From NCBI GenBank assembly GCA_021801905.1, contig JAKABJ010000001.1, positions 1 to 46,614 of the forward strand: DNA of 46,614 bases, in the 5' to 3' direction. This document shows, one piece after another, positions 1 to 46,614 of this stretch. Made by a program: the position numbers and the translations under genes. A model generated the notes under the pieces. It was not told where the DNA came from. It made no database searches and saw only the letters and a program-made list of their open reading frames with translations. The stretch comes from Candidatus Micrarchaeota archaeon. GTDB lineage: Archaea > Micrarchaeota > Micrarchaeia > Micrarchaeales > Micrarchaeaceae. Position 1 is the first letter of the stretch; each line of letters starts with the position of its first letter.

Positions 1-213
1 GGTCTGAGCCGAGTTCCTTAGCACCTCGCAGGATCCTGGTTGTGCCCTTGGGGCGAAGTTGGAACTGTTGAAGATTCCCAAAGAGAAAAGCGCTACAAGG
101 ACAATCGCAATTATGAGAATTGCCCAACCGTATGTCATCAGGTACTCCATTGCAGATTGGGATCTGTTTAATAAGGAATTAACACCGTGTTGTTTGGAAG
201 AATTCTTTCGCAT
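1..213 (-). CDS. Type IV pilin-like protein with class III (prepilin-type) signal peptide; 3' end cut by window edge
   Basis: Not in the ORF track because it runs off the window. My minus-strand translation from the ATG at 213 reads MRKNSSKQHGVNSLLNRSQSAMEYLMTYGWAILIIAIVLVALFSLGIFNSSNFAPRAQPGSCEV... A short polar leader followed by QSAMEYLMTYGWAILII and a hydrophobic helix is the typical archaeal class III signal peptide / pilin N-terminus. Confidence 0.6.
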   Translation of the reverse strand, partial: MRKNSSKQHGVNSLLNRSQSAMEYLMTYGWAILIIAIVLVALFSLGIFNSSNFAPRAQPGSCEVLRNSAQT

Positions 214-325
214 AATTACACTCTGTTTTTATTGCAAAGTGAATTATTAAATTTTTCTTTGAAATCCTTTAGCCCTTTTGAACATTGATAGATACTTGGA
301 TCTGGCAGTAATTACTCTAAAGCTC

Positions 326-991
326 TTACGAAATGCTATTAGATGCTTTATTCTTTTTATGCAAGCTTTCTGCTAAATATGCGTGATCGTGGATTGCCAT
401 TTTGAAGCAATTAGATAGAGTATATGCAGACGCCATTCTGGAAGAGGGGGGCATTGATGAGATAATTTTGCCATTCCATGGTCGATATGGGGCATACAGC
501 CATTTGCTCTCAGTTAAAGGATCATTTTGATGGAAAGAAGTCCATATTTGCGGGGCATCATCTATTATTATGTCATGATCTAGTTTGAGCTTGTCTTTTA
601 TATGCTCAACAAGCAATACTTTGAAATCTAATGAAGGAAAGTTGTGCTTTAGCCATTTGTGCAATGAATCCTTTGTTGATGAAGACCTGCGCGTAACAAT
701 CTCTACATTAAAATGATTTGCAAAACGATTCAATTCCTGCTCTGTTACTGTAGGGCATATTTCCATGGCATTTTCATTCCACGCATCATCATATATTCTT
801 AAGAATTCCTCCAAAGGCATTTGGAGCTTTGATTTGCTAGGATTATAGTCGTCTGCATCGGAAATTTTAAAACTTTTTCCTGAAAGCCTATTCCATTCAT
901 TAATTATGAAAGAGTATACATCTGCCAGTGTGCCGTCTATATCCAATGCCACCTTTGGTTTGCGGATTTGAGGCAGCTGGCGTTCTTGCAT
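326..991 (-). CDS. HAD-superfamily hydrolase, 5'(3')-deoxyribonucleotidase-like
   Basis: 221-aa ORF. The N-terminal motif VALDIDGTLADV matches the HAD DxDxT nucleophile motif as in NT5C-type nucleotidases, and there is a C-terminal DD motif (IIIDDAP). Confidence 0.6.
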   Translation of the reverse strand: MQERQLPQIRKPKVALDIDGTLADVYSFIINEWNRLSGKSFKISDADDYNPSKSKLQMPLEEFLRIYDDAWNENAMEICPTVTEQELNRFANHFNVEIVTRRSSSTKDSLHKWLKHNFPSLDFKVLLVEHIKDKLKLDHDIIIDDAPQIWTSFHQNDPLTESKWLYAPYRPWNGKIISSMPPSSRMASAYTLSNCFKMAIHDHAYLAESLHKKNKASNSIS

Positions 992-1168
992 TTAATCAAG
1001 TATCTTTGTCTCTTTCTCATCTGCAATAAAACCTACTTTTTTGTGCGATCCGTCGCACATTGGCTTGTGCTCAGAATGGCCGCACCTGCAGAATGCAAAT
1101 TTTACCTGGCCTTCTATTACTACCAAATTCGGGCCGTCTTTTGCGGATTTTATTACTAATTTCGGCAT
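992..1168 (-). CDS. CDGSH-type iron-sulfur domain small protein (58 aa)
   Basis: Below the ORF-track length cutoff; found by manual translation: MPKLVIKSAKDGPNLVVIEGQVKFAFCRCGHSEHKPMCDGSHKKVGFIADEKETKILD. It contains the C-x-C-x2-(S/T)-x3-P-x-C-D-G-S-H signature. Its stop codon directly abuts the ATG of the downstream HAD gene. Confidence 0.75.
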   Translation of the reverse strand: MPKLVIKSAKDGPNLVVIEGQVKFAFCRCGHSEHKPMCDGSHKKVGFIADEKETKILD

Positions 1169-1275
1169 TGAATCGCATAGATATGCTAATTGATTTATTT
1201 ATACATTGCGGTGATATGCCTGCAGCTAAATAACCAGGCAATTTTTGCCTATTATTTTCTGGTAAAAAAAGATTA

Positions 1276-3468
1276 TCAGTCCATGAATTGCTGCGCTGTG
1301 GGAGGCTCCTCTGGCTGGCCCTTCCTTTTCCTTATCTCTCTGACTATCCTGTTTTGTAGATCTACCGGCATCTTCTCATATCCGGAAAACTCCATGCTCC
1401 ATATAGCCTTGCCCTGGGTCATTCCCCTCAAGTCATTTGAGAAGTCCTTTATTACCTCCGATACTGGGAGCTTGGCAAGTATGGATGCCTGTCCGCTCTC
1501 CTGCTCAATATTCAATATCTGCCCCCTCCTGCCTTGCAGGAAAGAGATCACATCAGACATGAAATCAAGAGGTATGTTTATCGTGAAATTCTGCTTCGGT
1601 TCCTCAAGAACCACCCCAGATGTCAATAATCCTGCGTAGATTGCCCTCTTTATTGCAGGCATTATCTGGGCAGGACCCCTGTGTACAGGATCTTCGTGTA
1701 TCGTTGCATCAACTATGCTCACAAGTATGCCTGAACATTTTTCCCTGGCCAGAGGACCGTCCTTTACTGCGTCATTGAAACCGTCAATAAGAAGCTCCAT
1801 GACCTCATTCATGTACTGAACTCCTTTTGTAACGTCTGCAAGCATGCATTTGTTGGTAATTTGCTCTACCTCCTTTGCAACCACCCTGTCCAGCCCGGCT
1901 TGCACCATTGCCTCTATTGCATTCTGCCCTTTTGGCTTGCCTTCTCTTATCTGGCCCTCGTCTATCGCTTTCTGCACGCCCTCAGGAAGAGGTTCAACAG
2001 TTACATAGAACCTTGAGTGCCTGTTTGGAGATTTGCCTTCTATAGGGCCTACCTTCTTTGATATGGTCTCGTGGTATACCACAATCGGCTCGCTGGTTGT
2101 TATCGGTACCTTGAAATCATTCTTAAGTTTTGTCTCTATCGTCTCAAGATGCAATTCTCCCATTCCGCTAATCAGGTGCTCTCCTGTTTCTTGGTTGATT
2201 TCGGCTTTTAATGTGGGATCTTCTTTTGTGAGCACCCTTAATGCTTCTATTAGCTTTGTTGTATCCCTGGAATCTTTTGCCTCTACGGCCTTTGTTACCA
2301 CAGGCTGTGAATAGTGCTTTATCTGCTCAAACGGCTCTATCATCTCTTCGCTTATTGTGTCCCCTATGGAAAGGTCTTTCATGCCTATAAGAGCAGCTAT
2401 GTTTCCTGCAGGTATCTCGTCTACTATTACCTTGTCTGGACCCATGTATATACCTACCTGCTGAAGTTTCTGGGTCTGGGACTTCCCGGATATGTGCAGC
2501 TCAAGCCCTTTCTTGGCGGTTCCAGAAAATATTCTTCCTACAGCAATCTCCCCTGCCTGCTGATCGTATTTTATTCCGAATATCACTCCGTTGGTCTTGC
2601 TGGTTATATTTGTATCCAACATAGCTTTGCCATCTGGAGAGTTAAGATCTCCGTGCCATATCTGAGGTATCCTATAAGGCTGTGCCTCTGCGGGATTTGG
2701 AAGATGATCTACAACCATTGCAAGAGTGGCCTCGTCTATAGGACAGATCTCTTGCAGTTTTGCAAGGTCATTGTTTGCTGTCAATTCGAATATGTGCTTG
2801 AAAGTTACCTTATTCTTGTCCATTATCTTTTTGGAGATTGCCCATCTTCTCAATGCTGAGCCGAACGCTACGCTTCCTTTTTCTACGCTGACTTTCCATT
2901 TGCTCCCATACCCTTCAGGCGCATATGTCTCTATCATCTGGTTTATCTCGTTTATAAGCTTGAGGAGCCTTTCCTGCGTCTGCTCAGGGGTTAGCCTGAG
3001 TTCTGTAATCAGCCTATCTACCTTGTTGAAGAAAAGCACAGGCTTTGCCTTCTCCTTCATCGCCTGCCTTAGAACCGTCTCGGTCTGGGGCATTATTCCC
3101 TCAGTAGGGTCGACTACAAGAATAACGCCGTCTATGGCTCGCATTGCCCTTGTTACGTGCCCTCCAAAATCAACGTGGCCGGGAGTGTCTATCAGGTTTA
3201 TTATATAGTCTTCGTTATTGTAATTAAACCCAAAAGAGATATATGCAGACTTTATGGTCATCCTTCTGTCTTTTTCTATCTCTTCATAATTTGTGTATAG
3301 AACATCGCCTGCTACGCTCTTTGATATGAGGCCTGCCCTGGCGAGAAGAGAATCTGTCAATGATGTCTTGCCGTGATGAACGTGGGCTATTATTCCTACA
3401 TTTCTTATGTGCTTATGGTCACGCATCATCTTTGCTACTTCTTCAACAACGTATTCTTTTCTTGCCAT
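1276..3468 (-). CDS. fusA: Translation elongation factor 2 (aEF-2)
   Basis: 730 aa. It has G-domain motifs (AHVHHGKTSLTD, DTPGHVDF, NKVDR) and the diphthamide-site motif HEDPVHRG. It lies downstream of uS12/uS7, as in the archaeal str cluster. Confidence 0.97.
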   Translation of the reverse strand: MARKEYVVEEVAKMMRDHKHIRNVGIIAHVHHGKTSLTDSLLARAGLISKSVAGDVLYTNYEEIEKDRRMTIKSAYISFGFNYNNEDYIINLIDTPGHVDFGGHVTRAMRAIDGVILVVDPTEGIMPQTETVLRQAMKEKAKPVLFFNKVDRLITELRLTPEQTQERLLKLINEINQMIETYAPEGYGSKWKVSVEKGSVAFGSALRRWAISKKIMDKNKVTFKHIFELTANNDLAKLQEICPIDEATLAMVVDHLPNPAEAQPYRIPQIWHGDLNSPDGKAMLDTNITSKTNGVIFGIKYDQQAGEIAVGRIFSGTAKKGLELHISGKSQTQKLQQVGIYMGPDKVIVDEIPAGNIAALIGMKDLSIGDTISEEMIEPFEQIKHYSQPVVTKAVEAKDSRDTTKLIEALRVLTKEDPTLKAEINQETGEHLISGMGELHLETIETKLKNDFKVPITTSEPIVVYHETISKKVGPIEGKSPNRHSRFYVTVEPLPEGVQKAIDEGQIREGKPKGQNAIEAMVQAGLDRVVAKEVEQITNKCMLADVTKGVQYMNEVMELLIDGFNDAVKDGPLAREKCSGILVSIVDATIHEDPVHRGPAQIMPAIKRAIYAGLLTSGVVLEEPKQNFTINIPLDFMSDVISFLQGRRGQILNIEQESGQASILAKLPVSEVIKDFSNDLRGMTQGKAIWSMEFSGYEKMPVDLQNRIVREIRKRKGQPEEPPTAQQFMD

Positions 3469-3477
3469 GTGAAATCA

Positions 3478-4071
3478 CTACTTGGCGCTTCTGGCCATCC
3501 TTTCTGTCTCATTCTTCCTTTTTATTGCGTAGCTGTTTATGTCATTGTTCGAGGCAAGTATAAGCTCATTTGCCAGAGATTGCGCCAATGTTCTTTTGCT
3601 GTGGAATGCTGATGTGACTGTGCCCATGCCTATATTTCTGAGCGCTATATCAAGCCTTCTGCTTGCACTTACATCTACAGCAACATTCGATATTATTCCA
3701 CCATAACGCACTCTTGTTGTGTCTTCTATAGGAGAGCTGTTTTCCAACGCCTCCACATACACCTGTATTGGGTTTTTGCCTGTTTGCTTGCTTATTATTT
3801 CAAAGGCCTCCATTATGGCTTTCATTACTTTGAGCTTCTTCCCTTGCAGCCTTCCCTTTGTACGTATCACGCGGCCTCCTATCTTTCCTCCAGTTCCGCC
3901 GCGCATCAGCGAATTTTCCAGCCTCTCTATTATGTTTAGATTCGCCTTATGGGATTGGGACTGGCTCTTCCTTCCAAAAGAGTTTGGATATGAGACAGGC
4001 TTGAGATTAACGTAATTTTTCAAGCTAGGGTCATATACCTCAACATCATAGCTATATTTGTCGAATAGCAT
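3478..4071 (-). CDS. rps7: 30S ribosomal protein uS7 (S7P)
   Basis: 197 aa, of archaeal S7 length, with a typical C-terminus (...AIKRKNETERMARSAK). Sits between S12 and EF-2. Confidence 0.93.
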   Translation of the reverse strand: MLFDKYSYDVEVYDPSLKNYVNLKPVSYPNSFGRKSQSQSHKANLNIIERLENSLMRGGTGGKIGGRVIRTKGRLQGKKLKVMKAIMEAFEIISKQTGKNPIQVYVEALENSSPIEDTTRVRYGGIISNVAVDVSASRRLDIALRNIGMGTVTSAFHSKRTLAQSLANELILASNNDINSYAIKRKNETERMARSAK

Positions 4072-4243
4072 TGTTGTTTTTGATATGAAAATGTCTTTAG
4101 CTTCAGTGCTTGGCTCTGCCTTTTTCCTTACCGCTTTCCTTTTTTGCTTAGGAGCGGGTTCGGCTCCAGCCTCAGGCGCATTCTGCCCGTTTTGCTTTTC
4201 AAGTATTGCAGGCTGCTCTTTTGGTTTTGCTTCCTCCGTTAAA

Positions 4244-4672
4244 TCATCTCTTTGGCTTTTCTTTCTTGCCCTTTATTATTTGGTAAAGATTGGTGTCGTT
4301 TATCTCAACAACTTTATATTTTAGTCCCGGTATGCAACCAAGCTGACCCCTTTGGGATCCGCCTAGCCCTTCAATAGTTACTTCGTCGTGCTCATCTATG
4401 AAACCTATCGAGCCGTCTCCAGGTACGAATGCTCCTACAACCTTTCCGTTCTTTATAAGCTGAACCCTGACGCATTTGAGCTGGCCTGAGCTGGGTTGTT
4501 TCTGTTCCAATATAAATTTGCCAAGCACTAGTGCCTTGGCACGAGGAACTGTACCCATCGGGTCATATTTATCCTTGAGCTTAAACATTTTTCTCTTGAG
4601 CCATTTCTTAAGCATTCGCTGGTGCTTTCTGTCCCTTACAAGCTTTCTTGCTGCAAACTCTCCATTTGGCAT
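4244..4672 (-). CDS. rps12: 30S ribosomal protein uS12 (S12P)
   Basis: 142 aa. It has the archaeal S12 N-terminus (MPNGEFAARKL...) and the conserved KQPSSGQLKCVRVQL / VPGDG core. Confidence 0.95.
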   Translation of the reverse strand: MPNGEFAARKLVRDRKHQRMLKKWLKRKMFKLKDKYDPMGTVPRAKALVLGKFILEQKQPSSGQLKCVRVQLIKNGKVVGAFVPGDGSIGFIDEHDEVTIEGLGGSQRGQLGCIPGLKYKVVEINDTNLYQIIKGKKEKPKR

Positions 4673-4682
4673 TATAATACCT

Positions 4683-4976
4683 TTATTCTTTCAATATATT
4701 TGAGTTTCCCGGATCTATTATAGATAGAGTAGATACGGAGAACGGCTTGCCGCAAACTGCTCCGAGATCTACAGGGTTTCCATCAAACTTTATTATCTTT
4801 ATTCCGGCTATGTCGGCAGTGTGCTGTATGTCACCGACATTCTGCTTTTTATTCTTACTTGCAATGATTATAAGCTTTGCCTCATTTTCTTTTATAGAAT
4901 CCATTACGCTATTCAGCCCTATGGCTGTCTTACCGCTGTCCACAGCTAAACGTATATCATTCGATAAATCTGCCAT
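4683..4976 (-). CDS. rpl30e: 50S ribosomal protein eL30 (L30e)
   Basis: 97 aa, L7Ae/L30e-fold sequence (GKTAIGLNSVMDSIKENEAKLIIIASK...). Located immediately upstream of S12, as in archaeal str clusters. Confidence 0.85.
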   Translation of the reverse strand: MADLSNDIRLAVDSGKTAIGLNSVMDSIKENEAKLIIIASKNKKQNVGDIQHTADIAGIKIIKFDGNPVDLGAVCGKPFSVSTLSIIDPGNSNILKE

Positions 4977-5066
4977 AAAAGCACCGCATAAGTAGAACTT
5001 ACTGCGAGCAGACGACTAATTATGATTCAGAAAAATATATATAGGTATTGAACTACGGATTTTTAT

Positions 5067-6056
5067 TCATTTGCCAAAAGTGTAGTTGCACCCTGCAGGC
5101 TGGCTTAGTTCACCGCTTAGTATTAACTTGAGATAACCGATATAAGGTATTATTCCTATCACCTTGCCATTTATATCATTCTGTGGCGCAGGATAGTTGT
5201 CATATTGCATGTCCAATCCAGGATTATTGTCGCCTTTTGTGAGATAATAATATGTGCCGCTTGCATTTATTATCGCATATGCCCTATGCACGATATATGT
5301 GTCACCTTCCTGATAAAAGAGGTCTTGCGGTACAGTCTTGTATACGATTATGCTGTTGTTGATATCTCCAGTTATTGTAGTATTCCCTATAATTATTGCT
5401 TTCGTGTATGCATAATTGACTTCTGTACCATTTGAGTATGTAACGTTTGTTATTCCGCAAAGATATTTAACCAGATTCTCTGACTGGCTTGAGTTTGGCA
5501 CTATGCCTCCGCCATTTATGGATGTCAAACCTATAGAGTATCCTGGGAGCACTTCCTGGGAAAAATTTATTTTACCGCCGTTTAAGCCATATGCCACACA
5601 CTCTAACGACTCTTGGTTCATATTATTGAGCATTTTCTGCATTTCGCTGCTTGTGACTTTTACAATGGGTGCTTTTATGTTTGAAGGGCTGGCTCCTTGA
5701 AGCACTATCATATCCCCTCTTTGGAGAACTGGGAGCATACTGCAGCTAGGCACGGCATCTATAGGATAGGGAGTGTTTAATATGAGTCTGAGAGCGAACC
5801 ATATTGCCACCACGATAACTATTGCTGCTATTATTTCAATTGCATTACGCAGTTTTCCCTCTTCTTTTGATGAGATTATAATCTCCAAACCTATTAGGAT
5901 TACCAGTATTACAAATGTCAGCACTCCGAATAGTATTGCAAGCGTCTGGACCCTCTGGTAAACAATGTAAAGTATGAATGCTAAAGCAAGGATTATGTAA
6001 AGGGGCCAGGTAACTATGTTTGCTTTTTCCTTGGTTTGAGCCTTACTTCTTGCCAA
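5067..6056 (-). CDS. Signal peptidase I, archaeal/eukaryotic Sec11 type (S26B), with N-terminal multi-TM region and large internal insertion
   Basis: All the catalytic boxes are present: Ser box PSCSMLPVL, RGDMIVL, His box YIVHRAYAI, and TKGDNNPGLD. At 329 aa it is far longer than typical archaeal enzymes. Three hydrophobic helices precede the Ser box. Confidence 0.8.
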   Translation of the reverse strand: MARSKAQTKEKANIVTWPLYIILALAFILYIVYQRVQTLAILFGVLTFVILVILIGLEIIISSKEEGKLRNAIEIIAAIVIVVAIWFALRLILNTPYPIDAVPSCSMLPVLQRGDMIVLQGASPSNIKAPIVKVTSSEMQKMLNNMNQESLECVAYGLNGGKINFSQEVLPGYSIGLTSINGGGIVPNSSQSENLVKYLCGITNVTYSNGTEVNYAYTKAIIIGNTTITGDINNSIIVYKTVPQDLFYQEGDTYIVHRAYAIINASGTYYYLTKGDNNPGLDMQYDNYPAPQNDINGKVIGIIPYIGYLKLILSGELSQPAGCNYTFGK

Positions 6057-9000
6057 CAGTTACACCGCTTTGGTTTATCATCTCTATACCCACAGCTCTT
6101 GAATAAGAATCCTGCATTGCAACCCCTATTGCCGCCTCAGCCATTGTTATCAGCGAGTCATTATGGCTTACTACTATAAATTGGGATGCCTTGGAAAGCT
6201 CTCTTATAAGTTTTGATAATTTCTTTGAATTCTCTTTGTCCAAAGCAACATCTATCTCGTCGAATATATAAAAAGACATGGGCTTCCTCATCTGAACCGA
6301 GAATATCAAGGAGAGCATAAGTATGGATTTTTCTCCGCCAGACATGCTTTCGTCGTTTTTCTTCCTTGCGCCCTTTTTGATGCTGAACATGAGTTTTGAG
6401 TTGAATGGATCGTCTTTTTCTCCATCTAGATAGATATATGCGTCTATGTCAAAAACCGTGCTGTAGAGCCTCTTGAAGGTTTGGTTGACTTCATCCAAAG
6501 TCTGGTTGAACACGCTAAGCTTCTTTGACTCTATTTCAGATATCATGCTCAATATCGCTGTTTTTTCTCTATCAAGTATGTCCATCTTTATTTTTGCCTC
6601 ATCTAAGTCCTTCTTCCTCTGCTCGTATGCCTCTGGAGCTTTAAGATTGACATTTCCGAGCAGGTCTATTTCATGCTTGCATTCTGTTGACTGGCGCTCC
6701 AGTTCCTCCACGCTCTTGTAATCGACCTCTTGGATTGTTTGATAAGATATTAGTTCCGCCTTTATATCGCTAAGTCTGGTCTGCAGCTGCGACCTTTTAC
6801 CCTCGGTTTCTATAATTTCCCTTTCTATTTTATCAAAATCGCTTGATATTTTCCCTTTATCAAAGCCTAATTTTGATATCTTTTCATCTGCAGCTTGAAC
6901 CTCTTTTAGCAATTTTTCCGATGCGGTACCATGGGCATTTATCTTTGATTGAACTTCTGCTTTGTGTTTCCCATATTCCAGTATTGTTTTTTCGGCGTCT
7001 GAAATCTTTACCTGCAATTCTTTTATTAGTGCACCCTCCTCTTTAATTTCAGAAGATATCGAAGCATTTCTGCTGGAATTCATTTCGTTTTCTTTTTCTA
7101 GTTCTGCTATTTTTATCCTTATTTTTTCTGCAGAATGCCTCATCTCTTTTAATTCCTCTGCAGATTCTTCCGCTTCTTTTTTGGATTTTGATGCTGCGTG
7201 GTCATTTATGGCATGATATAGCCTGTCTAATTCAGTTTTGATTGCCTCTTTTCTCTTTTCAAGCTCTATCTTTTTGCCTGCAACATCCGATTGCATCTTG
7301 CTTAAATCAATAATCCTTTTTTCGGAGGACTTTAACGCCTCTTTTTTCTCCATTATTTCAGCATTTATTCTTTCTTTGTCGCTACGGGTGTGCTTTAGCT
7401 CAGAAGCTGCCTGTATGGCATCCTGCTCCAATATGTAAACCTCTTTTTTATAAGATTGGATTTCCTTGTCCAAATCTGCAATTTTTTTATTTAGTTCTGT
7501 TTTTTCGTTTGAGAGCTTAGCAAAACGGGATTCCAAAGCTGCTGGAAGCTGCTGCATGGTAAACTTTCCACCGGTTATCAGGCCCGACTGCTCTAAAACC
7601 TCTCCTTCGCGTGTGACAAATCTGTGCTTGTTGATCTCTTTTTTAGAAAGCGAGTTGATATTGTCTATCAAATAAGTATTTGCCAATACAAATTCGAATG
7701 CCTTCCTGTATTTTTCATCAAAAGTAACGTAATTTATTAATGGGATATTACGGCCTTCCTTTGCAGTTTGGAACGAATTTATTTCATTAAGAGGTATAAA
7801 AGATGCTCTTCCAAGGTTCTTCTGTTTAATTATTTCTATAGCCTGGGTTGCAATTGCTATTGATTCAACCACATAATAATTTAATCTGTTTCCCAAAGCA
7901 GCGTATACAGCTATTGAATATTCTTCATCGCATGAAAAAAGCTCAGACACTTTGCCGTAGAACCCCTTCTTTATTGATGAGTTAAGGATAGGTGTTATCC
8001 TGTTTTGGCTTCGTCCTGACAATGCGAGCTGCTCTCTTATACTTATAATATCAGCCTCTACCTTATCGTAAGCTGTTTTCAGCTCGACCTGAGTTTTTTC
8101 AAGTGATTTTACTTCCTTCGATTTTGATTCTAATTCGGCAGAAATTTTCTTTATCTTATCCTCTAGCAGATTTTCGGCAGTTGAGGTTTCGTTAATAATA
8201 TTAGACAGTTCTTTTGACCTTGATTCTGCTTCTTTTTTGGTGCTTTCAAGCATATGAAGCTCAGCATTTGAAGAAAGGTGTTCTGCATTCAATTCGGATA
8301 TTGTGGAATCAACCTCTAGAAGGTTTTTCTGCAACTGTGAATATTTTAGCATTACCTCTCTGTCTCCTTCTTCTGCCACAGGATACTTTTCTAATTTTTT
8401 TTCGATTATTGAAAGATCTGACTTCAAAATTGCAAGATTCTGGGAGTTTAGATCAATCTGCTCTTTTGTTTTTGAAAGCTCATAAGCAAGCCCTTTTTCT
8501 TTATCTTTGCTTTTGATTAAAGACTCTTCAAGCTGTTTTATTAGTGCCTCTTTTATCTTTATATTTGCGTTTATTTCATCCAGCACCCTATTTGCGGTTC
8601 CAACTTCTATAGAGCCTTCATTCATTTTCTTAGATATTTTGTCTTTGTAAGATATCGCGCTTGAAAGTTCGTCTTCTAGCTTCTTTTGCTCCGCTTCTAA
8701 GCTCTTCTTTCTTGTAGCTAGTTTTTCGTAATCGGCAACATATTTGGAGTATTCTTTGTTTATCTCGGCTTCCCTTGCTTTTAATATTGTATAGGTTATC
8801 CTTTTGATCTTTGATTGCAGCTCTGTGTAGCGCTCCGCATCTATTTTTTCTTTTTCTAGTTCGCTAAGGAAAGCCCCTCTCTCGCTTAACATTATGTTTG
8901 CTTCGTTTATTTTGCCTTCAACCTTTTCCAATTCTTTTGTAGCTGCATCTTTCTTATCATCAAACTCCTTTATGCCTGCCGCAATGTCTATCAGCACCCT

Positions 9001-9453
9001 TCTTTCTTTAGGGCTCATGTTGAGTATCTTTGTAATCTCTCCCTGGATTATGGTATTTGTCTCGTTTATGTCTGCTCTGTTAGCCCTCAATACATCAAGA
9101 ACCTGCTGTCTTGTAGACTTTTTGCCATTTATCCTGTATGATATTTTGTTATTTGATTTGATTATCCTTGATATCTCTAGATTTTCATCTCCGGAGAAAG
9201 ATACGGTAGTGTATGCCCGCTTAACTCCGTCTTCTTTAACAGACTTCGCTGAAGCATTTATAAGAGACTTTGCCGATGACACCCTCATTCTTCTAAGAGA
9301 TGTTTCGCCCAATGCAAAGAGGAGTGCATCGCATATGTTTGACTTTCCAGAGCCGTTAGGACCCACTACGCAGTTGAAGCCTTTGCTAAAATTTATAGTA
9401 GCATGCCTAAAAGATTTGAAATTGTGCAGAGTTATCTTATCCAAGCGGAGCAT
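6043..9453 (-). CDS. smc: Chromosome segregation protein SMC
   Basis: 1136 aa. It has an N-terminal Walker A (GPNGSGKSNICDALLFALG), long E/K-rich coiled coils, a central hinge, a C-terminal signature motif (MSGGEKS) and Walker B (FYIFDEIDVALD). Confidence 0.95.
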   Translation of the reverse strand: MLRLDKITLHNFKSFRHATINFSKGFNCVVGPNGSGKSNICDALLFALGETSLRRMRVSSAKSLINASAKSVKEDGVKRAYTTVSFSGDENLEISRIIKSNNKISYRINGKKSTRQQVLDVLRANRADINETNTIIQGEITKILNMSPKERRVLIDIAAGIKEFDDKKDAATKELEKVEGKINEANIMLSERGAFLSELEKEKIDAERYTELQSKIKRITYTILKAREAEINKEYSKYVADYEKLATRKKSLEAEQKKLEDELSSAISYKDKISKKMNEGSIEVGTANRVLDEINANIKIKEALIKQLEESLIKSKDKEKGLAYELSKTKEQIDLNSQNLAILKSDLSIIEKKLEKYPVAEEGDREVMLKYSQLQKNLLEVDSTISELNAEHLSSNAELHMLESTKKEAESRSKELSNIINETSTAENLLEDKIKKISAELESKSKEVKSLEKTQVELKTAYDKVEADIISIREQLALSGRSQNRITPILNSSIKKGFYGKVSELFSCDEEYSIAVYAALGNRLNYYVVESIAIATQAIEIIKQKNLGRASFIPLNEINSFQTAKEGRNIPLINYVTFDEKYRKAFEFVLANTYLIDNINSLSKKEINKHRFVTREGEVLEQSGLITGGKFTMQQLPAALESRFAKLSNEKTELNKKIADLDKEIQSYKKEVYILEQDAIQAASELKHTRSDKERINAEIMEKKEALKSSEKRIIDLSKMQSDVAGKKIELEKRKEAIKTELDRLYHAINDHAASKSKKEAEESAEELKEMRHSAEKIRIKIAELEKENEMNSSRNASISSEIKEEGALIKELQVKISDAEKTILEYGKHKAEVQSKINAHGTASEKLLKEVQAADEKISKLGFDKGKISSDFDKIEREIIETEGKRSQLQTRLSDIKAELISYQTIQEVDYKSVEELERQSTECKHEIDLLGNVNLKAPEAYEQRKKDLDEAKIKMDILDREKTAILSMISEIESKKLSVFNQTLDEVNQTFKRLYSTVFDIDAYIYLDGEKDDPFNSKLMFSIKKGARKKNDESMSGGEKSILMLSLIFSVQMRKPMSFYIFDEIDVALDKENSKKLSKLIRELSKASQFIVVSHNDSLITMAEAAIGVAMQDSYSRAVGIEMINQSGVTVGKK

Positions 9454-9606
9454 TCTTACACCAGACTGGTCGATGCTGGTAATATAATTTAGATGGTTGT
9501 TAGGTTATTTATTCCTTTTGATTTTAGCGAGAGTCAAAATAGGACATAGATTTCCTAGAAAAACGAGCATAAACGCATGCACGGCAAATATCGGGCATCT
9601 ATAAAA

Positions 9607-10707
9607 TTAGGATTGATTTTTCCCTTTTGATTTTGAGAGGTATATCTGCATTGCAGCATATATGTTGGGAGCGTAAAGAACTCCAGATATTTTCCTCCCT
9701 TTAGTTATAGCAAGAAGGTTTACTTCGTCTATTTGCATCATGTCTAGCGCATTGGAAAGCTTTAAGCTCTCTTTTATTTGAGGGACTTCTGTCTTGAAGA
9801 GATCCATTATGCCATTTTTGCTCGAATAACTGTAATTCTTGAACTTTTGGACGTCGCCAAACATGGCGTATATCTTTCCATCTTTTCTTGCCAGGAGCAG
9901 TGTTGAACCTTTGCTTACCATTTTCCTGTATAATGCATTTATGCTGGTTTTGCGATTTACAAGAATAAAGTTGCGGGTCATCATGTCGCGTACGCTCAGT
10001 CCAGCTGCACCATCTTTGAATTCAGCATTCTGCAGTTCTGCCCTTGCACCCTCGTATAGGAAAAGGGCTATGATTAAATCCCACAACACTATGAATTCCC
10101 TGTATGAAAAGGTAACGTTTTTTATTGCTGCAGAATAGATTACTGTACCAATTATAAACAATATTATAACAGCATTGCTGGCTTTTACAGTAATTTTTGT
10201 TGCCTCTAAAAAACTATGTTTCATTTCAAGATAGCTTCTTAAAACCCTGCCGCCATCTAATGGGAACCCTGGCAGGAGATTGAATATTCCTAAAAGCAGG
10301 TTTATCTCAAAAAGGAACTGCAGCGCTTGCCCGAGCAAGCCTCCAGGGAATACTAAGTATAATGGAAAGAAGATAATTCCGAGCACTATGCTAGTCACAG
10401 GCCCGGCTACGGATATTTTGAATTCCAGCCTTGGCTTTACTTTATTTAGATTTATCACAGAGGCGCCGCCTATAGGCAGCAAAATTATTTTCTTCACCTT
10501 TATGCCATTCCTGAGCGCAGTTATGGAGTGCGCAAGTTCGTGTATGAGAACGCATATAAAAAGAAGGACAATCAATGAGAAAAGGAAGACGCCTCCTGAA
10601 GCGGTGATTAAAAGGATAAATGCGAGCAACATTAACCCTAGGAAGGTCCAGTGAAGCTGGACTGGTATGCCCATTATTTTGCCTATTGTTGGTGAAATTG
10701 AGGCCAT
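9607..10707 (-). CDS. Site-2 protease family (M50) zinc metalloprotease with C-terminal CBS domain pair
   Basis: 366 aa. It has the HELAHS (HExxH) motif in a TM helix, a PGFPLDGGR second motif, and a soluble C-terminal region of about 130 aa with CBS-like repeats. Confidence 0.85.
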   Translation of the reverse strand: MASISPTIGKIMGIPVQLHWTFLGLMLLAFILLITASGGVFLFSLIVLLFICVLIHELAHSITALRNGIKVKKIILLPIGGASVINLNKVKPRLEFKISVAGPVTSIVLGIIFFPLYLVFPGGLLGQALQFLFEINLLLGIFNLLPGFPLDGGRVLRSYLEMKHSFLEATKITVKASNAVIILFIIGTVIYSAAIKNVTFSYREFIVLWDLIIALFLYEGARAELQNAEFKDGAAGLSVRDMMTRNFILVNRKTSINALYRKMVSKGSTLLLARKDGKIYAMFGDVQKFKNYSYSSKNGIMDLFKTEVPQIKESLKLSNALDMMQIDEVNLLAITKGRKISGVLYAPNIYAAMQIYLSKSKGKNQS

Positions 10708-10726
10708 ACAAACATCAAAAATCTAT

Positions 10727-11509
10727 ATGTTAATATATTTGGACTTCAATTTAATGCTTATGGGAAGATATGAGGTAAGGATGCTCTACAATAAAGCAGC
10801 CATATTGCTGAAAGGCAAAGAAGGCTCTTATATAGTTGTAGGAGACCTCCATATAGGAATGGAAAGGAAACTTAGAGATAAGGGAATAACACTGCATACG
10901 GCAACTGAGAGCATGGCATTAAGCTTGGCAAAAATTGCAGAAGATAATGATGCTCGTAAAATAGTAATCCTTGGAGATATTAAGGAGAGCATTTTGAACC
11001 CCGACTTAGTTGAACGCTCTTTGATTACTGATTTTTTCAGAAAGCTATCAAGATTTGATATAGTAATAACGCTAGGAAATCATGATTCTAGGCTTGATGA
11101 GATTGTTAAAGAAGATATGCGCGATGAACTGCTGCTAGACAATATTGCGCTTCTGCACGGGCATGCGTGGCCGTCAGCTGAAGCAATGCAAAAAGGGTAC
11201 TTAATAGCTGCGCATAATCACATTGCTATGTCATTTGGGAAATATCATGAAAGCCACAAAGCATGGCTTGTAGCAAATTTGAACTATGAGAATGCCTCAA
11301 AATTCTATAAAAAGATAAACAAGGGAATTAAACTCATAGTCATGCCCGCATTCAATGATCTAATAACAGGCATGCCGGTAAATGAGGTTCGTGAAAAGAA
11401 TATAAGCCCGCTTTTCAGGAACCACATATTTGATTATGACAATTCCGCAATTTATTCTATGGATGGCATGCTAGTGGGCAGTCCGGCTTCAATAAGAGAA
11501 TACAGATAG
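10727..11509 (+). CDS. Calcineurin-like metallophosphoesterase (archaeal ICC/SbcD-like small phosphoesterase)
   Basis: Motifs in canonical order: VVGDLHIG, ILGDIKE, GNHD, HGH. The start is uncertain. The ORF-track start at 10667 overlaps the divergent M50 gene, and in-frame ATGs at 10727, 10754, 10760 and 10781 are all possible. Confidence 0.8.
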   Translation: MLIYLDFNLMLMGRYEVRMLYNKAAILLKGKEGSYIVVGDLHIGMERKLRDKGITLHTATESMALSLAKIAEDNDARKIVILGDIKESILNPDLVERSLITDFFRKLSRFDIVITLGNHDSRLDEIVKEDMRDELLLDNIALLHGHAWPSAEAMQKGYLIAAHNHIAMSFGKYHESHKAWLVANLNYENASKFYKKINKGIKLIVMPAFNDLITGMPVNEVREKNISPLFRNHIFDYDNSAIYSMDGMLVGSPASIREYR

Positions 11510-11524
11510 TTTTCTGTTGCGCGC

Positions 11525-11701
11525 TCATTCCTCTTTTAATATCGTTATTGGTATGACCTCTTCTTTAAACTCCAATTCTGCAAGATCTATTGGATTTATG
11601 GTACCTTCAGGAACTTTAATCAGAGGAGGGGCTCCATAAGCGAGCTGAAGCGCTCTTGCGCCTATTATTCTTGCCTTTTCATATTTTGAATATTTTTCCA
11701 T
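11525..11701 (-). CDS. rpoK: DNA-directed RNA polymerase subunit K (Rpo6/omega-like)
   Basis: The KYEKARIIGARALQLAYGAPPLI core is the Rpo6 signature. I place the start at the internal Met (MEKYSKYEK...) because the longer ORF (to 11779) would overlap the 3' end of the upstream reductase gene. Confidence 0.85.
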   Translation of the reverse strand: MEKYSKYEKARIIGARALQLAYGAPPLIKVPEGTINPIDLAELEFKEEVIPITILKEE

Positions 11702-11712
11702 TTTGCCACCAG

Positions 11713-13152
11713 TTATATTGGATTTGGTTTGAATTTCTCTTTGGCTTCCTCCATGTTTGCAGATACTTTTTCTTTCCATGCAGCAAATTCCCTAATATTT
11801 TTAGGGTAATGCTCATAGATTGCATTAAGCTCTTTCATCTTCTTTACAACATATAGAAGGTTCTGGAATGCTTTTATGTTGGAGGCCCCTTTGAGTATAA
11901 GCTTGGCTTTTGACGCAAGGCTCAATTCAGGCACAATGCCATAGCTAAGATCTTCTGCTTCCTTTGCAGTCAAAAACATCCTCATCCCATAATTTATCGT
12001 ATTATTGTTCAAGGATTGCAGATATGTCCTGAATACCTCAAGCCCTGCGGTTTTCTTTCCATATGCCTCATTGAAATCGATATTATAAGACCACAATGAC
12101 TCCAAACTCACATCGCCATTGCTTAGCGCCCTTGAAGCCGCCTCGCCTGCAAGTATTCCTGAAACCAGGGCTGGGCCTATACCTCCGGCGCTTATTGGAT
12201 TTGGCATTGCCATGCTGTCGCCAGCGCCTATATAACCATTGAAAACCATGCAGTCTAATTGCCTTCTTACTGCAACCGACCAATAGCCTTTACCATTGTT
12301 GTTTTCATTATGCAGAACTGGGTTTTTAATTACAGGGTTATGCTTTACGTATTCATCCATAAGGGTGTGCAAAGTGTCGTTCTTTCCCAATTTTTTGTTT
12401 CTTATTTCTAAGCTTTCTTTCTGTACCCCAATGCCTATATTTACGCGTGTGCCTTTCTTGGGGAATACCCATCCATAACCTCCAGGGGCCCACTCTTGAT
12501 TTAGATGTATGAGGGCGTTCTTAGGATCGTAGAACCTATCGTCTACATGATCTGCTTCAAAATCGTATATGTACCTGCCTGTTGACTCTAAATCGGAAAC
12601 ATCCACAACTTTATCTATGTAGGGATTATCAGGCAGCTTTCTCCTCAAAGTAGTTGCGACTCCTAATGCATCTATAACTATTTTTGCCCTTATTTCCTTG
12701 TGCTGCTTCTCTTTATCCTTACCAAATATTCCGACCATGTAGTTATTTTCTAATATCGGGCCCTCTACCTCAAATTCAGAGATATACTCTGCTCCGCTTT
12801 TCCTTGCTTCCTGCATAAGCTTCTGCTCAAATGCGGGTCTGTTGAGAACGTATCCCGCCCCTTCGAAAGGGATCTTATATTCAAGATCAGGAGACAGCAC
12901 AAGAACTCCGTCAACTTTTACATCGAGTTCTGGATAATCAAAACTTAACCCTATTTTTGACTTTATGAACTGAAGGTGTGCATCCGCAACAGCGTCTCCG
13001 CATACCCAGCCCCAATTGGTCTTTTTGCCTACTTCTTGTTCTTTATTTCTATCTAGAAGCAGCACGTTTAGGCCTTTCTTCGCAGCTACAGCAGCAGCCA
13101 AAGAACCAGCCATTCCAGCTCCTGCGACTATTACATCGTATTTTTCTTTCAT
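11713..13152 (-). CDS. Geranylgeranyl reductase family FAD-dependent oxidoreductase (probable digeranylgeranylglycerophospholipid reductase)
   Basis: It has an N-terminal FAD fingerprint (YDVIVAGAGMAGSLAA), VCGDAV, GGYGWVFPK and GAGDSMAMPNPISAGGI motifs. The architecture resembles the archaeal lipid reductases, though 479 aa is somewhat long. Confidence 0.8.
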   Translation of the reverse strand: MKEKYDVIVAGAGMAGSLAAAVAAKKGLNVLLLDRNKEQEVGKKTNWGWVCGDAVADAHLQFIKSKIGLSFDYPELDVKVDGVLVLSPDLEYKIPFEGAGYVLNRPAFEQKLMQEARKSGAEYISEFEVEGPILENNYMVGIFGKDKEKQHKEIRAKIVIDALGVATTLRRKLPDNPYIDKVVDVSDLESTGRYIYDFEADHVDDRFYDPKNALIHLNQEWAPGGYGWVFPKKGTRVNIGIGVQKESLEIRNKKLGKNDTLHTLMDEYVKHNPVIKNPVLHNENNNGKGYWSVAVRRQLDCMVFNGYIGAGDSMAMPNPISAGGIGPALVSGILAGEAASRALSNGDVSLESLWSYNIDFNEAYGKKTAGLEVFRTYLQSLNNNTINYGMRMFLTAKEAEDLSYGIVPELSLASKAKLILKGASNIKAFQNLLYVVKKMKELNAIYEHYPKNIREFAAWKEKVSANMEEAKEKFKPNPI

Positions 13153-13506
13153 AGATAAACACCTCTGCAGTGACTTATAGAATAATTAGTCACCTATATT
13201 AGTAAACAGCCATATTTAAAATTTTGCATTTTTAAAGCCTTGGACAAAAATCAAGCAGGCCCAATCCAGAACAGGTTATAGAGAACTGCGATGCGGGCAC
13301 CACTTCTGTAAGATTAACGGATGGAGATAAATTATCCATAATATCTGGATAATCGCTCTCGCGGAGCACGTTCATCTGAACCATGAATAATGAGCGGGCA
13401 AGGCATATAAGCAACTAGTGTTTGAATTTTACGTAAGTCCGAACTGTGGTGTGGCCTCAGTTTATGCTGCACCAGCTTAAATGGCATTGTCGTCGTAAAT
13501 TAGATG

Positions 13507-13609
13507 TGCAGGGGGAGAGATTCGAACTCTCGAAGGCACTAGGCCACAGGATCTTAAGTCCTGCCCATTTTTCTGTGGCTTTCGCCAGACCAGACTCTGG
13601 AACCCCTGC
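13507..13609 (-). tRNA. tRNA-Leu (anticodon UAA) with a 17-nt insertion in the D-loop (possible non-canonical intron)
   Basis: Manual fold of the reverse complement. The acceptor is GCAGGGG/CCCCTGC plus an A discriminator. The D-stem is CCA/TGG. The anticodon arm is CAGGA-CTTAAGA-TCCTG. The long variable arm is TGGCCTAGTGCCTTC. The T-arm is GAGAG-TTCGAAT-CTCTC. Total length is 103 nt. The D-loop reads GAGTCTGG[TCTGGCGAAAGCCACAG]AAAAA. No CCA is encoded. Confidence 0.85.
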
Positions 13610-13661
13610 ATTTATGGGCTATTGTACACAGTATATTAATAGTATGATAGGCAACTGCACT

Positions 13662-14405
13662 TTATGCATACATAGATTGCGTGCCAGAGCCACCAATTGA
13701 ATTTCTGTGCGTATCCTGCATTTCTTTGCTCTTTTTAAGCAGCTCTCTTATTTTAGCGTCTACCTCTTTTGCTTCATTTTCCAATTCTGTTACGTCTATA
13801 TTTAACTTTAGAATTTTATTTATGCTGTTTATTGCAAACTCTGCGCATTTGGGGTTTATTATGCTTGGATCTACAGGGACAAGTATAGTAATATTAAGGA
13901 TTGAATCAAGCGCAGACAAAAGGATTAGCCTTGCGCTCACACCTGTAGAAACTCCTTCTATGACCGGCTTGAGGCCTTCATTTTCTGCTTTTTCCTGTGC
14001 TTCTTTAGTAGATGTAATTGCATATACAACACTGTTATCTGGCATATTTTTGGATGGCATACCTCCTATGGATATTATATCTTTCATATCGTTCGATTTA
14101 AACATCGCGTATATTTTTTCTGCTAATGGAGAGGCCAGGCTTACAGGAATTGCGAATTCTGCGAACATTGCCACTATCTTCTTTTTGCTGGAATAGTATA
14201 TCCTTACAGGAGGAAGAGGTTGACCGTTATGAATTGATACAAGGGGCGGAAACTCTTCGCACTCTATGTAGCCCACATATTCCATGTTAAGTTTATCTAT
14301 TATGTAGCTGACGGCCATGGGCCCCACCAAGCCTATTCCAGGAAAGCCTTCTATCAGAGTGGCTCCTTTCATATCGACATCCTTCACTAATTTTATCTCG
14401 ATCAT
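13662..14405 (-). CDS. PAC2-family protein (proteasome assembly chaperone-like)
   Basis: 247 aa. The N-terminal LIEGFPGIGLVGPMAVSYII motif is characteristic of the PAC2 family, and there is a C-terminal coiled-coil tail. Confidence 0.7.
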   Translation of the reverse strand: MIEIKLVKDVDMKGATLIEGFPGIGLVGPMAVSYIIDKLNMEYVGYIECEEFPPLVSIHNGQPLPPVRIYYSSKKKIVAMFAEFAIPVSLASPLAEKIYAMFKSNDMKDIISIGGMPSKNMPDNSVVYAITSTKEAQEKAENEGLKPVIEGVSTGVSARLILLSALDSILNITILVPVDPSIINPKCAEFAINSINKILKLNIDVTELENEAKEVDAKIRELLKKSKEMQDTHRNSIGGSGTQSMYA

Positions 14406-14609
14406 TCAATCTAACCTCAATCTCAAGCAAAATTATTAAATTAGCCGATTTAGCTTGCTTGGGAGTTTTCGCCATACCTTAGAATAATGCCTTAAACTGC
14501 ATCCCTCCGATCTGCGCATTAAGGCTTTTCCAGAATTGTTATAAATCGGTCTCTTTTTTCTCGACGATACCTATTTAAATTTAATGACGGATATTATAAT
14601 GGTGAAATT

Positions 14610-14834
14610 ATGGCACAAAGAGTAGGAAGCGAAAAGGTAAGTAGAGAAGACGGTTATCTTTACTACCTAGGAAAGGACGGGCATGTATGGAAGACGCCTA
14701 TGAGAACAAACAAGAGGGGAAGGAAGGCAAAGGTCACAGATGAAGTCGTAAGAAGAGAGGAAGGGTATCTCTACTTTATAGACAAAGGAGGATATGTGGC
14801 AAGAGCAAAGATGAACAGGAAAGGAAGAAAATAG
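14610..14834 (+). CDS. Small highly basic protein with two tandem repeats; function unknown (candidate nucleic-acid-binding protein)
   Basis: 74 aa. GGTGA lies 4 nt upstream of the ATG, and a TATA-like CTATTTAAATTTAA lies at 14571-14584. The internal duplication is REDGYLYYLGKDGHVWKTPMRTNKRGRKAK / REEGYLYFIDKGGYVARAKMNRKGRK. I count 20 K+R versus 9 D+E. Confidence 0.65.
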   Translation: MAQRVGSEKVSREDGYLYYLGKDGHVWKTPMRTNKRGRKAKVTDEVVRREEGYLYFIDKGGYVARAKMNRKGRK

Positions 14835-14867
14835 TTCTTTCGTCTTTTTTAATGTTGCGAAGCCAGG

Positions 14868-15272
14868 CTAAATGCCGAACTTTGCAACATCTTTTATTTT
14901 TATTTTATTTCTCTTTATGAATCCTGAATTGAATTCTATAACGTATCTGGATGGCTTTTTAGGCCTGAATGAGGAAAAATCAAACCTTGCAGAAGGCATT
15001 GCATTCTCAACAAAATCCACAACTCTTTTGTTTTTATCGCACCATACAATATCTATAGGAAACTTCATATTCCTCATCCAGATAGGATGGTAGCCATCAT
15101 TAGGAAAGAAGAAGGACATGCACTCATTTGGCTTCATTCCATTCCTAAACATTAAGCCGATAGTCATCTTGCGCGGAGTGTCAGCAATGAAAGAGTTCAT
15201 TTTTTTATTGCCGATAATTATCATTTTTTTCTTGAAATCAACTCCTTTTGACAATAGAAATAAGATGCACAT
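14868..15272 (-). CDS. DUF192 (UPF0127) family protein
   Basis: ADTPRKMTIGLMFR ... CMSFFFP ... IWMRNMKFPIDIVWCDKNKRVV ... YVIEFNSGF matches the DUF192 pattern. The start could instead be the internal Met at 15224. Confidence 0.7.
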   Translation of the reverse strand: MCILFLLSKGVDFKKKMIIIGNKKMNSFIADTPRKMTIGLMFRNGMKPNECMSFFFPNDGYHPIWMRNMKFPIDIVWCDKNKRVVDFVENAMPSARFDFSSFRPKKPSRYVIEFNSGFIKRNKIKIKDVAKFGI

Positions 15273-15276
15273 TTTA

Positions 15277-16899
15277 TCATTTTGTAATTGAAATGCTTTG
15301 CTCCCTCATAAACTGCTGGAGGTAGAACTTGCTTCCGGAACCTTTCCCATTTATGCTGCTTCCTTTCCAACCCACAAAAGTATGCAAACCGACTATTGCA
15401 CCAGTAGTTGCGCTAGTCTGCCTGTTTACATAAACAGTGCCGGCCTCTATGCGGTTGGAAAATTCTTCAATCTCCTTCTTTTTCTTGCTGTACAGCGCTG
15501 CGGTAAGACCATACTTGGTGTCGTTTGCCATTTTTATGGCATCGCCAAACTCCTTGTAACTTTCTACTATCAAAATAGGTACGAATAGCTCTCTTTGGAC
15601 CAGTTCATTAGAATGCTTTGCCTCTATTATTGCCGGCTCTACGTAATAGCCTGATGGATTTACGTTTATCTTGTTGCCCCCATATAAGACCCTGCCATTG
15701 GCTTTTGCTTGGTTTATTGCTTCAACATATGTATTAAACGCGTTCTTGCTTATAAGTGGCCCAAGGTAATTTTCTTTTTTGATAGGATCTCCTATCTTCA
15801 TCTCTCTGGCTTTTTCTATAAGCTTGCTTATGAACTGCTCTTTGATAGATTCGTGTACGTATACTCTTGAGGTTGCACTACACTTTTGGCCGTCGAAACC
15901 AAATGCTGCGCTTGAAATTCCTGATGCTGACTGGTCTAAATCTGCATATTTTGAGACTATTGCTGGGTTTTTTCCTCCCATCTCAACTATGAAAGCCTTC
16001 TGAAGCCCCATAGAGTATGCCTTTGTAATCATCCCGACCCCCACCTCCCTTGAGCCAGTAAAAACAATTCCAGAAACATTAGGATTTTCTACAAGTTCCT
16101 CTCCTACTACGGAGCCAGGGCCTGAAACATAGTTAAAAACCCCGTCTGGAACCCCTGCCTCTTTAAGATATTGGTATATTTTTATGCCTGTCAGCATGGT
16201 CATGCTGTCTGAAGAAGAGGGCTTGAAGACAACAGTGTTTCCGGTTATCATTGCCCCTACACTCATTCCCGTGCTTATAGAAACAGGAAAATTGAAAGGG
16301 GCTATTACGCCAAATACTCCATAAGGGACCATCCTTATCATGACTTTTTCCTCGCTTGAAGAAGGTGCACCTTGGAAACCTGCATTTACTCTTGCTTTGC
16401 TTGCCTCCATTTTGGTTTTCCTTATGTAGCCCTTGTTGATCTCTATCTCATTTGCGTAGTAGTTCATGAAGTCTATTGCCTCATCTACTTCGCCTATCGA
16501 CTCATATCTGGACTTGCCATTTTCATAGCTCAGTATGGCTGCCATCTCGAACTTATTTTTAGAGAATATCTCAGCCGCTTTTCTGAATATAGATGCCCTT
16601 TCTTTATATGAAATATTGCTCCATGTGATAAATGCATTATGTGCAGCTTCTATTGCAGCCCTTGCATCTTCCCTTGTTCCTTTTTGAAAATAGCCGATTA
16701 CAGTTGTGTTATCTATTGGGGTTTTTTCAGCTATGCTTTCACTTGAGAAAACTTCTTTACCGTTTATATACATAGGATATTTCTTGCCGAATTGCGATGT
16801 GATTGATTTTATCGCAGATTCAAAAAGGGAGTCAAATTCCGCCTCTTTGCCAGACTCACAGAATCTTTTATATGTTGATTCGTTTGAGAAACCTGGCAT
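15277..16899 (-). CDS. Aldehyde dehydrogenase family, L-glutamate gamma-semialdehyde (1-pyrroline-5-carboxylate) dehydrogenase-like
   Basis: 540 aa. It has AIDFMNYYANE, FTGSREVG, VEMGGKNP, the catalytic Cys context GQKCSATSRVYVHE, and a GAIVGLHTFVGWKGS tail, resembling RocA/PruA-type enzymes. Confidence 0.8.
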   Translation of the reverse strand: MPGFSNESTYKRFCESGKEAEFDSLFESAIKSITSQFGKKYPMYINGKEVFSSESIAEKTPIDNTTVIGYFQKGTREDARAAIEAAHNAFITWSNISYKERASIFRKAAEIFSKNKFEMAAILSYENGKSRYESIGEVDEAIDFMNYYANEIEINKGYIRKTKMEASKARVNAGFQGAPSSSEEKVMIRMVPYGVFGVIAPFNFPVSISTGMSVGAMITGNTVVFKPSSSDSMTMLTGIKIYQYLKEAGVPDGVFNYVSGPGSVVGEELVENPNVSGIVFTGSREVGVGMITKAYSMGLQKAFIVEMGGKNPAIVSKYADLDQSASGISSAAFGFDGQKCSATSRVYVHESIKEQFISKLIEKAREMKIGDPIKKENYLGPLISKNAFNTYVEAINQAKANGRVLYGGNKINVNPSGYYVEPAIIEAKHSNELVQRELFVPILIVESYKEFGDAIKMANDTKYGLTAALYSKKKKEIEEFSNRIEAGTVYVNRQTSATTGAIVGLHTFVGWKGSSINGKGSGSKFYLQQFMREQSISITK

Positions 16900-17057
16900 A
16901 AAAATCGCTTTAACATTCTATATTATGGCAATAAGATTATTATTGGTTAAGTTTGTTGGCATTTCTCGCATGAAACTTTTGCAGCCAAAATGATATTTTA
17001 ATTTGCTATTTTTTAATGTGCAGAATTTGTAAAGCCATTACCCGCTTCGAAAGATAG

Positions 17058-17103
17058 CTTTTAAATACCATGTGCAGCACTATGATTATAACTGAGTTAT
17101 AAT
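17058..17103 (+). promoter_or_regulatory. Putative suf operon promoter (TATA-like CTTTTAAATA) plus perfect palindromic operator ATTATAAC-TGA-GTTATAAT
   Basis: The TATA-like element is at 17058-17067. An 8-bp perfect inverted repeat with a 3-bp spacer lies at 17085-17103, where a transcription start is expected (about 25 nt downstream of the TATA). It ends 12 nt before the sufB ATG. Confidence 0.4.
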
Positions 17104-17114
17104 TAGTTGATAGT

Positions 17115-18533
17115 ATGTTGAATAATGAGCAGGAACTCCTAGGATACGCTGATGATGAATATAAGGAACGCTATGGATTTAGCGATAAAACAGAATATTC
17201 TTATAAGACTGAAAAAGGATTGTCTGAGGAAATTGTTAAAGAGATCTCAAAGATAAAAGGTGAGCCAGACTGGATGCTGGAAAAGAGGCTTACCGCATAT
17301 AAAGTATTCAAAAACAAACCACTACCCACATGGGGAGCGGATCTTAGCGGGATAGATTTCGACGATGTTTACTATTATTTAAAACCCACTGGGAAAAAGG
17401 AAGACGCTTGGGAAAAAGTCCCTGAAGATATAAAGAGAACATTCGATAAGCTCGGGATACCCGAAGCGGAAAGAAAGTTCTTTTCTGGAGCAGAAATACA
17501 ATATGATTCCGAAGTTGTTTATGGGCATGTTAAAAAGGAGCTTGAAAAGCAGGGCGTGATATTTACAGATACAGACTCTGCGGTAAAGAAATATCCCGAA
17601 CTTGTGAAAAAATATTTTGGCACAGTAATACCTCCCACAGACAACAAGTTTGCCGCATTAAATACGGCTGTATTTTCAGGGGGCAGCTTCATATATGTGC
17701 CAAAAGGAGTAAAGGTTTCCATGCCGCTTCAGGCATATTTTAGGATAAATGCTGAAAAGGCAGGCCAGTTTGAAAGGACATTGATAATAGCAGATGAGGG
17801 ATCGGATGTTACTTATATAGAGGGATGCACTGCGCCGATTTACATGAGTGCCTCGCTTCACTCCGCTGTTGTTGAGATAATAGTCCATAAAGATGCTCAT
17901 GTCAGATATGTAACAATCCAGAATTGGTCTAGGAACGTATATAATCTTGTTACGCAACGTGCATATGCGTATGAGAATGCTCATATGGAATGGATTGATG
18001 CGAATATCGGAAGCAAGGTGAATATGAAGTACCCGAGCGTATATCTAAAAGGGAGAGGTTCAAAAGGAGAGATATTATCGGTTGCTGTAGCAGGAGAGAA
18101 TCAAGTGCAGGACTCTGGAGGAAAAATGCTTCATCTTGCACCTGACACAACATCCAAGATAATAGCAAAAAGCGTATCAAAGAAAAACGGTGTTTCTTCT
18201 TATAGAGGGCAACTTTATGTTGCAAAAAATGCGGATAATGTGAAATCAACAGTAAGGTGCGATGCCTTGCTTCTTAACAAAGAGTCAAAGACCAACACTT
18301 ATCCTTACATGGATATCCAGAGGGAGGATGCAACTATAACACACGAAGCCGCTGTTGGAAAAATAGGGGAAGAGCAGCTCTTTTACCTTATGTCGCGCGG
18401 ATTAAGCGAAGAGGAGGCCCTTACAACAATTGTGCTTGGTTTTATCGATCCTCTTACTAAAGCCCTTCCGCTTGAATACTCGATAGAGCTGAAGAGACTA
18501 ATAAAACTTGATACAAGCGGATCAGTTGCATGA
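17115..18533 (+). CDS. sufB: Fe-S cluster assembly protein SufB
   Basis: 472 aa. The conserved SufB C-terminal half is present (YPSVYLKG..., CDALLL, TYPYMDI, HEAAVGKIGEEQLFYLMSRGLSEEEA). Confidence 0.95.
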   Translation: MLNNEQELLGYADDEYKERYGFSDKTEYSYKTEKGLSEEIVKEISKIKGEPDWMLEKRLTAYKVFKNKPLPTWGADLSGIDFDDVYYYLKPTGKKEDAWEKVPEDIKRTFDKLGIPEAERKFFSGAEIQYDSEVVYGHVKKELEKQGVIFTDTDSAVKKYPELVKKYFGTVIPPTDNKFAALNTAVFSGGSFIYVPKGVKVSMPLQAYFRINAEKAGQFERTLIIADEGSDVTYIEGCTAPIYMSASLHSAVVEIIVHKDAHVRYVTIQNWSRNVYNLVTQRAYAYENAHMEWIDANIGSKVNMKYPSVYLKGRGSKGEILSVAVAGENQVQDSGGKMLHLAPDTTSKIIAKSVSKKNGVSSYRGQLYVAKNADNVKSTVRCDALLLNKESKTNTYPYMDIQREDATITHEAAVGKIGEEQLFYLMSRGLSEEEALTTIVLGFIDPLTKALPLEYSIELKRLIKLDTSGSVA

Positions 18534-19837
18534 GTGATTTATTGAACTCTTATAGACTATTTGCTGAAGACGCAATTCAGAAGTATAAGGAGCTGCCAGA
18601 AGAGCAGAATGAGTTATACAAGAGAAAATACGTGAGCTTAAGCCCGGAACAACTTTTCGAAATATTTCAGGACAAGAAAGATAGCACTGAAAGTATTGAG
18701 GAAATTGAAGCCCTGTCGAAATCCATTTTTGTTGATAGTCCTGTAAAATTTGATGCAATAATTTGGGGAGGAGGCCATATAGTTAATCAAGCCCAGAAGA
18801 ATATCAAGATAGTGCCAGTATCCGATATAAGCATGGAGATGCTGGACAGAAAACTGTACAAAAACTCTGATGATAAACTTGCCTCTTTGATGCATGCTTT
18901 TACAAAAGAGATAGTGATTTTAGAAGTGCCAGAGGGGCAAAAAATACAAATAAACTTACTATTTGTCAATGCTTCTCAGCCTCTTGCCACGCAGGTGATA
19001 GTTAATGCGGGAAAAGGCGCAGTGGTTGAGGTTTTTGAATGGTATGCTTCATCTGCTGGCAGCAATTCTGCAAGCGCAGTCATGCATGAATGTATAGCTG
19101 AAGAGTATTCTAATATATCTATAGACGCAATCCATAATGAAGATCATAGAACCACAGTGGTCGGGCTGTCAAAATATAGTGCGATGACTAATGCCACTCT
19201 AAAGCTTAATTATTTGTATAATGGCGGCTCTCATTGCAGGGTAAAAAACTATTTATCTGCATCAGGGTATGAAGCATCGATGTATGTAAATGAACTGGTA
19301 TTCGGATCATCAACGCAGAAATTTGATGTTAGTAGCTACCTTGAGAACTCTTCACAGGCGACCACAGCAGAGTTGCATTCAAAGGCAGTGCTTGCAGATC
19401 AGTCTTTCTGCATATTGAAAGGGTTTGCAAAGATACCCTTTGGATCCAAGAATGCGCGCTCTTTTGTATATGAATCTGGCATGCTTTTAAACAAAGACGC
19501 ATATTTGGAATCGATACCTGCAATGTCGATAGATGAGAATGAGGTGAAGGCCACTCACTCTTCAGCCACAGGTCCTATAGATGAAGAGCTTATATTTTAC
19601 CTTATGTCAAAAGGCCTTCCTGAACAAAGTGCAAAGAAATTAATTGTTGAAGGATTCCTTTCAAGCAGTTTGGGTAAATTCAGAAATGCGACTGCAAAAC
19701 TGGCTGGAGCCAATTTGATTGCAGAGAAGATGGAAAAGGGGATTTTCGGTGCCCCTGTCAAACTCTCTGCAGAGAATATATGGGTTGGAAAAGAAAACGA
19801 AGAGGATATTTTCAAAGGACATTATAAGTACAGATGA
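18530..19837 (+). CDS. sufD: Fe-S cluster assembly protein SufD
   Basis: 435 aa, SufB/D-family beta-helix paralog (HSSATGPIDEELIFYLMSKGLPEQSAKKL). It has a 4-nt overlap with sufB. Confidence 0.88.
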   Translation: MSDLLNSYRLFAEDAIQKYKELPEEQNELYKRKYVSLSPEQLFEIFQDKKDSTESIEEIEALSKSIFVDSPVKFDAIIWGGGHIVNQAQKNIKIVPVSDISMEMLDRKLYKNSDDKLASLMHAFTKEIVILEVPEGQKIQINLLFVNASQPLATQVIVNAGKGAVVEVFEWYASSAGSNSASAVMHECIAEEYSNISIDAIHNEDHRTTVVGLSKYSAMTNATLKLNYLYNGGSHCRVKNYLSASGYEASMYVNELVFGSSTQKFDVSSYLENSSQATTAELHSKAVLADQSFCILKGFAKIPFGSKNARSFVYESGMLLNKDAYLESIPAMSIDENEVKATHSSATGPIDEELIFYLMSKGLPEQSAKKLIVEGFLSSSLGKFRNATAKLAGANLIAEKMEKGIFGAPVKLSAENIWVGKENEEDIFKGHYKYR

Positions 19838-19841
19838 TATT

Positions 19842-20162
19842 ATGCCGACGGATTACGAAATTGCATTGAATGAATTTATGCCCGCATTCAAAGTAAAGGC
19901 GGCTGAGATATTGGTTACAAAAAACAGTATGAGCCAACAGAAAGCAGCAAATCTGCTAGGATTGTCGCAGGCTGCCATAAGCAAATATATAAACGGCATT
20001 TATTCGAAATCTATCGAGAAGAGCCTGGTCAAGATTGATGATAACGCAATGGAAAGATTTGTACATAATATTTCAAAGGACAACGGGATTGCGGCGCAGC
20101 GCGCCATATGTAAAGCATGCCAGAGCTATAATAAATTCAATTGCGCAATAATGATAAAATAA
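19842..20162 (+). CDS. Small helix-turn-helix (XRE-like) DNA-binding protein with C-terminal Cys cluster, embedded in suf operon
   Basis: I start it at the ATG at 19842, just after the sufD stop. The HTH is SQQKAANLLGLSQAAISKYING. The C-terminus is AICKACQSYNKFNCAIMIK (C-x2-C-x8-C). Confidence 0.65.
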   Translation: MPTDYEIALNEFMPAFKVKAAEILVTKNSMSQQKAANLLGLSQAAISKYINGIYSKSIEKSLVKIDDNAMERFVHNISKDNGIAAQRAICKACQSYNKFNCAIMIK

Positions 20163-20170
20163 GTGATTAT

Positions 20171-20908
20171 ATGATATTGGAAATAAAAGATTTGCATGTC
20201 TCTATAGAAGGGAAGGAAGTGATAAAAGGAATAGACCTAAAAGTAGGTCAGGGAGAAGTGCATGTAATAATGGGGCATAATGGATCTGGAAAAACCACTT
20301 TGGCAAAAACCATAATGGGCTATCCTAGATTAAAACCAACTACTGGAGACATACTTGTAGATGGCCAGAGTATTGTGGGTTTAAGCACCGACAAACGCGC
20401 AAAACTGGGCTTGTTCTTAGGTTTTCAAAATCCAGTCGAGGTAGAAGGAGTAGGATTCATAAATTTCTTGCATAGCGCCAAAGAGGCAATGGCAACTACA
20501 GTAAACACAAAGGAATTAATGGCAGACATAAGGACCAGCGCCGTAAATCTGAAAATGGTTGATAATCTTATAGGAAGATCACTGAATCAGGGGTTCTCGG
20601 GAGGCGAGAAGAAGAAAGCAGAAGTATTGCAGATGGGTGTCCTTCAGCCTAAAATTGCAATACTTGATGAACCGGATTCTGGGCTTGATATAGATGCTGT
20701 CAAGGTAGTTGCAGAAAATATAAATGAATTCGGTAAAAAATACAACATGGGATTGATAATAATAACCCATTACAGCAGGATATTATCATATATGAACCCC
20801 GAATTCGTGCATGTAATGGCAAATGGAAAGATTGTAGCCGAAGGGGGCAAAGAACTCATAGAGAAATTGGAAAAGGATGGATATGAGTCATTCATAAAGG
20901 GAAGCTGA
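20171..20908 (+). CDS. sufC: Fe-S cluster assembly ATPase SufC
   Basis: It has Walker A (GHNGSGKTT), ABC signature (FSGGEKKK), Walker B (ILDEPDSGLD) and an H-loop (ITHY). The start is taken at MILEIKDLHV (20171) rather than the ORF-track start at 20141. Confidence 0.95.
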   Translation: MILEIKDLHVSIEGKEVIKGIDLKVGQGEVHVIMGHNGSGKTTLAKTIMGYPRLKPTTGDILVDGQSIVGLSTDKRAKLGLFLGFQNPVEVEGVGFINFLHSAKEAMATTVNTKELMADIRTSAVNLKMVDNLIGRSLNQGFSGGEKKKAEVLQMGVLQPKIAILDEPDSGLDIDAVKVVAENINEFGKKYNMGLIIITHYSRILSYMNPEFVHVMANGKIVAEGGKELIEKLEKDGYESFIKGS

Positions 20909-20909
20909 T

Positions 20910-22160
20910 ATGGGATCTAGGATTGACCCTGATAAGATAAAAAAAGATTTTCCTATTTTAAAAAATAAAATGAATGGAAAACCTTTAATTTACTTGGATA
21001 GCGCCGCAACTTCCCAGAAGCCCAAAATAGTTATAGACACCATTACAGACTATTATGAAAACTATAACGCCAACATACATAGAGGGATATACAAGATTGC
21101 TGAGACAGCTACTGAAAGATATATTGAATCCAAAAGGAAGCTTGCAGGGTTTATAGGAGCGGAAAAATTTGAAGAGATAATATATGTAAGGAACACTACA
21201 GAAGCGATAAATCTTGTGGCATTGACATGGGGGGCTTCGAATATTAAAAAAGGAGACAGGATACTCATATCCGAGATGGAACATCATAGCAACATAGTCC
21301 CATGGCAGATGCTTGCAAAGAAAAAGGGCGCAATAATAGATTATATAAAAATGGATAAAAATGGAGAAGGGCTTTCTGATGGTAGCTTTCTGGAGCAGAT
21401 TGAAAAAGAACCTAAACTGCTTGCCATTACACATGTTTCGAATGTTCTTGGAAGTATAAATGACGTTAAGAGCATGACAAAAATCGCAAAGAAAAATGGT
21501 GCAACTGTACTGGTAGACGGAGCCCAATCAGTACCGCACATGCCGGTAAATGTGAATGAGATTGGATGCGATTTTTTTGCACTTTCAGGCCATAAGATGC
21601 TTGCGCCTACTGGAATCGGTGCCTTATATGGTAAAATGGATCTGCTAGATTCTATGGAACCCCTTTTTGGAGGGGGAGATATGATAAAAAACGTGGGCTT
21701 TGACTCTTACACTACAAATGACTTGCCTTGGAAGTTTGAAGCAGGAACATCCAATATAGAGGGAGGGATAGCGTTAGGAGCCGCTGTTGATTATTTAGAA
21801 AAAATAGGAATGCAAAAAGTCAGGGAGCACGAGAAAGAGTTAACAGTCTATGCTTTAGAAAAGCTCAACAAAATAAAAGGATTGAAGGTTTTTGGATATG
21901 GAAAAGAGAATATTGAAAAACGCGGTGGCGTCATATCATTTTCATTGGACAAAATACATCCGCATGACGTTTCTGCTGTTTTTGATAGTTTCGGCATAGC
22001 AATACGGGCTGGACATCACTGCGCGATGCCATTGGTCAGGGGGATATTCAAGGTTGGTGCGCTCTCAAGAATGAGCTTTTACATTTATAATAATAAGAGA
22101 GATGTTGATGTTTCAATAGATGCCATAAATTCGGTGAAAAATATTTTCAAAGTGAAATAA
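20910..22160 (+). CDS. sufS: Cysteine desulfurase SufS (class V aminotransferase, group II)
   Basis: 416 aa. It has the PLP-Lys context (ALSGHKMLAPTGIGALYG), the catalytic loop RAGHHCAMP, and an IYLDSAATSQKP N-terminus. Confidence 0.93.
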   Translation: MGSRIDPDKIKKDFPILKNKMNGKPLIYLDSAATSQKPKIVIDTITDYYENYNANIHRGIYKIAETATERYIESKRKLAGFIGAEKFEEIIYVRNTTEAINLVALTWGASNIKKGDRILISEMEHHSNIVPWQMLAKKKGAIIDYIKMDKNGEGLSDGSFLEQIEKEPKLLAITHVSNVLGSINDVKSMTKIAKKNGATVLVDGAQSVPHMPVNVNEIGCDFFALSGHKMLAPTGIGALYGKMDLLDSMEPLFGGGDMIKNVGFDSYTTNDLPWKFEAGTSNIEGGIALGAAVDYLEKIGMQKVREHEKELTVYALEKLNKIKGLKVFGYGKENIEKRGGVISFSLDKIHPHDVSAVFDSFGIAIRAGHHCAMPLVRGIFKVGALSRMSFYIYNNKRDVDVSIDAINSVKNIFKVK

Positions 22161-22546
22161 TGCCATTAGACATATACGCTGAGGAGATAATATCTCAGTA
22201 TGAACATCCGCATAATAAAGGCAAGCTGCCTAAATACGATGTAGAGTTTCATGATGAAAACCCAATATGCGGGGATGACATAACGATTTATGTAAAAATA
22301 GAAAATGATAAGATTGCTCAGGTTTCATTTGAGGGGCAGGGATGTGCAATAAGCCAGGCCGGAGCAAGCATGCTGACTGATTTCGTAAAGGGCATGCCGA
22401 TTACTGAAGCGAATAGAATAGACTATGATAAAATAAAAGCCATAATCGGATTAGACCCTGGACCAGCAAGAATGCACTGTGCGGTTCTTTCAATGAAAGC
22501 CCTTTCCGGTGCGCTTAAAAAGTACATGGAACACAAATATAAGTAG
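22160..22546 (+). CDS. sufU: SufU/IscU-like Fe-S scaffold / sulfur acceptor
   Basis: 128 aa. It has NPICGDD, FEGQGCAISQAGASM and RMHCAVLSMKAL, the three conserved Cys of the NifU-N/SufU family. Confidence 0.88.
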   Translation: MPLDIYAEEIISQYEHPHNKGKLPKYDVEFHDENPICGDDITIYVKIENDKIAQVSFEGQGCAISQAGASMLTDFVKGMPITEANRIDYDKIKAIIGLDPGPARMHCAVLSMKALSGALKKYMEHKYK

Positions 22547-22558
22547 GTTTTTCACACA

Positions 22559-23419
22559 TTAAACTATAATCATAAATGCGGCAACAATCATAATTGCAGA
22601 TAAAGCGATTTTTCTTTTTATATTTTTTTCGTGGAAGAATACTCCGCTCACTGATACTATCATTATTATATTGATAACATTTCTTAAAGGAGATACTAGG
22701 CTTATAGGGGCTTCTGCAACTGCCGCATAGTAGGTTATCCTGTATAAAACTGCAAGGGCCGCTATAATTAACATTGGTTTCCAGAATTTTTTTATGTTTC
22801 TTTTGATTTCTTTTTTGTTGCCGTGTTTATGCCTTAGTATTACAAATAGATTGAATGCCACAAATACCTCTATTATGAACAACGCAGTGTATATGGTAAC
22901 TCCTGAAAGAATGAATTTGAGCATTATTGCATCTATTGCAATAAGGAAGATTATTGCAATCAGCATTATTGGATATTTTTTGGCATATCTTTTCGTAGAG
23001 GGCTTTGTCGTATGGCTGACAAGAAGAAAGGTTGCAACCAATAGTATAGCAACGCCAGCGTATTGTATAAAGCTGAGCACTTCGCCGAGTAATAGGTACC
23101 CGAATATAACTGTGAGCATCTGCGGCACTGTACTCAATATAGGAGTTGATATGGAGATATTTGCATGCTTGTAAATCCTTGCTGTTAACCAATAGCTTAT
23201 TGCAGCCGTGATTCCCATCACGTAAAGTACAACCCAGTATATGAGTTTTATGTTAAAATTTAAAAATGGAATGAATGAGAGAGACAGTAATGTTATAAAG
23301 ATTGTAGTTATGGAGCTATAGGAAAGCGCATGGGCTCTCCTTAGAACCTTTTTTTCAAGGATTGATGCAACACCCACTAGAGAAGATGATATGAGCGTAA
23401 GGTAATACCATTGTATCAT
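22559..23419 (-). CDS. EamA/DMT-superfamily transporter
   Basis: 286 aa with about 10 predicted TM helices in two internally similar halves, and EamA-like repeats. Confidence 0.7.
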   Translation of the reverse strand: MIQWYYLTLISSSLVGVASILEKKVLRRAHALSYSSITTIFITLLSLSFIPFLNFNIKLIYWVVLYVMGITAAISYWLTARIYKHANISISTPILSTVPQMLTVIFGYLLLGEVLSFIQYAGVAILLVATFLLVSHTTKPSTKRYAKKYPIMLIAIIFLIAIDAIMLKFILSGVTIYTALFIIEVFVAFNLFVILRHKHGNKKEIKRNIKKFWKPMLIIAALAVLYRITYYAAVAEAPISLVSPLRNVINIIMIVSVSGVFFHEKNIKRKIALSAIMIVAAFMIIV

Positions 23420-23784
23420 TGAATTCCCTTTTCAGAGACTCTCTTTTCATCACAGATCAGAAATACCTCGTATCATCACAGTTTCATTTGCATTATTGTA
23501 AATTTAGCTGTTTCGTTTCGCTATTTTTTGGCTATAGGAAGCCCATAAAAGTGCATGCTTTTCCTCTGCTTAACTGATTCCGCCATTTTGAGTAAGACCT
23601 GTTTTCATCCCCTTTGCAGCCCTATACAACTGCCTATTTTGGGCCTTGTAGTACCTCCTGTATGCAGCTTTCTTCATGCAGCGCGGCGGCTCTTTTGGAT
23701 GTTAATCGATAAGGTGGTCATGCAAAATGGCAGGTTCAGCTCACTTTGCCAATTTGCATTCTGTTTTACTTTGATTTCAAGTTT

Positions 23785-23857
23785 TAGCCCCTACCGGATT
23801 CGAACCGATGTACGCGGGTCCAAAGCCCGCGGTCCTTGGCCGCTAGACGAAGGGGCT
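23785..23857 (-). tRNA. tRNA-Gln (anticodon UUG)
   Basis: Manual fold of the reverse complement AGCCCCTTCGTCTAGCGGCCAAGGACCGCGGGCTTTGGACCCGCGTACATCGGTTCGAATCCGGTAGGGGCTA. The acceptor is AGCCCCT/AGGGGCT, with the A1-U72 pair typical of archaeal tRNA-Gln. The anticodon loop is CTTTGGA. The T-arm is ATCGG-TTCGAAT-CCGGT. Confidence 0.9.
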
Positions 23858-23881
23858 ACGTTCCTTACTTAGAATCTAAAT

Positions 23882-25351
23882 TTAATAAGATTTAGCAAAA
23901 TAAGCCATATGCTTTGCCTCCTCTCCGCACACTATACATCTCTTCCCTTTGGACTTTTCTTGGATGTGAAGAGGCATGTTGCTTATCTTCCCTTTTGTTT
24001 CGTTCTTTACTTTCTCCTCGCATTTGAACGAACCGCACCATGGCGCCTCTGCAAAACCCCCAGTTACAGTTATTATTTTCTTCAATTCAGGATAATCATG
24101 AACCTCATGGATGCTTGATTTTAGCAGTTTTAATGCCCTGTCATAAAGATTTTGATGAATCTCTTCGAGCAGGGATTCGATCTCCTTTGTTAAGTCAGCC
24201 ATTTTCACATCCTGTTTTTTGGAGTTATCCCTTCTATAAACAACCACTTTATCAGCTTTTATATCGCGTTCCCCTATTTCTATCCTTATTGGCACTCCTT
24301 TTAATTCCCATTCGTGGAACTTCCATCCTGGAGAATATGCATCATTGTCGTCCACAAAAACTCTAACTTTTTCAGAAAGTCTTTTTGACAGCTCTTTCGC
24401 GGATTTTATCACTGGATCTTTGGAATCATTGTTGTATATCGGGATTATGACAACCTGTATCCTTGCCAGCTTTGGTGGTATTATTAATCCTTTATTATCT
24501 CCGTGTACGGAGAGCATTACACCTAACTCCCTTGTGCTTATTGCAAAAGTATTTTGGTATACATAATCTATTTTACCCTCCTTGTTCAGGAATTTAATTC
24601 CAAATGGCTTTGAAAAATTCTGCCCATCCATGTGAAAATCCGGCCCTTGTATTGAAGCGCCATCCGGTAGCATGTGCTCTATGCTGTAGGAGGCCTCTGC
24701 ACCTGCAAATTTTTCAGAATCGGTTTTCTTGCCGATTATGCCTGGAAGCGCAAGATAATCATTCAATATGCTCAGGTATATATTCAATATCGTATCCCTT
24801 TCGCTTTCTGCCTCCTCTTTTGTTGCAAATGCCGTATGGCCTTCATTCCATAGGAATTCCCTGCTTCTCAATAGAGGAGTGGGGTGCTTGAATTCCCACC
24901 TTACAACGCTATTCCATTGATTATACCTCATCGGAAGGTCTCTCCATGACCTTATCCATTTTGAATAGCTTTCATACATTATCGTCTCAGAAGTGGGCCT
25001 TATTGCTAGCCTCTCATCGAGCTTTGAATTGCCTGTTTGTGTCACCCATGCAACCTCTGGATTAAAGCCTTTTATGTGCTCTTTTTCCTTGCTTAGGAGT
25101 TTTTCAGGTATCAGGAGAGGAAAATATACATTATTTATGCCCGCATCGCTCAGGAGAGCATTTGTTGATTTTTGTATCATTTCCCAAGCGAAATACCCAT
25201 CAGGCCTGAATGCAAGGCATCCTGAAACAGAGGTATAGTCTACAAATTCTGACTTGCTTATTATCTGAGTATACCATTCCGAAAAATTCTCCTCCTTCTT
25301 AACAGTAATCCCATCTTCACTCTTTTTCCTTTCATCTGCCATTATAATCAC
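23882..25351 (-). CDS. proS: Prolyl-tRNA synthetase, archaeal/eukaryotic type
   Basis: 489 aa. It has the N-terminal FSEWYTQII motif, class II core motifs, and a C-terminal zinc-binding domain ending CIVCGEEAKHMAYFAKSY with the conserved terminal Tyr. Confidence 0.93.
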   Translation of the reverse strand: MIIMADERKKSEDGITVKKEENFSEWYTQIISKSEFVDYTSVSGCLAFRPDGYFAWEMIQKSTNALLSDAGINNVYFPLLIPEKLLSKEKEHIKGFNPEVAWVTQTGNSKLDERLAIRPTSETIMYESYSKWIRSWRDLPMRYNQWNSVVRWEFKHPTPLLRSREFLWNEGHTAFATKEEAESERDTILNIYLSILNDYLALPGIIGKKTDSEKFAGAEASYSIEHMLPDGASIQGPDFHMDGQNFSKPFGIKFLNKEGKIDYVYQNTFAISTRELGVMLSVHGDNKGLIIPPKLARIQVVIIPIYNNDSKDPVIKSAKELSKRLSEKVRVFVDDNDAYSPGWKFHEWELKGVPIRIEIGERDIKADKVVVYRRDNSKKQDVKMADLTKEIESLLEEIHQNLYDRALKLLKSSIHEVHDYPELKKIITVTGGFAEAPWCGSFKCEEKVKNETKGKISNMPLHIQEKSKGKRCIVCGEEAKHMAYFAKSY

Positions 25352-25471
25352 AACATTGAGGATATTAGTATTTATTAATTTGATTGTGTATTTTTGGTGA
25401 TGGGATTTCCTGGGCTGCTATATGGAAATGCGGTTTTTTAGATTTGCACTTGTTAAATATTCTGTGTTAAA

Positions 25472-26644
25472 ATGGCGAAATCCATTACAATATTAAAAAT
25501 TGACGGTGACGGGATTGGCCCAGAGATAATTAGTGCAGCGGTAAAAGTGATTGACTCTGCCGTTGGGCGCGCATATAAATCGAATATGAAAATCAATTGG
25601 CTTACCGTTCCTGCGGGAAAAGCCGCCCAAAAGCAGTTTGGAAGCAGCCTTCCTAAGAAAACAGTTAATGCATTAAAAAAATACAGGCTTCTTCTTAAAG
25701 GGCCGCTCGAAACCCCGGTTGGTAAGGGGATAAGATCATTGAACGTGCAGATGAGGATCTTGTTGGACCTTTATGCCAACATACGGCCTGTAAAATACAT
25801 GAATGGGCTTGAAAGCCCAATAAAAAACCCTGAACGGATAGACATGGTAATATTCAGGGAAAATACAGATGATCTTTATACTGGAATAGAATGGCCTTAC
25901 AATAGCAGGGAGGCCAATTCGTTAAGAAGGTTCATTAATAAAGAGTTTAAAGTGCACCTGGACTCTGATGCCGGAATAGGGATAAAACCCATGAGCAAAT
26001 CGAAAACTGAAAGGATAACTAGAAAAGCATTGGAGTATGCGATAAAAAGCCAAAGACGGTCTGTAACAATAATGCATAAAGGAAATATTATGAAATATAC
26101 GGAAGGAGCCTTCCGCGAATGGGCATATTCTGTTGCAGCTAATGAGTATGCCAGAAAATTTGTTAGAGAAGATGCATTAAACGGGAGAACTCTTCCAAAA
26201 GGTAAGATATTGATAAACGACAGGATAGCAGACAATATGTTCCAGCAGATAATAACAAGACCTGAAAGCTATGATGTGATACTGGCACCGAATCTGAATG
26301 GGGATTATATATCTGATGCTGCAGGAGCATTGATAGGAGATATAGGCGTGCTTGGGGGAGCGAATATAGGAGACAACGGCGGTGTGTTTGAGGCAGTGCA
26401 TGGAACAGCTGAAAAATATGCGGGCATGAACATAGCCAATCCGCTCGGAATAATAAAGGCAGGGCAGATGATGCTTGACCACCTTGGGTTGGGGGCTGCA
26501 TCTGAATTGATATCAAAAGCGGTAGACCGCTCTATAAAGGAAAAAAGGGTTACAAAGGATATTGCACGATATCTGGGGTCCAAACCATTAAGCACATCCG
26601 AATTTACCGAGAACTTATTAAAGAAGATAAATCAAGGGGTTTGA
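25472..26644 (+). CDS. icd: Isocitrate dehydrogenase (NADP-type, prokaryotic homodimeric family)
   Basis: KGPLETPVGKGIRSLNVQMRILLDLYANIRPVKY closely matches the E. coli-type ICDH substrate/phosphorylation loop. It also has a DGDGIGPEI N-terminus and NLNGDYISDAA. Confidence 0.88.
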   Translation: MAKSITILKIDGDGIGPEIISAAVKVIDSAVGRAYKSNMKINWLTVPAGKAAQKQFGSSLPKKTVNALKKYRLLLKGPLETPVGKGIRSLNVQMRILLDLYANIRPVKYMNGLESPIKNPERIDMVIFRENTDDLYTGIEWPYNSREANSLRRFINKEFKVHLDSDAGIGIKPMSKSKTERITRKALEYAIKSQRRSVTIMHKGNIMKYTEGAFREWAYSVAANEYARKFVREDALNGRTLPKGKILINDRIADNMFQQIITRPESYDVILAPNLNGDYISDAAGALIGDIGVLGGANIGDNGGVFEAVHGTAEKYAGMNIANPLGIIKAGQMMLDHLGLGAASELISKAVDRSIKEKRVTKDIARYLGSKPLSTSEFTENLLKKINQGV

Positions 26645-27231
26645 TTCTGCTCTGCAATTGCCAAAGCATCTTGCATCATTTTATATTCTGAGTCAGAAAA
26701 TATTTTTGCCTCTTTTATGCTCTTCCTTTTAAGGATAAATTTTAGGACTTCAAACCTATCATCATTGATTCCCCTTATGGTAGATCCAAGCAGTTTTACA
26801 GGGTCTTTTATTGTAGGGATGCCTTCTATCTCAAGTATCCATTCCTCTGCAACCTGCCTATAACCCACAAGCAGAGATATTTCCTGGACTGCCAGCATTA
26901 GTTTTTTTGAAGTTTCAATTTTTTGGACATCTTCTGAATTCAGCTTCTCTGGCTCTGTCTCTTTTTTAATTATATATTCAGAGTATGCTTTGAGCATATT
27001 TTCGCTTTCAGAGGCTATGTGAGTAACCACGAAGAGGTCTCTCTCGGCTTCGCTAGTTATTTCGTTTGCAGTAACGAGGTTTCCATCCACCTTCATGCGG
27101 CCGGATTTTACTTCGTTCTGCAGCGTTATTATTGCCTCGTTAGCCAATTCTGTCTTTACTTTTACAAGTAAATCCTCACACAATATCCAAGCAGGTATGC
27201 CCTCTTCGAATTCCATAATACCATCAAACAT
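26632..27231 (-). CDS. Hypothetical acidic protein (199 aa), last gene of the citZ-mdh-acnA-thrC-like transcription unit
   Basis: The ORF overlaps the upstream thrC-like gene by 8 nt, which suggests translational coupling. I recognise no motif. Confidence 0.45.
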   Translation of the reverse strand: MFDGIMEFEEGIPAWILCEDLLVKVKTELANEAIITLQNEVKSGRMKVDGNLVTANEITSEAERDLFVVTHIASESENMLKAYSEYIIKKETEPEKLNSEDVQKIETSKKLMLAVQEISLLVGYRQVAEEWILEIEGIPTIKDPVKLLGSTIRGINDDRFEVLKFILKRKSIKEAKIFSDSEYKMMQDALAIAEQNQTP

Positions 27232-28273
27232 TTCCGCCGCTTATTACAGCCACGGTTTTACCTCCTTCGGAGGGATTTAGCTTGTAATAAGCAGCAAATG
27301 CAGCAGAGCTCGCAAGCTCTCCCAAAATGCCATATTCTTCGTACATTTTTTGTTGCATTTTTACCATTTCCCTCTCTGTTATTGTAAATACCGACCCATT
27401 TGTATTACGTATTGCCTCTATTGCCTGGGCCCCGTATGTAGGCATCCCAACAGCTATTGCATCTGCTTCGGTATGGGGCTTTTCATAAACAATCTCATCC
27501 CCATTATTGAAGGCTTTTGCCAATGGAGAGCATTTTTCAGCCTGAACTGCTATCAGTTTTGGGAATTTGGATATGTTTCCAGCAGCTTTCAACTCGCACA
27601 GCCCTTTATACATTCCGCTTATTAAAGTACCATTCCCAACAGGCACTATTATCCTGCTAACATCATCGCATTGTGCAATAATTTCGTATGCGAGAGTCTT
27701 CTGACCCTCTTTTCTGTAACAGTAGTCACCGGAAAGAAAGACTTTGTTCTTGGATGCGTATAATGCGGCTTCGCCCTGAGCTTTTGAGAAATCTCCATTA
27801 ACCTTGTGGAGCACGGCATCATGGGTCTTTAATATATTATAGATTTTATCGCTTTTTGCTGATCTGCTTATGAAAACCCGTGCTTTTATTTTATAGATTT
27901 TTGAATAGTATGAAAGCGAGTATGCCATATTTCCTGTGGAAGCCACAGCCAGAGTTTTGTATCCGTACTCTTTTGCTTTTGCGACCTCGATTACAGAACC
28001 CCTGTCTTTAAACGACCTTGTTGGATTATAAAGCTCAAGCTTCAGCATGAGGTTTTTTTCATAAGAATCAATCATCCGTGTGCCTCCGAGCATTAGTCTT
28101 TTGTAATTTGATTTTGGCAGAAGCTCTTCATAGTCCCAAAAATCTTTTGAGTTTGGTATTTGGGCTAGATTTTTGTACTTAACCTCCAGTATGCCCCCGC
28201 ATTTGCATATCTGGCTGCTATAGCTCATCGGATAGGTAGAACCGCAGGATCTGCATATAAGGGAATATTCCAC
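27224..28273 (-). CDS. thrC: Threonine synthase-like PLP enzyme with N-terminal zinc-ribbon
   Basis: 349 aa. It has the zinc ribbon CRSCGSTY...CKCGG, the PLP-lysine motif NPTRSFKDRG, and a glycine-rich loop PVGNGTLISG. Confidence 0.75.
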   Translation of the reverse strand: MEYSLICRSCGSTYPMSYSSQICKCGGILEVKYKNLAQIPNSKDFWDYEELLPKSNYKRLMLGGTRMIDSYEKNLMLKLELYNPTRSFKDRGSVIEVAKAKEYGYKTLAVASTGNMAYSLSYYSKIYKIKARVFISRSAKSDKIYNILKTHDAVLHKVNGDFSKAQGEAALYASKNKVFLSGDYCYRKEGQKTLAYEIIAQCDDVSRIIVPVGNGTLISGMYKGLCELKAAGNISKFPKLIAVQAEKCSPLAKAFNNGDEIVYEKPHTEADAIAVGMPTYGAQAIEAIRNTNGSVFTITEREMVKMQQKMYEEYGILGELASSAAFAAYYKLNPSEGGKTVAVISGGNV

Positions 28274-28276
28274 GCT

Positions 28277-31078
28277 CTACGCCTGTTTTTGCAGTTTTTT
28301 AACCACATAGTTAAGTATTCCGCCTGCGCGGTAATATTCCATTTCAATCTCTGTGTCTATGCGCAATTCCAGCTCCGTTTCTGCCTCTAAATCGCTGCCA
28401 ATTTTATAGTATACCATTTTTATTTTCTCTCGCGGTTTCATTCCTTCATTTATATTTATGCTTATCGTTTTTGAATAGTCCATCATCAGGCTCTCGGCAG
28501 TCTCTCTGTTTTTGAATTGAAGCGGCACTACGCCCATGCCTATTAGATTGCTTCTATGAATTCGCTCAAAACTTCTTGCTATTATTGCTTTTACTCCTAG
28601 CAATGCTGGCCCTTTTGCAGCCCAATCTCTTGAACTTCCAGAGCCGTACTCTTCTCCAGCGATTACAACTTGCGGCACGTTTTCTTTCTTGTACCTCATT
28701 GCGGCTTCGTATATGGTGGTCTTTTCTCCAGATGGATAATGGATTGTGTTGCCCCCTGCGCTTCCGTCAAGCATGTGATTGACTATTCTAGAATTTGCAA
28801 ATGTTCCGCGCATCATAACTTCGTGATTTCCCCTCCTGGAGCCGTATGTGTTAAAGTCTGCAGGCTTTATTCCGTGCTCAATTAAGTATTTCCCAGCAGG
28901 GCTTGCTGATGATATTGCCCCGGCAGGCGATATGTGGTCCGTAGATATCGAGTCTCCAAAGACTGCCAGCACCCTCGCATCCTTTATAGGATTTATCTTC
29001 GATGCTAGCCTATCCGCTTCAAAGAACGGAGGCAGCCTTATGTATGTGCTATTCTCATCCCACACGTAAGCCTTTTCGGATGGGCTTTCAAGTATGTTCC
29101 AATAACGGTTTACATCGTAGATATTGGTTCCGTATTCTTTTTCGAACATCTCTTCGCTTATTACTTTGCCCATTATTTGGTTTATCTCTTCGTTGGTCGG
29201 CCATATTTCCTTCAGATATACTGGCTCGCCTTTGTTATTTCTGCCCAGAGGCTCTTTTGTAAGGTCTATAAGTATAGTTCCGGCTATGGCAAATGCAATC
29301 AGCAGCGGAGGAGACATTAGATAATTCGCTTTTACATCTGTATGTATCCTTGCTTCGTAATTCCTGTTTCCTGATAAAACCGCAACGACATTAAGGTCAT
29401 TATTGTTTATGGCGCTGCTTTGCTTGTCTATGAGAGGCCCGCTGTTCCCTATGCAGGTTATGCAGCCATACCCTACCACGTCATACCCCAGCTTCTCTAA
29501 AGGCTCAATAAGGCCTGCTTTTTGCATATACCTAGTTACTACCCTTGAGCCAGGCCCCATGCTTGTTTTAACTTTCTTTGTATTTATCTTCAGCCCTTTC
29601 TCTAGCGCTTTTTTTGCCAGCAGGCCGGCTGCAATCATGACATGGGGGTTGCTTGTGTTTGTACAGCTCGTTATAGATGATATTACGATATCGCCATCAG
29701 ATAAAGTAACTTTCGTTCCATCTTCGTATTCTATATTAACAGACTTCTTCCTTTCGTGAGGGTTAACATTGCCAGCGTTATTCGCTGAATTTATGCTTTC
29801 TGAAGACCATCTTGCAAGCTCTTTTCCGCTGGGTTCAATCTCTTTGGGATCCCTTCCATCAAGGAAAATGGATGTAAATTCGTCCTTGACTTTATCAAGA
29901 GGCGTTTGCTGCTTTGGCTGCGAAGGTCCGGAAACACTGGGCATAATTGTAGAGAGATCCACCTCCAGTATATCGCTATAATCTATATTTTTATAATCCA
30001 GATTCAGCATTCCTTGAGCATCATAATATTCTTTTATGAGTTTTATCCTGCTTTTTGGCCTCCCTGTCATCTCCAAATACCTTAACGTCTCATCATCCAC
30101 AGGGAAGATTGCAACAGTGGCGCCATATTCTGGGCACATGTTTGAGAGTGTTGCTCTATCAGGAAGAGAGAGGTATTTTAGCCCGTCTCCAAAAAATTCT
30201 ACAAACATATTCACTACTCCTTTCTCCCTGAGCAGTTTTGTAAGGGTTAATGCAAAATCGGTTGCTGTAGATCCTTCTGGAAGCTTGTTTGTAAGGCGTA
30301 CTCCGAGCACTTTTGGCATTGTTATTGAAACTGGCTGGCCTACCAATGCAGCTTCGGCTTCTATGCCACCTACACCAAATCCCACTATTCCTAGAGAATC
30401 GACCATTGTAGTATGGGAATCTGTGCCAACTAGCGTATCTGGAAACGCTTCTTCTCCAATCTGTGTAGTTCTTGTTGCCACACACGTTGCAAGGAATTCT
30501 AAATTTACTTGATGGCATATGCCAGCAGATGGGGGGAAAACTCTAAAATTGTTAAAGGCTTTGCTTGCCCATTTTAGGAGTTTGTATCTTTCAGAATTTC
30601 TTTCTATCTCTTTCTCTTGGTTTATTTCTAGAGCCTGGATTACATTGAAGGAATCAACTTGCACAGAATGGTCTATAATAAGATCTGTAGGTATTATTGG
30701 CTGGACATCGTCTGGTTTTCCCCCTTTCTTTATTATAAAATCCCTTATTGCTGCCATATCTACAACAGCAGGAACGCCGGTAAAGTCCTGCATCAAGACT
30801 CTTGAAACTTTGAATGGTATGTCTTGATCTTTTGGTTTTTTGGAATCCCATTCTAGAAGATTTGTTATGTCCTGTTTTTTTATGCTTTGCCCATCCATGT
30901 TCCTTACAAGAGACTCAAGAACTATTCTCAAAGAAAAAGGCAGCCTTGACGGGTCTCCCATCCCTATTTTTTTTAATTCTGGAAGAGAATAGTAAGATAT
31001 CTCTTTTTCATCAATAATTAATTTCTTGATGAGCTTCTGCTTTATCTCTTCTTCAAAACCGATGTTTTTGCCTTCCAT
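28277..31078 (-). CDS. acnA: Aconitate hydratase (AcnA/IRP type)
   Basis: 933 aa. It has GTDSHTTM, the cluster-ligand Cys contexts SCTNTSNP and GCITCIGNSGP, and the swivel-domain motif GSGSSRDWAAKG. Confidence 0.95.
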   Translation of the reverse strand: MEGKNIGFEEEIKQKLIKKLIIDEKEISYYSLPELKKIGMGDPSRLPFSLRIVLESLVRNMDGQSIKKQDITNLLEWDSKKPKDQDIPFKVSRVLMQDFTGVPAVVDMAAIRDFIIKKGGKPDDVQPIIPTDLIIDHSVQVDSFNVIQALEINQEKEIERNSERYKLLKWASKAFNNFRVFPPSAGICHQVNLEFLATCVATRTTQIGEEAFPDTLVGTDSHTTMVDSLGIVGFGVGGIEAEAALVGQPVSITMPKVLGVRLTNKLPEGSTATDFALTLTKLLREKGVVNMFVEFFGDGLKYLSLPDRATLSNMCPEYGATVAIFPVDDETLRYLEMTGRPKSRIKLIKEYYDAQGMLNLDYKNIDYSDILEVDLSTIMPSVSGPSQPKQQTPLDKVKDEFTSIFLDGRDPKEIEPSGKELARWSSESINSANNAGNVNPHERKKSVNIEYEDGTKVTLSDGDIVISSITSCTNTSNPHVMIAAGLLAKKALEKGLKINTKKVKTSMGPGSRVVTRYMQKAGLIEPLEKLGYDVVGYGCITCIGNSGPLIDKQSSAINNNDLNVVAVLSGNRNYEARIHTDVKANYLMSPPLLIAFAIAGTILIDLTKEPLGRNNKGEPVYLKEIWPTNEEINQIMGKVISEEMFEKEYGTNIYDVNRYWNILESPSEKAYVWDENSTYIRLPPFFEADRLASKINPIKDARVLAVFGDSISTDHISPAGAISSASPAGKYLIEHGIKPADFNTYGSRRGNHEVMMRGTFANSRIVNHMLDGSAGGNTIHYPSGEKTTIYEAAMRYKKENVPQVVIAGEEYGSGSSRDWAAKGPALLGVKAIIARSFERIHRSNLIGMGVVPLQFKNRETAESLMMDYSKTISININEGMKPREKIKMVYYKIGSDLEAETELELRIDTEIEMEYYRAGGILNYVVKKLQKQA

Positions 31079-31096
31079 GTCATCCTTGGGTCTTAT

Positions 31097-32041
31097 TTAT
31101 AACTCTTTTAGCCTATTAATCAGCGCGTGCACCTTTGCTGATGATTCTTTCAGCTGATCAGATTCATGCTTTGTTAACTCCAATTCTATCACTTTTTCTA
31201 TCCCTTTTTCTCCCAGCACCACAGGAACCCCCATGAATATGCCTTTTATCCCATATTCGCCATTAAGATATGAGGCGCAGGGCAGCACCATCTTTTTGTC
31301 TTTTAATATTGACTCTGCCATCAGCACAAGCGATGAAGCAGGAGCGTAATAAGCACTGGACTTTTTTTCTAGGTTTATTATTTCCGCACCGCCATCCCTG
31401 GTCCTTTGAACTATTTTGTTTATTTCATCGGAGCTAAGCAAGCTTGTTATTGGTATGCCATTCACACTTGAATGTTTGGGTAAAGGCACCATAAAATCCC
31501 CATGCCCTCCCAAAACCATCCCGTTAACGCTTTCTACGCTCACTTTTAATGCATCCGATATGAAAGACCTAAACCTTGCGGAGTCGAGTATTCCTGCCAT
31601 TCCCATAACTCTTTCTCTTGGAAAGCCGGTAACCTGCTTTGCCAAGTATACCATGGCGTCAAGAGGATTGGTCAAAACTATAAGTTTGCTATCAGGAGAG
31701 TACCTCTTTATCTGCATTGAGAGGTCTTTGACTATGGCAGCATTCGTTTTAAGCAGGTCATCCCTTGATTGCCCTTCCTTTCTGGGAGCGCCGGCGGTCA
31801 TGATTATTATTTCGCTGTTTTTAATTTCTTTAATGTCCGAAGTGCCCTCTATCTCAGAGTCAAAACCTTCTAATGGAGAGCTTTCTTTTATGTCAAGGGC
31901 CATACCTTTTGCCATGCCTTCAGTCCTGTCCCACAATAGTATGTCGCACATCTCGGCATACGCAAGCCTCTGGGCGGTTGTTGCTCCAACCTTGCCTGCT
32001 CCCAATATTGATATTTTCTTTCTCATAACGTCATCTCTCAC
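31097..32041 (-). CDS. mdh: Malate dehydrogenase (LDH-like, MDH type 3)
   Basis: 314 aa. It has the Rossmann motif KISILGAGKVG, the substrate loop AGAPRKEGQSRDDL, and the catalytic GGHGD. The start may be the Met at 32026. Confidence 0.88.
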   Translation of the reverse strand: MRDDVMRKKISILGAGKVGATTAQRLAYAEMCDILLWDRTEGMAKGMALDIKESSPLEGFDSEIEGTSDIKEIKNSEIIIMTAGAPRKEGQSRDDLLKTNAAIVKDLSMQIKRYSPDSKLIVLTNPLDAMVYLAKQVTGFPRERVMGMAGILDSARFRSFISDALKVSVESVNGMVLGGHGDFMVPLPKHSSVNGIPITSLLSSDEINKIVQRTRDGGAEIINLEKKSSAYYAPASSLVLMAESILKDKKMVLPCASYLNGEYGIKGIFMGVPVVLGEKGIEKVIELELTKHESDQLKESSAKVHALINRLKEL

Positions 32042-33179
32042 TTATTGGCAGGTATTTTTTGTCTATTTCCCCTTTATATAGCTCGAGAGGGCGTATCAGT
32101 TTGTTGTCTTCCCAGTATTCAATCATATGCGCACACCATCCCGCCATTCTGCTTGCAGCAAAAAGCGGCGTGAATAGATCTACTTTTATCCCTACACTCA
32201 CGTATACCGGACCTGCGAAAAAATCAACATTTGGCCAAATTCCATGGGTCTTGCCAAGTTTGTCAATCATTAATTTCTCCCCTCTTAATGCAATTTCTGT
32301 TAGTTTTTTTATTTCGGGGGAGGGATTTTGCTGAAGAGTTAGCAGGTATCCTTTGATTATTTTGGCTCTGGGGTCATAGGTTTTATAGACCCTGTGGCCG
32401 AAGCCCATTATCTTCTTTTTTCCTGCAAGGGCATCGTTTATGTAAGACTCGGTATTGCTTGGATCACCTATGGCTTCCATCATTTTGAGCGCTTCCTCAT
32501 CTGCACCACCATGTAACGGACCCTTTAATGCTGATATGCCGGCAGTGGCTGCTGAATATAAGTCTGCAAGGGTAGACCCTGCGACCATAGTTGCGAATGT
32601 TGATGCGTTTGTGCTATGCTCTGCCTGAAGAATAAACATCATCTCAATTGGTTTTACTTCATCTGGAGTAGGTTTTTCCCCTTTCAGCATGTATATGAAG
32701 TTTTCAGAGTGGCTAAGGGACAAATCTGGTTTTGTGTAGCCTTTGCCATTCATGGCTGCACCTATAGTTGCGACTATGCTTGAGGTTTTTGAGATTAGTT
32801 TTATTGCTTTTTTGATATTGGCTTCTTTTGTTTGGGTCTTTGTATCGCTATCATATATGGAAAGGTATGAGACAGCCGTACGCAGTATATCCATAGGATC
32901 AGATTTGCTTGCGGACTCTATTATGAGATTTATTATTTTATCAGGCAATTCCCTTTCCGCTTTTAACTTTGCTGAGAAATCTTCAAGTTCAGATTTTGTG
33001 GGCAGTTTCCCGTTCAGCAGAAGGTATGATGCCTCTTCGTAACTCGAGTTTTTAGCTATATCCTCAATCGGATAACCCCTGTAATAAAGCCTGCCTTGTG
33101 CTCCATCTACCTTACAGATTGTGCTTTCGCTTACATATACTCCGTCCAACCCTTTATGTATCTCCGGTTGTTCATCCAT
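32031..33179 (-). CDS. gltA: Citrate synthase
   Basis: 382 aa. It has LHGGA, GFGHRVYKTYDPRA and the catalytic His/Asp contexts of type I citrate synthases. Confidence 0.93.
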   Translation of the reverse strand: MDEQPEIHKGLDGVYVSESTICKVDGAQGRLYYRGYPIEDIAKNSSYEEASYLLLNGKLPTKSELEDFSAKLKAERELPDKIINLIIESASKSDPMDILRTAVSYLSIYDSDTKTQTKEANIKKAIKLISKTSSIVATIGAAMNGKGYTKPDLSLSHSENFIYMLKGEKPTPDEVKPIEMMFILQAEHSTNASTFATMVAGSTLADLYSAATAGISALKGPLHGGADEEALKMMEAIGDPSNTESYINDALAGKKKIMGFGHRVYKTYDPRAKIIKGYLLTLQQNPSPEIKKLTEIALRGEKLMIDKLGKTHGIWPNVDFFAGPVYVSVGIKVDLFTPLFAASRMAGWCAHMIEYWEDNKLIRPLELYKGEIDKKYLPISER

Positions 33180-33309
33180 ATAATCGTTTTAAACACTCAC
33201 TTAAATAATATATTGATGATGTACTTTCATGATTACTTAAGTTCAATGCGGCGGAATTATTAAGCCAGACGCAAGAGTACAGAATATAAATGTGCATTAA
33301 TAATATTTT

Positions 33310-34323
33310 TTGATGATTTGTATGGGAGAGATGCCTGCCGAACTTAAGCAAAGAATGCAAAAGCAAGGATATCATTTTGTAGGAAAGCATTCTGCAGTAA
33401 AAATATGTGAGTATACCGCAAATGGCATAAGAGGCAAGACTTTATGCTATAAATACACATTTTATGGCATAAGAAGCTGGCAGTGCATACAAGGCACGCC
33501 TGCGATAGGATGTGATCTTGGCTGTTCTTTCTGCTGGAGGCTCATACCTGAAGAACATGGGTTCAAATGGAATGAGTTGAATGCGGTAAGTAAGTGGGAT
33601 GACCCTGCTTTCATTGTTGAAAACATGATAAACGAGCAGCGTAAGATTGTAAGCGGATATAAAGGAGGACTTGATAATGAATTGCTGCTTAAGAGGTGGG
33701 AGGAAGCAAATAGCCCAAAGCATGTTGCATTAAGCCTTACTGGAGAGCCGATGTTTTATCCGAAAATGGGCATGTTGTTGTCCGAATTCCACAAAAGAGG
33801 GATTAGCACTTTCCTGGTACATAACGGCACATTGCCGGAAGCGCTAGAAAAGCTTAATCCGCTGCCTACGCAGCTTTATGTGTCTTTGCAGGCTCCAAAT
33901 GCAGAAATTTATGAAAAAACAGTACGCGCAAAGATACCTAATTCGTGGGAGAGGTTCAAAAATGCGCTTGCGGTAATGAGAACCTTAAAAACCCGCACAG
34001 TGTTGAGAATGACTTTGGTAAAGGGATTAAACATGTGCGACCCTGAAGGATATGCGAATTTGATAAAGATTGCAATGCCGAATTATGTAGAAGTTAAAGG
34101 TTTCTCTTTTATTGGAGGGGCGAGAAATGCATCCAGGGGGCTTAGCCTAGCAAGCATGCCAAATCATAAGGAAATAAAAGATTTTGCTTCTACGCTCTCG
34201 CAGTTTACAGGATACATTGTCACCGCCGAGCATTCACCGAGCAAAGTTGTGCTGCTTTCTAGAGACGAAGACTCTAAAAAGAATAGGATTATAGATTTCA
34301 GCTCTATAGGAAAGGCTCTGTGA
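33310..34323 (+). CDS. taw1: tRNA 4-demethylwyosine synthase Taw1 (TYW1 homolog), radical SAM
   Basis: It has the KQGYHFVGKHSAVKIC N-terminal cluster region and the radical-SAM Cys motif GCDLGCSFCWR, and its length is TYW1-like. The start could be the Met at 33322. Confidence 0.85.
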   Translation: MMICMGEMPAELKQRMQKQGYHFVGKHSAVKICEYTANGIRGKTLCYKYTFYGIRSWQCIQGTPAIGCDLGCSFCWRLIPEEHGFKWNELNAVSKWDDPAFIVENMINEQRKIVSGYKGGLDNELLLKRWEEANSPKHVALSLTGEPMFYPKMGMLLSEFHKRGISTFLVHNGTLPEALEKLNPLPTQLYVSLQAPNAEIYEKTVRAKIPNSWERFKNALAVMRTLKTRTVLRMTLVKGLNMCDPEGYANLIKIAMPNYVEVKGFSFIGGARNASRGLSLASMPNHKEIKDFASTLSQFTGYIVTAEHSPSKVVLLSRDEDSKKNRIIDFSSIGKAL

Positions 34324-34373
34324 CGCTTACATCAGAACCCTATTGCTCACTTCCGCTAATACGTTTTATCTAA

Positions 34374-34423
34374 GTATTTAAATATATATTTATATAAAAT
34401 ATATTTACTAAAGTAAATGGTGA
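34374..34423 (+). promoter_or_regulatory. Putative promoter (A/T-rich TATA-like run) and Shine-Dalgarno GGTGA for the seven-gene transfer-like operon
   Basis: GTATTTAAATATATATTTATATAAAATATATTTA lies at 34374-34407. GGTGA at 34419-34423 is 4 nt before the GTG start at 34428. Confidence 0.35.
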
Positions 34424-34427
34424 TTCC

Positions 34428-34790
34428 GTGGATGATTTTCTAAAAGGCAAATGTATATTGATACCTGCGCTGCTATTCATATCCCTTGTAAGTTTTGTTA
34501 ATGGCGCGAGTTTGGGTTACAGTTTGCAGATAGTGACTGAATTAGCAAATATAAAAAATATTTTAGGGCAAATAGGCCCGATTTTAAGTGCCGTGATGTT
34601 CATAATTGCGGGAGTCTTCTATGCATTAGGCCAAATGATGCCACCTGATAAGAAAGCTAATTTCCACAGCACTGCAGTAAACATCATAATTGGCGCGATT
34701 GTTGTGGGTGTCCTGAGCGTTGCTGCCACCTCTTTTGCAACAGCTTCTACGCATTTGCTTAGCAACATGACTTTGAATTCCTCACAGTAG
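34428..34790 (+). CDS. Secreted/membrane small protein: signal peptide plus two hydrophobic helices (VirB2/TrbC/CedA1-like pilin candidate)
   Basis: GTG start preceded by GGTGA. It has an N-terminal signal-like segment (KGKCILIPALLFISLVSFVNGA|S). This is followed by helix IGPILSAVMFIIAGVFYALGQM, a short basic loop PPDKKANFH, and helix AVNIIIGAIVVGVLSVAATSFA. Confidence 0.6.
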   Translation: MDDFLKGKCILIPALLFISLVSFVNGASLGYSLQIVTELANIKNILGQIGPILSAVMFIIAGVFYALGQMMPPDKKANFHSTAVNIIIGAIVVGVLSVAATSFATASTHLLSNMTLNSSQ

Positions 34791-34797
34791 TGATAGA

Positions 34798-35829
34798 TTG
34801 ATAGGCTACGAGATTGCAGTTAGCACAGTAGCAATTATGATAAGTATTGGGGGAATTGTGCTTGGGATAGGGTACGGGATTGATGATCGGCGCTTGAAGT
34901 CCTTTGGCAAGGATGAGCTTCTTCAATCATTTATAAATGCAATCATAATTGGGGCATTGTTTACTTTTTTCAGCCCTAATGGATTAGGCATATCTTTGGT
35001 AAATAGCGTCGTGCAATCTTCAAACATAGAGGCATCCTGCTCTGGGTTTATGAGTGACAACTATGCAATTTGCTTTGCTGATAATTACCTTGTGGGAGTG
35101 CAGCCAGTAGGGATTGGAGGCGCAAGATATCCTTCATTGCTTGATGCATCTTTTACATTGCTGGCCCCATTGACTGGCAGTTATTTGCTTTTAGGGGTAA
35201 TATCCGCAACAGAATTGAACCTTGGTTTTGCGTCTTTCTCCTTTTCAAGCATATTGTCACCAGTTATGTCAGAAGAGAGTTTTATAATAAAGCTGATAAC
35301 GTTCGGAATAATTGACCTCTATACTCAGTCTGCGCTGCTTAGCGTGGTCTCTCTTGTTGCCATCCCCTTACTTCTGCCCGTAGGAATAGTTTTGCGCACA
35401 TTTTATCTGACTAGAAAAATAGGCGGCACGATAATAGCAATCGCAATAGGCCTTTTTGCAGTATACCCTCTTACTTATTTGCTAGATGCGCAGATAACTG
35501 CCAATTATTCTACAAGTTTGGGGGCAAATGCATTCACGGCATTTAACTTAAACTCCCAATCAATACAGGAACAAATCTTATCTGCTGGAAGCAGCAGTAT
35601 TTCAACAAATTCGATAACTAATTTTGGAAGCGGACTTCTCTCAAGTTTGACAAATGTTGCTAGTTCTTTCACAGATGTGCTGCGGCAAGTTATGGCAGCA
35701 GTATCTGTGTTGATAATAGAGGTATTCTTCTTCCCTTTGTTCAGCTTGATTATAACCATAGTTTCAATTAGGGAATTGGCTACTGCTCTGGGATCCGAGG
35801 TATCTTTTGGGAAATTTGACATATTCTAG
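34798..35829 (+). CDS. Polytopic integral membrane protein, at least 6 TM (VirB6/TrbL/CedA-like candidate)
   Basis: TTG start 3 nt after GTGAT and 7 nt after the previous stop. 343 aa with hydrophobic helices throughout, a Cys-containing extracytoplasmic loop (EASCSGFMSDNYAICF) and an S/T/N-rich loop (STSLGANAFTAFNLNSQ...SSSISTNS). Confidence 0.6.
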   Translation: MIGYEIAVSTVAIMISIGGIVLGIGYGIDDRRLKSFGKDELLQSFINAIIIGALFTFFSPNGLGISLVNSVVQSSNIEASCSGFMSDNYAICFADNYLVGVQPVGIGGARYPSLLDASFTLLAPLTGSYLLLGVISATELNLGFASFSFSSILSPVMSEESFIIKLITFGIIDLYTQSALLSVVSLVAIPLLLPVGIVLRTFYLTRKIGGTIIAIAIGLFAVYPLTYLLDAQITANYSTSLGANAFTAFNLNSQSIQEQILSAGSSSISTNSITNFGSGLLSSLTNVASSFTDVLRQVMAAVSVLIIEVFFFPLFSLIITIVSIRELATALGSEVSFGKFDIF

Positions 35830-35836
35830 GGGTTTT

Positions 35837-36568
35837 ATGGAGAATTTTATTGTGTATATAATTGCCGGCGCATGCTGCATCGCTGCGATAGCTAGCATTA
35901 TTACATTTAACCCTTACCTTATAGCAATTACTCCTTTGCTAGGGATTCTGTTTTTGATATTATTCAAAGGTTGGAACATTATAGAGGCATTGCTATTCAA
36001 ACACACACATATAATTCAGATGTTTGATGGCTTTGAACTAAGCGGGAGTAGGCTAACGGCTGTCGCAAGAGAAGGAGGGATTTACACATCAGTCTCTGCT
36101 GCGGAGCTTGTGCCTACCTCAAATTCCGAAATCGACAGGGATAAATTGGAGAGATTAATCAGGAATTTTGGCTTCCCTTTCCGATTAAGCACTTATGTGA
36201 AGAGATTCAAAACCGACAAGATAATAGAGAAGCTGCAGGTAAGGAGAAAAATGAAGGAGATTGAATTATCCAGGATACATAACCAAAAATCCGGTACAGG
36301 AATGCTTAAAGCTGCAAGGCTAAAGGAGGAAATATCTTGCCTAAACCATGAGCTCTCCCAGATACAGGGTGGCGGAGTTCCGCTTGAAATGAGATATTAT
36401 GTTGTAACCGCTTCGAGCGCGAACTTGAAATATAAGGCGGATGAGGAGGCGCTATCTAACTTAAAAGAAGTGCTCTCTGGTTTGAATGCAATTTTAGGCA
36501 CAGAATCGGCAATACTAAGCGGCCCTGAATTAATAAAAATGATAAAATTTGATTACGTGATGCAATGA
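35837..36568 (+). CDS. Membrane-anchored protein: two N-terminal TM helices plus cytosolic domain with coiled coil (VirB3 + VirB4 N-terminal domain-like candidate)
   Basis: I start it at the ATG at 35837 (MENFIVYIIAG...), 4 nt after AGGGG and 7 nt after the previous stop; the ORF-track start at 35807 overlaps the previous gene. Its end overlaps the ATPase gene start (ATGA). Confidence 0.6.
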   Translation: MENFIVYIIAGACCIAAIASIITFNPYLIAITPLLGILFLILFKGWNIIEALLFKHTHIIQMFDGFELSGSRLTAVAREGGIYTSVSAAELVPTSNSEIDRDKLERLIRNFGFPFRLSTYVKRFKTDKIIEKLQVRRKMKEIELSRIHNQKSGTGMLKAARLKEEISCLNHELSQIQGGGVPLEMRYYVVTASSANLKYKADEEALSNLKEVLSGLNAILGTESAILSGPELIKMIKFDYVMQ

Positions 36569-37656
36569 TATCAAATTCTATAAACGCGGCAAGGCTATTG
36601 GATGTGTTTATGGGGAGCGAACCTGCTCCAAAAAATAATGATATTGTTGAAGGGATATATGTGGGAAAAACTTTGGCATATAACCTGCCGTTTTTCCTTA
36701 ATAGCAGCAGATTGATAAACCCCCACATATCTATTGTCGGAATGACAGGATCTGGAAAGAGTTACCTGCTAAAGAGCATGATAATGCGCTTGTACATCAG
36801 CAATAATGTGAATATTCTAATAATTGACTGGTCGTCCGAATATTCTCAGCTAGTAAAGGATCTTGGCGGAATTGTAAGAAGCGCCAGAGGCAATGCAGAT
36901 ATTCCTGTAGAGCACCTGCCTGAAGGTATTTTGTCCATAGATTTATCAGAGATAAGAGATCCTTCAATTGCAGGCTGCACAGCTAGAAATGCACTTTTAG
37001 AAGTATCTAAATCCATGTCTCGTTCTAAGTTAAATGAAAAAGTGCGTTGGGTTATTGTTATAGATGAGGCTTGGAAATTGGCGGATTATGAAAAAGTGTT
37101 AGGAAGGCTTTTTAGAGAAGGGAGAAAGTTTGGGTTTTCTATCATAGTGGCAACGCAATTGATAAAGGATGTAAATAATGAGATTTTGGCTAATGCGGCT
37201 TGCTGTTTTGTTTTTCGTTTGATGGGATCGGAAAATTTTGATGCGCTTTCATCTTCAGGTTTGCTAAAGCACAATGATATAGAGACTGTAAAATCTTTGA
37301 ACCGAGGGACATGCATGGTGTCTTTGCACACTAGAAAAGATATTGAGAAAAATTTTGCCGTTAGAATAGATGGTTTTTCCTTTAAGTCGTATCTACTATC
37401 ATACTCGGGTGTAAAAATGAAGGTGTCATTGGAAAGCATATCTAATGCGATATCTAAAATGGAGATCTGCACCGAAGACCGGTTAAAGCTCTTTAGGTTC
37501 TTTGATGATGCAGGGCAGTCTTTGGACCTAATCCAGGTAATCGGCGCGATGATGGAAATTGGAATAAAAAGAGTTGAAATGATATCATTTTTCTCCGAGC
37601 TTGGAGTAGATGAAACTTCTGTTGCAATATCAATAGAATCAATAAAAAAGGTGTGA
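36565..37656 (+). CDS. P-loop ATPase of the VirB4/TraC/CedB/HerA-FtsK class
   Basis: It has Walker A (SIVGMTGSGKSYLLKS), Walker B (WVIVIDEAWKL) and a downstream REGRKFGFSIIVATQ motif typical of VirB4/HerA/FtsK-like ATPases. A C-terminal extension of about 90 aa has unknown function. GTGAT lies 4 nt upstream of the ATG. Confidence 0.8.
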   Translation: MISNSINAARLLDVFMGSEPAPKNNDIVEGIYVGKTLAYNLPFFLNSSRLINPHISIVGMTGSGKSYLLKSMIMRLYISNNVNILIIDWSSEYSQLVKDLGGIVRSARGNADIPVEHLPEGILSIDLSEIRDPSIAGCTARNALLEVSKSMSRSKLNEKVRWVIVIDEAWKLADYEKVLGRLFREGRKFGFSIIVATQLIKDVNNEILANAACCFVFRLMGSENFDALSSSGLLKHNDIETVKSLNRGTCMVSLHTRKDIEKNFAVRIDGFSFKSYLLSYSGVKMKVSLESISNAISKMEICTEDRLKLFRFFDDAGQSLDLIQVIGAMMEIGIKRVEMISFFSELGVDETSVAISIESIKKV

Positions 37657-37662
37657 ATTTTA

Positions 37663-38292
37663 ATGGATAATACTGGCAAACTTTTTATATCGTCTTTTGT
37701 AATAAAAGGGATATTAAAATCAGATTTGAAAGAGCTTTCTTCTTTTATGGAGTCATTTGAAGGTATGAAGCCAATTAGCCATGGCTCTAAACTGTCCTAT
37801 AGTGTAAAGAGTAATCAAGATGCAGAAAGCACGATAGTTTTGGAACTGCATACGGATAAGGTAGCTTACAATTTCAGTTACAATAGCTATTCGATAATTA
37901 AAAATATTTTGCATATGGCAAATTTTTTGATTTTTGTGCAGGCAGTTGATAATAAATATAATTTCAATTATGTGGATTTATTGCCACAAATAATAGATTT
38001 ATTAAAAAATTGCAACATTTCTTCAACACGCCCTGCAGATGATTTATTTATAGAAAGGCTATCTAATTTTATAAAAAGATTGAATTTAGCCAATATAAAA
38101 TTATCCAGAAATCTTTACAATTCAAGGCTAGAAATCATGTCTTTAAACGACTCGTTAAAAACTTATAGGGAATTCTACAGAGAGATATACCATAATTTGA
38201 CCAAAAAAGGAGGGGTTGCTGAAAAAGATTTCGCAAGATGGCTGGGAGTAGATGAAAACATTATTAAAAGATTAAACAACGGGATAAAATGA
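37663..38292 (+). CDS. Hypothetical soluble protein (209 aa) with C-terminal HTH-like segment
   Basis: It begins 6 nt after the ATPase stop, with AGGTG upstream. The C-terminus GVAEKDFARWLGVDENIIKRLNNG resembles a helix-turn-helix. The region is visibly more A+T-rich than the upstream genes. Confidence 0.5.
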   Translation: MDNTGKLFISSFVIKGILKSDLKELSSFMESFEGMKPISHGSKLSYSVKSNQDAESTIVLELHTDKVAYNFSYNSYSIIKNILHMANFLIFVQAVDNKYNFNYVDLLPQIIDLLKNCNISSTRPADDLFIERLSNFIKRLNLANIKLSRNLYNSRLEIMSLNDSLKTYREFYREIYHNLTKKGGVAEKDFARWLGVDENIIKRLNNGIK

Positions 38293-38981
38293 GTGACAGT
38301 TTAAGAGCAGATTTGATTGCCTTTTCCCTTGTCTTATCATTTTTACTTTCTATTGTATTTATTTTTGTTTCGTTAAATTTTGCTTATTTGTTTTTTGGGG
38401 GAAGCGTTTGTATTTCTTTGATATTAGCAACAGAATTGACATATAACAAAAAAACTTTAGAGATTAAAGATGAAAGATATATTCTCAAGAATCATATAAC
38501 AAAGCCGCATGAGATTATTAGTAAGGAATTTCTACGTGTTTTAAATAACAAAGGCTGTTCCAGCATATCTAATTCGATAAAAAACATCCAGAAAGAGTCA
38601 GGAATAGCTGATTTTTGGTCTATAAAAGAAGAATTCGAGTACTGCCTAGAAAAAAATTATGACGCGGATTTGATAATTTATGGCGATGTTGTTTTCCGTG
38701 GGAATTGTTTAAGAAAAGTTTTTGATTATTTTAAATATAATTTATGGATAAATGAAGGTGGCGATGCAGATTTTAATGGAAAATTAAATAAAAAGCACAT
38801 CATTTACGGGGAACGGATAACTAAAAATATGCAGTGCTTTGCTGCCTTATCCGCATGGCAGAATTTCCTTTGGCAGTGGAGCATAAACAACATTGACATT
38901 CAAAGGTTTCCAAAAGGGGATTTTAGTATTAATTTAACAGAAGGTGACTTTCTTTGTTACAAATACTTGAAAAATTATTAA
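38289..38981 (+). CDS. Hypothetical membrane-anchored protein (230 aa; N-terminal TM hairpin plus Cys/Trp-rich soluble domain)
   Basis: ATGA overlap with the previous gene. The N-terminus is LIAFSLVLSFLLSIVFIFVSLNFAYLFFGGSVCISLILA, followed by a soluble domain of about 175 aa. I recognise no motif. Confidence 0.5.
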   Translation: MSDSLRADLIAFSLVLSFLLSIVFIFVSLNFAYLFFGGSVCISLILATELTYNKKTLEIKDERYILKNHITKPHEIISKEFLRVLNNKGCSSISNSIKNIQKESGIADFWSIKEEFEYCLEKNYDADLIIYGDVVFRGNCLRKVFDYFKYNLWINEGGDADFNGKLNKKHIIYGERITKNMQCFAALSAWQNFLWQWSINNIDIQRFPKGDFSINLTEGDFLCYKYLKNY

Positions 38982-39019
38982 GGCTCACCTCTCTAAGCGG
39001 ACTTATAGTAATCAATTCT

Positions 39020-39157
39020 ATGGCATTTCTCATCATACTTATTTCGACAATTAGAGGCCAGCCAATGAATATACGAAAATATCTTATGGCTTCATTCCTG
39101 CTGCTGTTATTTATTGAAGCACTCCATATATTGGCATATTCAAATGTATTGATTTGA
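39020..39157 (+). CDS. Possible small two-helix membrane protein (45 aa)
   Basis: MAFLIILISTIRGQPMNIRKYLMASFLLLLFIEALHILAYSNVLI has two hydrophobic segments split by a basic loop. The ORF-track version (38954) overlaps the previous gene. Support is weak, resting only on position in the operon and hydrophobicity. Confidence 0.3.
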   Translation: MAFLIILISTIRGQPMNIRKYLMASFLLLLFIEALHILAYSNVLI

Positions 39158-39269
39158 TTTTATTCTATTTTGTGCGTAGCTCACTCCAATAGAATTATGG
39201 CATTTCCCATCCATTAACCAATATTTCTGGCATATTTCTTATGTTACCAAAATTATTCTATTTATTTTA

Positions 39270-39611
39270 TTAGCAACAATGTAATAAAGTCGGAGCTCCT
39301 CTCAAAAGCCATGCGGTCTCTTCATTTCTATCATGTCTTTTCCTCTTCGTTAATTCATTATCTGCAATTTTTTGGCTGTCTTCTTTACTATATTTTCGTA
39401 TCAATTTTAGCTGATAATCGGTCATCTTTGCGGCACTCCTGGAATTAATTCCTTTTGATTCCAAAGTTCTTAGAAGCCTAGCATCTTCCTTTCTGGTTAT
39501 AAAGGTTAAAGATATAGCTGATATGTCTGGTTTCGCTCTGTTTAGTACGAGTGCTTCGCTTTTGATATTAAAAGCTGTCTGGTATTTTTTATCTTCCATA
39601 TATGTCACCAC
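39270..39611 (-). CDS. Hypothetical protein, possible ribbon-helix-helix DNA-binding fold
   Basis: 113 aa, divergent from cydA. The segment ISLTFITRKEDARLLRTLESKGINSRSAAKMTDYQLKLI fits a beta-strand/helix/helix RHH pattern, and the C-terminal tail is basic. The start may be Met5. Confidence 0.4.
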   Translation of the reverse strand: MVTYMEDKKYQTAFNIKSEALVLNRAKPDISAISLTFITRKEDARLLRTLESKGINSRSAAKMTDYQLKLIRKYSKEDSQKIADNELTKRKRHDRNEETAWLLRGAPTLLHCC

Positions 39612-39670
39612 ATAATAAGCGTATATTATTTCTATTAATGATATATATAACTTCTTTATGATTTATTCTT

Positions 39671-40999
39671 ATGCTTTCGGTATTGGATTTCGATAGGTTC
39701 TTGATGGGTTTTTCCCTTGGCGTGCATATCATACTGGCTTCGATAGGGATTGCGCTTCCTGTAATAATAATTCTGGCTGAATTTTTAGGGATAAGAAAAA
39801 AGGATAAAATATACACGACTTTGGCAAAAAGGCTTTCTCTGATTCTTATTGTACTTTTTGCAGTAGGAACTGCTTCTGGAACCCTTGTAGCGCTTGAACT
39901 TTTCCTTTTGTGGCCCAAATTCATGGCCTTGGTAGGCCAAGTTGCAATACTGCCGGTATATATAGAGGTATTTGCTTTCTTTTTGGAGGCGATTTTCCTT
40001 GCTATTTATATGTTATCTTGGGATTCATTTGATAATAAATACGTGCATGTTTTTTTCGGGGTACTTGTAGGAATTGGAGGGGCTGCGTCTGCAATTCTTA
40101 TAACAATGCTAAATTCGTTTATGAATACACCTAATGGATTTAACATTTCTACATATTTAAGTACAGGACGCATAGTTGGTGTAAACCCTCTTGCAATATT
40201 CTCTACGCCAGCAACAGGAATAGAAGTAAGCCATGTGTTAGCAACTAGCTATTTTGCAGGTGCATTCATATTCTGTGCTTACATGGCATACAGGTTACTG
40301 AAATGCGACCCAAAGTATAAAGAGTATTATATGAAAGGATTAAAGATCACTTTCTCTTTAGTTGTAATAGCGACATTTTTCTCTGTTGTTACAGGCATTA
40401 TATCGATAAATTCTTTGGCAAGCATACAACCTGAAAAATATGCAGCTTTAGAAGCCAATCTGTTCACAAGATCAAACGCATCCGAGATCATAGGTGGAAT
40501 TTTAATTAACGGCACACTTAGAGACTATTTTTCAATACCAGGATTACAGAGCGCTCTGCTCGGCTCATCGAACGCCGTTGCTCCAGGTTTAAATGAATTT
40601 CCAAAAAGTACTTGGCCGCCTTTAATAGTTCATGATACTTTTGATTTAATGGTCTTTCTGGGCTTTGGCTTTGGTTTGTTTGTATTGATCGTTTTGGTAT
40701 TGCAATTAATTAGGAAAAAACCATTTGAAAAAAGATGGATACTTTACCTTATAGTGATTGCTGGTGGTGTTGCGGTCCTTCTGCTTGAACTTGGATGGAT
40801 GACGGCAGAAGTGGGGCGGCAACCATGGATAATATACAACGTAATGCTTGTAAGCGAAGCGGCCAATTACTCAACTTCGATAATACCTATTGTAATAGGA
40901 TTGATAGTAGTTTACGCACTTATACTGCCAATTACTGCAATAATGCTTAAGATGCTCTTCCGTGATAGAGAATTATCCAAAGAATTAGGGATTCCATGA
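39671..40999 (+). CDS. cydA: Cytochrome bd-type quinol oxidase subunit I
   Basis: 442 aa. It has the N-terminal heme-ligand His context (SLGVHIILAS) and the conserved GWMTAEVGRQPW motif, with multiple TM helices. Confidence 0.92.
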   Translation: MLSVLDFDRFLMGFSLGVHIILASIGIALPVIIILAEFLGIRKKDKIYTTLAKRLSLILIVLFAVGTASGTLVALELFLLWPKFMALVGQVAILPVYIEVFAFFLEAIFLAIYMLSWDSFDNKYVHVFFGVLVGIGGAASAILITMLNSFMNTPNGFNISTYLSTGRIVGVNPLAIFSTPATGIEVSHVLATSYFAGAFIFCAYMAYRLLKCDPKYKEYYMKGLKITFSLVVIATFFSVVTGIISINSLASIQPEKYAALEANLFTRSNASEIIGGILINGTLRDYFSIPGLQSALLGSSNAVAPGLNEFPKSTWPPLIVHDTFDLMVFLGFGFGLFVLIVLVLQLIRKKPFEKRWILYLIVIAGGVAVLLLELGWMTAEVGRQPWIIYNVMLVSEAANYSTSIIPIVIGLIVVYALILPITAIMLKMLFRDRELSKELGIP

Positions 41000-41925
41000 A
41001 TGCCTTATACATATTCAATATATCGATATTTGCAGTCTTCTTTACACTCTTCACGATAGAGGTAGGAATAGCTTTGCAGATTCTTTTAGGGAATAATAAG
41101 ATTGCGGAAATGATAAGGTATATAACACCCATATGGGAGATAACCGGTACGTTTGCAGTTTTTTTTGTTATGAACTTTATTGCTACTTTTCCTTCAGCAA
41201 TAGCTATTATAGGAACTGCATACGTTGCCCCTCTCCTTATAGCGGCATTATTTTTTATTTTTAGGAATGCTTTCCTTGCATACGGAATTTATTACAAAGG
41301 ATCATCTAGCAGGGTTTATTTGAAGGTCTATGGATTGGCAACCTTGATAACGGGATTTCTTGTTATAAGTGTACTTTCTTCTGCGATAAGCGGTTTCGGG
41401 ATAAATTTGGGAACCGATAGCATAAACTTATTCACTTTATTTGTCAATCCATTTTTCCTTATTATTCTTGTTTCCGTAATTTTCATATCTTTAATGCTAA
41501 ATTCTGTAATTTTTCACACAGATAAGGAGCCCGTATATTTCTTGATTGGGATTATAGGGATTATAATGGCATTGCTTGATATGCATTATTATCTTAACTA
41601 TGCTTTTATCAATTTATTGCAAGGAGTTCCTTTACTTTTATTAGTAATAATCGTATTTCCAGTGAGGATGGCGTCTGCAATAAAAAGAAGTGCCATATCC
41701 ATGATAGTGCCTTTTGTCTGGATGTTCTTGATAATTATCCTATTTAGTTATGCAACATATCCGTACTGGTTTGGAAAAGAAATAAACGCGACATCATATT
41801 TATCTCTGACAGCTACTGGCACATATGTATCGTATATAACCATTATTGGCGGGGCTCTTCTTACCATAGCTCTTATATATTTTGTTTATATTTCTTATTT
41901 TAAGTCCAAAAAGGCATATTCATGA
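40996..41925 (+). CDS. cydB: Cytochrome bd-type quinol oxidase subunit II
   Basis: 309 aa, polytopic, with a 4-nt overlap with cydA. Position and topology are as for CydB, but the sequence is divergent. Confidence 0.75.
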   Translation: MNALYIFNISIFAVFFTLFTIEVGIALQILLGNNKIAEMIRYITPIWEITGTFAVFFVMNFIATFPSAIAIIGTAYVAPLLIAALFFIFRNAFLAYGIYYKGSSSRVYLKVYGLATLITGFLVISVLSSAISGFGINLGTDSINLFTLFVNPFFLIILVSVIFISLMLNSVIFHTDKEPVYFLIGIIGIIMALLDMHYYLNYAFINLLQGVPLLLLVIIVFPVRMASAIKRSAISMIVPFVWMFLIIILFSYATYPYWFGKEINATSYLSLTATGTYVSYITIIGGALLTIALIYFVYISYFKSKKAYS

Positions 41926-42578
41926 CGAGTTTTATCATTCTGAAGCTTTCGACCATAATAATATTCTTGCTAACTCTTCCATTGGCTGCATTCTTAACCC
42001 AATCTTTCTTCAAAAGCAAAGTTAAAAGTTATTTGTATTGGAGCATTGGGATGTGGTTTTTTTCATTAAGCGTGTTTATCGAAATTTTATTTGCATTTGG
42101 AGCATATAGTGGATTTTTAGGGAATAGTTATATGCTATTTGTTGCATTGATTGTCGAATTTTTGGCATTGGGTTCCATCAATATGGTAAAAAGGCTGCTA
42201 ATAAGAAAAACATATTACATATTTTGCGTTATATCAACTATTTTTCTGATTTATGTAATAATCATATCTCCGAATATACCGATAGTTAATAATGCAAGAA
42301 TAGCTTTTACAGTTACATCTTTGCTTGTTTCTATAGCTTCCAGCATAATAACTTTTCCTGCAGCTGCAATATTGGTAATAGTTGCGGCTTTGAGCTATAA
42401 ACGCACAAGAAATGTAAAAATGCTTTCGATAATAGCAGGGGTGATTGTAGTTTCAATTGCGGGAGGATTATATATAGAAGCCATACCTGCTTTTCTTTAT
42501 TATTCTGAATTCATAGGGATAGTACTTCTTTGGTTGGGCTTCTTCAATTTTGATAAGGTTAAACGAATTGTAAGATAA
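41922..42578 (+). CDS. Hypothetical 6-TM membrane protein translationally coupled to cydAB
   Basis: 218 aa with an ATGA overlap with cydB. It is entirely hydrophobic helices and I recognise no motif. Confidence 0.5.
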   Translation: MTSFIILKLSTIIIFLLTLPLAAFLTQSFFKSKVKSYLYWSIGMWFFSLSVFIEILFAFGAYSGFLGNSYMLFVALIVEFLALGSINMVKRLLIRKTYYIFCVISTIFLIYVIIISPNIPIVNNARIAFTVTSLLVSIASSIITFPAAAILVIVAALSYKRTRNVKMLSIIAGVIVVSIAGGLYIEAIPAFLYYSEFIGIVLLWLGFFNFDKVKRIVR

Positions 42579-43248
42579 ATAATAAAATAAAAACAGCTAT
42601 TGGAACAGTAAGGTTGTCATAACTACTTGGAGTGAAAAACTCAATTATGGATGCAAATACTCCTGCAATTATTAGTAGAACGTAAGGGTAGATTGCAGCT
42701 CCTTGGAAAAAGATTACATAAATAATAAAAGAACTGATTAGGGTGCCGATAAAGACCCCAAAAGCCCCCTCTATGCTCTTATTGCCTGACTTTTTATTTT
42801 TTCTCATGCTCCCTAAAAAGGGTGCAATCCCATCTCCGAATACCATTGCGCAAAGGGCCACAACGCCTGGCAGGGATTTGAAGCCTATTGCGGTTATGAG
42901 AATGAAGATGAAGAAAAAGAAAAGAGGTCCTTTTACAGCTTCCCTTATGTTGCCAGTCCAAGTAAGCCTTGCTACATTCTTTTTATGCGATCCTTTTCCT
43001 AAATTTGCAAAGACTATTATTGCAATAAAAATAAGCGGCACTATAGAAAAAAATACTTCTGCGTATGCGGATTTATAAAGAAACCAGAAAAGTATAAGTC
43101 CACCCATTAGCAGATGAACTAGCTTCCTTCCAGTTCTTCTACTAAGTTTGTTGTTTTTTACAAGATAATCTATAATCACAACAATTAGTAGTGAGTATAT
43201 TATCTCCAATAAAAGTATAAACATATTATATATCAGCTGTGCATTCAT
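42559..43248 (-). CDS. Dolichol/phytol kinase - CTP-transferase family membrane protein
   Basis: 229 aa. It has the GRKLVHLLMGG motif (as in dolichol/phytol kinases) and FGDGIAPFLG (cytidylyltransferase-family GD motif), with about 6 TM helices. Confidence 0.6.
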   Translation of the reverse strand: MNAQLIYNMFILLLEIIYSLLIVVIIDYLVKNNKLSRRTGRKLVHLLMGGLILFWFLYKSAYAEVFFSIVPLIFIAIIVFANLGKGSHKKNVARLTWTGNIREAVKGPLFFFFIFILITAIGFKSLPGVVALCAMVFGDGIAPFLGSMRKNKKSGNKSIEGAFGVFIGTLISSFIIYVIFFQGAAIYPYVLLIIAGVFASIIEFFTPSSYDNLTVPIAVFILLFILQFV

Positions 43249-43261
43249 TTTGGCGCCCTAA

Positions 43262-43783
43262 TTATTTCACACCAATATGTTCAAGCACAGAATTGATATT
43301 GTCTTCAATAGCATTTGTGCTTTTAAATGAGATTATATTTCCATCTATTTCTACGTCTTTTTCGCTTGCAATGCCATGAAAAAGTTCCACGGTTCTTTGG
43401 GTTTCTTTGTCAGCAGGCACTGCAACCTTTTTTCCCCTCAGTATATTCGCTTTTGCAGATATCTTTTGGGAGTTTCCTATAGAAATTATATATTTGTGCA
43501 TTGAATTGAATTTTGTCAGGATATCAAAAAAAGGCCTGAATTCCTGCAACTTGTACGTATCAATTCCAGGCCCGTCAATAAGCACAATTCCATTATATTT
43601 GGATGGATCAATCTTGTTTGTATTAATATCGGGCATATATATTGCTCCATGAGAGCCTATGCATTCTTTTGTGCTGTAGCTGGTGATAGTTGCTTTTATT
43701 CCCCATCTTTCAAAAAACATTTTGAATGCGCTTACAGATTCGTCCTTAAAATCATTAGGAGATATAAATATGAGGAATTCCAT
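43262..43783 (-). CDS. DJ-1/PfpI-like domain protein lacking the nucleophile Cys
   Basis: 173 aa. The overall pattern is right (YNGIVLIDGPG ... GKKVAV ... DGNIISF), but the nucleophile-elbow position reads ISIGNS instead of aaIChG. Confidence 0.5.
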   Translation of the reverse strand: MEFLIFISPNDFKDESVSAFKMFFERWGIKATITSYSTKECIGSHGAIYMPDINTNKIDPSKYNGIVLIDGPGIDTYKLQEFRPFFDILTKFNSMHKYIISIGNSQKISAKANILRGKKVAVPADKETQRTVELFHGIASEKDVEIDGNIISFKSTNAIEDNINSVLEHIGVK

Positions 43784-43840
43784 AATAATATGTATCCATA
43801 ATAAGCTTAAAAAACCTTCGCAGCTAAAGATAGCGGATTC

Positions 43841-44587
43841 TTAGTTTTCAAGCATATATGGAGCAAGATAATACGAGAGAGATGCTTCCCCTATCTTATA
43901 ATCGATTTTTATTGGTTCCTCTGTTTTTATTGACAACTGGACTGTATTGCCTTGCGGGCATGTCCTGACTATTCTATCAAGATATTCAAGATTGAATGTT
44001 ACTGATGATGGCTTTGTTACGTTCATCTTTTTAACAAAGTCGGTGTTGCCAGCATGTTCCTCTTCCAGCTCAGCAGCATCCCCTTTGGCAGATATTTTGA
44101 AATTGTCTTTCTCGGTTTTAAACCCTATAAGATTCGATAATGAAGTTGCGTCTTTAAGCACTTCCTTAAAAGGATCGCTTTTGAGTTCTACCTGAGATTC
44201 AAATTCTATCTTTGGTTCCTTATCTGCCTCTTTCTTGACTTCTATCATTGGCAGTTTATATCTTCTTCTGCTGTTTTCACCTATAAACTCTATAGCAAAC
44301 TTATTTCCGGAGTCTTTCATGGATAGCTGTTCGTTGTTTCTTGCGCTTGATAGGATTTTGTTGAAGTTCTCTATGCTTACTCCGACTATAGCCTGCTTAT
44401 CAATCTCGTACTTGGAAAATGCTTTATTAGGTATATAAAAAGAGACCATGCTTATGCCTGAGGGGTCCATTGCTTTAAGAGAGATTCCTTCCTTTGATAT
44501 ATTAAATATGCCTTCATCGACTAAGGTCGCTATCGAACCTATGCAATCTCTCCAATACCTAGCATCGTCTATTTTTATTTCGAACAC
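43841..44587 (-). CDS. pcn: DNA polymerase sliding clamp PCNA
   Basis: (M)FEIKIDDARYWRDCIGSIATLVDEGIFNISKEGISLKAMDPSGISMV aligns with archaeal PCNA N-termini. I place the start at the GTG at 44587, giving 248 aa. The ORF-track TTG (44656) or ATG (44638) would add a non-homologous hydrophobic extension. Confidence 0.88.
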   Translation of the reverse strand: MFEIKIDDARYWRDCIGSIATLVDEGIFNISKEGISLKAMDPSGISMVSFYIPNKAFSKYEIDKQAIVGVSIENFNKILSSARNNEQLSMKDSGNKFAIEFIGENSRRRYKLPMIEVKKEADKEPKIEFESQVELKSDPFKEVLKDATSLSNLIGFKTEKDNFKISAKGDAAELEEEHAGNTDFVKKMNVTKPSSVTFNLEYLDRIVRTCPQGNTVQLSIKTEEPIKIDYKIGEASLSYYLAPYMLEN

Positions 44588-44719
44588 AGAACCACGCAGT
44601 AACTGTATATCTATTCTCTCATAAAGGAATAAAAACATTTGTAATGCACATGTCAATATTAAAACAGTATGTGTTTATTTTATTTATTATATTTTGCAAT
44701 CGTATGAAAAAATGTAAAC

Positions 44720-46099
44720 TTAAATCTCATTTTTTGGATCAAGCAGCCTGTCCAATGTTTTTTTGTCAAGAACGCCCATTTCAAGGCAAACCTCTTTTAC
44801 TGTTTTATCGCTCTTATAAGCCATTCTGGCTATCTCTGCTGCTTTGGCATAACCTATATGGCGTGTCAATGCGGTTACTATTGAGATGTCATTATCAAGA
44901 TTCTTTTTGATTATGCTGCGGTTCGCCTTTATCCCATCTATGCATTTTTTAGTGAATATATTAACCCCATTTGAGAATAAGTCAATAGATAGGAGAAGAT
45001 CGTGCGCTATTAAAGGCATGTATACATTTAATTGAAGCTGTCCTGAATCTGCAGCTTTGTCTATCGAATACGAATATCCGAATATCTGGAAGCACACCAT
45101 GTTCATCATCTCTGCAGCGCTGGGATTTATCTTTCCAGGCATTATAGAAGACCCTGGAAGAAGCTCTGGGAGGCTCAGTTCGCCCATCCTGCCTCCTAAA
45201 CTTGATGAGAGAAGGCGCAGATCGTTTGCAATCTTGTTTATTGTTATTGCACATTCTTTAAGAGAATCGGAAAGGAATACTTCATCCTGCTGGTTTGGCA
45301 TCATCTTGAATTTGTTGCTAGTGATAAAGAATCGTGTTTTTAACTCTTTGTTTATCTCTAATGCCGCAGTTTCAGCATATCCTTTGGACGCATTTATGCC
45401 TGTGCCTACAGCGGTTCCGCCTAATGGTATTTCTAGCAATAGATCCGTTGCGTGCCTTATGTTCTCAGCAGCTTTTGCAACAGCTCCGGAATATCCTTTG
45501 AACTCTTGACCCATGCTAATTGGCACAGCATTCTGAAGGTGGGTTCTTCCCACTTTTATTATGTCTTCAAATTCCTGAGCTTTTTTATCCAGAGTCCTGT
45601 TAAGATCTTTTAATGCAGGGAGAAGCTTGTTCCTAACAGATATGTATGAGGCTATATGAACCGCAGTGTGGTATGTATCGTTTGTGGACTGGCTCATGTT
45701 AACATGATCGTTTGGATTAACCAGGTTGTAATCCCCTTTATTTCCGTTAAGAAGCTCAATTGCCCTGTTTGCTATTACTTCATTAAGGTTCATGTTTAGA
45801 TTTGTGCCTGCGCCAGCCTGAAAGACATCTATATTGAACTGATCTGAGAACTTCCCGCTTGCTACCTCTTTGGATGCTTTCATTATAGCTTTGCCGATTT
45901 TTGGGTTAAGTTTTCCTATTGAAATATTTGCATGGGCGGCAGCGTATTTAAGAATTGCATATGCATATATCATTGTCTTGTTTGTCTTGATGCCAGATGC
46001 ATTAAAATTTTCTAAGGCTCTTTGTGTCTCTAATCCATAATAAGCATCTTCAGGGACTTTTGCGCTTCCTAAAACATCCTTTTCTATTCTGAATTTCAT
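44720..46099 (-). CDS. fumC: Class II fumarate hydratase / aspartate ammonia-lyase family (fumarase favoured by context)
   Basis: 459 aa. It has the GSSIMPGKINP signature, TNDTYHTA and GAGTNLNMNLNEVIANRA. It lies 2 nt downstream of sdhB and among TCA genes, but the AGAGT motif leaves aspartase possible. Confidence 0.8.
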   Translation of the reverse strand: MKFRIEKDVLGSAKVPEDAYYGLETQRALENFNASGIKTNKTMIYAYAILKYAAAHANISIGKLNPKIGKAIMKASKEVASGKFSDQFNIDVFQAGAGTNLNMNLNEVIANRAIELLNGNKGDYNLVNPNDHVNMSQSTNDTYHTAVHIASYISVRNKLLPALKDLNRTLDKKAQEFEDIIKVGRTHLQNAVPISMGQEFKGYSGAVAKAAENIRHATDLLLEIPLGGTAVGTGINASKGYAETAALEINKELKTRFFITSNKFKMMPNQQDEVFLSDSLKECAITINKIANDLRLLSSSLGGRMGELSLPELLPGSSIMPGKINPSAAEMMNMVCFQIFGYSYSIDKAADSGQLQLNVYMPLIAHDLLLSIDLFSNGVNIFTKKCIDGIKANRSIIKKNLDNDISIVTALTRHIGYAKAAEIARMAYKSDKTVKEVCLEMGVLDKKTLDRLLDPKNEI

Positions 46100-46101
46100 G
46101 T

Positions 46102-46614
46102 TTATTCCTTCTTTAGATCTCTTTTTATAGCTTCATTCTTTAGCAGCTGTATAGCGCTTGCCGGATCCACTCCTTTTGGACAAACTTTTGAGCATGCGCC
46201 TGCAAATTCACACCCCCATATGCCATCTAGAGTATCAATACTTTCTATCCTTTTTCCATCGAGCTGGTCTCTTGAATCCTTATAGTACCTATAAGCTTGC
46301 GAAAGAGGTTGAGGGCCTATAAAATCTTTGTTGGTATTGACAACAGGGCAGGCATCCATGCACAAGCCACACATTATGCAGTAAGAATATGGAAGGAACT
46401 TTTCTATTTCCTGTTGGCTCTGCTGGTATTCATGCTGAGCCACGTATTGCTCTTTTTTATCCTCCCTGTGAAGCCATGGCTTTATGGAGATGTGCTTGTT
46501 AAAAAATTCATCAAAATCAGTAACAAGGTCTTTGATAAGGGGGTGCGCCTCCATGGGGCCGACCTCTATTTTTCCATCTATTGCATTGTTTATAGCATTT
46601 GCCTCGCATGCCAG
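46102..46614 (-). CDS. sdhB: Succinate dehydrogenase/fumarate reductase iron-sulfur subunit; 5' end beyond window
   Basis: It has the Cys clusters CIMCGLCMDACP and CEFAGACSKVCPKG. The reading frame stays open upstream of the ORF-track Met (…LACEANAINNAIDGKIEVGPMEAHPLIKDL), so the gene continues past 46614. Confidence 0.88.
   Translation of the reverse strand: MACEANAINNAIDGKIEVGPMEAHPLIKDLVTDFDEFFNKHISIKPWLHREDKKEQYVAQHEYQQSQQEIEKFLPYSYCIMCGLCMDACPVVNTNKDFIGPQPLSQAYRYYKDSRDQLDGKRIESIDTLDGIWGCEFAGACSKVCPKGVDPASAIQLLKNEAIKRDLKKE

Follow-up and report, generated by a model that had tools for sequence, protein, structure and literature searches.

Two domesticated type IV secretion systems (T4SS) that import DNA, Ced and Ted, have been described in Archaea (PMC9905601, PMC11868833). 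Ced, from the Sulfolobales and Desulfurococcales, comprises CedA, CedA1, CedA2, CedB and CedD/CedE and is chromosomal, host-encoded and relaxase-less; Ted, from the Thermoproteales, comprises the TedC pilin, TedA and TedB. The components of the two systems have no recognisable sequence similarity to each other (PMC9905601). In bacteria, monoderm T4SS have the gene order VirB6-VirB3-VirB4 (PMC12857230), and Patescibacteria carry a relaxase-less chromosomal T4SS that is needed for epibiotic growth (PMC12102498).

The locus reported here lies in a stretch of 46,614 nucleotides (the window, meaning the whole stretch of DNA analysed). Judging from its predicted proteins, it very probably encodes a T4SS-derived pilus or translocation machine. 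It is also probably the local version of a vertically inherited, T4SS-derived Micrarchaeota cassette that forms a third archaeal lineage beside Ced (Sulfolobales) and Ted (Thermoproteales). The preliminary description of this DNA had proposed a divergent, host-encoded Ced/Ted-like apparatus in a housekeeping context, a reading that the pilin, the ATPase, the fold of ORF3 and the conservation of the cassette now support. It had also supposed a small-genome archaeon, and the lineage is indeed Micrarchaeota (DPANN). No published description of the Micrarchaeota cassette was found in the literature, in line with the earlier suggestion that the system may be undescribed.

Operon layout and leader

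Seven ORFs are tightly packed on the plus strand at positions 34428-39157 of the window, behind a short leader:

34372..34423, plus strand, promoter and leader upstream of ORF1
34377-34384, plus strand, BRE/TATA-like TTTAAATA in the operon leader, putative TATA box
34404-34417, plus strand, second box TTTACTAAAGTAAA of a TACTTAAGTA-like palindromic element, preceded by a degenerate first box
34419-34423, plus strand, Shine-Dalgarno GGTGA before ORF1
34428-34790, plus strand, ORF1, 120 aa, GTG start
34798-35829, plus strand, ORF2, 343 aa, TTG start
35837-36568, plus strand, ORF3, 243 aa, ATG start
36565-37656, plus strand, ORF4, 363 aa
37663-38292, plus strand, ORF5, 209 aa
38289-38981, plus strand, ORF6, 230 aa
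38954-39157, plus strand, ORF7, 67 aa, TTG start

Re-reading of the sequence agreed with the preliminary description on the ORF lengths, the shared strand and the GGTG/GTGA-like motifs that precede the starts. The claim that all junctions are gaps of at most 7 nt or ATGA overlaps held from ORF1 to ORF6 (gaps of 7, 7 and 6 nt; two ATGA overlaps, at 36565-36568 between ORF3 and ORF4 and at 38289-38292 between ORF5 and ORF6) but not for ORF6 and ORF7, which overlap by 28 nt. The start of ORF3 was set at 35837 because it is favoured by gene callers and by homolog alignment; an alternative TTG upstream, at 35807, would give 253 aa. ORF7 was left uncalled by the gene callers in the source assembly. 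The flanks are as first described, with taw1 (Radical_SAM and Wyosine_form) upstream and cydAB downstream after one intervening minus-strand ORF of 113 aa, and hydropathy matches the topologies first assigned to ORF1, ORF2 and ORF3.

The leader is shared with relatives of the cassette. Upstream of the pilin gene, TTTAAATAT was found with at most one mismatch at 61 of 77 loci, and a TACTTAAGTA-like element with at most two mismatches at 76 of the 77, compared with 22 on average in shuffled sequences. Strict pairs of boxes with a spacing of 19-20 bp occur at 18 of these 77 loci, where 0.37 would be expected. This architecture is kept phylum-wide despite differing flanking genes, and the cassette promoter is thus conserved and travels with the cassette. 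The motifs would serve as a TATA box and an operator.

Pilin, ATPase and membrane proteins

ORF1 passes the gathering cut-off of the Pfam family T4SS_pilin (PF18895; 30.2 bits, cut-off 26.6) and matches the Pfam family TrbC/VirB2 with 22.6 bits (E 1.3e-4). The signal recurs across its family, in which T4SS_pilin is matched by 49 of 78 members and TrbC by 38, and alignment with 10 proteobacterial VirB2 sequences by hhalign gave an E-value of 0.0018 over 68 columns compared with 0.4-0.75 for controls. The protein has a Sec-type signal peptide, probably cut near VNG/AS at about residues 26-28, and a PPDKKANFH loop between its two hydrophobic helices; its C-terminal N-x-T sequon is conserved, and G50, P51 and N113 are among the residues invariant in the family. 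By these matches ORF1 is a VirB2/TrbC-type T4SS pilin precursor, which bears out the original claim of a VirB2-like two-helix pilin.

ORF4 contains the motifs GMTGSGKS, VIVIDEAW and REGRKFGFSIIVATQ, and its Walker A, Walker B and arginine-finger residues do not vary among its 59 homologs. It matched DUF87 (3e-18), AAA_10 and P-loop_TraG in Pfam. In NCBIfam its best model was CedB, followed by TraC, VirB4_plasma and CedD, and CedB was matched by 59 of 59 members of the family (best 1.7e-32), each time as the top model. Against VirB4, hhalign gave 98.6% and an E-value of 1e-15, ORF4 columns 14-336 pairing with VirB4 columns 388-798, a stretch that spans the full VirB4 C-terminal domain. The C-terminus carries a conserved extension of about 95 aa that has no known relative. 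From its sequence, ORF4 is a P-loop ATPase of the HerA/VirB4/CedB branch with the catalytic domain only, so that the VirB4/Ced-class reading of its motifs stands.

The missing part of a VirB4 may be supplied by ORF3, which has two N-terminal TM helices. In a Foldseek search of the PDB with its AF2 model (pLDDT 93.8), the top 11 matches were all TrwK/VirB4 chains of R388, at probabilities of 0.96-1.00 over 155-173 aligned columns; the E-values were modest (4e-3 to 9e-2), the TM-score for the query as a whole was about 0.37, and the aligned VirB4 residues are not reported by the tool. The next matches had probabilities of at most 0.41. ORF3 itself did not match VirB4 or VirB3 sequence profiles, and among the 95 members of its family weak NCBIfam matches were found to CedB (9 members, best 3.4e-4), VirB4_plasma (2) and TraC (1). 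The 243-aa length of ORF3 equals that of the TM and N-terminal domain (NTD) region of CedB, as ORF4 residues 20-92 correspond to CedB model positions 243-315. An exhaustive search gave 124 cluster representatives, nearly all of 200-280 aa with some shorter fragments, and none of them was an ORF3-ATPase fusion. The models suggest that ORF3 is a membrane anchor for the ATPase, in which a VirB3-like two-TM hairpin is joined to a cytosolic alpha/beta domain that includes a helical hairpin. The cytosolic domain appears to resemble part of VirB4, presumably its N-terminal domain. As the fold match is restricted to R388 VirB4 chains, ORF3 and ORF4 together look like a split VirB3-VirB4, much as had been guessed.

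Of the cassette's proteins ORF2 is the most conserved, with 117 homologs at 29-85% identity, all unannotated. It has about 5-6 TM segments by hydropathy, an extracytoplasmic domain with invariant C81/C92 and an invariant VLRTFYxTRKLGG loop, and its AF2 model (pLDDT 79.6, pTM 0.70) shows very long helices. ORF2 had been called VirB6-like, and its position and topology fit this, but every homology test was negative: no family in Pfam, NCBIfam, PHROG or PADLOC was matched, nor any PDB sequence, nor any PDB structure by Foldseek. HMMs, profile-profile comparison and Foldseek found no similarity of ORF2 to VirB6, nor did ORF2 resemble the pilin of the cassette itself. We infer a channel or platform in the VirB6/CedA position because the order of polytopic, two-TM and ATPase genes matches the VirB6-VirB3-VirB4 order of monoderm T4SS (PMC12857230).

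The last three proteins are less distinctive. ORF5 appears cytoplasmic. It comprises an N-terminal domain and a coiled-coil region, and a weak (winged) HTH signal lies towards its C-terminus. Its family profile matched a DeoR-type HTH in the PDB (E 0.005), and about 15 of 72 members matched assorted HTH Pfam families (best 4.5e-5), which makes it a candidate DNA-binding component or regulator. Profiles of the window clade and the other clades align at 99.9% in hhalign for ORF5 and at 98.8% for ORF6 (E 8e-6 for the window protein). ORF6 is a fast-evolving, membrane-anchored protein with N-terminal TM segment(s) and a Cys-containing domain that is probably external and may be surface-exposed, and it matched no family in Pfam, NCBIfam or PHROG. 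ORF7 is a small membrane protein with two TM segments by hydropathy, 54% identical in the nearest relative and aligned between clades at 53.8% (E 1.3e-4, hhalign). Its size and topology are reminiscent of CedA2 and VirB3.

Conservation and chromosomal context

The cassette was found with its order kept in at least 80 species-level Micrarchaeota genomes, as a survey for a syntenic cluster might have been hoped to show. ORF1-ORF5 are collinear in essentially all of about 80 related genomes, and this conservation is far beyond chance. Among 90 loci, ORF1-4 gave profile matches in 84-89 and ORF5 in 80, each time after the ATPase gene. In 68 loci the gene after ORF5 (the ORF6 position) encodes 142-339 aa, usually including an N-terminal TM segment, and in about 43 loci the gene after that (the ORF7 position) encodes about 47-70 aa, mostly with two TM segments; ORF6 and ORF7 thus keep their positions, with weaker conservation of sequence. 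The cassette occurs in at least three different housekeeping neighbourhoods, and the site between taw1/TCA-cycle genes and cydAB is shared with relatives whose ATPase is 41-48% identical. Most relatives have two further genes, for a 3-TM protein and a second ATPase of about 740 aa, both absent here. The apparatus had been described as minimal, which is true of the window clade but not of most relatives, and without the second ATPase the system of this clade may be incomplete or work differently.

Comparison with Ced, Ted and bacterial systems

Like Ced, the cassette is chromosomal and host-encoded and has no relaxase. Both also combine a small pilin of two helices and a polytopic membrane protein with a HerA-clade ATPase that has a VirB4-NTD-like module, and both have small two-TM accessories (CedA2, compare ORF7). 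CedB is both the top curated model for ORF4 and the commonest match of the ORF3 family, and most Micrarchaeota cassettes resemble Ced in having two paralogous ATPases (CedB and CedD in Ced). However, the 80.6 bits of ORF4 against a CedB cut-off of 700 indicate that it is no equivalog, and the TM and NTD module that is fused in CedB is a separate polypeptide, ORF3, in Micrarchaeota. ORF1 has a predicted Sec signal peptide that would be cleaved, whereas CedA1 is reportedly unprocessed (PMC9905601). The Micrarchaeota genes further differ in all lying in one operon, in the phylum (DPANN) and in the accessory proteins ORF5 and ORF6.

Ted is likewise a domesticated chromosomal T4SS, which combines a signal peptidase I-cleaved pilin with a VirB6-like polytopic protein and an ATPase resembling VirB4. 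This likeness follows the published description of Ted, the ATPase domain was compared with proteobacterial VirB4, and ORF2 is likened to CedA and TedA by position and topology. TedB is a VirB4 homolog encoded by a single gene (PMC9905601, PMC11868833), whereas its equivalent in the cassette is split in two, and the ParA/VirC1-like, Rad50 and HerA-like genes near Ted loci (PMC9905601) were not seen in the window. Given how far Ted and Ced have diverged from each other, the degree of divergence of the cassette has precedent.

Bacterial conjugative T4SS (chiefly the minimal MPF-FATA/FA systems of monoderms and the chromosomal ones of Patescibacteria) share with the cassette a VirB2-family pilin, VirB4 C-terminal domain homology in ORF4 and the VirB4 fold match of ORF3, and those of monoderms also a VirB6-VirB3-VirB4-like gene order (PMC12857230). 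Patescibacteria resemble Micrarchaeota in being ultrasmall episymbionts whose chromosomal system is phylum-wide and has no relaxase (PMC12102498). In contrast to the bacterial systems, VirD4, relaxase, VirB1, VirB8 and VirB11 were not recognised in the cassette, its VirB4 equivalent appears split at the boundary of the N- and C-terminal domains, its catalytic domain scores closer to HerA-like proteins than to the VirB4 of Proteobacteria, and its VirB6 candidate, ORF2, has no recognisable homology.

Discussion

T4SS genes mostly ride on mobile elements, and if an integrated conjugative plasmid or ICE had decayed here, its remnant could also explain the drop in GC to 0.31-0.34 over ORF5-ORF7 and the presence of two copies (L051 and L072) in one MAG. 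However, the low GC does not mark an edge of the cassette because it continues into cydAB. The shared site near taw1 and the collinear order in about 80 species are difficult to reconcile with such an origin, as is the lack of any integrase, relaxase, transposase or replication gene in the 46.6-kb window and of att or other flanking repeats around the cassette, and the nearest tRNA is 10.5 kb away. No relatives of the cassette were found on IMG/VR viral or PLSDB plasmid records. The remnant is thus largely refuted and very improbable; the assignment of the whole window to the core chromosome, with a vertically conserved cassette, is strongly supported, and the earlier claim that this is not a mobile element is upheld. 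A provirus or virus-derived module, with an FtsK/HerA-type packaging ATPase and virion membrane proteins, would account for PHROG matches to one family whose function is unknown (6e-23) and to a "terminase large subunit" family (7e-16) and for remote tblastn matches to phage FtsK-like genes. Those phage matches are at the P-loop level only (27% identity, E 3e-4), though, capsid, portal and integrase genes are absent, ORF2 has no relatives in 2.9 million IMG/VR contigs, and strict vertical conservation across a phylum is unlike the behaviour of a provirus, so that this origin is disfavoured and hardly credible. ORF4 might also be a HerA-type helicase in DNA repair (HerA-NurA) or anti-phage defence with unrelated membrane neighbours. 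The catalytic domains are clearly homologous: hhalign gave an E-value of 7e-39 against HerA-like proteins, the ATPase profile matched HerA-like PDB chains best (5e-23 to 1e-21, compared with 2e-15 for the VirB4 domain), and PADLOC returned HerA/mad8. By these scores HerA-like DUF87 proteins are closer to the ORF4 domain than proteobacterial VirB4 is, which qualifies the expected VirB4/CedB affinity even though CedB and VirB4-type models are its top curated matches; CedB and CedD are likewise reported to be nearer to HerA-like proteins (PMC11868833). However, ORF4 lacks the N-terminal region of about 130 residues of HerA-like proteins, its Walker A starting at about residue 63 rather than 147, and the NCBIfam HerA repair and antiphage models score below the CedB and VirB4-type models. 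The other six proteins match no PADLOC family, and NurA, Mre11, Rad50 and other defence partners were not seen in the window. The ATPase gene always lies within the pilin and membrane-protein operon, invariably beside the gene of the predicted VirB4-fold protein, with the T4SS pilin gene two genes upstream. A repair or defence role is accordingly very unlikely.

The same T4SS-derived machine could instead be a host-contact device, either an attachment pilus or a conduit for proteins, lipids or metabolites between the episymbiont and its Thermoplasmatales host. Micrarchaeota are host-dependent (PMC8975820, PMC5498576), the cassette is phylum-wide and chromosomal like the T4SS of Patescibacteria (PMC12102498), the window showed neither a relaxase nor a coupling protein, and ORF6 evolves fast, as expected of a surface protein that faces a partner cell. 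Against this, ORF5 has a DNA-binding-type HTH signal, the closest characterised relatives of the ATPase, CedB and CedD, serve DNA import (PMC11868833), and gene exchange between a micrarchaeon and its host is reported to be extensive, which fits DNA traffic (PMC5498576). This alternative is rather unlikely; DNA as the substrate is itself a tentative proposal, put at somewhat short of an even chance.

For the T4SS-derived machine, the following working is proposed, in which the channel role of ORF2, assembly, pilus formation, substrate and direction are all conditional. ORF1 would be exported through Sec and processed by signal peptidase I, giving a membrane store of two-helix pilin of the VirB2 type, and ORF2 would form a membrane platform or channel. 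ORF4 would form a cytoplasmic ATPase ring tethered to the membrane through ORF3, which would supply in trans the two-TM anchor and VirB4-N-terminal-like domain that VirB3-VirB4, CedB and CedD have in cis; the ATGA overlap would couple translation of the two. ATP hydrolysis would drive pilin extraction and pilus growth, push the substrate through the channel, or both. ORF5, with its coiled coil and HTH, may bind DNA as a substrate adaptor or as a regulator at the palindromic promoter boxes, and ORF6 and ORF7 may be envelope accessories. Relaxase, coupling protein and integrase are absent, and therefore self-mobilisation is not expected. The likeliest job would be contact-dependent transfer between cells, whether import or exchange of chromosomal DNA as in Ced and Ted or traffic with a Thermoplasmatales host. 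The cassette is thus a candidate device by which Micrarchaeota may trade DNA or other material between cells.

Organization of the cassette

All seven of the same-strand ORFs placed in this operon by the preliminary description were found on the plus strand at its positions. That description also had every junction as a gap of 7 nt or less or as an ATGA overlap, which is true of gaps of 7, 7 and 6 nt and of two ATGA overlaps, but ORF6 and ORF7 overlap by 28 nt. Its other observations on the operon were borne out, as GGTG/GTGA-type ribosome-binding sequences lie upstream of the cassette starts, the membrane topology agrees with hydropathy, and Walker A, Walker B and arginine finger motifs are present in ORF4, with the key residues invariant in 59 homologs. 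The flanks are also as described, with taw1 upstream and cydAB downstream past one 113-aa minus-strand ORF.

Features of the cassette (window coordinates) and of related loci (L-numbers, coordinates within each locus)
34372-34423, plus strand: promoter region, BRE/TATA-like aAAgnTTTAAATA then TACTTAAGTA-like palindromic boxes, 5' of the GGTG ribosome-binding site
34428-34790, plus strand: ORF1, candidate pilin, 120 aa, GTG start
34798-35829, plus strand: ORF2, polytopic membrane protein, 343 aa, TTG start
35837-36568, plus strand: ORF3, 2-TM protein, 243 aa
36565-37656, plus strand: ORF4, ATPase, 363 aa
37663-38292, plus strand: ORF5, protein with a weak HTH signal, 209 aa
38289-38981, plus strand: ORF6, membrane protein, 230 aa
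38954-39157, plus strand: ORF7, membrane protein, 67 aa, TTG start
L010:10767-11060 and L010:11051-13267: 3-TM protein and second ATPase (O9); also in L017, L019, L022, L024 and about 45 more loci
L010:8001-9329 and L009:8001-9479: examples of the long-form ATPase

The 113-aa ORF between the cassette and cydA (39270-39611, minus strand) matched no family, and its conservation extends no further than the nearest relative (54% identity). Past cydB, a 218-aa polytopic ORF (41922-42578) overlaps the cydB stop codon and may be a cytochrome bd accessory subunit. Related loci L003 and L005 have a similar-sized ORF without a Pfam match 3' of cydB, whose likeness to the window ORF is one of size and position only.

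Conservation across Micrarchaeota

One genome per GTDB species was scanned with the ORF2 family, which gave 88 matching stretches, of which 80 loci were kept; nearly all are labelled Candidatus Micrarchaeota, Micrarchaeia or Micrarchaeaceae (the phylum is currently filed by NCBI as Microcaldota, in the DPANN kingdom Nanobdellati), and a complete 1.2-Mb chromosome is among them. Profile searches of 90 loci found ORF2, ORF3 and ORF4 in 89, ORF1 in 84 and ORF5 in 80, with the order and orientation of ORF1-ORF5 constant across loci. The survey for a syntenic cluster proposed in the preliminary description thus recovered a collinear cassette across the Micrarchaeota loci, and the operon is a conserved unit and no chance arrangement. 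Relatives whose ATPases are 76%, 48% and 41% identical have the same six called genes as the window, and in these three and in the window the site has TCA-cycle/taw1 genes on one side and a cydAB/PCNA/fumarase block on the other. In remoter relatives the same cassette adjoins a tRNA synthetase and KsgA, or sits directly after the SUF operon.

A few surveyed loci are labelled 'Marsarchaeota' and one is labelled bacterial. These odd phylum labels are attributed to inconsistent labelling or mis-binning because identical sequences bear both archaeal labels: L005, whose ATPase NCBI assigns to a Marsarchaeota archaeon, and L011, from a Micrarchaeota MAG, score identically in the profile searches for each of the six cassette genes. 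The bacterial label belongs to L021, a contig of a Candidatus Acidoferrum MAG that bears an archaeal cassette (60% ORF2 identity), which suggests mis-binning. Two contigs of one MAG (MAS3.bin106; L051 and L072) each carry a full nine-gene cassette, either by true paralogy or because the bin is mixed. Relatives have Rieske-protein and aldo/keto-reductase genes between the cassette and cydAB (L003:12589-13818); these are absent from the corresponding window interval (39158-39670), which points to a local deletion or rearrangement. An Anstonellaceae genome has a trio of an ORF3-like gene, the ATPase and an ORF5-like gene (L009:7151-10173), and the C-terminal sequence of the ORF5-like product is clearly winged-helix-like. 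The trio has neither a pilin gene nor an ORF2 gene next to it, and therefore the system in that genome is either dispersed or reduced.

ORF3 and ORF4 as a putative split VirB4

ORF4 has a P-loop ATPase domain (DUF87/AAA_10 in Pfam). Its top NCBIfam model is CedB, which is matched by all 59 family members (best 1.7e-32) and is followed by VirB4-like CD1110, CedD, VirB4_plasma and TraC, with the HerA models below these. Against the CedB equivalog NF041017, ORF4 scores 80.6 bits (cut-off 700) over the catalytic-domain region, and as judged from sequence the relation is at the level of a family and not of an equivalog. The preliminary description had called ORF4 a VirB4-class ATPase. Homology to the VirB4 C-terminal domain stands: ORF4 columns 14-336 align with VirB4 columns 388-798 (hhalign 98.6%, E 1e-15, with a 10-sequence, proteobacterial-only profile), and therefore ORF4 corresponds to that domain and begins at the boundary between the N-terminal and C-terminal domains. 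However, scores are far under the cut-offs (31.5 bits for the curated VirB4 model, cut-off 643) and ORF4 is nearer to HerA-like proteins. HerA-like chains (5e-23 to 1e-21) rank ahead of the VirB4 domain 4ag5 (2e-15) in the PDB profile search, and a HerA-like DUF87/HerA_C set gave E 7e-39 in hhalign, much stronger than proteobacterial VirB4, in a comparison that is biased because the set was chosen from ORF4's own distant matches. On a continuum that runs from HerA to VirB4, these comparisons place the ORF4 catalytic domain on the HerA/CedB side, where CedB and CedD are also reported to lie (PMC11868833).

The C-terminal extension of ORF4 matched nothing among PDB sequences. In many lineages the ATPase takes a long form (~440-490 aa), in which ~80-130 aa are inserted shortly past Walker A; the window ATPase is of the short form.

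ORF3 of the window gave no sequence-level match in any library searched, and its profile comparisons by hhalign with VirB4 and VirB3 (9 VirB3 sequences), like the profile comparison with the N-terminus of O9, were negative. Its AlphaFold2 model, built from a 95-sequence alignment (pLDDT 93.8, pTM 0.76), combines a TM hairpin at the N-terminus with an amphipathic helix and an alpha/beta domain, which includes a long helical hairpin. When this model was compared to the PDB with Foldseek, the best 11 matches were all TrwK/VirB4 chains of the R388 type IV secretion system (T4SS) (probability 0.96-1.00, E 4e-3 to 9e-2, 155-173 aligned columns), and matches ranked under them had a probability of 0.41 or less. 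Because ORF3 has no P-loop and ORF4 covers the C-terminal domain, the part of VirB4 matched by ORF3 is most probably the N-terminal domain, Foldseek itself giving no target coordinates. Among 95 ORF3 family members, NCBIfam searches matched CedB in nine, VirB4_plasma in two and TraC in one (best E about 3e-4). Additionally, ORF4 residues 20-92 correspond to CedB model positions 243-315, leaving ~220 CedB N-terminal positions, roughly the length of ORF3. Taken together, the fold match (with Foldseek E-values that are modest), the weak HMM matches and the CedB length fit suggest a VirB3-VirB4 (or CedB) divided where its two domains meet, one part being ORF3, with its N-terminal 2-TM hairpin and a gene joined to the ATPase gene by an ATGA overlap, and the other ORF4. 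The VirB3-VirB4-like character proposed earlier for ORF3 therefore holds for the fold and the weak HMM matches but not at the level of sequence profiles. The split is common to every locus and family member examined. If this reading is true, ORF3 and ORF4 would be a natural example of a VirB4 divided at a domain boundary.

An exhaustive search of 1.84 billion proteins with ORF3 gave 124 cluster representatives, nearly all of 200-280 aa with some shorter fragments, and a Rosetta-stone fusion of ORF3 to an ATPase was found in none of the 124.

The candidate pilin and the polytopic protein

The identification of ORF1 as a VirB2-like two-helix pilin was upheld. ORF1 scores 30.2 bits against Pfam PF18895 (T4SS_pilin; gathering cut-off 26.6) and falls just short of the gathering cut-off of the TrbC/VirB2 model, and across the family 49 of 78 members match T4SS_pilin and 38 of 78 match TrbC. 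An hhalign comparison with a 10-sequence proteobacterial VirB2 profile gave E 0.0018 over 68 columns (cross-controls 0.4-0.75), which is a weak but specific match. The protein carries a Sec-type signal peptide; a conserved PPDK(K/R)AxFH loop links its two hydrophobic helices, and its C-terminal N-x-T sequon has an invariant Asn. It gave no match to the Ced pilin in NCBIfam. A CedA/CedA1-type relation, with homology between the pilin and the N-terminal part of the channel protein, was rejected for ORF1 and ORF2 (hhalign 0.2%).

Conservation within the cassette is highest for ORF2, with 117 homologs at 29-85% identity, none of them annotated. A Cys pair in a predicted external domain and a VLRTFYxTRKLGG loop are invariant. 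Searches of Pfam, NCBIfam, PHROG and PADLOC gave no match, with Pfam also empty for 72 family members, and nothing was found with the ORF2 profile among PDB sequences, with its model (pLDDT 79.6, with unusually long helices) in a Foldseek search of the PDB, or by hhalign with R388 TrwI (VirB6) alone; a 9-sequence plasmid-derived VirB6 profile, which covers proteobacterial VirB6 only, gave 0.1%. ORF2 as a recognizable VirB6 was thus rejected by HMM, profile-profile and Foldseek comparisons alike. The VirB6-like label of the preliminary description survives in size (343 aa vs 342 aa for TrwI), TM helices (about 5-6) and gene position, and these three things (size, TM count and gene order) make ORF2 a candidate VirB6/CedA-like channel. 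The order of polytopic protein, 2-TM protein and ATPase here is the VirB6-VirB3-VirB4 order of monoderm T4SS, for which position plus topology is the field's own criterion with such divergent proteins (PMC12857230). As a precedent, the tie of TedA to CedA and VirB6 could be made by sensitive profile-profile methods only (PMC9905601). If this reading is true, this class of machine would gain with ORF2 a membrane-protein family that is new and strongly conserved.

Accessory genes and the promoter region

ORF5 is homologous across the phylum (99.9% between clades in hhalign) and has a weak but recurrent C-terminal HTH signal (DeoR-type HTH in the PDB at E 0.005; assorted HTH families in ~15 of 72 members). 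ORF6 and ORF7 are fast-diverging and are conserved by position, as a protein usually with one N-terminal TM helix and then a mostly ~60-aa 2-TM protein, with between-clade profile matches of 98.8% and 53.8%, respectively. Neither ORF2 nor ORF7 has an NCBIfam match. Upstream of the cassette, a TTTAAATA box and TACTTAAGTA-like palindromic boxes, often in two copies 19-20 bp apart, are conserved across the phylum and are far commoner than in shuffled controls. This conserved promoter region suggests regulated transcription, the palindromic boxes are probably the operator of some regulator, and ORF5 is the obvious, if still provisional, candidate.

Most Micrarchaeota cassettes have two more genes 3' of ORF7, one for a 3-TM protein of ~85-100 aa and one for the second ATPase, O9 (~730-760 aa), which was located by tblastn in 50 loci. 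O9 is homologous to ORF4 (98.5%), VirB4 (92.6%) and HerA-like proteins (98.7%) in hhalign, and is weakly CedD/CedB-like rather than clearly VirD4. Both genes are absent at this locus in the window and its clade, with no copy elsewhere in the window. The apparatus that had been called minimal is therefore so in the window and its clade, whereas most relatives bear two further genes; the minimal set is either a derived state of the window clade or the two genes sit elsewhere in the genome.

Chromosomal setting and alternative explanations

The entire window is core chromosome. It carries genes for ribosomal proteins S12, S7 and L7Ae, aEF-2, RpoK, SMC and PCNA, for SUF, isocitrate dehydrogenase, aconitase, malate dehydrogenase, citrate synthase, fumarase and succinate dehydrogenase, and for Taw1 and cytochrome bd. 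An integrative conjugative element or integrated plasmid is marked by an integrase, a relaxase, att direct repeats, often a tRNA target, and a patchy distribution. No integrase, transposase, relaxase or replication gene was found within the 46.6-kb window, Pfam annotation of the whole window contains no VirD4 coupling protein or relaxase, and repeats in the cassette flanks are at chance level only. The sole tRNA of the window is at 23784, 10.5 kb from the cassette. GC content does fall from ~0.41 to 0.31-0.37 across positions 37000-45000 and reaches 0.31-0.35 in the cassette itself, but the fall begins inside the cassette and persists through cydAB, and therefore it neither matches the cassette boundaries nor marks an island. 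Relatives of ORF2 are missing from 2.9 million IMG/VR contigs and 72,556 plasmids (PLSDB), and the ATPase has P-loop-level matches only on plasmid and phage records. An integrated plasmid or ICE was rejected on these grounds (mobility genes, att repeats and plasmid or viral relatives all lacking) and because the site is syntenic in relatives. The core genes throughout, the lack of mobility genes, the chance-level repeats and the syntenic site make it well supported that the cassette is a host system rather than a mobile element, as the preliminary description had favored.

A HerA-NurA repair system or an antiphage HerA would fit the ranking of HerA-like chains ahead of VirB4 for the ATPase. 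However, Walker A is near residue 63 in ORF4 vs ~147 in HerA-like proteins, and the alignment begins past the N-terminal ~130-residue HerA-like region, which ORF4 is missing. Without this HerA N-terminal domain and with no NurA or defense partner in the window, this reading was rejected, as was membership in a defense system, for which PADLOC matches the ATPase alone. The integrated-plasmid, HerA repair/defense and provirus readings each run against several independent observations.

Proposed function and implications

The best-supported model, inferred from sequence and predicted structure, is a T4SS-derived machine. The VirB2-type pilin would be exported by Sec, cleaved by signal peptidase and stored in the membrane, ORF2 would form a platform or channel, and an ORF4 ATPase ring, held to the membrane via ORF3, would use ATP to drive pilus assembly and/or substrate translocation. 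Self-transfer is excluded because no relaxase, coupling protein or integrase is present. DNA import or exchange as in Ced and Ted, the chromosomal DNA-exchange systems of crenarchaea, would be the most economical function, since the nearest characterized ATPases act there and ORF5 bears a DNA-binding-type motif. A serious alternative is that the cassette may be a conduit for host contact, the analogy being with the chromosomal T4SS of Patescibacteria, which has no relaxase (PMC12102498).

Although the T4SS-derived machine would work like Ced and Ted, it falls in neither by testable curated criteria, and it is unlike both in its split ATPase, unrecognizable channel protein, accessory ORF5-ORF7 and lineage. 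Ced expression is inducible by DNA damage, and its DNA import is dependent on Ups pili. A pilin cleaved by signal peptidase I, as predicted for ORF1, would be shared with Ted, which was compared by description only; the ParA/VirC1-like, Rad50 and HerA-like genes that neighbor Ted are absent from the window.

No account of a T4SS-, Ced- or Ted-like cassette from Micrarchaeota came up in full-text literature searches. Where cultured Micrarchaeota are concerned, genome papers report type IV pili only and speculate about DNA exchange (PMC5498576). The cassette is a specific, testable candidate for the transfer of DNA or other material among Micrarchaeota or with their Thermoplasmatales hosts. Micrarchaeota-host co-cultures exist, and therefore expression analysis, pilus imaging and pilin purification are feasible.

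A bolder reading, which we consider rather unlikely, is that this core-genome T4SS-derived nanomachine, with its split VirB4 and a channel family not seen before, is the DPANN counterpart of the essential Patescibacteria T4SS, and that a conjugation-type pilus was retained independently in each of the two ultrasmall episymbiont radiations as the physical conduit to the host. The cargo would then be DNA and possibly other macromolecules. Pilus-like intercellular connections have been seen in acid-mine-drainage communities, and this reading, if true, would account for these links as well as for heavy symbiont-host gene exchange. To our knowledge, domesticated archaeal conjugation machines have so far been known from two crenarchaeal groups only (Ced and Ted). 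As a T4SS-derived host system, the cassette would bring DPANN archaea into the range of domesticated conjugation machinery, and such machines would prove to be wider-spread and more ancient in Archaea if a whole DPANN phylum conserves a third lineage of them, and a very divergent one.
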